This document shows, in pieces, positions 1 to 64,000 of a DNA stretch of 64,000 nt. Source of the DNA: Octopus sinensis (Eukaryota). The notes under the pieces were generated by a model. The model had not been told where the DNA came from. It did no database searches and worked only from the letters and a program-made list of their open reading frames with translations. The stretch is from the NCBI RefSeq assembly GCF_006345805.1, contig NC_043025.1, forward strand, positions 14,694,001 through 14,758,000, written 5' to 3'. A program made the position numbers and the translations under genes. Each line of letters begins with the position of its first letter. The stretch's first letter is position 1.

Positions 1-144
1 CTCTTTTGCCTTTAAAAACCCACTTTGCTCTTGTTATCGTCAACATCCGCCTTTCACCATGTGCAACTCGTAAACACCAGTCGTCTTTTTTCTCTTTCCC
101 TGTTGCCCGCTCTGGGATCTTCTTCCTCTCTCTTCCTTCTTTAT

Positions 145-181
145 GTTTTCCGACGAAGAGCTCCGCTCGAAACGTCATACC
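145..181 (+). ncRNA. Degenerate minimal hammerhead-like motif in a Penelope-like repeat
   Basis: CCGACGA-A-GAGC tcc GCTC-GAAA-CG-TC; stem I is poorly paired. Downstream flank resembles the copy at 22817. Confidence 0.45.
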
Positions 182-273
182 TCCCTGCTTCCATCTCCTG
201 AGCGCCTATTAATATAATACTGTAATTGTTCCTGTTGTTGTTGTTTTTTTGTTTCCCTTTTGGATTAAAATTA

Positions 274-304
<31 letters not shown>

Positions 305-318
305 TCTTTTAACTTTTA

Positions 319-550
319 CCCTTTTACTTGTTTCAGTCATTGACTGCGGCCATGCTGGAGCACCGCCTTTAATCGAGCAACTCGACCCCGGGACTTATTC
401 TTTTGTAAGCCCAGTACTTATTCTATCGGTCTCTTTTTGCCGAACCGCTAAGTAACGGGGACGTAAACACACCAGCATCGGTTGTCAAGCAATGCTAGGG
501 GGACAAACACAGACACACAAACACAGACAACAAACACACACACATATATA

Positions 551-598
<48 letters not shown>

Positions 599-721
599 GA
601 CAGGCTTCTTTCAGCCCGAGGCTATAGCAGAAGACACTTGCCCAAGGTGCCACACAGTGGGACTGAACCCGGAACCATGTGGGTTGGGAAGCAAGCTACT
701 TACCACACAGCCACTCCTGCG
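319..721 (-). mobile_element. tRNA-derived SINE family A (internally deleted copy)
   Basis: Reverse complement of GCAGGAGTGGCTGTGTGGTAAG...GGTTCAGTCCC...CTTGGGCAAG...GACTGAAACAAGTAAAAG; many copies in the window. Confidence 0.85.
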
Positions 722-729
722 TATATGTG

Positions 730-787
<58 letters not shown>

Positions 788-1384
788 TGCGGTCACACAC
801 ACATACATGCGACCACACGTTCACGCATTCGATCACATAATACATACACTACCACAAACATACAACACACTCTATCACAACCACACTGTCGCAAGCCACG
901 CGCAAACATACACACAACAGTGTCATACAAAGACGATACAACACACTCAATGATGCCAAATAACAACGGTCACGTGACCACCACACATACATCACAACGC
1001 ACGTTATCATACTAATAAACACATTATCAGACAGACACACACACACGCACACACACAACCACAGTATATAAAATGTTAAGGGTTAAAGACCCTCTTCGGC
1101 CATGAATGATCATGGAATTGTCCCCTAGAAAATTTCCCTCCGAGGTACAAATCCGTTCTGAGCTCAAATTCCACCAAGGTCGACTTTGCCTTTCATCCTT
1201 TCGGAGTTGATTAAATAACTACCAGTTATGCACTGGGGGTCGATATAATCGACTTAATCCGTTTTTCTGTCCTTGTTTGTCCCCTCTGTGTGTAGCCCCT
1301 TCTGGGCAGTAAAGAAATATGATTATTTATAGAAGACCAGCAGTCGCCTACGCATACCCCACCTCTCCACACCATTATATGTAC

Positions 1385-1678
1385 ATAGGGCAAAGGGTAA
1401 AGCCCCTTCAGTCATCAATGAGGTACAAGTCCTGTCAAGATTGTTTAAGGAAGATGCATTCCATCCTCTCCTCTCCATGCCACTGATGTTATCCTAGGGA
1501 AAGGCAAAGGGGCCGATACAGCTTGGCACCAGTGACATCACAACTCAAGTCTACAGCTGAGTGAACTGGAGCAACGTGAAAATAAAGTGTCTTGCTCAAG
1601 AACACAACCCACAGCCCAGTCCGGGAATCGATCTCACTACGTCATGATTGTGAGCCCGACGCTTGAACCACTGAGCCA
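1385..1678 (-). mobile_element. SINE family D
   Basis: Shares the GTGTTCTTGAGCAAGACACTT...TTGCTCCAGTTCACTCAGCTG core with copies at 6560, 35172 and 46375. Confidence 0.75.
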
Positions 1679-1741
1679 AATCACACACACACACACTATC
1701 ACTTGTATTTTCCATCGTCAAACACAACACAACAAACCCAC

Positions 1742-2094
1742 CTTCATCAAACAGCGACGAGTCGTCCTTCGGATCCGAACCCCGATCCGGATAGTAGTCA
1801 TGCCGTGGGTCGGAGCCGTCCTTCGCCGCCGCCACCACGTCGTCGTCGTCGTCTTTGTCCTTGCTCGACCAAGTCATTTTATTTTCCTTCTTCAGTCGGC
1901 GCCGGGCATTGGCAAACCAGGTGGACACTTGGGTGAGGGTCATTTTGGTGATAATCGCCAGCATGATCTTCTCACCCTTGGTCGGGTAAGGGTTCTTGCG
2001 GTGCTCGTAGAGCCAGGCTTTGAGAGCGTTCGTTGTTTCCCGGGTGGCGTTTTTCCGCCGGTTGGTGGCGCTGTTGTAATCTAGCGCCTGGTAA
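1742..2094 (-). CDS. Irx: Iroquois-class TALE homeobox gene, homeodomain exon
   Basis: Encodes [75 protein letters not shown] plus an acidic tract (PYP TALE loop, WFAN helix 3, typical Iroquois homeodomain). Acceptor ttctgtctttttccag at 2095-2096; donor G|gtgggt at 1741-1740. Phase 2 in, phase 1 out. Confidence 0.97.
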
Positions 2095-2136
2095 CTGGAA
2101 AAAGACAGAAAGAACAAAATATATGTAGCTTGATTG

Positions 2137-2198
<62 letters not shown>

Positions 2199-2431
2199 GC
2201 ACACACACACACAAACACACACACACACACACACACCGTAATCCCTCGCCACATAATATTCACAAACGCTCAACGAGTTACTTCACAGATTCCGTTTACC
2301 AAATTCTTTCTGAAGGCATCTGCCTACCCGGGGCTATAATATAAGACACTGGCCCAAGGTGCCGCCGCTCTGTGGGACTGAACTCGGAAACATGTGATTG
2401 CAAAGCAAGCTCCAAAACCCACAGAGCTCTC

Positions 2432-2800
2432 TCTTTCTCTTTTACTTGTTTCAGTCATTTGACTGCGGCCATGCTGGAGCACCGCCTTTAGTCGAGCCCA
2501 GTACTTATTCTATCGGTCTTTTTTGCCGAACCGCTAAGTGACGGGGACGTAAACACACCAGCATCGGTTGTCAAGCAATGCTAGGGGGACAAACACAGAC
2601 ACACAAACACACATACACATATATATATACATATATATGATGGGCTTCTTTCAGTTTCCGTCTACCAAATCCACTCACAAGGCATTGGTCGGCCCGGGGC
2701 TATAGCAGAAGACACTTGCCCAAGGTGTCACGCAGTGGGACTGAACCCGGAACCATGTGGTTGGTTAGCAAGCTACTTACCACACAGCCACTCCTGCGCC
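2432..2800 (-). mobile_element. SINE family A in an Irx intron
   Basis: Near full-length match to the other family A copies, with a tRNA-like head showing A/B-box-like motifs. Confidence 0.9.
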
Positions 2801-2975
2801 TAATACATTTATTTTATTAAATTATTGCTTTTTTATGTTTTTGTTGAAAATCGATGAAGAATAAATTGATTGGGTGGAGGATGGTTGACAGATCATCCGT
2901 AGCGGTCTGGGGTGGTGGACGAAAAACGCAACGTGGAGGGGAAGGTTGACATTGCGGGTTTAGAGTTCTACTTAC

Positions 2976-3115
2976 TAGCTACTGTAGGAATGTGCCGCCA
3001 AAACTGCTGGGTCGTATGTATAACAGGATGGGGGAACGGGTGCCGAACCCGCCGCTAGGGCTTTCCAGGAGTCTGTGGGACGTTCAATGTCGTAACCAGT
3101 CGCGGGAACCGGCTT
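2976..3115 (-). CDS. Irx: Iroquois internal exon (140 bp, absent from the ORF track)
   Basis: Acceptor ttcttattctcccaccag, donor TA|gtaagt. Reads KPVPATGYDIERPTDSWKALAAGSAPVPPSCYTYDPAVLAAHSYSS(Y). Phase 0 in and phase 2 out exactly bridge the flanking exons; YxYDP..LAA resembles the pre-homeodomain segment of protostome Irx. Confidence 0.9.
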
Positions 3116-3892
3116 CTGGTGGGAGAATAAGAAGAAAAAAATTATTAAAGAAAGCGTTGTATGGTTAACATATAGTTATATATTTAAATGTGTGTAAAAT
3201 ATATTGTTACAATATAGTATATAAATATTCTTTTCTACTCTAGGCACAAGGCCCGAAATTTTTTTGGGGTTGGGGGGGGGGGGGGCAGTCGATTAGATCG
3301 ACCCCAGTACGCAACTGGTACTTAATTTATCGACCTCGAAAGGATGATACCACTAAGTATTTCGTCCGGCGTGCTAACGTCTCTTATTTCTTTACTATCC
3401 ACAAGGGGCTAAACACAGAGGGGACAAACAAGGACAGACAAACGGATTAAGTCGATTATATCGACCCCAGTGCGTAACTGGTACTTATTTAATCGACCCC
3501 GAAAGGATGTATAGCAACATGAACAATAAAAAAATATCTTCTATTCTAAAATCTAATCTCCTACATTATATAAATATGAATAAATTCATTAAACTGTGTG
3601 GAGGAGGAGGACCTATGATGATCTGGGGGGGGGGTTATATCTTGGAAATCCGCTGGCCCAACGGTTTCCCTTAATGGCAGAATTAATCGTCAAGACTATT
3701 TAAGCATTTTGTCTGATCAAATTCATCCTATTGTTGCGGAACTGTTTCCGGAGGGGGAGACAATCTTTAAGGATGATAATGCACCAATTCACACAGCTAA
3801 AGTTATTACTGAATGGCACACACACATACACACATATATGTCTAGTGTATATATATATATTTATATATATTATATATATATATAAATATATA

Positions 3893-4082
3893 ACGGGAAG
3901 GTTTACGAAATAAACAAAAAGTCGAAGGCAGGTGGAGTACAAACAAATAATTATATTAGTATGCGCTCAGAATAGAAATAAAACAAGTCTTTTACGTTCG
4001 AGCCTACGCTCTCGACAGAAAGATACACAGAAAAGAACAAGGAGAGAGAGAAAAAAATTGCGTGTAGGGCTAACGACCCAAC
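3893..4082 (-). mobile_element. Short Penelope-like repeat with a degenerate hammerhead motif (3988-4023)
   Basis: Homologous to 25492-25700 and 36316-36512; flanked by (TA)n. Confidence 0.6.
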
Positions 4083-4507
4083 ATATATATATATATAATA
4101 TATATATATATATACATATTATAAGTGTTGTTGGTCATATAAATTCACAACCTGACACTCCATTCTATTAAGGCGACCCTAGGAAATGAATGGTTTGAAA
4201 AAGTAGGAGTAGATCTCTATGAATAAACAGAGTCTATTCCACCAGGGTAGGCATGGGAGTTAAATGAAATTTTTATTGAGAGGAATTCGGTCTCCCTAAA
4301 TTCGTAACTCTGGACTTCATCCTACTAGGGTGGGCCCAGCCCCTGAGAAATTTGATCCCTTAATGATATACAACGTTTCATTTGTTATAATAGAGATGTC
4401 GGGACCTAATAAAGAGACCTGTCATATAGTGTCTGTGTGTATCTGTGCGAGTGTGTGTGTATATACACACTCTGTTAGTGTAGTTGATACACGAAGAGAG
4501 GCAATAA

Positions 4508-5013
4508 GATCTTATCTGATATCGTAGTGTATATACATACATACATACATACATATATATATATATTATATATATAATATATATATTATATATATATATA
4601 TATATATCATATACGTATTCTCACGCACACACTGCCAGTAATGTATGTATAATATATAATATATATATAAATATTTATATGAAATATATATATATAAGTT
4701 TCATAAATATCTTATCTGATATCGTAGTGGATATACATACATAAACATATATATATATATATATATATATTAGATATATAATCATATACGTATTCTCACG
4801 CACACACTGCCAGTAATGTATGTATAATATATATAATAATATTATATATAAATATTTATATGAAATATATATATATAAGTTTCATAAATATATATATGAA
4901 ACATAATATATATATCTATATATATATATGTACATTTATGAAACTTATATATAAATATATATATGTACATTTATGAAACTTATAATATAAATATATATAT
5001 GTACTTTATGAAA

Positions 5014-5061
<48 letters not shown>

Positions 5062-5210
5062 TTTCATAAAGTACATATATATATTTATATATAAGTGTCA
5101 TAAATGTACATATATATATTTATATATAAGTTTCATAAATGTACATATATTATATATATATGTTTCATATATATATACATATATTCATATATAAATTTCA
5201 TATATATAAA
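4508..5210. repeat. ~200 bp tandem duplication followed by an AT-rich palindromic minisatellite
   Basis: ATCTTATCTGATATCGTAGTG...CACACTGCCAGTAATG occurs twice. TTTATGAAACTTATA and TATAAGTTTCATAAA units are arranged in inverted order around (TA)n. Confidence 0.8.
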
Positions 5211-5357
5211 TTTCTTCAGAAACAGAGGTAAGTCCATACATATTCATACATATTTTATATCCGTGCAAATGTTGAAGTGATATCTGTTTTATAACAAAGA
5301 AGATTATGAAACAGCTGTAAACGGATGAAACCAAACATCTGTTTTCTCACCTTACCA

Positions 5358-5401
<44 letters not shown>

Positions 5402-5734
5402 ACACACACACATTAAAGTTGGTTCAGCCCCACACTACCTGAAGTTCTGTGGGAGTAGAACATGTCGACATCATAATATATCCGTAGAGAAAATAAACAG
5501 AATTTAAAAGAAATTCAAAATGGTTTCTGCGTAAGAATATTCAGCCCTCCGTTTTTGTTTTTGCTGTCGCATCAACGCCAGTACTTTTATTGTTAGGTCT
5601 ACTTGGTGCAGAGGACAGACAAGATTTTGGTGTCAGTCGGCATTCTGGAAGAAACGATTTTCTAGGTACCTCAGCTCTTTACGTTGGATACTACACGTGG
5701 TGGGACAGATTGGATGTTAGGGGTCACTTAGTCG

Positions 5735-6048
5735 GCGTTCTGTTGTTTGTTCCTTCTCGAGCCATGCCTTGGCTCATAAGGACCGGTTTCCCGGTTTCCT
5801 TGGCGTATAGGTTCCCCACCAGGACAAGACGCCGGTCCGTCGCAGGTGAGCTGCAAGATGCAGGAGGAAAGAGTGAGAGAAAGTTGTGGCGAAAGAGTCA
5901 GCAGAAGTTTCGCCATTACCTTCTGCCGCAGCCGCGTGGAGCCTAGGTGTTTCGCTCATAAACACACACATCGCCCGGTCTGAGATTCGAACCCGCGATC
6001 CCTCGACCGTGAGCCCACTGCTCTAACCGCTAGGCCATGTGCCTCCAC
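5735..6048 (-). mobile_element. tRNA-derived SINE family C
   Basis: Head GTGGAGGCACATGGCCTAGCGGTTAGAGC...GGGTTCGAATC (A/B boxes); close copy at 15478-15785. Confidence 0.88.
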
Positions 6049-6146
6049 AGTCGGCGTTCTAGAAGATATGGTATTCCAGAAACTTCCGCTCTTTGCCTTA
6101 GAATACTACATGCAGCAGGGCGGCAGATAATAAAGAAAATACTTAC

Positions 6147-6452
6147 CAGTGGTGCGTAAAACGCCGAGGGTTCAGTCCCGAGTAAAGCAGAAGGGGACAG
6201 CCCGGTCGTCGTATAGATATGTTCCCTGAGGGATGCAGGCATGCGTGGGTATGTGGCCAGAAGGGCAGGGTGCAGTTGGCAGGTGCAGGTAGACTGGCCG
6301 GTACAAGGGTCCGTCACAATCGGTCGTCCGTTCTCGCAACACGTTGGCGACGAGGTCGATGAGGAGGTCACGGCGGCTGCCGCTGCTGCTGCTGCTGCGG
6401 CGGCTGCCGCTGCTGCTGTTGCTTGGCCTAAGTTGCTGCCGGACAGTAGTAA
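6147..6452 (-). CDS. Irx: Iroquois N-terminal exon with poly-Ala and cysteine-rich IRO-A-like motif
   Basis: Acceptor (ct)n-tag, donor CTG|gtaagt, 102 codons, phase 0/0: LLLSGSNLGQAT-A15-VTSSSTSSPTCCENGRPIVTDPCTGQSTCTCQ...SAFYAPL. CCENGRP..TDP..GQ..C.CQ and SAFY are characteristic of protostome Iroquois proteins. Confidence 0.93.
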
Positions 6453-6559
6453 CTAGAGAGAGAGAGAGAAAAGAGAGAGGTTAGAGATGACCCATGGTTG
6501 AGAAGAAACGTCGCATTGCATCACGGTAGCTTTCACTCTTCCTAGTTAAACATTATTAA

Positions 6560-6865
6560 CGTCGGGCTCACAATCATGTGATAGTGAGTTCGAATCCCGG
6601 ACCGGGCTGCGTGTTGTGTTCTTGAGCAAGACACTTTATTTTCACGTTGCTCCAGTTCACTCAGCTGTAGAAATGAATTGTGACGTCACTGGTGCCAAGC
6701 TGTCTCGGCCCCTTTGCCTTTCCCTTGGCGTGGGGAGGAGAGGCCGGTATGCATGAGCGACTGCTGGTCTTCCATAAACAGCCTTGCCCGCACCTGTGTC
6801 TCGGAGGGGGAACTTTCTAGGTGCAATCCCACGGTCATTCATGACAGGAACCGGTCTTTACCCTA
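6560..6865 (+). mobile_element. SINE family D
   Basis: GAGTTCGAATCCC B box followed by the family D core. Confidence 0.8.
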
Positions 6866-6954
6866 TTTACACTAAGAAATGTTCTCCAGAAAATTTAGCA
6901 AACACCAGAAACGTAAGCGAGCAAGACAAATGGAAAGATACAAAAGTGAAACAT

Positions 6955-7158
6955 TTACTCTTTTATTTGTTTCAGTCATTTGACTGCAGCCATGCTGGAG
7001 CACAGCCATTAATCGAGCAACTCGACACCGGGACTTATTCTTTGTAAGCCCAGTACTTATTCTATCGGTCTATTTTGCCGAACCGCTAAGTGACGGGGAC
7101 ATAAACACACCAGCATCGGTTGTCAAGCAATGCTAGGGGGACAAACTCAGACACACAA

Positions 7159-7203
<45 letters not shown>

Positions 7204-7363
7204 TACGACGGGCTTCTTTCAGTTTCCGTCTACCAAATCCACTCGCAAGGCTTTGGTCGGCCCGAGGCTATAGTAAAAGACACTTGCCCAAGGTGCCACA
7301 CAGTGGAACTGAACCCGGAACCATATGGTTGGTAAACAAGCTACTTACCACACAGCCACTCCT
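6955..7363 (-). mobile_element. SINE family A
   Basis: Full-length match to family A. Confidence 0.9.
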
Positions 7364-7536
7364 AAGCCTTGTTTATGATTAATCTCTATATTTGTTACTT
7401 TCCGTTTGTCTTTCTTGCTTACGTTTCTGCTGTTTGCTAAATTTTCTGGAGAACAATTCTTAGTGGTTAAGGCCATAGTGGATCTACTTCTAGCATTAGG
7501 GTTGTCACATAGTGATTATCCCTATCAAATATATAC

Positions 7537-7567
<31 letters not shown>

Positions 7568-8387
7568 ATATTATATAATATAATATATGTATGTATACAC
7601 ACATTATACATATATATGTTTATCTACTAGTCTTGTCTTTAGCTATCTGTCTATGTACACACACACAATACATTATATATATTTCGTATATTATCTATTT
7701 AGACATTTAGCTACACATAATCATATATATATATATGTATTTGTGTGCATATATATGTATTTGTGTGTGTATATGTGTGTGGATATGTATGTGTAAATGT
7801 ATGCATATACAGTATGTGTGTGCGTGTATGTGAATGTACGTACGTATGCGTGTATATACACATTTATACATATTTATAAATACCTCTATCTGCTTACATT
7901 TTATTGTATACATATGTCTGCTTATCTTTGTATCTGTGTGTCTGTGCATACACCCATCCAAACACACAAACCCAAGTGCTGATGATGTATAAGTAATGCG
8001 AACATCTCCGCGTAAGTGACGGTCGGCTGGTTTCTAACGACCGACCTAAACAGCCTTGATAACCACACGAAACAGGTAAAATACGAAAATATTAATCACC
8101 GAACAGACATAATAATTGACTGAGAAATCTTCACTAACTTATGACAAATTCGCTAACTTATGACAAATGTACACAATCTGGCGCCTTGTCAGCGGGCGGG
8201 AGGACCTACACGACACGAGGCGAACGGTAGGAGGTCGAATCTATGTACTCGAGTCTGGAGTATGGACGGTTACGGTAACCACTGGAGCGTTGGCAGGGCA
8301 ATACAGACAACCCCTGTAAGATTTACGATGGGATATCATCACCTCTGATACCCAGGATATAATATATATATGTGTGTGTGTGTAAGT

Positions 8388-8447
<60 letters not shown>

Positions 8448-8597
8448 GTGTGTGTATGTATATAAGCTTCGTGCAATGGCCATACTCGATAACGAGGAGG
8501 AAGCTATAATATATATGCATGGTTGCTGTTGTATATTGTGTGTATGTGCATGTGTGCGTGTTTGTTATACATGTATGTGCGTGTTAACAGCGTTTAT

Positions 8598-8629
<32 letters not shown>

Positions 8630-8759
8630 TATCCCTGGCTTTCTTCCTTGCTCTGTTACGATGGGGTCAACGATGTGTTATGCGGCGGTCTTACGGAAGG
8701 CTCGTATGTCTGAATGTCTGGCTGTTTGCTTATTTGTCTGTTTGTCTGTCTGACTGTCA

Positions 8760-8795
<36 letters not shown>

Positions 8796-9035
8796 CCGTG
8801 GTGTGCTTGTATGACTCTGTTTGTGTGTAGACCTGTGTGTGTGTGGTTCTATGTGTCTGGCGGTTTGTGAGCCTATCAAGAATCGGTTGGCCTGCTTCAG
8901 CATACCTTTTTTGAACACTATATAAGTCTACACACGCACACACTACGTATATATATATATATAGAGAGAGATATATATATAGATATATATACATACATAC
9001 ACACACACACACATATATATAATATATATACATAT

Positions 9036-9085
<50 letters not shown>

Positions 9086-9985
9086 ATATATATATACGTG
9101 TGTGTGTGCTCAATGGCCCAGTGGTTAGGGCAGCGGACTCGTCGGAGGATCACAGTTTCGATTTCTAGACCGGGCGTTGTGTGTTTATTGAGCGAAAACA
9201 CTTAAAAGCTCTACGAGGCTCCGTTCTGAGTTCAAATTTCGCCGAGGTCGACTTTGCCTTTCATCCTTTCGGGGTCGATTAAATGAGTACCCCTTCTACG
9301 TTTAGCCCCTTGTGGGCAATAAAGAAATAAGGAATGCCGGAGCAGTAAAAGTGCTAGAAAGCAACAACAAAACTGTTACAACAACAACGGTTTGATCAAC
9401 GACAACAGCAAGAGCAACAACAGCAATTGCATCAGCAACAACATCAGCAGCAACTACATAAATAGCAGCAGTAAGAAAAACACCAACAGCAACAACAACC
9501 ACAACAACGACTGCATGCCGAGTCGTCGATCAACTTTGCTGTTCCAACACCAACATCACTAACACTTCATTAGTTCCAGCATGTAAACCAATAAACCAAC
9601 TCCTACTGCTCCTCTCTCAATTCCTCCCCCCGTCTACTACTACTTCAACCACCATACGGTTCTACCCCACCCCCCGGATTGTCCTACATCCCACCACCGT
9701 ACCCGGTTGTCAAGGAACGACGACCAGTAAGCGCATGCAAGTGACTTGGTTTCTGTGTTTAAACTTCCTTTCTCTTCTTCCTATGTTACTTTTTATTCGG
9801 TTGTTTTGTTAACACACACTACTGAACGGCCGGCTTTTGTTTTCGCCATGTTCATTCATATATTTAGACTGGGTAAACGAACGGGAACGATTGGAGAGCT
9901 GGCATGGTGCTGTTTGTATATTGTGTGTGTGTATGTGCATGTGTGCGTGTTGTTATACATGTATGTGCGTGTTAACAGCGTTTAT

Positions 9986-10035
<50 letters not shown>

Positions 10036-10199
10036 ATATTATATATACACACACACACAAATAAAATGCCGCTCGTGTTGTCTTTTTGTGTTCATTGACT
10101 AATGTATAAACACACATACATACATCACACACACATATATATATATATACATAACATATATACATATCTGTACACACACACACACACACACACATGTAT

Positions 10200-10876
10200 C
10201 TTGTCTCACTCATTAGACTTCTGTCATGCTGGAGCACTTCCTCGAAGAACTTTTAGTTGAATGAATCGACCCCCGGTACTTATTCCATCGGTCTCTTTTG
10301 CCGAACTGCTAGGTTATGGTAACGTAAGTACACCAAAACCGGTTGTCAAGCAGTGGTGGACACACACACACATATGTACGACAGGCTCCTTTCGGTTTCC
10401 GTCCACCAAATCCACTGACAAGATTTTGGTCGGCTCGAGGCTATAGTAGAAGACACTTACCCAAGGTGCCACGCAGTGGGACTGAACCCGGAACCATGTG
10501 GTTGGTAAGCAAGCTACTTACCACACAGCCACTCCTACGCCTATATATATATATATATTATCTTAATTTGTTTCAGTCATCAGACTGTAGCCATGCTGGG
10601 GCACCACCTTGAATTTTAATGGATAGAATAGACCCCAATATTTATTTTCTTCAAAGCCTAGCACTTATTCTATCGGATTCTTTTGCTGAACTGCTAAGTT
10701 ACTGAAACATACACACACACACAAGATGGACTTCTTTCACTTTCAATGCACCAAATGCACACACAGGGCTTTGTTGGCCTGGGGTTGTAGTAGAAGACAC
10801 TTGCCCAAGGTGCCACGCAGTGGGACCGAATCCGGAACTATGTTGTTGGGAAGCAAGCTTCTTACCACACAGCCAT
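10200..10876 (-). mobile_element. Two adjacent SINE family A copies
   Basis: Two successive reverse-complement copies; the second is more diverged. Confidence 0.75.
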
Positions 10877-11091
10877 GACTACACCCATTAAACGCGCGTG
10901 TATAAATACACGCACATACATAATGCGTATGTAAGCGTTTAAAGAATTAAAATATACATATATACACATGTCCCCCTACATGGCTTTGTTTTTTGCTCTT
11001 TGAGCCAAAAAATTAACTAATTAACTAACTAACATAAATTATATACATGTAAATAAACACATACACACACACACACACACCACACACACAT

Positions 11092-11135
<44 letters not shown>

Positions 11136-11428
11136 CACAAACCACTTCTTAATTTGAGCGGAGGCAATGCGAGCAGGAACTAAAGGAACATTCCTAACAT
11201 CCACACTCAAAGATCAAATACATATATTCATATAATGCATAACAATTTTAAATTCTGTTGGATTTTTCTCATAAGGCATTGGAATCTTACATATATACCA
11301 TTCTGCCTAAAAAATGGATCTACAAATTCAATATCCCTACATATCTCACATCTATTTTCTTTCCTCCACCTCACTCTCTATTTTGTATCCTATCTAAATT
11401 AATTATTACTTAACCATCCTCTCACACC

Positions 11429-11479
11429 GTCTCCGATGAAGGAATATAATTAATAAATATCTGGAAACAGCTGTAAGAC
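11429..11479 (+). ncRNA. Minimal type I hammerhead-like motif (U4C core)
   Basis: GTCT-CCGATGA-[AT-rich imperfect stem II]-GAAA-CAGCTG-TA-AGAC. Stem I is GTCT/AGAC, stem III is the palindrome ACAGCTGT, and the cleavage triplet is GUA. Confidence 0.6.
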
Positions 11480-12254
11480 CTTCCATCTATAAATCTTCTA
11501 ATCTCTATACAGCCTTGGTTTTTTTTATCTCATTACGCAAAAAATTCTTATATAATGCAAATATATACGCATATGCATTATATGTGTGTGTGTGTGGGGG
11601 GGGGGGTCGAAATTGTACTAAAGGCAGAATCTGGTGAGGGAACAGCAAAACGAGATGTATTATTACTACGCCCTGGAAAAATGGAAGAAGTCGTCGACGT
11701 TTCGAGCCTTAGTACTTCTTCGGAGAGGAATAACACCTTACAACTCTTATGCGTAAAAGCAGTCGGACCGAAAAATCGTTGGAGCGTAGAACAAAATGCT
11801 TTGTCTTCTATGTCTTCTGGTCCTTTACATTCTGAGTTCAAATCCTGCAGATGTCAAACGTACCATCCATCTCTCCAAGGTCGATAAAATAAAGCCCTAC
11901 AAAAGTACTGGAAATAGTATGACAGACTTGCTCTTTCCTCTCAAATACAGAATAAAAACAAAGGACTCAATAGCTGCGCAATTGTGCATATATGTGCGTA
12001 TATATACGTATGTGTTTTTGCGCTTGTGTGTGTGTGTGTATGTGTGTATGAATGCATGTCAATTTACACACTCTTATCTAAATATATACACCCATTTTAT
12101 ATAAAGGCACACGCTTGTCTAAATATATACACCCACTACTTATACACGTGAATGTACATACATTTGTCTAAATTTATACACACATTTACATATGCTTTAT
12201 ATACACACGCTTATCTATCTACACACACATACATACTTTATACACACACGTGCA

Positions 12255-12289
<35 letters not shown>

Positions 12290-13006
12290 CGTACAGACTT
12301 ATTATACGCTTATCTAAATATATACATATTGTATATATAAATGTATACATAGACACGCTTTTCTCTTTCTATCTGTCACTATATATATATATGTGTGTAT
12401 ATATTGTATATATATATATACAATATATACACATACATGTATACACTATTATACGCTTATCTAAATATATATATAAATTTCACATATAAAAGTTCTTGTA
12501 CACGACCCTCTCTCTCCCTCCTTATACACACACACACACATCTAAATACATATATACACACTTTATATACACAGCTTATCTAAATATATATATGAAAGTG
12601 TATTCTCGTACAATGGAAACATATTTTATTAGTTTTTGACTTGTTTGACAAGAAATCTGACCGAAGAATCGTGTCTGCCTGCCTGCCTGTCTGTCTGCCT
12701 GTCTGTCTGTCTGTATGTCTGTATGTCTGCCTGTCTGTCTGTCTGTCTGTCTGTGTGTCTGTTTGTCTCAACCGAGAGAGATTTATTGTCGGAGTTCTGT
12801 ACTGGACTATTCAAACAACCAGACGTCCAGGTCTTGTTATGGTATCGTTGGGCGTCGGTGTGTACCTATGTGTGTATGCATGCATGTATGTGTGTATAAA
12901 TGTGTGTATATATGTGTGTGTATGTATATATATGCATATCCATATATATGTATGTATATATATGTGTGTATATATATATATATCTATATATATGTATGTA
13001 TGTATC

Positions 13007-13039
<33 letters not shown>

Positions 13040-13399
13040 ATGTATGTTTGTATATGTATGTATATATGTATGTATGTATGTGTATATATATATATATGTA
13101 TATGTATATGTATGTATGTATGTATGTATATATGTATGTATATATATATGTATATATGTATATATATATGTATGTATATATATATGTATATATGTATGTA
13201 TATACATATGCATATAGATATTTATGTATGTATATATATATATATGTATATATTCTTTTTTTCTTTTATTCCTTTGTTGGTTTCAGTCATTTGGCTGCGG
13301 TCATGCTGGAGCACCGCCTTTAGTCGAAGAATTCGACCCCAAGACAGCCGTTTGGCTGCGGCCATTCGAGAATGTTTTGTCGAATGAATTGACCCCCAG

Positions 13400-13880
13400 A
13401 GATCAATCACAAAAAAAAATAAAGATGGCATGACAAGCCTTGACTATTGGGATCGACTCAAAAAGCTCAGGCTTTGCTTCCTCCAATGCTGCCGTGAGAG
13501 CTCGATCATCTGTATGATGTGGAAAATATTCCATCCACATTGCCAAATGATATAGGTATCATCCGAGGTTTGGGCCCTTTGCCATCCGTTCTCCCCAGAA
13601 GTCTTGTTCGTGTCGTATCACAACACTGGCCCTGCCCTTTTTAACATCGTGCCAGCCCACATAAAGGAGGAAAGTGATTTCACGGCATTCAAATGGTCCC
13701 TAGATGACCACCTCCAACAAATACCAGACAAACCACCCACACCCGGATATGTCTTTGAAAACAATAATACTCTGCTGGAATGGACTGTGGTGTCCAAGAA
13801 CTGACTGTGTGTCTCTTCCAGATGGCGCCATTAAATTAGACATGGCCTGGGCCACCTTGGCCGAAACCTATCAAAGTAAT
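13400..13880 (+). mobile_element. Degraded LINE (CR1/L2-group) ORF2 3' end
   Basis: GPALFNIVPAHIKEESDFTAFKWSLDDHLQQIPDKP resembles the C-terminus of CR1/L2/Crack-type ORF2; frameshifted. Confidence 0.6.
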
Positions 13881-14385
13881 CTAAGGATCCCCAGTATTAT
13901 TAATTTTTCTCTAAGCCTGGAACTTATTCTCTCGATATCTTTTTCCGGTAGGCGTAGGGGTGGCTGTGTGGTAAGTAGCTTGCTTGGTAAGAGGCCCCTC
14001 CCAGTGAAAGTGATGAAGAATATATGTCCTATCTCAGAGGAGGGGCTATTGACAGTTTTGTGGAGAATAATATGGATAGTCGGGTCCTGGGAAACCCGAC
14101 TTGTACTGACTGCCCAGAGTGGGCCCCCCCGCAGGTGGCTGTTCAGGTGCTGGGAAGAAAGTACTGTGGTTATTTAATTGAGTCGTATAAAAACGAGAAT
14201 TATAGAATTCTCTTTTGGAAACCCGGATTGCGGTTGCAGGAATGCTTGTAAGTCGCAAGAAAATTACTCGGGGAAGGATTGTAGAAGTTTATCGCCTCCA
14301 ATTTGTGTATAAATTGTGTTTTATAATTGTATGGACTTTTTTGTCCAAATATATTGTATTTTAAATTGTAAGAGGGTTAATACTT

Positions 14386-14785
14386 CTGTATGGGATGGAA
14401 GCACTCCGTCGGTTACGACGACGAGGGTTCCGGTTGATCCGAATCAACGGAACAGCCTGCTCGTGAAATTAACGTGTACGTGGCTGAGCACTCCACAGAC
14501 ACGTGCACCCTTAACGTAGTTCTCGGGGATATTCAACGTGACACAGAGAGAGTGACAAGGCCGGCCCTTTGAAATACAGGTACAGCAGAAACAGGAAGGA
14601 AGAGTGAGAGAAAGTTGTGGTGAAATAGTACAGCAGGGATCACCACCATCCCCTGTCGGAGCCTCGTGGAGCTTTTAGGTGTTTTCGCTCAATAAACACT
14701 CACAACGCCCGGTCTGGGAATCGAAACCGCGATCCTATGACCGCGAGTTCGCTGCCCTAACCACTGGGCCATTGTGCCTCCACAA
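14386..14785 (-). mobile_element. SINE family C-related (longer subfamily)
   Basis: tRNA-like head GTGGAGGCACAATGGCCCAGTGGTTAGGGC...; homologous to 38088-38475 on the + strand. Confidence 0.85.
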
Positions 14786-15477
14786 TACTTCTGAATATGA
14801 TGTTTGTAAAGAACAATGTTTTGGAGAAGCAGAGGGTCGGAGGGCGCTTTCTGTCGTCTCCCATCTTCATCATTTTTGTATCATAATCATTCGCCTCATC
14901 AATGTCTATGTCCAGCCCGCAAAGCTACCTTATCTATGTGCTGCCTACATGGCAAATTTAATGAATGCTTCCGGGTTCGGTCCCACTGACTGGCACCTTG
15001 GGCAAGTGTCTTCTACTATAGCCTTGGGCCGACCAAAGCCTTGTGAGTAGATTTGGTAGACGGAAACTGAAAGAAGCCCGTCGTATATATGTGTATATAG
15101 CGGTTCGGCAAAAGAGACCGATACAAATAAGTGCAAGGCTCACAAAGAATAAGTCCTGGGGTCGATTTGCTCGACTAAAGGCGATGCTACAGCATGGCCG
15201 CAGTCAAATGACTGAAACAAGTAAAAGAGTAAAAAAGAGAACTGTTAAGTTTGGTCGACGTAAACACACCAACACCGGTTGCCAAGAGGCGGTGGGGAAC
15301 AAACCACAGACACACACACACACGTCGATGTATACATTTATGCCACAGCTTCCTCTTCCTTCCCATCAGAATAGAATTTCTGCTGGTTTTCCATTCATTT
15401 TTTTCTGATTCAATTCACTCTCAAAGTGTGACGGCACGAATGACCAAATGTTAAGGATTTAAATACACCACGAGTGT

Positions 15478-15785
15478 TGCTTGTTTGTTCCTTCTCGAGC
15501 CATGCCTGGCTCATAAGGGCCGGTTTCCCGGTTTCCTTGGCGTATAGGTTCCCCACCTGGACAGGACGCCGGTCCGTCGCAGGTGAGCTGCAAGATGCAG
15601 GAGGAAAGAGTGAGAGAAAGTTGTGGTGAAAGAGTCAGCAGAAGTTTCGCCATTACTTTCTGCCGGAGCCGCGTGGAGCTTTGGTGTTTCGCTCATAAAC
15701 ACACACATCGCCCGGTCTGAGATTCGAACCCGCGATCCCTCGACCGCGAGTCTGCTGCTCTAACCACCAGGCCATGTGCCACCAC
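15478..15785 (-). mobile_element. SINE family C
   Basis: Close match to 5735-6048. Confidence 0.88.
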
Positions 15786-16264
15786 ATGATAGTATTTGAC
15801 CTGAGAACACGGTACAAGCTTTTGAGTGGAATTATCCAATTAGAAACTCTGTTTTTGTCCTTTCCATAATTTCGGCCATCTTTGGCCCCTTCTTCTATCA
15901 CGTGTCTTTCCCTCTATTCTTTCTATTCCCTCCTCTCTTCCTTTCTTTCCTTCTTTTCCAACTCATCCATTCTCCTTTCCTTTTTATCTCTCTTCCACTG
16001 ACCCTTTCCTTCCGTTCACCTTAGCCCCACAGGAGGGTACGAAATCCACCCCTTCACCCGGTCTGTGGAAAACGATTATCACTCCAAGGCTGCCTGTGTG
16101 CAGGATCAAAGCTGTCGCCTCTTCCCCAATCACTACTAGACTTGTTAAATCATCCAATTAAAACGGCATAATTAAGAAAAAGATTATTACATTTGCCTAC
16201 CAATTACATTAGATAATTGACCATCATTTAGGAGATATCCATGTTCAGATTATTAGCCTTAAGG

Positions 16265-16820
16265 AAGGTGGCAAGATGGCCGAAACGTTAACACACCGGG
16301 CGAAATGCTCAGCGGTATTTCGCCTGCCGTTACGTTCTGAGTTCAAATTCTGCCGAGGTCGACTTTGCCTTTCATCCTTTCGGGGTCGATTAAATTAAGT
16401 ACCAGTTACGCACTGGGGTCGATGTAATCGACCTAATACCTATGTCTGTCCATGTTTGTCCCTTCTATGTTTAGCCCCTTGTGAGTAATAAAGAAATAGG
16501 TATTTCGTCTGCCGTTACGTTCTGACTTCAAATTCCGCCGAGGTCGACTTTGCCTTTCATCCTTTCGGGGTCGATAAATTAAGTACCAGTTACGCACAGG
16601 GGTCGATGTAATCGACTTAATACCTATGTCTGTCCTTGTTTGTCCCCTCTGTGTTTAGCCCCTTGTGGGTAGTAAAGAAATAGGTATTTCGTCTGCCATT
16701 ACGTTCTGAGTTCAAATTCCGCCGAGGTCGACTTTGCCTTTCATCCTTTCGGGGTCGATTAAATTAAGTACCAGTTACGCACTGGGGTCGATATAATCGA
16801 CTTAATACCTATGTCTGCCG
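16265..16820 (+). mobile_element. SINE family B with a tandemly triplicated body
   Basis: GGTATTTCG...GAGTTCAAATTCCGCCGAGGTCGACTTTGCCTTTCATCCTTTCGGGGTCGAT... repeated three times at ~184 bp period after a single head. Confidence 0.88.
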
Positions 16821-18182
16821 TCTTCTTACACAATATATATCATTACGTTATGTATATCATTACAAGAACAATTACCACATAATTAATAAGATTCTATAAT
16901 GATATTACTACAATATAATAAAAAGGTTATATAATCGGGTATGGGATTTTGATGGTCGGGTATCTTAATTTTGATGCACGTGCGTGTGTGTGTGTGTGTG
17001 CGCGCTAGAGCGTATATATCTTGTGTGTGTGTGTCTGTGTATGTAGATATGTATGTATCTATATATTTTCATGTGTGTACATATGTATACCTAATGTATA
17101 AATCTATTTTATACGTATGTATAATGTATATATTTGTTACATATATGTAAAATAAGTTATGGATGTATATGTGCATATAAATTATATATTAGTGTATATA
17201 TACGTATGTGTGTATATATACGTGTGTGTATATATATATGTATGCATGTGTATATATATGTATGTGTGTATATATGTATATATATGTATGCATATATGTA
17301 TGTATATATATATATATATGTGTGTGCATCTATATATATATAATATTTATGTATGTATGTATATGTATGTATATATATATATGTATGTATATGTATGTAT
17401 ATATATATGTATGTATATGTATATATATATATATGTATGTATGTATATGTATATATATATGCATGTATATATACATATATATATATGTATGTGTATATAT
17501 ATGTACGTATGTGTGTATATATATGTATGCATGTGCTATATATGTATGTGTGTATATATGTATATTATGTATGCATATATATATGTGTGTGTGCATGATA
17601 TATATATATATATTATATATATATATATTATATTATATATATTTATGTATATGTATGTATATATATTATGTATGATATATATGTGTATGTATATTGATCA
17701 AAATAAAAACATGATGCGAAGGATTCAGCGGTACATATGTTCGGGCCTTATTAGACAGATTTTAACAATGCAATAATGTATGTCTGTGGCCTTCTTCAGC
17801 CGACGCACAACAGCTTCCACAAGGACATGTGTTACATCAAAAAATTCCTTGGTTGGGGATGCCAAATCCTCTCATTCGCGTACGGACATAATGCGGCAGC
17901 AGCATAGAATTGAAGCGCCATCTCTTTCTTCTCTCAATGTAGAAATGTATAATATATATATATATATATATATGCATGTATAGATACATATATATATGCA
18001 TGTGGTATATACACAATATTATATACTATGCATGTGTATATACACACATATATATATGCATGTATATATACATATATATGTATATATATTTATACATGCA
18101 TGTATATATACATATATATGTATATATATTTATACATATATGTATATATATATTTATATATGTATGTATATATATATATTTA

Positions 18183-18220
<38 letters not shown>

Positions 18221-18686
18221 GTGTGTGTGTGTGTGTGTGTGTAGGACTGAGTCCAGAGCCATGTGCTTCGTAAGGAAGCTACTTACCACACACGTATATA
18301 TAAAGCACGTTACCCAAGCACCGTCCATTATGTCGTGGCCCCAAATAGTTCCAGAGTTTTTTTATGAACAGCAATAAATTTATTGAGCACTTCCTGTAAT
18401 TACTTCCTTTGGACTAATTATGACGGATCCTGCCCTGTAAGTATGTCTCTTGTTCCACACACACACACGCACACGTATATATATATATATATACATATAT
18501 GTGTGTGTGTGTGTGTGTAGGTACATACATTCACGCGCGTGTATATTATATACCCTTACAAGCAGTCACTCAGACGTTTCTATATGTTTGTAGATGCGTA
18601 CTTATGCGTATAAATAAATACCTGTGTGAATGTATACACACATGCACACCTGTACACACTGTTCTATGAACATAGTGCTCTCATAC

Positions 18687-18723
<37 letters not shown>

Positions 18724-18729
18724 CATAAT

Positions 18730-18791
<62 letters not shown>

Positions 18792-19105
18792 CAGTATATA
18801 TATATATATATTATCCGTATTTCAGGTATCAGTGTGTTTGTGTATATATGAACAAGCGTGCAACAGGTAGACACATGCACGCGCGCACACATAACAGGTG
18901 GAAAGAGAAAAAATGAAAGAGGCGACGCTAGATCGATAGAGAGAGAGGGGGGAGGATAGAGTGAGAGAGAGAGAGAGGGTAGAGTGAGAAGAAGAGAGAG
19001 GGTACAGTGAGAGAGAGAGAGGGTACAGTGAGAGAGAGGGGGGTATAGGCAGGGCGGAGGTGTAGTGACATGGCGGCTGCAAGAGTATGATTGGTGTTAG
19101 ACAAT

Positions 19106-19119
19106 AGCGCCATCTGTTG
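19106..19119 (-). promoter_or_regulatory. CTCF-like motif in a unique island upstream of Irx
   Basis: CAACAGATGGCGCT matches the YAGRKGGCGC core; an ATTGG/CCAAT box and a GA-rich tract are adjacent. Motif match only. Confidence 0.3.
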
Positions 19120-19407
19120 TGTGATTTGTAATGGACACTTTCATGTGATATCAGAGAGAGACGGGAAAAGTGAGAGAGATATTACATTACATTAGATTAT
19201 ATACACCCACCCACCCATCCACCCAACACACACGCACGCATATATATATATATATATATATACGGTTCTATACACCCATACGTACACACACCATTTAGAT
19301 TAATTACATAGGTGTATGCGTATGTGTGTATATAAGCGTATACAGTTGAGTTGGCGCTTTCCTTTAACGCTTTCGACTTCGAAGGTATGTGTGTATATAT
19401 ATGTGAA

Positions 19408-19801
19408 CTAACAGTATCGCCCGGCGTAGCTCGGGTTTGTTTCGACCCTTTAGAATTGGAGTTTTTGAAAAGTAAAAATTTTGCATTCTGTAGCTTGTTA
19501 TTATCTTTAAGTGAACATTTTCTGGTTGAAATACACCGAAAAATGGCGACACAGCAGTGAAAAAATCGTAAAAAATAGGGATTTTCATAGAAGAAAAGCA
19601 CCTTTTTTATGTAAATAATTTTTAGTGTTAACATTGTCCGATTTGAATTTTTTCTTCTAAGGAAGGAAGAGCAAGCCTTCTATCATACTCTCAATTTTGG
19701 TCAACTTGTGCCGCAGGGTCCCGGAGGAGATAGTGTTAGTTGAAGGCTACCAAACCTGCCACACACACACACTGAGAACCTCAGCTTTATATATAGAGAG
19801 A
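19408..19801 (-). mobile_element. Non-autonomous Helitron, subfamily 2
   Basis: On the minus strand: 5' TC, subterminal hairpin CCCGAGC..CGCCGGG, 3' TTAG variant of CTAG, inserted between A and T. Homologous to 47717-48109. Confidence 0.75.
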
Positions 19802-21289
19802 TTAAATATATATACATATGAATACACAGAAATGCTTGTATGTATGTATGCATGTATGTATGTATGTATGTATGTGTGTGTGTGTGTTCTGTTTCTTTTT
19901 TTAATTAGAGTAAGTTTTGGTCGGTCACCTACTTGGTAGCAAGGTTGTGAAGGGACCACCGTCCTTTAAATCTTTAAGAAGGTCCTCCAGATATTCATAG
20001 CCCCAGATATCGTGATCCCTTGTAGCACATGAATTAAGGAGATGTGTTCTTTCCCCCAAGATCCCAAGTCTGCTTATACTTTGCACCACACGAGATATCT
20101 GTGTGTATGAATGATTGTGTGTGTGAGTGTGTGTTTTCTCTCTCTCTCTCTCTTTTCTTTTTTTATTCAATTCAGAATAGATTTTGACCGGCCACCTTCT
20201 TGGTAGCTCGGCGGTGAAAGAAAGCATCGTGTTTTGTTCATCTTCCTTTGAACCTTAAGATTTTTATAGTCCCAGATATCGTCCTGATTTGTCACGTATG
20301 AATTAAGTATTTGCGTCCTCTCCCAGAAAACACAAGTTCAGCCATGTTTTGCTCCAGACAGGTTGCGTGTAGTTGTTGTTGTTGTTGTTAAGCAACAAGA
20401 CGGGTAAGGGTGATTAGGTGACGGCCTAGGGCTTAGGGACGGGAGACCCCAGACCTTGGAAAAAAAAAACTGTGGTCGTCTTGTTGTAGTCGACGCCCAA
20501 CACCACTGAGAGGTGGCCCTCGAAGTCGCTGGAAATGGAGATCTCCAGGTCCAAATTCTTGAACGGCAGGTTGCGTGTATGTATGTGTGTGTGAATGTAT
20601 GTATGTATGTATGTATGTATGTATATATGTATGTAGGTCAAGCCGGTCTTGGGCGCTACGGGTAACATGTAACCCAGTACAACCTGTTGCACGGCCAGGT
20701 CGTTGTTGGACACCCTACAGGAAGAAAAATAAGACCTGTCAAAGGGCAGAACAGCTCATGAGCAGTCAACAGACACCTAACAATATGCGTATAAGTGTAT
20801 GTATGCACAGGAACATGGAAATACCTGGGTTGGTGTCCAGGCTCACCGTTGGCCCACCCGGAGTGAAAAGCCTCACTGTTGTTACAACATCTCTCTAGCA
20901 GAGGGAAACCCTGAGAGATAGCCTGCGACGCCGACTATATTCGATGTTGTAGACTGGCTTTTCTTTTCGAGTTTACTCTTTTACTGGTTTCGGTAATTTC
21001 ACTGTGGCCATGCTGGAGCACCGCCTTTAGTCGAGCAAATCGACCCCAGGACTTATTCTTTGGAAGCCTAGTACTTATTCTATCAGCGTCTTTTGCCGAT
21101 CCGCTAAGTTACGGGGACGTGAACACACCAGCATCGGTTGTCAGGTGATGTTGGGGGGACAGACACACAAACATACACACACACACATATATATACATGT
21201 ATGAGTATGTATAGCTATCTTAGCAACCATGCATTTTCCATATATATATACATACACACACACCGTTCCCTATACAACATATATATGTA

Positions 21290-21346
<57 letters not shown>

Positions 21347-21637
21347 CACACATGCACACAGTTATATCTTTACACTGTCCCCTATATGTATATACACATA
21401 CACACACCTCACAACTCACAAATATGCCTCTACGTAAACTCCAAATTCTTTGAATTCCTTTCCCTATCCTTTTTCTAAAACTAACCCTTAAAAACAGGGG
21501 ATATTAGCGACGTCAATCAAAATATTCCTCCCAATTGTTTATTGACAAAAAAATTAATAATTCCATGGAATATATTTATATACATACATACGATGCTACA
21601 TACAAACAATATTATTCATGTAAGATATCAACACAGA

Positions 21638-21672
<35 letters not shown>

Positions 21673-21903
21673 TGTATGTATGTATGTATGTATGTATGTA
21701 TGTATATATATATATATATACACACACACATATAGTTTTTAATAATATATTATTATTATTAGTATCAGGAAATTAAAAAAATACATGTATATATCGCTCG
21801 TGTTAAATATATAAATACTTTAATAGTATTAATATTTTTATACAATGGAGCACTCAATATAAATTCAGTACATAATATTTTTATTGAATATATTTACCTA
21901 AAG

Positions 21904-21957
<54 letters not shown>

Positions 21958-22126
21958 CTCGTGTGCGTATAATATTTTTGGAGTTTGTGTGTGAATTTCT
22001 GTTTAGTTCTTACACTGGGTGATACACACACACACACACACGCGCTATGTTTATATACGACAATATATGTACACACACATATATATGTATGTACAGATAT
22101 ACAGACACATATGTACGTATATACAT

Positions 22127-22165
<39 letters not shown>

Positions 22166-22459
22166 GATATATATATTATATATATATATATATGTGCATA
22201 GAGCAAATAAGAAAATGGAGGAGAACAATAGGTGGTTCATCAACTTGGGACATTAAAAATGTTAATTATTTATTTATTAAACTGATAATTGTAATAACGT
22301 ACATACATATAGCATATTATTCTTTACATATAAGATAATGATACCAGTAATTATTAAAAAAAATATGAATATAAATTGGTAAAATAACTTACAGCCGTTT
22401 CAGCCTATAGATAAAAGTACCTCATTCTGCCTATATTACGGAAGTAGATTGAGGCAACA

Positions 22460-22495
<36 letters not shown>

Positions 22496-22816
22496 CAGAC
22501 ACTAGCACGCGCACACATACATATACTCACACACACACATATATATACACACATGCACAGAGACAGATACATATGTCCGTGTATATATATATGTATATAT
22601 ATATATATATATATGTATGTATACATATATATATATATATATATGTATGTATATGTGTGTGTATGTATATACAGATACATAATGCATATGTACGTGTGTG
22701 TATATATATATAGATAGATAACGAAAACAGTGAAAATATGACAAGAAAAACACAACAATGCGAGGACGTGTTACATGCAAAGTATTAAGAAGACGCTCAG
22801 CGAAGGAAAGAAAGGG

Positions 22817-22854
22817 TGTTTTACGTTTCGAGCCAAGGCTCTTCTTCAGAAACA
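22817..22854 (-). ncRNA. Minimal type I hammerhead ribozyme motif with canonical core
   Basis: TGTTT-CTGAAGA-A-GAGC cttg GCTC-GAAA-CG-TA-AAACA. Perfect 5-bp stem I, CUGANGA and GAAA core, palindromic ACGU stem III, UA cleavage site. Confidence 0.75.
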
Positions 22855-22922
22855 GGAGACAGAGGAATATCCAAGAGAAAAGGAAATAAGGGGAAAGAAA
22901 TCGCCAACAGTCGACGTGTAGT

Positions 22923-22959
<37 letters not shown>

Positions 22960-23137
22960 CAGACTTCTTTCAATGTCCGTCTGGCAGATCAACTCACAAG
23001 GCTTTTTTCGGCGGCCCGAGCCTATAGTAGAAGTCACTCGCCCAAGGTGCAACGCAGTGGGGGACTGAACCCGGAACCATGTGGTTGGCAAGCAAGCTTC
23101 TTACCACATAGCCACTCCTATACATTAATGTAAAAGT

Positions 23138-23237
23138 NNNNNNNNNNNNNNNNNNNNNNNNNNNNNNNNNNNNNNNNNNNNNNNNNNNNNNNNNNNNNNN
23201 NNNNNNNNNNNNNNNNNNNNNNNNNNNNNNNNNNNNN
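23138..23237. other. Assembly gap (100 N)
   Basis: Run of N; the true size and the contiguity across it are unknown. Confidence 0.99.
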
Positions 23238-23357
23238 TCCACCAAACAACCTCTTTTGTCACAGCCACCAGGCAAAGGAAAACTGGTTTGCCTGGCCGAG
23301 GCGGTAGGGCGATTATCACTACAGACTCAGTTAACAGATGGATCCGTCCCCCACGTG

Positions 23358-23718
23358 ACAGCAACTTTTCGACATGACCCCACAAGTCAGCAAAAGACAC
23401 TGAAGGAGGGCTTGCAGAATGGTTCTGCTAATCTGTGTGCACCTTGGACAAACTTGTCTGAGAGCACATCCGTGCCTGTAGAGTTTATCTTGAACTGGTA
23501 GCACTGCCAGCCAAGGACAATTGGAAATTATCCAGAGGTCCTTGGCCTTGGCATTGCTACTGGGTGGTGGTGGTGGTGGTGGGGCTCTGCTGGTTCGAGA
23601 TAAACTCTACTGGCACAGATGTGCTGCCAAATGGTCTTGTCCAAGGTGCAGTGTTCTGCATGCTCTCATTTAGTGTCCAGGCATAGCTGACTTGTGGGGT
23701 GATGTTGAACAGCTGCTA
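23358..23718. repeat. Diverged fold-back inverted repeat
   Basis: Matched inverted pairs: CCCCACAAGTCAGC/GCTGACTTGTGGGG, TGCACCTTGGACAA/TTGTCCAAGGTGCA, GTAGAGTTTATCT/AGATAAACTCTAC. Confidence 0.8.
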
Positions 23719-23749
23719 AGAGGAAAGTGTTTCTCATATAGTAAGTGGA

Positions 23750-24044
23750 CTAGCAGTATCGCCCGGCGTTGCTCGGGTTTGTAAGGGAAATAACTATATA
23801 AGCATTTTTAGAGAGTTACTTCCCTTATATAAACCGAGCAAAAAATCATTAAAAATGTGGAAAAATGATGGTTAAATTTTTTTTAAATCGTAGACGCGCG
23901 CTAATACCCAGAAGGGCTCGATATGAATCACGACTATAAGATACCCGCTTTTGGTTAAACTGCACCGCAAAATGTGGGAGTAGTTAGGAATCTAAATCGG
24001 AGGAGACAGACACACACACACACAACTTTAGTTTTATATATAGA
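23750..24044 (-). mobile_element. Non-autonomous Helitron, subfamily 1
   Basis: 5' TC, hairpin, 3' CTAG; inserted precisely in the A|T of GGA|TGT of the R4/Dong frame with no TSD. Confidence 0.88.
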
Positions 24045-24186
24045 TGTAGCATGCTGGCACAGAAAGAATAGAAGACAAGACATGACAACCCCCAGACAGT
24101 AATCCACTGGAAGCTTTGTAGAAAGCTAGGATTTGAAAATACTGATAAACGGTATGAACAGGAATCTAGTAAAGTGCTAGAAAGTA

Positions 24187-24452
24187 CATTAAGTATATTA
24201 TAGGTACATGAAGGTGGTGAGCTGGCAGAGTGGTTAGCATACCGGGCGAAATGCATAGCCGTGTTTCGTCTATCGTTGTGTTGTGAGTTCAAATTCCGCC
24301 GAGGTCGACTTTGCCTTTCATCCTTTCGGGGTCGATAAATTAAGTACCAGTTGTGCACTGGGGTCGATGTAATCGACTTAATCCGTTTGTCTGTCCTTGT
24401 TTGTCCCCTCTATGTTTAGCCCCTTGTGGGTAGTAAAGAATTTTTTTTTTAA
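24187..24452 (+). mobile_element. SINE family B with a 16-bp target-site duplication
   Basis: Flanked by AAAGTGCTAGAAAGTA at 24171-24186 and 24453-24468. Confidence 0.85.
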
Positions 24453-24892
24453 AAAGTGCTAGAAAGTAAGGAATATAAGATGTTGTGGGACTTTAACATT
24501 CAGACTGACAGAGAAATAGAAACTAGAAGGCCTGGTTTGGTTGTAGTAGATAAAGAGAATAGAAAGTGCCAGGTAATTGACTTTCCAGTGCCAAATGATG
24601 AGAAGTATAGAAAAATAGCCAAGTACCAGGACCTAGCCATTGAATTACAGAGACCAGGGAAAGTGTGGGGTAAAATGTATCCCAGTAGATATAGGTGCAT
24701 TGGGAACTATCCCTAAAGATCTGAACAGATGGATAGAGGAAATGGGCATAAAGCACCGTTTAGTACAGCTCCAGAAAATAGTGTGGTTAGGGAGAGCTAG
24801 GATACTTAGGAAGGTTCTTGGCATTTAAGGTTACTCATTGTAGACCCATGTTAGGAATTTTTCTTTTTCAACAGTCTGATCTGTTGTGTGCA

Positions 24893-25180
24893 TAATAATA
24901 ATAATAATAGTAATAATAGTAGTAGTAGTAGTATAGTAATAATAATAATGTAGTAATAATAATAGTAGTAGTAGTAATAATAATAATAATGTAGTAATAA
25001 TAATAATAGTAGTAGTAATAATAATAATAATGTAGTAATAATAATAGTAGTAGTAATAATAATAATAATGTAGTAATAATAATAATAGTAATAATGATAA
25101 TGATAATAATAATAAATAATAATAATAGTAATGATAATAATAGTAATAATAATAATGATGATGATAATAATAATAATAAT
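24893..25180 (+). repeat. (TAA/TAG/TGA)n microsatellite
   Basis: Trinucleotide array directly after the R4/Dong 3' end. Confidence 0.95.
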
Positions 25181-25586
25181 CTTTTCTTTATTTAATACTT
25201 AGGGTTTATATAAAAGATTGTGGATTGCACAGGCGAACACAACAGATTAGGTTAGAGCAGTGTAAGACAACATCTGATAGCCTGGTTGATAATGTGATGT
25301 AGCGTTATATATAGAGAGAGATTGTTTTAGCTCATTTGCCTTGGGGTGGTTGATTTCTGTGGTTATTATCAGTGTATTTTAGCGATTTAAATAAGAGTTT
25401 TGACTGCTATTTCCAGCAGGTAGACATACTTGTTATACCCTTTGATTAATTTTACATATATATATATATAATTATAATATATATAGTATCTAACGGAAGC
25501 TTTATGAAAATAAACAAAAGACGAAGGCAGGTGGTACAAACAAACCATTGTATTAGTATGGCGCTCAAGAATATAAATAAAACAAG

Positions 25587-25624
25587 TCTTTTACGTTTCG
25601 AGCCTACGCTCTTCAACAGAAAGA
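25587..25624 (-). ncRNA. Minimal hammerhead-like motif (A6U core) in a Penelope-like repeat
   Basis: TCTTT-CTGTTGA-A-GAGC gtag GCTC-GAAA-CG-TA-AAAGA; stem I covaries with the copy at 22817. Confidence 0.6.
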
Positions 25625-25856
25625 TATACAGAAAAGAAACAAGGAGAGAAAAATATGTGTGCAGAAGCTAGCGATTCACATGGCGATCTGATTCCATGGA
25701 TTGTATGTTATGATAATTATTATTGAGGGAATAAAATCCAAACTTACAAGGAAAAAATTCAATTTAGAAATACTAAATCAAATTCACACACATATAATAT
25801 ATATTAATATATATATATATATATCTATATATATATATATATATAATATATATATA

Positions 25857-26903
25857 TTAAGGTATGTAGAAAAATACAACATGGACAAGAACGTATAACT
25901 CTTAGAAGACGATACAATAAACACGGACAAGACATTCGAAACCCTCAGTCTTCAGTCAAGAACCGGATCATCGTAGTAATTTCGGCTGATTAATCTTGAG
26001 ATTACTAGATCACGGCCAGCCCTCCAAGAAAAACTAAGCAACGAGCATTAGAAAAACTAAGCTGGGAGCGTAGATTTCATGGAAGAAGGATCGAATGCAT
26101 ACGGACACCAGGACAGCAAAAGGGACGAATATAAAAAAACATGGAATACAGAGACATGAAATACAGAAGCATTAACGGTGAAACACAACAAGTGTCTTAC
26201 GACTGATAACAAGCAAACAAATTTTTTCTCTGGCGCAAAGGAAAGGAGCCTTATCGGCGATGCCTATAGCGGCGGACGAAAAACAACGATGTTAACACGA
26301 CGCTGGTCAGAAGCTGAAAGGCAGATTTCGGCCAGCAGTCACGTGACAGAGAAGAGAGAAAAGAAAGAAAGAGAAGCAACGGAAGAGAAGAGAGAGAGGA
26401 GGGACAAACGCGACAAAGAGCGAGAAGAGAGAGAAAGAAGGAATCAGAGAGGAAAGGGATGGGTGTCGAAGAGCGACCTGTGAGTGCAGAGCGAGACAAA
26501 GAAATAGGAGGGTAGTGGAAGATTAGACCAAAGAATCAAGGAAAGAGAAGAGAAAAAGAGGATGAGTAGAGAGAGAAGGGACAGATCAAGTAAAAGTGAG
26601 AGAGAGAGAGAGACAAACAAAGAGGTACCAGTTATTAAGAATATGTGCTGACATTAATGTTAAGAGGGTACGTGGCCTGGATATATGTTAAGGTATGTAG
26701 AAAAATACAACATGGACAAGAACGTATAACTCTTAGAAGACGATACAATAAACACGGACAAGACATTCGAAACCCTCAGTCTTCAGTCAAGAACCGGATC
26801 ATCGTAGTAATTTCGGCTGATTAATCTTGAGATTACTAGATCACGGCCAGCCCTCCAAGAAAAACTAAGCAACGAGCATTAGAAAAACTAAGCTGGGAGC
26901 GTA
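25857..26903. mobile_element. Element with apparently identical 216-bp terminal direct repeats (Penelope pLTR-like partial tandem)
   Basis: 25857-26072 matches 26688-26903. Non-coding GA-rich core, flanked by (TA)n, no TG..CA ends. Confidence 0.65.
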
Positions 26904-26910
26904 TATATAT

Positions 26911-27240
26911 ATATATAAATTAGAAAAAAACCCACCTTTTATCAATTCAAAATGAACAATTAAATTACCCCATCTAGAAAATTACATATAATAGAAATAT
27001 TAAAATTAAAATAACAATGTCAATGATTAAGTAAATTGCAAAAAATAATAAAAACGTCTATAATTGGTATACATTTTTATTATTATTATTTTATTATTAT
27101 TATTATTATTTTGCAATTTACTTAATCATTGACATTGTTATTTTATTTTTAATATTTCTATTATATGTAATTTTCTAGATGGGGTAATTTAATTGTTCAT
27201 TTTGAATTGATAAAAGGTGGTTTTTTCTAATTTTTATATA
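26911..27240. repeat. Near-perfect fold-back palindrome (~140-bp arms)
   Basis: TTAGAAAAAAACCCACCTTTTATCAATTC...GTAAATTGCAAAA is mirrored at 27108-27240. Confidence 0.92.
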
Positions 27241-27370
27241 TATATTATTATATTGTGTGAAATTTGATTTAGTATTTCTAAATTGAATTTTTTTCCTTGT
27301 AAGTTTCGATTTTATTCCCTCAAATAATAATTATTATTATATATATATAAAATTAATCAAAGGGCATATA

Positions 27371-27405
<35 letters not shown>

Positions 27406-27957
27406 TCTGTTGTGTCTGGAGAGAGTCATTCCTTTTTAGTGCTTTATTATTTAACACACTCACTGGTTAAATTTCCACTCATTTCTTTATTTTCCTAAAA
27501 TTTTCGTTGCATCTTGCAACCTTTCCAATAGTCTTGACTCTGTCCGTTATTCACACTGTGTTCCCTTTTGCTCGTTTGTGCACATGTGTATGGGTCAGTG
27601 TGAGTGTGTGTGCCTATATATGCATGCATGTATGCATGTGTGTGTATGCATGTATATGTGTGTGTGTGTGTGTGTGTGCATATGTATATATTTATTTTTG
27701 TACATTTGTATGTATTCTGCATATTCATGTGTTTGTGCATTTTTATGTATGCATGTGTGTGTGTGTGTGTTATGCAACTATGTACCATGTTTGTATGTAT
27801 GGACGTGCATCTCCATATGTGTCCTTGTTTGAAGTAAAGTGTGTGTGTATATATGGTCATGTGTTTCAGTCTCCATTTGCGTATGTGTGCTTGTCTATTC
27901 ATATATCCTATGTACCTATTCATCTGTATGTCGATCTGTTTACTTTCATATCCATAT

Positions 27958-28328
27958 ACTCTTTACTCTTTTACTTGTTTCAGTCATTTGACTGCAGCCA
28001 TGCTGGAGCACCGCCTTTAGTCGAGCAAATCGACCCCGGGACTTATTCTTTGTAAGCCCAGTACTTATTCTATCGGTCTCTTTTTGCCGAACCGCTAAGT
28101 GACGGGGACGTAAACACACTAGCATCGGTTGTCAAGCAATGCTAGGGGGACAAACACATACACACACACACATAGGCTTCTTTCAGTTTCCATCTACCAA
28201 ATCCACTCATAAGGATTTGGTCGGCCTGAGGCTATAGTAGAAGACACTTGTCCAAGGTGCCACACAGTGGGACTGAACCCGGAACCATGTGGTTGGTAAA
28301 CAAGCTACTTACCACACAGCCACTCCTG
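27958..28328 (-). mobile_element. SINE family A
   Basis: Full-length match to family A. Confidence 0.9.
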
Positions 28329-28592
28329 TACATAGTTGCATAACACACACACACATATACAAACACACACATATACAAACACACACACACACACATATAG
28401 AGACACGGATCCACACATATGCTTACATACATGTGCATATACATATATAGACATACACCCACACACACACATACATACATCTATCTACATAACAGCCCAC
28501 TAACTATTCTACTCTACCTGTGTAAACTGTGGGTATTGGGGTACGTATATGCACATGTATATAAGCATATGGAAATGAAACTAAACAGATCA

Positions 28593-28992
28593 TAGGCGCA
28601 GGAGTGGGTGTGTGGTAAGTAGCTTGCTAACCAACCACATGGTTCCGAGTTCAGTCCCACTGCGTGGCACCTTGGGCAAGTGTCTTCTACTATAGCCTCG
28701 GGCCGACCAATGCCTTGTGAGTGGATATGGTAGATGGAAACTGAAAGAAGCCTGTCGTATATATGTATATATATATGTGTGTGTGTGTGTTTGTGTGTCT
28801 GCGTTTGTCCCCCTAGTATTGCTTGACAACCGATGCTGGTGTGTTTACGTCCCCGTCACTTGGCGGTTCGGCAAAAAGAGACCGATAGAATAAGTACTGG
28901 GCTTACAAAGAATAAGTCCCGGGGTCGATTTGCTCGACTAAAGGCGGTGCTCCAGCATGGCCGCAGTCAAATGACTGAAACAAGTAAAAGAA
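28593..28992 (+). mobile_element. SINE family A
   Basis: Full-length match, inverted relative to 27958-28328. Confidence 0.9.
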
Positions 28993-29344
28993 AGAAAAAA
29001 AAAGAAAAGATCAACATATACAGACGGATAGGTAGATAGGTTATAAGAACAGGCAAGCACACATACGCACCTGGAGACTGAAGCACATGACCATATGGAG
29101 ACACACAAGGACACATATGGAGACACACAAGGACACATATGGAGACACACGTCCATACATACAAACATGGTACATAGTTGCAAAACACACACATACATAA
29201 AAACACATAAACACATGAATATGCAGAATACATACATACAAATGTAAACACATACATATATACATATGCACACCCACACTGACCCCCACACGTGCACAAA
29301 CAAACAAAAAGGGAACACAGTTTAAATAACAGACAGAGTCAAGA

Positions 29345-29381
29345 CTATTGAAAAGGTTGCAAAATGCAATGAAAATTTTAG
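29345..29381 (+). ncRNA. Hammerhead-like motif with U3-A8 core (copy 1)
   Basis: CTA-TTGAAAA-G-GTTGC aaaat GCAAT-GAAA-AT-TT-TAG. Confidence 0.5.
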
Positions 29382-29563
29382 GAAAACTAAATAAGTTAAT
29401 GAGTGGAAACTTAACCAGTGAGTGTGTTAAATAATAAGGCACTAAAAGAGGATCACTCTCCCCAGACACAACAGAATATGTTTCAACACAATAACTCACA
29501 TAAAGAATCTTGCAAACCAAATCCAAAAACGAAATATGAATATATATCAGTAAAGCGTCAACA

Positions 29564-29601
29564 TCCATTGACAAGGTTGCAAAAGTAACGAAAATTTTGG
29601 A
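29564..29601 (+). ncRNA. Hammerhead-like motif with U3-A8 core (copy 2)
   Basis: TCCA-TTGACAA-G-GTTGC aaaa GTAAC-GAAA-AT-TT-TGGA; stem I covaries with copy 1. Confidence 0.55.
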
Positions 29602-29758
29602 AGAAAAGTATAAATAATTAATGAGTGGAAATGGAACCGGTGAGTGTGTTAGATGATAAGACAATATGACCCTCCCCAGATGCAATATAATTTGCTTAAA
29701 CACACAAATTCACATAAAGAATCTTGAAAACCAGATACAAAAATGAAGCGTATAATAT

Positions 29759-29791
<33 letters not shown>

Positions 29792-29812
29792 TATAAGATA
29801 TATATATTTATA

Positions 29813-30050
29813 TATATTATATTAAATTAGAGATAAAACCACTATTAGGCAAATCAAACAATGAAAAATTAAGCCAATACATTAAATTAATTAATTTATA
29901 TTATTTTAAATATATATCAAAAATATATATCTTTTAATACTTTTGATATATATTTAAATATATAAATTAATTAATTTTATGTATTGGCTTAAGTTTTTCA
30001 TTGTTTGATTTGCCTAATAGTGGTTTTATCTCTAATTTAATATAATATAA
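29813..30050. repeat. Fold-back palindrome (~110-bp arms)
   Basis: TTAAATTAGAGATAAAACCACTATTAGGCAAATCAAAC is mirrored by GTTTGATTTGCCTAATAGTGGTTTTATCTCTAATTTAA. Confidence 0.92.
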
Positions 30051-30415
30051 TATTTTATTATTAATTTTTATTTATATATATACCGGAGTAAACACATAAA
30101 TGTGAAACAAGGTGGAAAAAAGTGTACTCAAAAACTGTCCGATGAACGGCAACGGCAAACTCAGAGTAACAGGTTTTGTTGAATTTTTTGCTTCAACAAG
30201 TATATATATATATATATATATATTATATGATATATATTATATGATTATATATATGTATATATATATATATTATATATAATGTATATATATATATATGTAT
30301 ATATATATGTATAATATATATGTATATATATTATATATGTATATATATATATATTATATATATATATATGTTATATATATATGTGTATATATATATATGT
30401 ATATATATATATTGT

Positions 30416-30770
30416 AAATAATAGTTATCGCCATACTAATATGGCATTCTTATAAAAATAAGAAAAAAGCTGTCCGCTTATTAGCTCCATGAGGCCATCG
30501 CCTTAAGTTAGCTATTTGATACACAAACTGTATCCATATAACCTTCGAACAAGGGAGGTCAGTCGCTCCACACTACTTGACCCCGAAACGCGTCTGTAGC
30601 TGCGCGGTCAAGTAGTGGGAGCGACTGACCTCCTTGTTCGAAGGTTATATGGATACAGTTTGTGTATCAAATAGCTAACTTAAGGCGATGGCCTCATGGA
30701 GCTAATAAGCGGTCAGCTTTTTTCTTATTTTTATAAGAATGCCATATTAGTATGGCGATAACTATTATTT
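30416..30770. repeat. Fold-back palindrome (~165-bp arms) with GAAACGCGTC in the spacer
   Basis: Arms 30416-30582 and 30606-30770 are near-identical reverse complements. Confidence 0.93.
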
Positions 30771-30837
30771 TCCGGGAACGCTGCCGCTGTTCTCTTTTAG
30801 AGAGACTTAGTTATTTTAATATTTCTATTATATATAT

Positions 30838-31207
30838 ACTCTTTACTCTTTACTCTTTTACTTGTTTCAGTCATTTGACTGCGGCCATGCTGGAGCACCA
30901 CCTTTTAGTACTTATTCTATCGGTCTCTTTTTGCCGAACGCTAAGTGCGGGGACGTAAACACACCAGCATCGGTTGTCAAGCAATGCTAGGGGGACAAAA
31001 CAGACACACAAACACCACACATATACATATATATACATATATACGACAGGCTTCTTTCAGTTTCCATCTACCAAATCCACTCACAAGGCATTGGTCGGCC
31101 CGGGGCTATAGCAGAAGACACTTGCCCAAGATGCCACGCAGTGGGACTGAACCCGCAACCGTGTGGTTGGTTAGCAAGCTACTTACCACACAGCCACTCC
31201 TGCGCCT
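30838..31207 (-). mobile_element. SINE family A
   Basis: Family A match with a small internal deletion. Confidence 0.88.
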
Positions 31208-31217
31208 ATATGTATAT

Positions 31218-31248
<31 letters not shown>

Positions 31249-31266
31249 ATATATATAATTATATTA

Positions 31267-31297
<31 letters not shown>

Positions 31298-31745
31298 GTA
31301 TATATATATATATATATATTATATATATTATATATATATATATATTATATATGTATATATTATATATATATATATATATTATATATATATATATTATATA
31401 TAATATATATATATATATATATTATTATATGTATATATATATATATGTATGTATATATATATGTATGTATATAATATGTATGTATATATATATGTATGTA
31501 TATATATATGTATATATATATGTATGTATATATATATGTATGTATATATATATGTATGTATATATATATGTATGTATATATATATATATATATATGTATA
31601 TGTATGTTAATATATGTATGTATATATATATGTATGTTATATATATGTGTATGTATATATATGTGTATGTATATATATGTGTATGTATATATATGAGTAT
31701 GTATTATATATGTATGTATAATATATTATGTATATATATATGTTG

Positions 31746-31785
<40 letters not shown>

Positions 31786-31939
31786 TATATATAGTGTATA
31801 TATATATATATATGTATGTATATATATATGTATGTATATATATAATGTATGTATATATATATATATATGTATATTATATATTATGTATGTATATATATAT
31901 ATATATGTATGTATATATGTATGTATATATATATGTATG

Positions 31940-31991
<52 letters not shown>

Positions 31992-32175
31992 TATATGTAT
32001 GTATATATTATATATGTATGTATATGTTTATATGTATAATATATATGTATGTATATATATATATGTATATTATATATATGTATGTATATATATATGATGT
32101 ATATATATATGTATGTATATATATATGTATGTATATATATATGATGTATATATATATGTATGTATATATTGTATG

Positions 32176-32208
<33 letters not shown>

Positions 32209-32247
32209 GTATGTATATATATATGTATGTATATATATATATGTATG

Positions 32248-32280
<33 letters not shown>

Positions 32281-32347
32281 GTATGTATATATATATATAT
32301 ATGTAGTAATATTATTATGTATATATATATGTATATATATATGTATG

Positions 32348-32387
<40 letters not shown>

Positions 32388-32769
32388 TGTATGTATATAT
32401 AGTATAGATATATATATATTATGTATATATATATGTATGTATATATAGATATTATATATATGTATGTATATATATTAAATGGTGTATTTTTTTAGTATAT
32501 ATATATGTAGGTATATATATGTGTATGTATATATATGTGTATGTATATATATGTGTATGTATATATATAGTATGTATATATATAATGTATGTATATATAT
32601 ATGTATGTATATATATATTATGTATATATATATGTATGGTATATATATGTATGTATATATATATATTATATGTTATATATATATATATGTATGTATATAT
32701 ACTATGTATGTATATATATATATGTATTTATAGATATATTATATGTATATGATATATATATGTATGTAT

Positions 32770-32801
<32 letters not shown>

Positions 32802-32853
32802 TATATTATGTATGTATAATATATATATAGGTATGTATATATTATGTATGTAT

Positions 32854-32893
<40 letters not shown>

Positions 32894-33191
32894 TATGTAT
32901 ATATATATTATGTATATTATATATGTATGTATATATATATGTATGTATATATATATGTATGTATATATATATGTATGTATATATATATGTATGTATATAT
33001 ATGGTAATATAATATGTATGTATATATGTATGTATATATATAATATGTATATATATATATATTATGTATATATAATGTATGTATATATATATATGTATGT
33101 ATATATATATATTATATGTATATATATATATATGTGTATATATATATATATGTATGTATATATTGTATGTATATATATAATATATGTATAT

Positions 33192-33264
<73 letters not shown>

Positions 33265-33968
33265 TATGTATGTATATATATATGTATGTATATATATATA
33301 TGTATGTATTAATATATGTATGTATATATATATGTATGTATATATAGATATGTATGTATATATATATGTATGTATATAGTATGTATATATATATGTATGT
33401 ATATATATATGTATGATATATAATATATTATGTATATATATGTATGTATATAATATATATATGTATGTATACATAGTATGTATATGTATATATATATGTA
33501 TGTATATGTATATATATATGTATGTATATGTATTATATAGATATATATATTATATATGTATGTATAGTACTATATATATGTATGTATATGTATATATATA
33601 TATATATATGTATGTATATGTATAGATATATATATTATATATATTATGTATGTATATGTTATATATATATAATATATATGTATGTGTAGTATATATATAT
33701 ATATATATGTATGTGTATGTATATATGTATGTATATGTATATATATATATTATATATATATATATATATATGTATGTGTATGTATATATATATATGTATG
33801 TGTATGTATATATATAATATAGTATGGGTATGTATATATATATATATATGTATGTGTATGTATATATATATATATATATATGTATGTGTATGTATATGTA
33901 TATATATATGTGTATTATATGTATATATATAATATATATATATGTATGTATATGTATATATATATATG

Positions 33969-34014
<46 letters not shown>

Positions 34015-34030
34015 CGTATATATATATATA
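31208..34030. repeat. ~2.8 kb degenerate (TA)n/(TATG)n microsatellite block
   Basis: Low-complexity array; source of many spurious Y/I/C/M/V ORFs. Confidence 0.97.
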
Positions 34031-34110
34031 ATTAACATCTAATGTAGGATAACATTTTTCGAAAAAAATTCTATCAATGGTCAGCATATCAAAAAATACC
34101 TTTAAAGGTT

Positions 34111-34297
34111 AAATTTATAAACAATTTATAAGTAAGGGTAAAAGAAAAAATTTCTAATGCCAAAATATGCCGAAAATAGACACAACGTCAATAACCATGT
34201 AATATATCACTACAAACACATGTTTCGAAGAAAGCCGACATATTTTGGCATTATAAATTTTTTCTTTTGCCCTTACTTATAAATTGTTTATATATTT
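34111..34297. repeat. Inverted repeat (~60-bp arms)
   Basis: ATAAACAATTTATAAGTAAGGG...TGCCAAAATATG is mirrored; the spacer ends in ACATGTTTCG (reverse complement CGAAACATGT). Confidence 0.85.
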
Positions 34298-35510
34298 ATG
34301 TAAAACAAACCACTCACTACATTCGACATAATTACCACCCATCATCATTTAACATCCGTTCTCCATGCTGGTGTGGGTTGGATGCCTTGACAAGCGCTGG
34401 TAAGCCAGAGAATCGTGCCAGGCTCTTCAGTTTGTTTTGGCAGGGTTTCTGTAACTTGAAGCCCTTCTTAATGCCAACCACTTCACAGAGTGTGTTGGGT
34501 ACTTTTTTTCATGACACCAGCACTGGTGGGGGTCACCAAGTAACGTTGCAAGACAAGACAAAGTTCCCCTTGATTGGGAGCAGTGTTAAAGGAGTTGGCT
34601 TTGTATCAGTTGATGAGGGATTAAGAGATTAATAGACGGATAGCGATGGGTGTTTTTGCTGTAGAAGAAATACAGGGATACCCCATTTGGAGAAAGAAGG
34701 AGAGAGAGATTGGGGATGGAAATGTGTCAGGGCATAACCATGAGATACTGGGGGGGGGGTGAATATAGGGTGAGGTGATAGAGGGGATTGGGTTGGGTAG
34801 GGGGGAAAGGGAAATTTCGCAAGGGAGATGGGGAGATGAGATGGATGTGTCTAGTAATTGAAGGTGAGAGATGTAAGGGGGAAGTTTGGGTTAGATATGT
34901 GAGGGCATTGGGAGAGATAGGGAACAAAAGAGGTGTAAGGGTGGATTGGGTATAGCAGAGAGGAGAGAGAGCATGGCTGGAGGAAGATGAGGAATGGTGG
35001 TGGAAAGGAGGAGTAGGGGAGGAATACAACATTCTATACATCAGCAGCATCAGGTTCCCAACCAAGGTTTGCTAGAATATATTTAAGAGAATGCTGGGAA
35101 TTCAATTAAATCCTTTAGCCATTAAACTGGCCATCATCATAATCATCATCTTGATATAGACTGAAGAAGAAGATCCCCTTCAGTCATGAATGACCATGGG
35201 ATTGCACCTTGGGAGTTCCCCTCCGAGGCACAGGTCTTGGCAAGGTTGTTTCTGGAAGACCAGCAGCCACCCATGCAGGGGGGAGGCTATATTGGTTTCT
35301 TCTTCTCCAAGGGAAAGGCAAAGGGGCCGATACAGCTTGGCACCAATGATGTTGCAACTTATTTCTGAACTGGAACAACGTGAAATATTGCTCAAGAACA
35401 CAATGCACTACCCAGACCAGGAATTGAACTCACTACCTCATGATCGGGAGCCTGATACTCAAACCACTGGGTCATGTGCCTTCGCATAGACTATATATAT
35501 AAGACTACAT

Positions 35511-35925
35511 GGCAGCGAGCTAGCAGAAACGTTAGCGCGCCGGGCGAAATGCTTAGCAGTATTTCTTCTGCGTTACGTTGTGAGTTCCAATTCCGCCGAG
35601 GTCGACTTTGCCTTTCATCCTTTCGGGGTCGATAAATTAAGTACCAGTTACGCACTGGGGTCGATGTAATTGACTTAATACCTATGTCTGTCCTTGTTTG
35701 TCCCCTCTGTGTTTAGCCCCTTGTAGGTAATAAAGAAATGGGTATTTCTTCTGCCGCTATGTTCTGAGTTCAAATTCTGCCGAGGTTGACTTTGCCTTTC
35801 ATCCTTTCGGGGTCGATAAATAAAGTACCAGTTACGCACTGGGGTCGATGTAATCGACTTAATCCCTTTGTCTATCCTTGTTTGTCCCCTCTATGTTTAG
35901 CCCCTTGTGGGTAGTAAAGAAATAT
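35511..35925 (+). mobile_element. SINE family B with a duplicated body
   Basis: Head GGCAGCGAGCTAGCAGAAACGTTAGC followed by two body units. Confidence 0.88.
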
Positions 35926-36287
35926 ATATATGACTACATGCATTATCTTCAAACTGGTCAGGTCCAGCCTCTCACACCTACCCTGCAATGTCATTCTAAT
36001 ACTAAACGATTGTGTTATCATAATCTTAAGGCTGTGAGTTAATCCACAATTAATTCAAAACAATGGGAATAAAGAAGGATTACATTTGACAGAGTAATCT
36101 AAAATGCTTCAGCCTTTAAACTGGCCATCCATATCTGGCCCAAAATATTCTCCATGTTTTCATCTTCAAACTGGTAAGATCTGGCCTCTCGCACCCACCC
36201 CGCAATGTCATTCTGAACCATGTTTCACTCAACCATGTGTCTTCAAATATATATGCGTGCGTGAGAGAGAGAGAAGTTATGTCAATC

Positions 36288-36315
<28 letters not shown>

Positions 36316-36318
<3 letters not shown>

Positions 36319-36512
36319 AGAGTTTACGAAAAAAAACAACAAAAGACGAAGACAGGTGGTGTACAAAACAAACAGATGTATTAGTATAACGCTCAGGAAT
36401 AGAAAAAGTCTTTTATGTTTCGAGCCTATGCTCTTCTACAGAAAGGGACACAGAAAAAAACAAGGAGAGAAAAAAATGTGTGTAGTGGTTAACTATCAAG
36501 CAATCGATTGCA
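36316..36512 (-). mobile_element. Short Penelope-like repeat with a hammerhead-like motif (36409-36446)
   Basis: CTTT-CTGTAGA-A-GAGC atag GCTC-GAAA-CA-TA-AAAG; homologous to the copies at 3893 and 25492. Confidence 0.6.
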
Positions 36513-36516
36513 GATA

Positions 36517-37806
36517 CGAGGGGCGTTCAATAAGTAATGCCTCTGACCCACTTGCAGTTGTTTGATCTAGCTGAAATTTTGCATGTGCAATTATTTATAT
36601 CTCCATAGATTAAGTGGCAAATTACAGCTCTGAACGAATTGTGGTTTCCGATTTACAGGTGTTTGAACTGAGTCAAGTGTGAAATGGAGCATGTTGAGTG
36701 TCGAGCAGTGATCCGGTTTTTGTATTTGAAAGGACGCACACCACGGGAGACTTTTGATGAAATGAAAGTAACTTATGGTGATGATGCCCCATCATATGAC
36801 CTTGTAAGACGCTGGCATCGTGAATTCAAACATGGTCGGAACTCTGTGGAAACAGCTCCCAGATCTGGTTGCCCCCTTCTGCCATTGATGAGGCATCTGT
36901 CTGTCAAGTTGAGGCTGCCATTTTGGAAGATCGACGCATAACTATTCGCTAAATAGCCCATGAGGGCAAGATTAGTACCGGGTCTGTGGAAACTATCATT
37001 CATGACCATTTGCATATGCAAAAGGTGTCTGCCAGATGGATTCCCAGGTTGCTCACACCTTTCCGGAAGCAAGAACGCGTCGATTGCTCGAGGATGAATT
37101 TGGAGATGTGCCAAGAAGATGAGTCAAAATTTTTCAAAAGACTGATTGCATAGGATAAAACCTGGGTCCATCACTATGATCCAGAGACCAAAGCCCAGTC
37201 AATGCAGTGGAAGCACTGTGACTCACCTCCTCCAAAGAAGGCAAGGGTGCAGCCCTCCGCTGGCAAGGTCATGCTTACAGTCTTCTGGGACCAGGACGGA
37301 GTAGTGAAGACAGATTTCCTGGCAAAGGGTGCCACAATTACAGGAGTCTATTATGCTTCACTTTTGAGGAAATTAAGAGAAGCTATCAAAATCAAGAGGC
37401 GGGGCAAGATCAGCAAAGGCATCCTCCTCCTGCAGGACAACGCTCCGATCCACAACTCGCGTGTCGCCAGATCAGAAGCACAGGCATGCGGCTATGAACT
37501 CATCCCCATCCCCCCTACTCTCCTGACCTTGCACCCTCTGATTTTCACCTCTTCCCAGCCATGAAGTTGATTTTGAAAGGAAAGCGTTTCCCAGATGATG
37601 CAGCCTTGATTTCTGAAGTCACGTTGAGATTGGAGGACCAAGCTGGGGTCTTCTACAAAAACGGTCTTCAGAGCTGCATCAAACGATGGGAGAAATGCGT
37701 AACTCTGGGTGGTTTCTATGTAGAAAAAGACTAATAACTGTTCCAAGTTTCGTTGCTCTACTGCTATTGGAATTGGGTCAGGGGCATTACTTATTGAACG
37801 CCCCTC

Positions 37807-37807
<1 letters not shown>
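36517..37807 (+). mobile_element. Full-length mariner (DD34D) DNA transposon, inactive
   Basis: ~34-bp TIRs CGAGGGGCGTTCAATAAGTAATGCC.CTGACCCA, TA target duplications, ~1.29 kb. Confidence 0.95.
36684..37734 (+). pseudogene. Mariner transposase pseudogene
   Basis: HTH N-terminus, RWIPR, DKTW, QDNAP, YSPDLAPSDF and RWEKCV motifs. At least two frameshifts and an in-frame TAG. Confidence 0.93.
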
Positions 37808-37844
<37 letters not shown>

Positions 37845-38087
37845 GCAATCCCTGTAGTTTTGGGGTCAGTCTAATGAATTGTGTGGGTTAGGTGTTGATT
37901 GACCCATCGAATGCTTTTGGATACTCAACTGTCCTGATATGTTTTCACATCATTAAATTGTTATGCTAATTATACTCTTATCTAAAGCATGGAGATATGT
38001 ACTGCTATGTATATTTTGAATTATATATATATACATATATATACGCACACACACATATATGTGTGTGTGTGTGCGTGTATTAGTGTT

Positions 38088-38475
38088 ATGTGGAGGCGCA
38101 ATAACCCAGTGGTTAGGGCAGCGGACTCATAGTCATAGAGTCGCAGTTTCGATTCCCAGACCGGGCGTTGTGAGTGTTTATTGAGCGAAAACACCTAAAA
38201 AGCTCCACGAGGCTCCAGCAGGGGATGGTGGTGATCCCTGCTGTACTCTTTCACCACAAATTTCTCTCACTCTTACTTCCTGTTTCTGTTGTACCTGTAT
38301 TTCAAGGGGCCGGCTTTGTCACTCTGTGTCACGCTGAATATCCCCGAGAACTACGTTAAGGGTGCACGTGTCTGTGGAGTGCTCAGCCACTTACACGTTA
38401 ATTTCACGAGCAGGCTGTTCCGTTGATTCGGATCAACCGGAACCCTCATCGTCGTAACCGACGGAGTGCTTCCAT
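38088..38475 (+). mobile_element. SINE family C-related
   Basis: Reverse-complement homolog of 14386-14785. Confidence 0.87.
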
Positions 38476-38937
38476 CCATTAGTGTTATGCTAAGAAGTGG
38501 TGCACAGTATCCAAATTTTCGACTCCAGTCAAATACAACAAACTACTCCGAATTGTCTTTAGAGCATCCTCATAAATGGAGTCTGGACTGACGTTGAGTT
38601 GTATTAGTTGTAATAATGAATGTATTTTGAAATTCTTTAACTGAGGAAGGTTTACGTAATGGATACATTTCCTATTACTACACAAACGTGAAACATGCGT
38701 GTTAAATATATTTAATGATTTCAAAATGTCACTATTTTGTTTGATTTCATTATTGCAACTATGTGTGTGCTTAATAATAAATGCGTAACAAATAGGTAAT
38801 ATGTGTATTACTACACGTGTTTCAGTAGCAATATTTATTAACACGTTGCATCATGCAACTTGGCATGCAATAAGATGCTAGATTATAGAAGATTATCCAA
38901 CAAGCTGGAGCATTTTTACGCAATTTTCGATTTTGTG

Positions 38938-39303
38938 ATGGGAGTAGTGTGGAGAAGTTGTGAATGGACATGAGAATAACTGGTGTAAAATCCTAGAACT
39001 CTGTGACAATATCTTCTGTCTCCACAAATACATTGAAAAATGGAAAAAGTGGTAAAAAGATGCTTCTACTTATTTCTTGACTGTAAAATACAGTTTCCAT
39101 TGCATCTTTTTTGGGCACCTTGCAAATGTCTGTGATTAAATATGACTCAAACATTTTTTTTTTCTTAGATAAGTAGAGGTAATTTTTTCCACTTTTCCTA
39201 ATTTTTTTATGCATTTGTGGAGAGAGACGATAGTGTCACAAAATTCTAAGGTTTTACACCCATTATTTTGATGTTCATTCACAACTTTTTCCCACTATCC
39301 CCT
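38938..39303. mobile_element. Old fold-back element or MITE
   Basis: Diverged ~140-bp inverted arms: GGTGTAAAA/TTTTACACC, TGTGACA/TGTCACA, CTCCACAAAT/ATTTGTGGAG. Confidence 0.7.
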
Positions 39304-40009
39304 TCATGAAACAGAAAATCGGGGAAAAAACACTCCACCCTTTATGTAATGAGGTGTTTTACATAACATTATCACACCTTTAGGTAAAATTCCATCTGAT
39401 GTTAACCAGGTGAGACATAATATTAATAGCATACAGAAAACAGGTATACACATGTTTTGACAAATTACCTCCATAATTATGTAATTGCAATTGAAACATA
39501 AAATCTTGTAAATCACTTCTTCAGTGTTTGTGTGTTTTAGTGTTACGGTTTTACGTCCATTTTATGGTTCTAGCTAGGAGGAATATGATGTCTTAGTACA
39601 GTTTTTTGATGTTTTTGGAATTGAATACAAATGTCCACTAGGACTGAGAAATAGGAAGAGGAAACATACACATTGTTCGCTTTGTGTGTGCGGTAGAGGG
39701 TCGTCACAGTGCAATTGGCTTAGTTAAACAAAGATTTGGTCACACAAGAGCTTTGGTTGTTGTGCATGTGGCTACATGTTTGCTTGTAAACAGATATGCA
39801 TGTATGTATATGCACATATGTGTGTGTGTGTAGGGTTGGAAAGAAACTCTTGTTGCATTACAAGATAGGAAGAAACAAATGCTTCACTAATCTTAATATA
39901 TTCAATCAAGATAATATTGTTGATAATCTCATTTATTTGATGATCCCTAATTCAAAAAATTCTTCAGGTTTCAAAGCAAAGAAGCTCTCAGTATCATTTT
40001 TAATCTCTT

Positions 40010-40260
40010 CACAATTTGTAAACTGTTTTCCACTCTAAAAACATTGGCAAAGAGTCAGATGGAACAAGACCAGAAGATGAAGGAGGATGAGGAGGCAGAA
40101 CTTCCATATTTAGTGCCACAGATCTTTTCCTGAATGACTTGGTCAATAATATGTGGTCTTGCATTGTCACGTAAGAGCCAACAGTTGACCAGTGATGGGT
40201 CCATTTTTCTGCAATGCTTCCAATTATTGACATTACTTCCCTGCTTTAACTGTTTCTTTC
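40010..40260 (-). pseudogene. Degraded mariner transposase fragment
   Basis: EVLPPHPPSSSGLVPSD resembles the mariner motif LPHPPYSPDLAPSD. Confidence 0.55.
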
Positions 40261-40749
40261 TGGTTTAACCCTTCATGATAGACGACACCCAGAACCCTAA
40301 CCTCACTCAACCCAGAGCAGAACATTTCTCAGGGTCAGTCCTGCTTTGCAGATGGATTCTCAGTTGGCATCGGATGCTGTTCATTCTTGTTATTGTTGGC
40401 TATGACTCTAGAGACCCTTCTTTTCTTTGCTTGTGTTGATTCTAGCCAGAAAGGGTTGGTCACAAGCCTACCCTTTTATGAAGAGCAGCCAGCAACCCTT
40501 TGATTAAGCTGAGATTAAGCAGATGAGGGACCCACTGACCCAAGTTTAGTCCCATTTACCAATTGATGAAAGGTTTTTTAAAACTGAAGAATGACTTGAA
40601 TTGAACTTCTTTTGCTAATTCTTGTGCGGTTTACTTTGGCCTTTCCTCAGCTACGGTTTGCAGAAGTTCAATATTGACAGAAAGGGGTTTAGCTAGATCA
40701 GGGGAAGTCTGCAAGAGAAAAATTTTCCAAATGAAACTGGTCACACCAT

Positions 40750-41165
40750 TCATCATCATCATCGTTTAACGTCCGCTTTCCATGCTAGCATGGGTTGGAC
40801 GATTTTGACTGAGGGCTGGTGAGCCAGATGGCTGCACCAGGCTCCAATCTTGATCTGGCAGAGTTTCTACAGCTGGATGCCCTTCCTAATGCCAACCACT
40901 CCCAGAGTGTAGTGGGTGCTTTTTATGTGCCACCAGCACGGGGGCCAGTCAGGCAGTACTGGCAATGACCTCACTCGTATCTTTTTACGCGTGCCACCGG
41001 CACAGGTGCCAGTAAGGCGACGCTGGTAACGATCACGTTCGAATGGTGCCCTTTTACGTGCCACAGGTACGGAAGCCAGTTGGCTGCTCTGGCAATGATC
41101 ACGCTCGGATGGTGTTCTTGGCACCCTGCTAGCACGAATGCCAGTCATCGAATTGATTTTGATTT
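40750..41165 (-). mobile_element. SINE/LINE-tail family E with a (TGA)n tail
   Basis: CATCATCATCGTTTAACGTCCG...CCATGCTAGCATGGGTTGGAC is shared with 49390-49697, 58574-58895 and 62197-62420. Confidence 0.8.
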
Positions 41166-41323
41166 GGATTGACAAATTCAGACTCTTAAAACTTTGTTGC
41201 CATTTGAACGAATAATTCTTTCCACTTTCATTGCTGGAGATCTTCCTTTGAATTCAAGCAGCGTCCGATGTGGGTTTAACCTAAACTCATATTAAAAGGC
41301 TAAAGAAATGAATACAAATTTAA

Positions 41324-41544
41324 CCCTTTTGATACTAACCCGGCTGAAACCACCTCTGGCTCCTTAGTACAAATGTCTTGTTTTCATAAGTTTTGAATTA
41401 AAATCTTCCACCAAACCTTTGTCACAATTTATGTTCCTAGCACTAGCTTAATGATAACGATGTTATTTTACTAAATTCTTTGTTATATTTAAAATAATTT
41501 GAAGAAACACAGAGCATCTCAACAGAAATACAGTAATGAAAGGG
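41324..41544. mobile_element. piggyBac-type MITE
   Basis: TTAA|CCCTTT...AAAGGG|TTAA termini with a TTAA target duplication. Confidence 0.75.
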
Positions 41545-41803
41545 TTAACCACTATGGTCTCATATAATCTACAAAGAACATTAGGAGGTAAAAATCAATT
41601 CTTTTTTACCCTAAGTAATGAAAAATTAACCACAAAATGCAACAGGACTTGATTTCCAAACCTTAATATTTCTGTGTCTGTGTAAAGTCATGCATTTTGG
41701 ATGTAGATTTGTTTAGATAATGTTTTTATCTCATTCCATTATTATACTAATTAGGTTTCTTCTCTTGCACTGAATTCTCTGATGTTATGCATGGGGGCAC
41801 ACA

Positions 41804-41840
<37 letters not shown>

Positions 41841-41845
<5 letters not shown>

Positions 41846-42030
41846 GATGTCATAACAGTTTATAAAGTTTTTGAGGGAATGTGAAATAATCGTCTTTTGG
41901 AATACTGGATCTTGAAGCGCAAAAGCTATAAATATTTATAACTTTATGTGCTTTGAGATCCACTGTTCCAAAAACCCCCCAATTATTCCATGTTCTCTCA
42001 AAAGTTTATAAAATTCCTATGATATCAACA
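41841..42030. repeat. Diverged fold-back hairpin
   Basis: TGTTGATGTCATA/TATGATATCAACA, TTTTGGAA/TTCCAAAA and TGGATCT/AGATCCA are symmetric about TATAAATATTTATA. Confidence 0.75.
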
Positions 42031-45000
42031 GCATACAGTGTTCACTGCTAAGAATAAACTTACTAAAATGGATGAAGAAATTCACTGGATTGCTTTGGTC
42101 CAATGGTAGAACATCTGTCATGTTCATAGGAGATGTGGGTTCAAGTCTCGTTGGCAACTTTTGACTTTTTCCATCCCCCACCCGCCAAATTTTTCAACTC
42201 AATATTTACATGCTATTGTTTATCTGCTTTGAGGTCCATTGCTCCAAAAAAAAAAAACAACAAAAAAAACCCCCAGAAATTATATTTGATTTCATTTATA
42301 TATATATGTGTGTGTGTATATACACAAACATACATATGTATGTATGTATGTATATAAGTATATATATAATAAAAGAATATGAATAGATGGTTAATTTTAT
42401 GCTATGCATGTTTCCGTAGCATGACCAGTTATTGCATAATATTACATTATTACATAACCACACAATTTCATCAGGCAACATTGAACATTTTACAGGTAAA
42501 ATCAATCTGTGAAAAAATATATATGCATGGCTTTATGTGTATGTAATTTTGTAATTTTCAGGACTTTATTATTATTATTATTATTATTATTATCATTATT
42601 TGTTTAAATTGATGTTTATGTTATGATTGATATTATTTTTGTGTTTATCAATAAATTAACAGTTTCATCATATACAATCCTACACACACACATATATATG
42701 TGTATGTGAGAATATATTGTTCAAATATGTAATTTATGAGTGCATGTATGTGTATATTATCTATATATATACACACACACATATAATATATAATAAAAAG
42801 AGTACAGAGAATTTACTATGGGGAGAGGAGAATCTGACATGTCCTTCTTTAGAGGAAAAATTGAAAGGTGAGAAATTAATGAAAGACTGCAGAGTTTTAC
42901 ATTCCTGCAAGTTAAAATAACTTGCAACCAGTTTTATTTTTTAACTTCGAGGATATCTGACCCTTTAGAGGATATCTGACCCTTTTAGCATTCAGCTTAT
43001 TCTGTCAAAGGTAACACTTACTCATTTGCACTGTTTTGGATAAGTCATGCATTATCTCGTGGCTTTCAGGTTTGACTGATATAATTATTTATTTTTACAG
43101 TAGGTGTGAGGGGCCAGATCTGGTTGATTTGAACATGAAACCAGAAGAATGTTTGGACAAGAATATTTGGCTGGTTCAAAGGCTGAGGGAATAATTCTGT
43201 TGTCTCTCATTAATTTCTCACTTTTCAAATTTGTCCCTGATGAAGGACTGAATCTGAAACAGACCTTTTCCACTCCTCACAGCAAGTGTTCACTGTAGCC
43301 ATTGCATTGATTTTGTTATACATAAATACATGTGTGTGTGTGTATGTATATATATATGTGTCTGTGTGTGTGCTTGTGTGTATGTATGTATGTTAGACAG
43401 TTGCTGTGTTTTGTGCACTTCTAATATTTTCCCCCCCTATCTAACCTGCAGGTATTGAAGAAGACACAGATGAGGAGACTATTCCACCCGAAGTTCTCTA
43501 ACATTACCAACCAACCAACCAACCAACTCCTTCTTTGCTGAAACTTCTGCCTATCCGCTGATCATCCGCTGCGTTTTTTTTTTTTCCCACCTCTCCGCTG
43601 ATTATCCGCTGTTGATTCTCCCTTCTACTAATCAACTTTGTATCTCAGGCCCACCCCATTCCCATGGTATTCCTCTGCTCTTCCTGTCCTTTGAACCCAT
43701 TTTCTGCTGCTATTAACCTGTCTGTGTCTGTGTGTCTTGGGGATCAAATTTTCTTTTAGGCATTTTGTTTTAAAGATGCAGCCCAGCTTTATTTTTAATG
43801 GGGTTTTTCTATTTTTATTTGAGTCTATTACACATGTTCATATATGTGTGTGTGACCCTTACACATATTTGGAACACTAAAGTCCTTAAACCTATCAAAA
43901 TGATCAATGTTTCTAGACTTTCCCAGTGTCATCATCAGGAAGTTGAGGATTACTGGTGTAGGTAGCTGTTTCATTGCTTTGGTAGACAGATGTCATTTCT
44001 GTAGACTGTATCACCAGTCAGGTGCAGGCATGGCTCTGTGGTAAGAAGATTGTTTTTTGACCACATGGTTCTGGGTTTAGTCCCACTGCAAAGCACCTTG
44101 AGCAAGTATCTTCTACTATAACTTCAGGCCAATCAAAGCCTTGGCTAGATTTTGTAGACAGAAACTGTGTGGAAGCGTAGTCCATCATATATATGTATAT
44201 ATATATATATATATATATAGGTACTACTGGCACAACTCTGAAGTTAAGGAGCTTACTTGACGACCAGTGTTGGGTTGTGCTTGCCCCCTAAACTTAGTGG
44301 TTTGATAAAAGAGACTCATAGAATAAGTACCAGAATTTATAAAAAAAAAAAAGGTATCGAGATCAGTTTTTGCAACTAAAATCCTAGATGGTGCTCCAGC
44401 TTGGCCACAGTCACATAACTGAAACAAGTACAATATGAAAAGTGATAAAGTAATTATTCTTTTATGTCCTGATGATGGTACTGAGGAAGTCTAGAAATGT
44501 CTTTCAAAATGGTGGCATTAAGAACTTATATAAAAATATGAAAAATAACACTTTACAGTGCGTGTGTGTGTGTGTGTTCGTTTGTTTTATATTTAAGTTA
44601 TTGAATTGTGGCCATGTTGGGGCACCATCTTTAGGCATCTTAAGATAATTGGCGCAGGTGTAGCTGTCTGGTAGGAAGCTTGCTTCCCAACCAAATGGTT
44701 CTGGGTTCTGTTCCATTGCATGGCACCTTGTTCTACTATCACCTCAGGCTGACCAAAATCTTGACAGTGGATTTGGCACATGGAAACTGAAAGAAGCCCA
44801 TCGTCTGTATTTATATATGTGTGTGTGTGTTTCTTTGTGTTTGTTCCCCACCGCTGCTTGACAACCGGTGTTGGTGTGTTTACATCCCTGTAACATAGCA
44901 GTTCAGCAGAAGGAACTGATAGGATATGTACCAGGCTTTGAAAAGTTAGTTAGTTAGTTAATTTTTTGGCTCAAAAAGCAAAAAGCAAGGCCATGTAGGG

Positions 45001-45894
45001 GGACATGGAGTTATGTACAGGGTGGTGTTCATGTAAAGAGTTCAGGCCACTTGTGGTCAAGGGAGACTTTGAACCGAGCGGTCATCGGCATCTTCAAAGG
45101 TACTGGGATCAATTCTTTCAACTAAAGCTTCTTCCAGGCAGTGCCCCAGTATGGCCGTAGTCTGTTGACTAAAACCTTATTGCTGTGTCGGTCTTGTTTC
45201 GTTGGCCAATGGCTACCAAATGACCAACACCTACTTTATGGTACAATTGGCGGATTTTCTGGTTGTTTTCGTCGTTGTTTTTAACTGGCTGTGAAACAGA
45301 TAGAAACAGGGCCAAACAGACATGTGTGTACGCCTGTATTGTGTGCATGCCACTATCTGCCGATCTGTATGTGTATGTATATACCTGTATTTATATGTGT
45401 GTGTGTGTGAATATATGCTGTATATATATATATATATGTATACAGATATATATACAGGTATGTATATGTGTATATATGTGTATATGCATGTACATATATG
45501 TATCTATATATATTTCAAAATAGAAAATTACCATATAACAGGTAATTTTTACATGCTAGAAATAGCAGCCGTCGTTTGTAATTTTCTATTTTGAAATATG
45601 AATATGTTGTCTATTGACTATTTATACATGCTAGGCCACGGGTGGTGATATTTATAACGAATATTCGCCACCCTATATATATATATGTATATAAATGCGT
45701 GATAAATTAAAAGGGAAAAACCTAAGTAAATCCGAGCATTTAGAATAATGTACTCAAAATTAAGTCCAAGAGTGAATAAAGACTATTTCATGCATAATTC
45801 TTAGTCTAATCATGATCAGTAGGGACCGCAAGAAATCGATAATGGTGACGAGGTGCCCACATGGCCCCACAGGGCTAAGCTCACAAAATATATC

Positions 45895-46255
45895 ATCATT
45901 CATCATTGTTTGACCGTGGTCGAGACAATGGAATTTACTATGCTACGCCAGACTTCACGGTCCATCATGGCATTACGGAGGTCCTGTTGCTGGATGCCTG
46001 TATCCGTGGAGATTACATCAGGGTAGGAGAGTGTGTGCCCTCTGGTATTGTGAGCAGATGACTTCCAGAAGAGAAAAGTAGAAATTACCTCGTTTTCAGC
46101 TCTACAACAATGTCCAGCAAACTGGACTCTCCTACCTTTCACAAGAGACGATACAGGTGGTAGTTTCCCATATATTTGTACTTTGGTTGGATGATGCTTC
46201 CACGAGAGATTTTGAGCTCTCGTAAGGAGGCAAGTGTAGGTTCCATCCAACTGCC
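45895..46255 (-). mobile_element. RTE-group LINE 3' end
   Basis: RRVQFAGHCCR...MMDREVWRSIV then a stop and a (TGA)n tail, typical of the RTE/RTE-X ORF C-terminus. Confidence 0.8.
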
Positions 46256-47132
46256 TAAATATGGTACGAAATATGCTCTACTAAGGCTCTGCCTTGAAGG
46301 GTTTTACACAAAATATAAATCAACCCCTGTACTTATATTTCAATGGAATAACGAGTTTGGGTTATATAAAAAAAAAGGACCTCTTGGTCATGAATGACCA
46401 TGGGATTGCACCTAGAAAGCTCCCTTCTGGGCAAGTTTGTTTATGCCAGCCACCCCCTCTCCATGCCACCAATGTTATCCCAAGGGAAAGGCAAAGGGGC
46501 CAATACAGCCCCAGTGACGTGAAAACTCATTTCTACAGCTGAGTGAACTGGAACAATGTGAAATAAAGAGTCTTGCTCAAGAACATAACACACAGCCTGG
46601 TCTGGGAATCGAACTCACTACCTCATGGTTGTGAGCCTGGTGCTCTAACCATGATATCTCATGGTAACTACTGCACTTTAGTTTGTTTTAACAGAAAATT
46701 CATGTCTAAGTGGGGATATATGTGAGTTTATATATATATATATGCACAGGAGTGGCTATGTGGTAAGAAGCTTGCTTCCCAACCACATGGTTCCAGGTTC
46801 AGTCCCACTGCATGGCACCTTCAGCAAATGTCTTCTACTATAGCTCTACGCCGACCAAAGCCTTGTGGAGTGGATTTGGTAGACGGAAACTGAAAGAAGC
46901 CCATCATGTATATATATATGTGTGTGTGTGTTTGTCCACCCCCACCATCACTTCACAACTGATGCTGATGTGTTAATGTCCCTGTAACTTAGCGGTTTGG
47001 CAAAATAGACCGATAAAATAAGTACTAGGCTTACAAGGAATAAGTCCAGGGGTCAATTTATTCAACTAAAGGCAGTGCTCCAGCATGGCCACAGTCAAAT
47101 GACTGAAACAAGTGAAAGAATATATATTTATA

Positions 47133-47426
47133 CTAGCAGTATCGCCCAGCGTTGCTCGGGTTTGTAACGGAAATTACTATATAAGCATTTTTAGAGAGTT
47201 ACTTCCCTTATAGAAACCAAGCAAAAAATGCGAAAAAATGATGGTAAATTTTTTTTTAAATCGTAGACTCATCGTAGACACGCGCTAATACCCAGAAGGG
47301 CTCGATATGAATCACGACTATAAGATACCCACTTTTGGTTAAACTGCTCCGCAAAATGTGGGAGTAGTTAGGAATCTAAATCGGAGGAGACAGACTCTCA
47401 CACAACTTCAGTTTTATATATAAAGA
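47133..47426 (-). mobile_element. Non-autonomous Helitron, subfamily 1
   Basis: Homolog of 23750-24044, with TC and CTAG ends at an AT site. Confidence 0.85.
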
Positions 47427-47716
47427 TATATATATGTCAAATGGAAGATGGAATATATGAGAATTTATTATTGATCCCTACAATTTTTTCAACTCGTCTG
47501 GCATTGATTCTTCTTGGGTGCGACACTCAACATCTGTTTCAGGAGCATCCGGCAGTGCACATCATCATCATTTACTGTCTGTTGTCCATGGGTTGGAATA
47601 ATATATAGTGTGTTTTGCACCAAAGGCCAATGAGAATTTTGCTGATGGTAACTATTTTAGTCTAGCTGGTTGTAACAGAAAATCCCTATTTAAGTGGGGA
47701 TAAATATAGACATATA

Positions 47717-48109
47717 CTAGCAGTATCACCCAGCATTGCTCGGGTTTGTTTCGACCCTTTACAATTGGAAATTTTGAAAAGTAAAAAATTTGCATTATGT
47801 AGCTTGTTATTCTCTTGAAGTGAACATTTTTCTGGTTGAAATACACCGAAAAATGGCAACACAGCAGTCAAAAAATCGTTAAAAAATAGGGATTTTCATA
47901 GAAAAAAAGCACTATTTTGATGTAAATAATTTTTTATGTTAACCTGGTCCGATTTGAATTTTATCTTCTACAGAAGGAGTAGCAAGCCTTCTTCTATCAT
48001 ACTCTCGATTTTGGTCAACTTGTGCTGCAGGGTCTCGTAGGAGATAGTGTTAGTTGAAGGCTACCAAACCTGCCACACACAGACAACTTCAGCTTTATAT
48101 AGAGAGAGA
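47717..48109 (-). mobile_element. Non-autonomous Helitron, subfamily 2
   Basis: Homolog of 19408-19801, with TC and CTAG ends. Confidence 0.82.
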
Positions 48110-49710
48110 TATCACTTCTGAGTTACCTCTATAAATTTTCAATAGGGTTTAGAGCCAAAACTGAAAGTTACAATGTGCTGGTTCTAATTTCTATGGGAAA
48201 TCTGTTAAGGTAAATTTAAAAGGGATCCAGTTTCACTTCTAACACAAAAAAATAGGACACACTATTGACTTACAAGCGTTTATTATACTTAGTAGAATGC
48301 GTAGCTGTATTTCGTCTGCCGTTAAGTGTTCTGGGTTCAAATTCCGCCGAGGTCGACTTTGCCTTTCATCCTTTCGGGATCGGTAAATAAAGTACCAGTT
48401 ACGCACTGGGGTCGATATAATCGACTTATTCCTTTTGTCTGTCCTTGTTTGTCCCCTCTATGTTTAGCCCCTTGTGGGTAGTAAAGAAATATATACTTAG
48501 TAGAATGTTAAGCTAGGGATGAGTGAGGGAAGACGGATGGGAGAGAAATGCAGGGATGTGTGTTTTTAGGAAAGAAACCGCTTTGCCTATTACAGGGTCT
48601 TGGGTTCTATCACTCCTCGCAACATCTTGGGCCAATTAATGCTTTCTGAGGTGTTTGGTAACAGTCTGTGGGTACATGTATGTATGCGTATGTATATACA
48701 GATACCCACAGTTTGCTTCTCTCGTTCCCTCTTTCCTCATCCCCCATCCTCCCTCTCTCTTTCCCCCTCTTCCTCTTCCTCCTCCTCATATCAGGTTTAC
48801 TATTTCCATTTGTAAATATTTGTGTTTATCTGTATATTATTGATATAATAGGTCAATGGATAGATAGGTATGGGTGTATACGGTCACCGGCAAGGCTGTG
48901 TGGATACCTATTTTGCTTTCTCACCAGGTGGTTGCAAATTCAATCTCCCTGCTTGCCACCTTGGCCAAGTGTCCCCTATTCTAGATTCTGTTGGACAAAA
49001 GCCTTGTGAGTGGAACAGGAGGGCTGAAGCTGCATGTAGGCCATCATGTATGTGTATGTCTATATAGGTATACATACAGACATCAGACATATATATATAT
49101 ATTTATATGTAGGCCATCATGTATGTGTATATAGGTATACATATATATCCAGGTCTTCTCACGCACAGCATACTTCCAAAGGTCTCGGTCTCCAGTCATC
49201 TCACTGAGGAAATGACTAGAGACCAAGACCTTTGGAAGTATGCTGTGCGTGAGAAGACCCGGCAGGACAAGTGAGACCATAACCCGTGGTCTCTACATGG
49301 GATGTAGCCAGTCCACTTATGCATACCTTTCCTTCTTGGGACACAAAACTCTACTTGTGAAGGCAAGTGAAAATCAAAATCGAAATTGATCAACATCAAT
49401 GGAAATTGCAGCTGTGATACCAGTGCCGGTAGCATGTAAGAGAACCATCCGAACGTGGCCATTGCCAGCGCCGCCCTGATCGTGGCCATTTGCCAGCCTT
49501 GTATGGCACCTGTGCCGGTGGCACGTAAAAAGTACCCACTACACTCACGGAGTGGTTGGTGTTAGGAAGGGCATCCAGCCGTAGAAACTTTGCCAGGTCA
49601 GACTGGGCCTGGTGCAGCCTTCTGGTTTCCCAGACCTCAGTTGAACCGTCCAACCCATGCTAGCATGGAAAGCGGATGCTAAACGATGATGATGATATGT
49701 GTACAGAGGT

Positions 49711-49745
<35 letters not shown>

Positions 49746-49748
<3 letters not shown>

Positions 49749-50973
49749 GGTCTTGCAGATAAATTGAGACAATTTTTACGATGCATAAAACTGGTTCTAC
49801 TAAAATAACGGTGGTAGACTGACATAATTTTAATGTAATATTTATTACAACAAAATCGGTTTTCACTCAATTTGGCTGCCTTTTTCTGCCTCCACAGAAG
49901 GACGAAGGTTTTCTGCAGCTGTTGCAACCTCCACCTCTTTTGAATTTGCATGTTGCACGCATGATGCAGGTCTTCAGACTGTTGACACTTTTTGTGTGGT
50001 GAAGCATTGGTCCTTCCTTGAAGTCCGCCCCATAAAATGTAATCAAGAAGGTTGAGATCTGGGCTATTACAGGGCCGGATATTGGCCCTCATAAAAAATG
50101 GTACTTACTCACCAAGGAAAGCCTCTATTGCTTTTGACCCACAACATGGGGCAGAACCCTGGATAAGCACCACATGGTCAAGCCCAAACTTCTGCTCCAT
50201 CCAGAGCGTTCTTCAGGATGCCCAGATACTGCTTTGTGCTAATCTTCAATCCAGACTCAATGAAGTGTGACTCCATGACATTTCCATCACTTGCCATGGC
50301 TCCAAATACCATCACAGAGGAAGGATTCTTAGTCTCAAACACAGTGGGGGTGGGGGTCAGAATGGTTGTATGTAATCAATTTGAGAATTTCTGTGATTCA
50401 CCTCAGCGTCCACAGTGGACATCTCGTCCACAAACACAAGAGTTTTTCCTACACTTTGATGCTTAATGAATGACAGAAGCTTTGAGCATCTCTCAACTCT
50501 GATTGCTTTGGCCTTGGTTGTTAGGAGGTGACAGCATGGTCAGACATAGCTAGTCGTGCCACAGTTCCTGTTCACAGCTCAGGGCACCGAGGAAAGGGAA
50601 ACAATGCGTTTCTTTGCAAGAGTTGTCATCAATGTGGATGGGTTGGCTTCAGACGAGTGTTTGAGGCCAGTGAGAAACTTTGGATTGCGCTTGGAATCAC
50701 TCTGAGTCTGGTGTTCTTTTCTATCAATCTTTCCCTCTTCTTCAAATTGTTTATACACACAACAAACCATTGTTTTTGGAAGTTTTGTCAACAATTTCAT
50801 TGGCAGTTTGCCCCGTTTTCACCAAAACAACAATGGTGGAACAATTCCGTTGTTTCTTGACTTTGCCATTTATCTGAAAAACAAAGAGGCAGATTAGATT
50901 TTCAAACGTTTTCTCAAGAAATGAAATGTTAAACCCACTGAGACAACTGCTTGAAATTGGTCTCAAGACCCTG
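49746..50973 (-). mobile_element. Degraded Tc1/mariner transposon, maT (DD37D)-like
   Basis: Residual TIR CAGGGTCTTG/CAAGACCCTG; peptides KNPSSVMVFGAMASDG and NSPDLNLLDYILWG; many stops and frameshifts. Confidence 0.8.
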
Positions 50974-51059
50974 GACACTTACATATAGAGTATAATAGGT
51001 CTTTGAGGAGAAATTTGGTAATTTAATGAAAGAAATCGAATCTCACAAAATCAAAATTT

Positions 51060-51900
51060 ATTTTAATTAAAATGTATTCACAGGCTCTTGATAAGCTTTC
51101 TTACCAGAATATTCTTTGATCCTGCTTCCATGCAGGACTAGAATCCTTTATATTCCTGCACGAAATGGTTCTTATTCACTTCTGTCCTCAGCTGGACCAT
51201 CAGTGAAACTAGGGTCTCCCTTCCAACGACATTCCAAACATTTAAATTTGGTGAGTTTGGAGGCTACAAGTCTGGTGATCCTGAAGATTGTCTGGCATCC
51301 ATTCTTGGGTTTTGTGGGCTTTGAGAGAAGGTGCTGAGTCTTGTCGAGAAACATATGGCCCTCTACCCTGTACTTCCAGCCATCCGAGCCTTAACAACTG
51401 TTCCTTGCACCTCAATGAATCCAGCAGCATTAATTCCAAGACCCTGTAGAAAGATGTGAGGTGGCATGGCATGACCTTCACTCCTCACCAGTCCTAAAAC
51501 CATCTCAGTTGCTGGAAACTTGGTCTGCATCACTCTGGGGACATAACAAGGATCTGCATAGAAACCCCATCGGTCATTTCTCCTTTTTTTGGTCTTGGTT
51601 GTGGTATTTCTTTTCATTCGGAAAGAATCACAGCTTGCCGTATTCATGAGGGTTTTTAACCTTGTTAAGTAACTGCTTGACACAGATCAAGGGGTTTTGC
51701 AGGCATGGATTGGCCCCTCCTCAGCACATACAACCCCTGTACCAAATCTCCTTGTCTACCACTTCCCTTTTTGGTCGAGGCTTACTTGTTGGCAATGACC
51801 TGAATATAATTCTGGTCCTTGTGTACCACAGTTCATGTAGTCCACTCCAACACCTGAAGTTCATGGGTGATGGCCCTCTTTGATTTTTTTTTGGTGGGGG
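51060..51900 (-). pseudogene. Second degraded maT-like transposase
   Basis: TKFPATEMVLGLVRSEGHAMPPHIF and QDSAPSLKAHKTQEW occur in shifting frames. Confidence 0.75.
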
Positions 51901-53519
51901 ATTGTCATCAAATAATGTTTCGAACCTGTTGGATAAATTGCAGTGAACCTTATAATGTCCAAAGGGTCAGAAGGATTTTGTTTTCTCTTTGATGCAGTTG
52001 AAACATTCTTGCCAGGGGTTTCCAGTTCCATCTGAACTTTGTGTAATGTCTAAATCAAGTAAGAAATAAGATACACCATGTGTATGTGTGTATATATATA
52101 ATGTACATGCACACACATATGTGTGTGTGTGTGTATATATGATGTATAAAACTGGGGTATAGTAGGAAGTGTATATTGGTTAATGTAAAAATCAGTATTT
52201 TATATATACATACATATAGCCATATTTCGTCTGCCGTTACGTTCTGAGTTCAAATTCTGCCGAGGTCGACTTTGCCTATCATTCTTTCAGAGTCGATAAA
52301 TTAAGTACCAGTTACGCACTGGGGTTGATGTAATCGACTTAATCCCTTTGTCTGTCCTTATTTGTCCCCTCTATGTTTAGCCCCTTCTGGGTAGTCAAGA
52401 AATATATATATATACATACATATGTGTGTGTGTGTGTTTATATATCACTTCTGTCTATAATTTATAATATATAACTATTACTATACAATTTATATATGAT
52501 CTCTATCAGTTTATAATTCATACGATGTGTATGTATCACTATGTCTTTATAGTTTGTACACATAAATAGATAGAAATACTCGTTATTAATTAGAATGTTA
52601 TTGTTGTTATCATTCAGGTGGCAAGCTGTGCAATGCAGAGCAGCTTTTCATCTGTCTCTGGGTTCTGAGTTCAAATTCTGCCTGGGTTGACTTGACTTTG
52701 CATTCTTTTGGGATTGATAAAATAAGTACCAGTTGGCTACTGTGGTTGATGTAATCAAATTGTACACCCTCCACCTCAAACTGGTGGTTTGTGCAAAAAT
52801 TTGAAATCATCATTATTATTATTATTATTAAGGCCTTGTGCCTAGAGTAGAAATAATAATAATAATAATAATAATTATTATTATTATTGTTGTTGTTGAG
52901 TGAGAGGGCAGTGCATGCCACTAAAGTGACACTGGGGTAAAATATATGAAGCCTAGTATACCCATCATGACAACCTGTCTGATAAGGGTACACCAGGTAC
53001 ATGCATCACAACCTTATGTGCGCGACATGGTGATCTCATATCAAGATAAACAGCACACGACCTCGCAGATGGGGCCCGGTTACGATTTTCTTCAGGTCGA
53101 GTAGCCCATCCCACTCAAAAGGACCCCGAATAAAGGTTTGTTTAAGGATGTTGAATAAAACAGCCGTTTCTGCTATTAAATATTATATTAGAGAAGTATT
53201 GTTTATCTCTATATCAACATCTGTGACAAAGCTCTATGATCATAGACAATCCAACCATGACCATGGTATATTACTGTATATCCCAATGTAGTCTTCTTTA
53301 TTTATGATGCTGGGATGGGATTTGGCTGCTCTGTCTAGCTGATTGGGTTACTTGATACAGGCTCGGAATGTCGAGAGGTGATGATTGGATATAAGGGCAA
53401 GGCATGAATACATCAACATCTTAGCTCCCTAACTTCTTTAATTTATACATGACTTCTTAGCATAATTGTGTGAGTGTATATGGTTATGTATGTGTGTTCC
53501 TATATATATATATATATAT

Positions 53520-53900
53520 AGGCGTAGGAGTGACTGTGTGGTAAGTATTGCTTACGAACCACATGGTCCCGGGTTCAGTCCCACTGCATGGCACCTTGGG
53601 CAAGTGTCTTCTACTATAGCCTCGGGTATTTGGTAGACGGAAACTGAAAGAAGCCCGTCGTATATATGTATATATATATATGTGTGTATGTATTTGTGTG
53701 TCTGTGTTTGTGTACCCCCAACATCGGTTGACAACCGATGCTGGTGTGTTTACGTCCCCATAACTTAGCGGTTCGGCAAAAGAGACTGATAGAATAAGTA
53801 CTAGGCTTACAAAGAATAAGTCCTGGGGTCGATTTCCTCGACTAAAGGCGGTGCTCCAACATGGCCACAGTCAAAATGACTGAAATGAGTAAATGAGAGT
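53520..53900 (+). mobile_element. SINE family A
   Basis: Family A match with an internal deletion. Confidence 0.85.
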
Positions 53901-54179
53901 AAATATATATTGTAACCCATCATGAGAAAGCGGATGTTATGATGATGACACATGTATGTGTATGTATATTTATGTATAGGTATGTTGGCATATGTGAATG
54001 TGTGTATGTGTGTGTGTATATTTCTGGATGTATAAGTGCACACATCTTGGTGGTCTTTGTATGTGTGTATGTACACACACACACACAAACATGGACACTT
54101 GAACCTCATCATGAACAAATATACACACACACATATACATACATACATCTATCTAAATATATATATATATATACATATA

Positions 54180-54405
54180 GGCGAGCTGGCAGAAACGTTA
54201 GCACGCCGGGCAAAATGCGTAGCCATATTTCGTCTGCCGTTACGTTCTGAGTTCAAATTCCGCCGAGGTCGACTTTGCCTTTCATCCTTTCGGGGTCGAT
54301 AAATTAAGTACCAGTTACGCACTGGGGTCGAGGTAATCGACTTAATCCGTTTGTCTGTCCTTGTTTGTCCCCTCTATGTTTAGCCCCTTGTGGGTAATAA
54401 AGAAA
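54180..54405 (+). mobile_element. SINE family B
   Basis: Full monomer, GGCGAGCTGGCAGAAACGTTAGC...GGGTAATAAAGAAAT. Confidence 0.9.
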
Positions 54406-56450
54406 TATATATATATATACACATATATACAAATACACACACATATGCATACATACATACACACATATACATACACATATTTACATACACACACACACAT
54501 ATATATGTAAAGCGTGTGAGTTGTGTAGTTTCCCATACAGTCCTACACTTTGCTTTGCAATCCTGACATTCTGTGTTTAATTCCAGAACCTGAAATGTGG
54601 GGAGCCAATGCGTTGTCCCTTAGCCATGGGGGTCGACCCATGAGTGTGGTTTGGGTAGATACGGACAGGGTGGAAATAGAGTGGACTGTTGTACCCTGTA
54701 ATTCAATGATTCAGTCTTGTGTCATACATTCTGCCTGAGAATTACATTGAAAGTACGCATGTCTGTGGAATACGCAGCCTTCTGTGCCACTAATTCAATT
54801 AGTAAGCTAGTTAATGAATGAATTAATTATATATATTTATAATATTTTGGTTAATTAATTACATAGGCACAGGGGTGGCTGTGTGGTAAGAAGTTTGCTT
54901 CCCAACCATATGGTTCTGGGTTCAGTCCCACTGGACTGCACCTTGGGCAATAGCTTGACAGACCAAAGCCTTGTGAGTAAATTTGGTAGATGGAAACTGA
55001 AAGAAGCCTGTCACACACACACACATATATGTATATATATATAAATATATATATATATGTGTGTGTGTGTTGTGTTTGTCCTCCCTCCCCACTGCTTGAC
55101 AACTGGTGTTGGTGTGTTTACGTCCCTGTAACTTAGCAGTTCAACAAAAGACACCGATGGGCTTTAAAAGATAACTACTAGGCTTGATTCATTCGACAAA
55201 ATTTATGGCAATGCCCCAGCATGACCACAGTCTAATGACTAAAACCAGTAAAGGATAACAAACACACACACAAATTGTCTTTGTCTTTGTGTATAATATT
55301 TCCACGCCCCAGCCCCCCCCCCCCCCACCACCACCACCACCCGCCCTTCAGTTCCTTCTTTTCACTGAGATTCTTGTACTAATCAGCTTAAAAACGGTGG
55401 ATCAGAAGCAACAGCAGCAGCAGCAACAACAACAACAACAAAGGGACAAACAATTTTGTTTTTTAATCCTTATATTTTTCTAAGAAAATTTGTAAGGAGT
55501 AAATACTGCAAAAAAAAAAGATATCCAAAAATTTGAATAAATTTAAATATATTTATATGTGTGTATGCTTGCATGTATGTATGCATGTTTCTATATATAT
55601 ATGTAATGTGTGCATGGATATATATGTGTCTATCTATATAAATAAATATATATATATATATATATCAATGTATAATATAAATATATATATATGTATTCAT
55701 GTATAATATAAGTATATATATATATATATATATATATATCCATGGATAATATAAGTATATATATATATATATATATCCATGTTTAATATAAATATATATA
55801 TATATCCATGTATAATATATATATATATATATATACACACATAGAGGTGTACAGAAGTGTTTATATGTACACAGACATGTGTATATGCATATATGTGCAT
55901 ATACAAAGATGGCCAAAAGTGGGTATAAAGCTGCTAAATATGAGTGAAATATTCTATCGCAAAAAATGATAAACAGAGAAATGAAACGCTCGTATTCAGC
56001 ATCTGAATAACGACTTTAAACACCCCCCATGCACTCTCTCTATCTATATGTGTGTGTGCATGTGTATATATATATATAGACACACACAATTGCACACAGA
56101 TGGGTCGGCTGCCGTCAGTCATTGAGCTGAGGTGTGTTTGATTAAGAAAATATATTCAAACCTCAGTGCAATGATTGGAACAATTAATTAACAATTAGTA
56201 AACTGGCTTATTTCATGAAATTGCAGTACAGTTTGGCAGTTACTGTATGGGTGTGTGTGTGCATATATACACCCATGAATATGTGTGTGTATATATATCT
56301 ATATATATATACACACACACATATGTGCATGTTGAATATATTTACATTTAAATGTGTGTGTATATATATATATATATATACACCGGAGTAAACACATAAA
56401 TGTGAAACAAGGTGGAAAAAAAGAGTACTCAAATAACAATGGTAGAGTAA

Positions 56451-56571
56451 TATGCTTTATTTAAAAGCAGCAGAAAATTCAACAAAACCTGTTACTCGGA
56501 GTTTCCCGTTGCAACGAGAAACTCAGAGTAACAGGTCTTGTTGAATTTTCTGCTGCTTTAAATAAAGTATA
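56451..56571. repeat. Palindrome centred inside a hammerhead-like stem II
   Basis: Arms mirror around GTTGCAAC; the right arm reads GAAACTCAGAGTAACAGG, matching the motif at 30135-30172. Confidence 0.85.
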
Positions 56572-57725
56572 TATATATATATATACATACACATTTATGT
56601 ATGTCTGTACATATATGAATATATGTATGGATATTTATGTTTGTACATGTATGTATATATGTGTGTGTATATGTGTGTGTGTGTGTATGTATATATATAT
56701 ATGTATGTATGTATATAAAAAGATACTCACCAAAATTTTTCCAAATTTTGTAATTTTGAAATGGAATTTTGCTATTCTTTTCCTTTTTGTAATTAAAATT
56801 TTTATTGATCCTAATTTGTTAACGATCTGTTATGTTGTTGTCTTTGAATCATTCTCGTTGGCAAGGGTCATCAGTGGAAAGTCGTGTTTGGTCTTTGATT
56901 AAGTGGAGTGATGACAAAGACAAGACTCACTGGGAGTCCTGAAGGGGTCACATTGTTTATGAACTCTCTCTTTCTTTCTGTGAAGGTGCCTGGCCCAGTG
57001 GTTAGGTTGTTGTACTCACCATCGCTGGGTCGCAGGTTCAATCTCTGGCCTGAGTGGTGCTTTGTTTTTTTAATTTTTTTTTTAGCAAAACACATTATTT
57101 TACTTTGTCCCCTTGCAACAGACAAGGTTTTCGATTAGGGGTCGGTGTTGGCCTGTTTACCTTGCCAGCAGGGAGGTATCGTTCGAAAGCTAACACAATG
57201 CAAAGCGTATTGTGACCATCAATGTGTAACAACGTCTGATATAGACTGGTCGATCCCATGATAATATGATATTTTCAACCATATCTGCCTCCACCGTCAG
57301 CCACCCCATTCTCCGTCCCATGCTATATCATCAACCATCCAACCACTTCTACTCAGCTTCTGCATTGTAGGGTCACTCGGGCACCTTATTGCTGTTATCT
57401 GTCTCTTGCAGCTCCCATGGCTCATTTCCTCTTTCTTTCTCCTCATTTCCCCTTCTAGATGTGAGTAGCCATGCAAATCCCTTTACAGGAATCTTCTCTG
57501 CCCGTCCGCATCCACCTCATCTCAAAGCAATCCTTTTGCCCCTCCACATAAGGGTTTGTAGTTCTGCGAACTGCATGGCAACTTTAAGAGTACTGGTGAC
57601 ATGAGAAAAGCACTCAATCCATGCTGTGAAGTATGAAGGGCATCCAGCTGTAGAAACTGTGCCAAAACAAAGACTGGAGTACGATGCAGTTGTTGGACTC
57701 ATCCAACCCATACCAGCATATGTAT

Positions 57726-58066
57726 TACTCTTTACTCTTTTACTTGTTTCAGTCATTTGACTGCGGCCATGCTGGAGCACTGCCTTTAGTCGAGCAAATC
57801 GACCCCAGGACTTATTTTTTTGTAAGCCCAGTACTTATTCTATCGGTCTCTTTTGCTGAACCGCTAAGTGACAGGGATGTAAACACACCAGCATCAGTTG
57901 TCAAGCAGGCTTCTTTCAGTTTCCGTCTACCAAATCCACTCACAAGGCATTGGTTGGCCCGGGGCTATAGCAGAAGACACTTGCCCAAGATGCCACGCAG
58001 TGGGACTGAACCCGGAACCTTGTGGTTCGTAAGCAAGCTACTTACCACACAGCCACTCCTGCGCCT
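57726..58066 (-). mobile_element. SINE family A
   Basis: Family A match lacking the central microsatellite. Confidence 0.87.
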
Positions 58067-59600
58067 ATGGATTATATATATACACGAGTGTATATATATG
58101 TGCGTGTATGCGGAGAGGGAGAGAGAAATATATTAAAAGGGACAATCTCGAAAGACAGAAGAGATTTCCCTGACAAATAAAAGGGGGCAGCAAATTCCTA
58201 TTTGGGTTACATCCCTTCAGTGGATGTTTCTATCCTCTCCCTTCTGGTAAAACCCTTTTCTCATATTTAACTGTATTTTGATGTTTCCGAACATCCTGTT
58301 GTACTGAGCTGTTTTTACTGAGCTCCAGGCCAACGTGGATTGAACGAAATCACCATCAAAAGCATTCCAGTTGTGACCATCTCGTCTTTTTTTGCACAAG
58401 AAACTACATTGTGTAATGTAGTTCTTACTTTTCTTATAAGAATGAGTTGAAGACATTAGCTGTTCTTTCTAGCAGATCCTGTGACTATGCAGATAATATT
58501 ATGATGTCTGTAAGAGATGGATATCAGGAAAAGGCGATGAATGGCCCTGGTTATCTTCTGTTCACCTCCTTTTCATCATCATCATCATCATCATCGTTTA
58601 ACGTCCGTTCTCCATGCTAGCATGGGTTGGACAGTTCGACCGGGGATCTGGGAAGCCAGAAGGCTGCACCAGGCTCCGGTCTTTTCTGGCAGTGTTTCTA
58701 CAGCTGGATGCCCTTCCTAATGCCAACCACTCCATGAGTGTAGTGGGTGTTTTTTATGTGCCACTGGTGCAAGGCGAGGCTGGCAACGGCCATGATCGGA
58801 TTGGTGCATTTTACATGCCACCGGCACGGAAGCCAGTCGAGGCGGCGCTGGCATCGGCCACGATTCGGATGGTGCTTTTTACGAGCCACCGGCACAGAAG
58901 GCCTTTATCTACACCACAAGGTTCATATTTCGTTTCAATCTGGTTAACATGTCGTTTACCACCGGAAAAGAAGTGAAAGTAAATTGTACTAAAAAGCTGA
59001 AAGTAAATGATTTAAAAAAAAAACCATTTGGTGTCCGATCGATGAGCTTTCTCTGTTGGTCTCAGCAGCTTTTATACTCAGTGGTGCAAGCTGTGTAGTA
59101 AGTTTACTTCCCAACCACTTAGTTCTGGGTTCAATCCCACTGCTTGGAACCTTGAACAAGTGCCTTGCGCTGATCAAAGCCTTGTGAGTGGATTTGGTAG
59201 GCAGAAATTGAAAGAAGCCTTCGTGTGTTAGGTGTCTTTATTTGTTCCCCAGCACAACACATGATAATTGATGTTGGTTTGTTTACGTCCCTATAACTTA
59301 GCAGTTTGACAAAAGACACCATACTTAAAAACCAGGACTTGGACGATATAGGAAAGCCTTTTCACAAGATCCAAAATGATTATTGTTTCTGTTGTTAGTG
59401 AGAAAGATAAGGCAGTGGCACCTTGGGCAAGTGTCTTCTACTATAGCCTCGGGCCAACCAAAGCCTTGTGAGTGGATTTGGTAGACGGAAACTGAAAAGA
59501 AGCCCGTCTTATATGTATATATATATATATATATGCATGTGTGTGTTTGTGCTTCTGTGTTTGTCCTCCTAGCATTGCTTGACAACCGATGCTGGTGTTT

Positions 59601-60066
59601 AAAATAATAATAATAATGAAATTATTGTATACAGTGCTCAGGTGCACCACAACTTGTCAGAAAGTGCATATAAAGCATATGCAGTAATGTACAAATGTCT
59701 GGGAAGTGAACAATGCATGAGTCAGATACATGCTTGCTTGTGTGTATGGAGGGGAGAAAATCAGGTGTAGTGTTGGCGAATCTCAGGAAGCATGGAAGTT
59801 TTGAAGGATGCAGTGCTCCAACAACTAACAACTGATGCCGGCAGTTTGTTCTATGCTTCAGCAACTCTCAGCGTGAAAATATGTTTCCTGAAGTCATGGG
59901 AGCTGTGCTGTTTTCTGACTTTGTAAATATGTCCACGGGTGTTAGATGGGTGGAGTTTGAAAAGGTGCTCAGAGTTATTGTTTGTACGATGGTTGATAAT
60001 TTTATGGGTGTCTGCCAAGTCAGCTGCCAGACGTCGGAGTTTCAATGTGTCCATGCCCAGGGAAGT
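59601..60066 (-). mobile_element. CR1-group LINE 3' end with a (TTA)n tail
   Basis: LKLRRLAADL...LFKLHPSNTRGHIYKVRKQ...FTLRV resembles the CR1/L2 ORF2 C-terminus. Confidence 0.82.
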
Positions 60067-60386
60067 ACATTACTTAGCGGTTCGGCAAAAGAAACCGATA
60101 GAATAAGTCCTGGGCTTACAAAAGAATAAGTCCCAGGGTTGAGTTGCTCGACTTAAGGCAGTGCTCCAGCATGGCTGCAGTCAAATGACTGAAACAAGTA
60201 AGAGAACAGTGGCAGATGAAACGCTGCTAAGCATTTTGCCTGGCATGCTAACGATTCTGCCAGCTCGCCACCATAATAATAACAATCCTTTTTACTACTA
60301 TATGCGGGTTACCACCTGTGACCTTAGACATCCACAATCTTTCAATAGTCTTTCGGGTGCTTAACACCCTTGTGATAATCTTTCCT

Positions 60387-60718
60387 GGGATCTTTTCCTT
60401 TTGAACGGCAGATGTCAACATAATTTCTAGTTAACTAAACACTTAGGGTTAGGGTTGGGGGGGAGGTTTAGGGTTAGTTACAGGATGTTGTCTCAGTTTT
60501 AGACGCAGCAAATGATTTTAGTTGAATGGAGGTAATCGATTGGTTAAAATTGCCGAAATGCTTGGATTTTCAGACGAAATAGCTTACTATGGAATTTTCT
60601 CAATAAAACCAAGAGAAAATGATGTTTTATAAACACATTCTGCCAGTATACAAAGTTTAAAAGTGTTTAGTTAACTAGAAATTGTGTTGAAATCTGGCTA
60701 TCAAAAGGAAAAGATCCC
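60387..60718. mobile_element. MITE with ~58-bp TIRs and a 6-bp TSD
   Basis: GGGATCTTTTCCTTTTGA...TCAAAAGGAAAAGATCCC, flanked on both sides by TTTCCT. Confidence 0.85.
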
Positions 60719-60870
60719 TTTCCTGTTCTCCAGGACATACTATTCCAACCATTTGTCTACATCTTTACTCACAGGTCCCAATGCACCAATTATTATAGGA
60801 ACTAAGGGATCAGATTTGTTGCTTTTTTGTCTTCTTTCTTTTACTATTATTATTATTATTATTATTATTA

Positions 60871-61262
60871 TAGGCGCAGGAGTGGCTGTGTGGTAAGTAG
60901 CTTGCTAACCAACCACATGGTCCCGGGTTCAGTCCCACTGCGTGGCACCTTGGGCAAGTGTCTTCTACTATAGCCCCGGGCCGACCAATGCCTTGTGAGT
61001 GGATTTGGTAGACGGAAACTGAAAGAAGCCTGTCGTGTATATGTATATATATATATGTGTGTGTTTGTCCCCCTAGCATTGCTTGACAACCGATGCTGGT
61101 GTGTTTACGTCCCCGTTACTTAGCGGTTCAGCAAAAGAGACCGATAGAATAAGTCCTGGGCTTACAAAGAATAAGTCCCGGGGTCAATTTGCTCGACTAA
61201 AGGCGGTGCTCCAGCATGGCCGCAGTCAAACGACTGAAACAAGTAAAAGAGTAAAGAGTAAA
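60871..61262 (+). mobile_element. SINE family A (young, CpG-intact)
   Basis: Full-length copy ending in an AAGAGTAAAGAGTA tail. Confidence 0.92.
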
Positions 61263-62972
61263 GTGGTCAGCTGGCAGAATCTTTAGGATGCTGGATAAAA
61301 TGCTAAGCAACATTTTGTCCATGTTTACATTCTGGGTTCAAATTCCGCCAAGGTCGATTTTACCTTTCGTCCTCCTGGAGTCGATAAAAAATGTACCAGT
61401 TGGACACTGGGGTCGATAGTATCAGTATACCCCCTCCCCTCAAATCTGTTGGCCTTAAACGTAAATCAGAAGTAATTTTAATTGCAAGAGAAAAAATTCT
61501 TGAAAAAACTCAAAATCTGTTCAGGTTTTTTTTTTGTTTTACGATATTTCAGAGCAGGGGAGAGAACTCTGGCTTAATCCAACGTGGTTGATTTGTTTCG
61601 CCTTACTTTTGAGTTGATGTTAGACACGTGTTCCAGCCGTGACCATCACGTCATTTATAGTGTCTTTAAAAATGGAAGGACACATTATTTTGGTCTCAGG
61701 TAAACTATGCCACTCAAGGTACCTGCTCTTGCTTAGCCCTAGACCAGCCTTAATCAAGTACACACATGATCGTAGACAATCCAGTCGTGCCCCCCCCCCC
61801 GTATATTGTTGTGGTTGTTTCGCCCGGGGTCAGCTCTGATTGAGAAGTCCTAAAGATTTAGCTATTTCGTTTAAACTCTTGAGGGGTGGTCACCAGGTAG
61901 TGCTTTCATTCCATATGTTCTGTGATCTGGGTGGATGTGAATGTAGATCCCTTTTTAAAGTTATCTCTGTAATTTTTCTATAGAATTTAGAGCCAGCACA
62001 GCAAGTTATGATGTTTCATATATGATTACGTCTATGTAAACAATGTGATCGAAGATAGGAAAAAGTGTTAACTGGTCTATATACAGATTTCAGGACCACT
62101 TGCTCTATCATCAGCTCCTCATGCAGTCCATGAATCCATCCTTAGAAACTCAACAAATTTAGTGGTGGAACACAATTGGATATATAGTAATTTTATATCA
62201 TCATCATTTAACGTCCGTTTTCCATGCTAGCATGGGTTGGACGGTTCAAATGGGGTCTGGGAAGCCAGGAGGCTGCGCCAGGCCGTCTGATCTGGCAGTG
62301 TTTCTACGGCTGGATGCCCTTCCTAACGCCAACCACTCTGTGAGTGTAGTGGGTGCTTTTTATGTGCCACCTGCACAGGTACCAGACGAGGCTGGCAAAC
62401 GGCCACCGGCACGGGGGCCTTAAAATTTCAGAAGGGGCAAGTCAATTTCATCGACCCCAATACATGACTGGTATTTTTTTCGACTCTGAAAGGATGGAAG
62501 GCAAAGTTGGGCTTTATGGAATTTGAACTCCGAACATAAAGATGGATGAAATGCCACCAAGTATTTCGCCTGGCATGCTAACCATTCTGTCAGTTCGTCA
62601 TCGTTACTAATTTTATGCATTAAACACATTCCTGGAAACTATTTGGTTCAATTTAATTTGCTGCTTGAGACACGATTTTGCTATGCACCCAGAGAATACC
62701 ACCAAGTACAAAGCTGCTGGATGCTGACGTGTTTATGGAGGAATGAGAGTGAGTGGCTTCAGAAGGATGCTTTGTGGTGGGGCAAACTCGTTTGTGCTTG
62801 TCTCCACTTAACCGAGAGTAGGTCTGCTAAGTATTTGAGATACTCATAGGCCCCCGCTGTGTCTACACTAGCCTCAGATTATTTTGATGTCTCTCTATTG
62901 GACAATTCATCAGATTTTCTTTCATTGCCCTTTGTATCTTCCCATGATTCTCTGTTTGTCAATTTCTTCTTT

Positions 62973-63319
62973 AATAATAATGAAATTATTGTATATAGTG
63001 CTCAGGTGCACCACAACTTGTCAAAAGTGCGTATAAAGCATATGCAGTAATGTACAAATGTCTGGGAAGCAAACAGTGTATGAGTCAGATACATGCTTGC
63101 GTGTGTATGGAGGGGAGAAAATCAGGTGTAGTGTTGGCGAATCTCAGAAAGCATGGAAGTTTTGAAGGATGCAGTGCTCCGACAACTAACAACTGATGCC
63201 AGCAGTTTGTTCCTTGCTTCAGCAATTCTTAGCATGAAAAAATGTTTCTGAAAGTCATGGGAGCTGTGCTGTTTTTCTGACTTTGTAAATATGTCCACGG
63301 GTGTTAGATGGGTGGAGTT

Positions 63320-63357
<38 letters not shown>

Positions 63358-63694
63358 AATTATTGTATACAGTGCTCAGGTGCACCACAACTTGTCAGAA
63401 AGTGCGTATAAAGCATATGCAGTAATGTACAAATGTCTGGGAAGTGAACAGTGTATGAGTCAGATACATGCTTGCGTGTGTATAGAGGGGAGAAAATCAG
63501 GTGTAGTGTTGGCGAATCTCAGAAAGCATGGAAGTTTTGAAGGATGCAGTGCTCCGACAACTAACAACTGATGCCAGCAGTTTGTTCCTTGCTTCAGCAA
63601 TTCTTAGCATGAAAAAATGTTTCTGAAAGTCATGGGAGCTGTGCTGTTTTTCTGACTTTGTAAATATGTCCACGGGTGTTAGATGGGTGGAGTT

Positions 63695-63729
<35 letters not shown>

Positions 63730-64000
63730 AATTATTGTATACAGTGCTCAGGTGCACCACAACTTGTCAGAAAGTGCGTATAAAGCATATGCAGTAATGT
63801 ACAAATGTCTGGGAAGTGAACAGTGTATGAGTCAGATACATGCTTGCGTGTGTATAGAGGGGAGAAAATCAGGTGTAGTGTTGGCGAATCTCAGAAAGCA
63901 TGGAAGTTTTGAAGGATGCAGTGCTCCGACAACTAACAACTGATGCTGGCAGTTTGTTCCATGCTTCAGCGTGTGTATGGAGGGGAGAAAATCAGGTGTA
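62973..64000 (-). repeat. Tandem array (~375-bp unit) of a CR1-group LINE 3' end
   Basis: About 2.7 near-identical units, each with a (TTA)n tail. The two complete units end at the same truncation point GGGTGGAGTTT. Homologous to 59601-59960. Confidence 0.92.

Follow-up and report, generated by a model that had tools for sequence, protein, structure and literature searches.

The window, the whole stretch of 64,000 nt of octopus DNA analysed here, contains two hammerhead-like motifs in the same orientation about 220 nt apart, each with a U3-A8 pair in its core. The question raised by this locus is whether the two units form one retrozyme-like RNA monomer, as an earlier note made from the letters alone had proposed, or have come to lie side by side in some other way. 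The motifs are very probably U3-A8 hammerheads of the terminal repeat of a Penelope-like retroelement (PLE), and their 220-nt spacing likely reflects two separate insertions of different subfamilies into one AT-rich site and not a retrozyme.

The two units and their surroundings

The features of the cluster are given in Table 1. The motif of unit 1 reads CTA TTGAAAA G GTTGC..GCAAT GAAA AT TT TAG, with U3 at 29348, N17 at 29378 and a predicted cut 3' of U29378. The motif of unit 2 reads TCCA TTGACAA G GTTGC..GTAAC GAAA AT TT TGGA, with U3 at 29568, N17 at 29597 and a predicted cut 3' of U29597. Both have the core YUGANRA with positions 3 and 8 paired, the GAAA and an NUH site, and in single-unit folds stems I and II form as predicted, weakly (z -1.5 to -2.0). 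The third, inverted copy of the earlier note (27495-27531, core TTGGAAA) is present as described. It lies in the inverted arm and carries A6G, which takes it outside the YUGANRA core.

The units had been read as copies of one tandem repeat. They are identical at 113/147 nt and are assigned to different subfamilies, so this reading does not stand. The G-U swaps said to preserve stem II are private C>T mutations in units 1 and 2, where the family mostly has C. The change of stem I from CTA/TAG to CCA/TGG is a true compensation at the subfamily level.

Table 1. Position and nature of the features of the PLE cluster in the window
Feature	Position	Strand	Remark
Inverted PLE arm, stopping ~54 nt before the 3' end (tail), resuming at ~28416-28562 past the inserted repeat	27402..27960	-	
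Interspersed repeat breaking up the inverted arm	27960..28330	+	
Second copy of that interspersed repeat, inverted, beside the left end of unit 1	28592..28999	-	
Unit 1: 5'-truncated direct PLE copy of subfamily F1A, 3' UTR and terminal pLTR segment	29000..29533	+	Sharp 3' end at 29533
Place of the family 5'-end pile-up (-198 from the 3' end); putative capped start, 13 nt before U3	29335..29347	+	
Minimal type-I hammerhead motif of unit 1: U3-A8, extra G at 9/10.1, AAUU stem III, private C11.1>U	29345..29381	+	
20-nt AT-rich spacer between units 1 and 2	29534..29553	.	Family 3' flanks also AT-rich
Unit 2: short copy from the more divergent subfamily F1B, reaching approximately the 3' end	29554..29747	+	
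Minimal hammerhead motif of F1B in unit 2: UUGACAA core, CCA/UGG stem I, private C>T in stem II	29564..29601	+	

Both parts of the inverted arm probably belong to the unit 1 insertion, which was split later by another repeat. This interspersed repeat is one that we take to be SINE-like. The spacer between the units is probably a remnant of the target site, and no target-site duplication is clearly readable at either insertion in the window. A tblastn search found no remnant of the PLE ORF in the window. The PLE copies here are probably dead passengers.

The neighbourhood also contains other elements. AT-rich fold-back elements at 26907-27245 and 29813-30049 flank the PLE cluster. A fold-back element at 30416-30770 has 139-nt arms that are 99% complementary, and the loop contains GAAACGCGTC, corresponding to the 3' half of a canonical type-I hammerhead without an intact 5' core. 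At 1599-2138 (- strand) there is a TALE homeobox exon (Homeobox_KN, E 5e-19), presumably Iroquois-like. If transcription of this exon extended to 29 kb, the RNA would be antisense to both units.

A dispersed family of Penelope-like elements

A search of the genome DNA (2.7 Gb) gave 5,800 first-look candidates, 40 of which were scored. These are 87-91% identical to unit 1; the best relatives of unit 2 are 81-87% identical to it. The family motif has 3,285 exact matches genome-wide and its reversed control has 0, so the motif itself is not a chance occurrence. With overlapping loci counted, a descriptor of the minimal hammerhead gave 72 matches in 744 kb, and none in any of five local shuffles.

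Copies of this family (F1) have a common, sharply defined right end with AT-rich sequence beyond it; their left ends vary. The longer copies (L061, L063, L065 and L118) have an upstream ORF in the same orientation, ~900 nt from the right end. The ORF contains the YVDD motif of a reverse transcriptase (RT). Its GIY-YIG domain passes the Pfam threshold (E 1.5e-6, L118), and its match to RVT_1 is weak (E 0.002-0.02). Fragments of the L061 ORF stayed below the Pfam cut-off, and GIY-YIG passed in the longer natural ORF. The translations of L118 and L149 have a C-x4-C-x2-C linker before GIY-YIG. Since the motif is 185 nt from the sharp 3' end and downstream of the RT/GIY-YIG ORF, it occupies the position of a PLE terminal repeat. 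Judged by sequence, units 1 and 2 are the 3' ends of two copies of this dispersed PLE family. Its anatomy is that of an EN+ PLE of the Neptune/Nematis type as PMC8557442 describes it, a clade to which it may belong.

The ends were analysed in the first 90 of 2,002 matches to the exact 3' 32-mer, all on one contig. An adjacent inverted arm is found in 60 of these 90 copies, and 43 of the 60 arms stop between -52 and -59. A small sample of 10-kb loci, 26 of F1 and 8 of a sister family, F3, contained no full-length copy that has a direct 5' pLTR (pLTR-ORF-pLTR). Next to one F3 copy, at L151:1160-2440 (- strand), a 427-aa open frame ends in a second, different GIY-YIG-like domain and is possibly another PLE family.

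Identity and covariation of the hammerhead

The motifs of units 1 and 2 are homologues of minimal type-I hammerheads with a compensatory U3-A8 pair, for which catalysis is predicted. Among the 25 ORF-bearing copies, 23 have an unpaired G between positions 9 and 10.1, and 18 have C11.1, which pairs with G10.1; unit 1 has a G-U pair there. Two sister families have a hammerhead at the homologous place in their 3' ends. The F2 motif is CTGAAGA G GTCAC..GTGAC GAAA and the F3 motif is CTGATGC G GTCAC..GTGAC GAAA. The ORFs of F3 and F1 are 60% identical.

Across F1, F2 and F3 (19 natural copies, selected by a core-matching pattern and representing only three or four lineages with few events), the 3-8 pair is U-A in 9, C-G in 9 and U-G in 1. 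Two pairs of stem II are altered on both sides, and in the same set 96.5% of the cells are paired, compared with 18-59% when the partners are slid. Read by eye, stem I and the pair 15.2-16.2 are also compensated. Since stem II is compensated and C3-G8 stands at the same position in the sister PLE families, the covariation of U3-A8 holds. The compensatory nature of this pair, which the earlier note had taken from the known core, is thus borne out by U-A in F1 and C-G in the two sister families.

The resemblance to a hammerhead could in principle have arisen by chance in an AT-rich repeat. No hammerhead family appeared in the best 150 of 194 rows of an Rfam scan of 20-40 kb, where only rows driven by simple repeats were seen, the folding z-scores are weak and the core of the copies is not conserved above the flank. 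However, the motif is placed where a pLTR hammerhead is expected, and two sister families have canonical C3-G8 hammerheads, with paired changes, at the homologous place. Chance is therefore scarcely credible, and the F1-F3 covariation appears to have largely refuted it.

The genomic copies of F1 decay neutrally, the core as fast as the flanks. The mismatch is 4.9% in the core and 5.4% in the flank of the 25 ORF-bearing copies, and 9.0% and 5.9% in 34 copies selected on their 3' end. A core no better kept than its flanks had been named as grounds for rejecting the hammerhead. This is what is seen within F1, but it does not extend to the comparison between families. F3 carries a C at position 9 (A9C), so a young family need not keep every core position.

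It is possible, but rather unlikely, that the motif is a hammerhead by descent which is no longer catalytic in this lineage and has been retained in the PLE leader for a structural or protein-binding role. Stem III is very weak, with a value of +2.2 kcal/mol for the palindromic AAUU duplex compared with -1.7 for ACGU, and stem I has 3 bp. Such a loss would also agree with the tolerance of A9C in F3, the lack of an excess of 5' ends at the cut site (see below) and results from the Anolis PLE, in which cleavage was dispensable for insertion in vitro (PMC11167929). The hammerhead of that element nevertheless does cleave in vitro (PMC11167929). In addition, families in which the flank alignment is rich in gaps still keep or compensate the 3-8 pair, G5, G12, GAAA and U16.1, as catalysis would require. 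A hammerhead with predicted catalysis is the preferred reading.

Several other hammerhead-like sequences were observed. F3 (L129-L156) is a young PLE family with long open frames of 695-1044 aa and 897 exact 3'-end matches, and stem III of its hammerhead is almost palindromic, with an A-A mismatch in the centre. Another repeat family has a canonical C3-G8 minimal hammerhead at window position 22849 (- strand), which reads CTGAAGA A GAGCC..GGCTC GAAA CG TA. At 25619 (- strand) an abundant repeat has a minimal hammerhead with U at position 6 (CUGUNGA). The A at this position is normally conserved in hammerheads. The CUGUNGA repeat is also found in L002, L012, L052, L055, L061, L112 and L115, and U6 is present in 19 of the 20 distinct contexts examined.

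Copy ends, RNA reads and the spacing of the units

If the units were retrozyme-like, a transcript through both would fold a dimeric hammerhead and release a 219-nt monomer that circularises and propagates. Both cores retain all catalytic positions, are co-oriented and have the AAUU palindrome in common. Weak dimer cleavage is possible for tandem minimal hammerheads (PMC4209133), and animal retrozymes have been reported as derivatives of PLE pLTRs (bioRxiv 2026.07.22.740005). The different subfamilies of the two units and the unfavourable AAUU duplex argue against such a monomer, as do the arrangement and the ends of the family copies.

Neighbouring motifs were compared in the first 100 of the 3,285 matches, which give 99 pairs. 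Eight of these pairs are on opposite strands within 104 nt. A single pair is on the same strand, at 928 nt; no same-strand pair is below 900 nt, and none of the 99 is near 220 nt. This spacing is thus no trait of the family. Occasional same-strand neighbours (L204, L005 and L008) do occur, as expected from a shared AT-rich target. The copy ends map to -198, -54 and -1, and the cut site lies at -155. The cut site (-150 to -158) shows no enrichment of 5' ends, with 13 in the 90 copies compared with ~9 expected (P 0.10). A cluster of 5' ends there was apparent in the first 30 copies and is not significant in the 90. A retrozyme monomer as the source of the 220-nt spacing is therefore not supported, since copies are dispersed or inverted head to head and their ends are off the cut site.

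Three RNA runs, of which ~6% of each was used and which have only a species label and may be from related species, contain reads of the family equally on both strands. The earlier note had predicted RNA ends at 29378 and 29597 and circular junctions. In what is a weak test, the reads cross the cut site at steady depth with no peak of starts or ends, and no joint at a cut site was listed. Reads at least 99% like the window number 10, 6 and 6 in the three runs. Since the strands are equal and the window-like reads few, the runs are uninformative on the window locus. Joints that go back 185-218 were considered as circle junctions and rejected; they are between homologous places of units 1 and 2, have letters in between and are off the cut sites. 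Recurrent loose read ends occur at window 29455 and 29534. They suggest that one more subfamily is transcribed, differing in its middle and having a common extension past the 3' end; no such subfamily was found among the genomic loci examined.

Taken with the copy ends and the spacing of the family, a retrozyme-like dimer is very improbable. The two units are unlikely to have been built as an RNA circle that releases itself, and their tandem arrangement in the window is probably incidental.

A pile-up of 5' ends and a possible mechanism

The 5' ends of direct copies fall at -196 to -198 in 14 of the 90 copies compared with 1.7 expected, and 10 copies extend further. Inverted arms also end there (14/60). 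U3 is at -185, 13 nt downstream of the pile-up. Unit 1 itself runs beyond this position, and the left end of unit 2 is at the equivalent position. Genome-wide, 854 copies have a non-C base just before -198, where the element has C. This base is G in 485 of the 854, or 57% compared with 21.5% expected, and 700 of those copies continue with templated sequence. Some of the extra Gs are also part of a target duplication or an inverted arm. The subfamily F1B has G at 4 of 7 non-templated starts. F3 has no pile-up of 5' ends near the hammerhead (0/30), so the signal is not general. A splice acceptor at -198 was ruled out because the sequences upstream are unrelated in 30 of the 30 copies examined.

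An extra 5' G in L1 and SVA has been attributed to copying of the cap (PMC3287187). The pile-up and the extra G suggest that a capped RNA starts 13 nt before the core and is copied uncleaved. The cap-type pile-up is a new by-product of this analysis and the one lead worth a bench test.

In active elements, the RNA would start inside the terminal segment and be capped, with the motif ~13 nt within the transcript. The RT would initiate internally at two sites ~54 nt apart. The hammerhead would cleave weakly, only with a second copy as a dimer and usually not before copying, so that most RNA would be reverse-transcribed uncut. The earlier note had proposed dimeric cleavage, and a need for dimers is reported for motifs of such shape (PMC4209133). 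The proposed mechanism follows the internal initiation and dispensable cleavage of PMC11167929, where uncut RNA is the main substrate in vitro and no reads of the Anolis PLE end at the hammerhead cut site, and the promoter within the pLTR (PMC2377424).

A bolder and rather doubtful version makes such capped RNA the dominant template and the ribozyme a 5' decapping switch. Dimer-dependent cleavage would remove the 44-nt capped leader and silence the element, and only uncut RNA would be copied. If this is true, the copying of uncut RNA is documented by hundreds of genomic copies that have a cap-derived G.

The short copies, including unit 2, might instead be a separate non-autonomous SINE-like element of ~200 nt that has its own promoter and borrows the PLE enzyme. 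The 5'-end pile-up with its extra G, seen also at the F1B starts, would agree with this, and the allele frequencies of short and ORF-bearing copies differ at three clear sites, none of them fixed. However, 7 to 8 of ~24 ORF-bearing copies have the short-copy allele at two sites, and internal RT initiation on the element's own transcript gives copies of equal length. A separate element is rather unlikely.

Comparison with known systems

The octopus family adds an example to a class of U3-A8 PLE hammerheads described in 2014. Natural C3-G8, U3-A8 and A9C variants coexist in sister families of one genome and are well suited to a comparison of activity. The genomic record, with its start just before the core, its extra G and its lack of cut-site ends, makes it testable whether cleavage helps or blocks retrotransposition. 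Lunse et al. reportedly described small hammerhead variants and dimers, and may already cover the U3-A8 variant.

The earlier note had presented U3-A8 as a variant that standard searches miss, but PLE hammerheads with this pair were published in 2014 (PMC4209133). That paper describes minimal PLE hammerheads, including the extra nucleotide, pairs on opposite strands and low dimer activity. It lists U3-A8 for Schistosoma mansoni (~1,300 matches) and Saccoglossus, and the AAUU palindrome with a UUU site for Crassostrea gigas. The title search, which had most subscription papers and the Repbase annotations outside its scope, found neither an octopus PLE hammerhead nor a cap signature at a PLE hammerhead, and the main text of PMC13282606 is without the word hammerhead.

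Like F1, the hammerheads in the available part of PMC4209133 have a short stem I, an unpaired nucleotide at 9/10.1, G10.1-C11.1 and a palindromic 15.2-16.2, and their copies are mostly solitary or on opposite strands. The alignment in that part has no cephalopod row, and U3-A8 and AAUU/UUU never occur together in one row. The extra nucleotide is G in F1 but H in the published consensus, where one row (Nasonia) has G.

The EN+ PLEs Neptune and Nematis, as far as described in PMC8557442, are like F1 in their C-terminal GIY-YIG, CX2-5CxxC linker, 5' truncation with an inverted arm, tail and AT-microsatellite targets. The F1 tail is ~54 nt whereas theirs is 30-40, and no direct-tandem full-length copy was seen in the F1 and F3 loci sampled.

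Animal non-LTR retrozymes are like the window units in having a type-I hammerhead that needs a second copy, a unit of a few hundred nt and an origin in PLEs. As presented in bioRxiv 2026.07.22.740005, retrozymes are tandem arrays of one unit, whereas the neighbours in the window are of different subfamilies and F1 is dispersed and linked to an ORF.

The Anolis Poseidon element PAc, in the available part of PMC11167929, resembles F1 in its two fixed 3' ends from internal RT starts, in the absence of RNA ends at the cut site and in the copying of uncut RNA. Unlike F1, it has a C3-G8 core that overlaps the start of the ORF. The same part of PMC11167929 does not note for PAc the signal seen in F1, a cap-type G at a start immediately upstream of the hammerhead.
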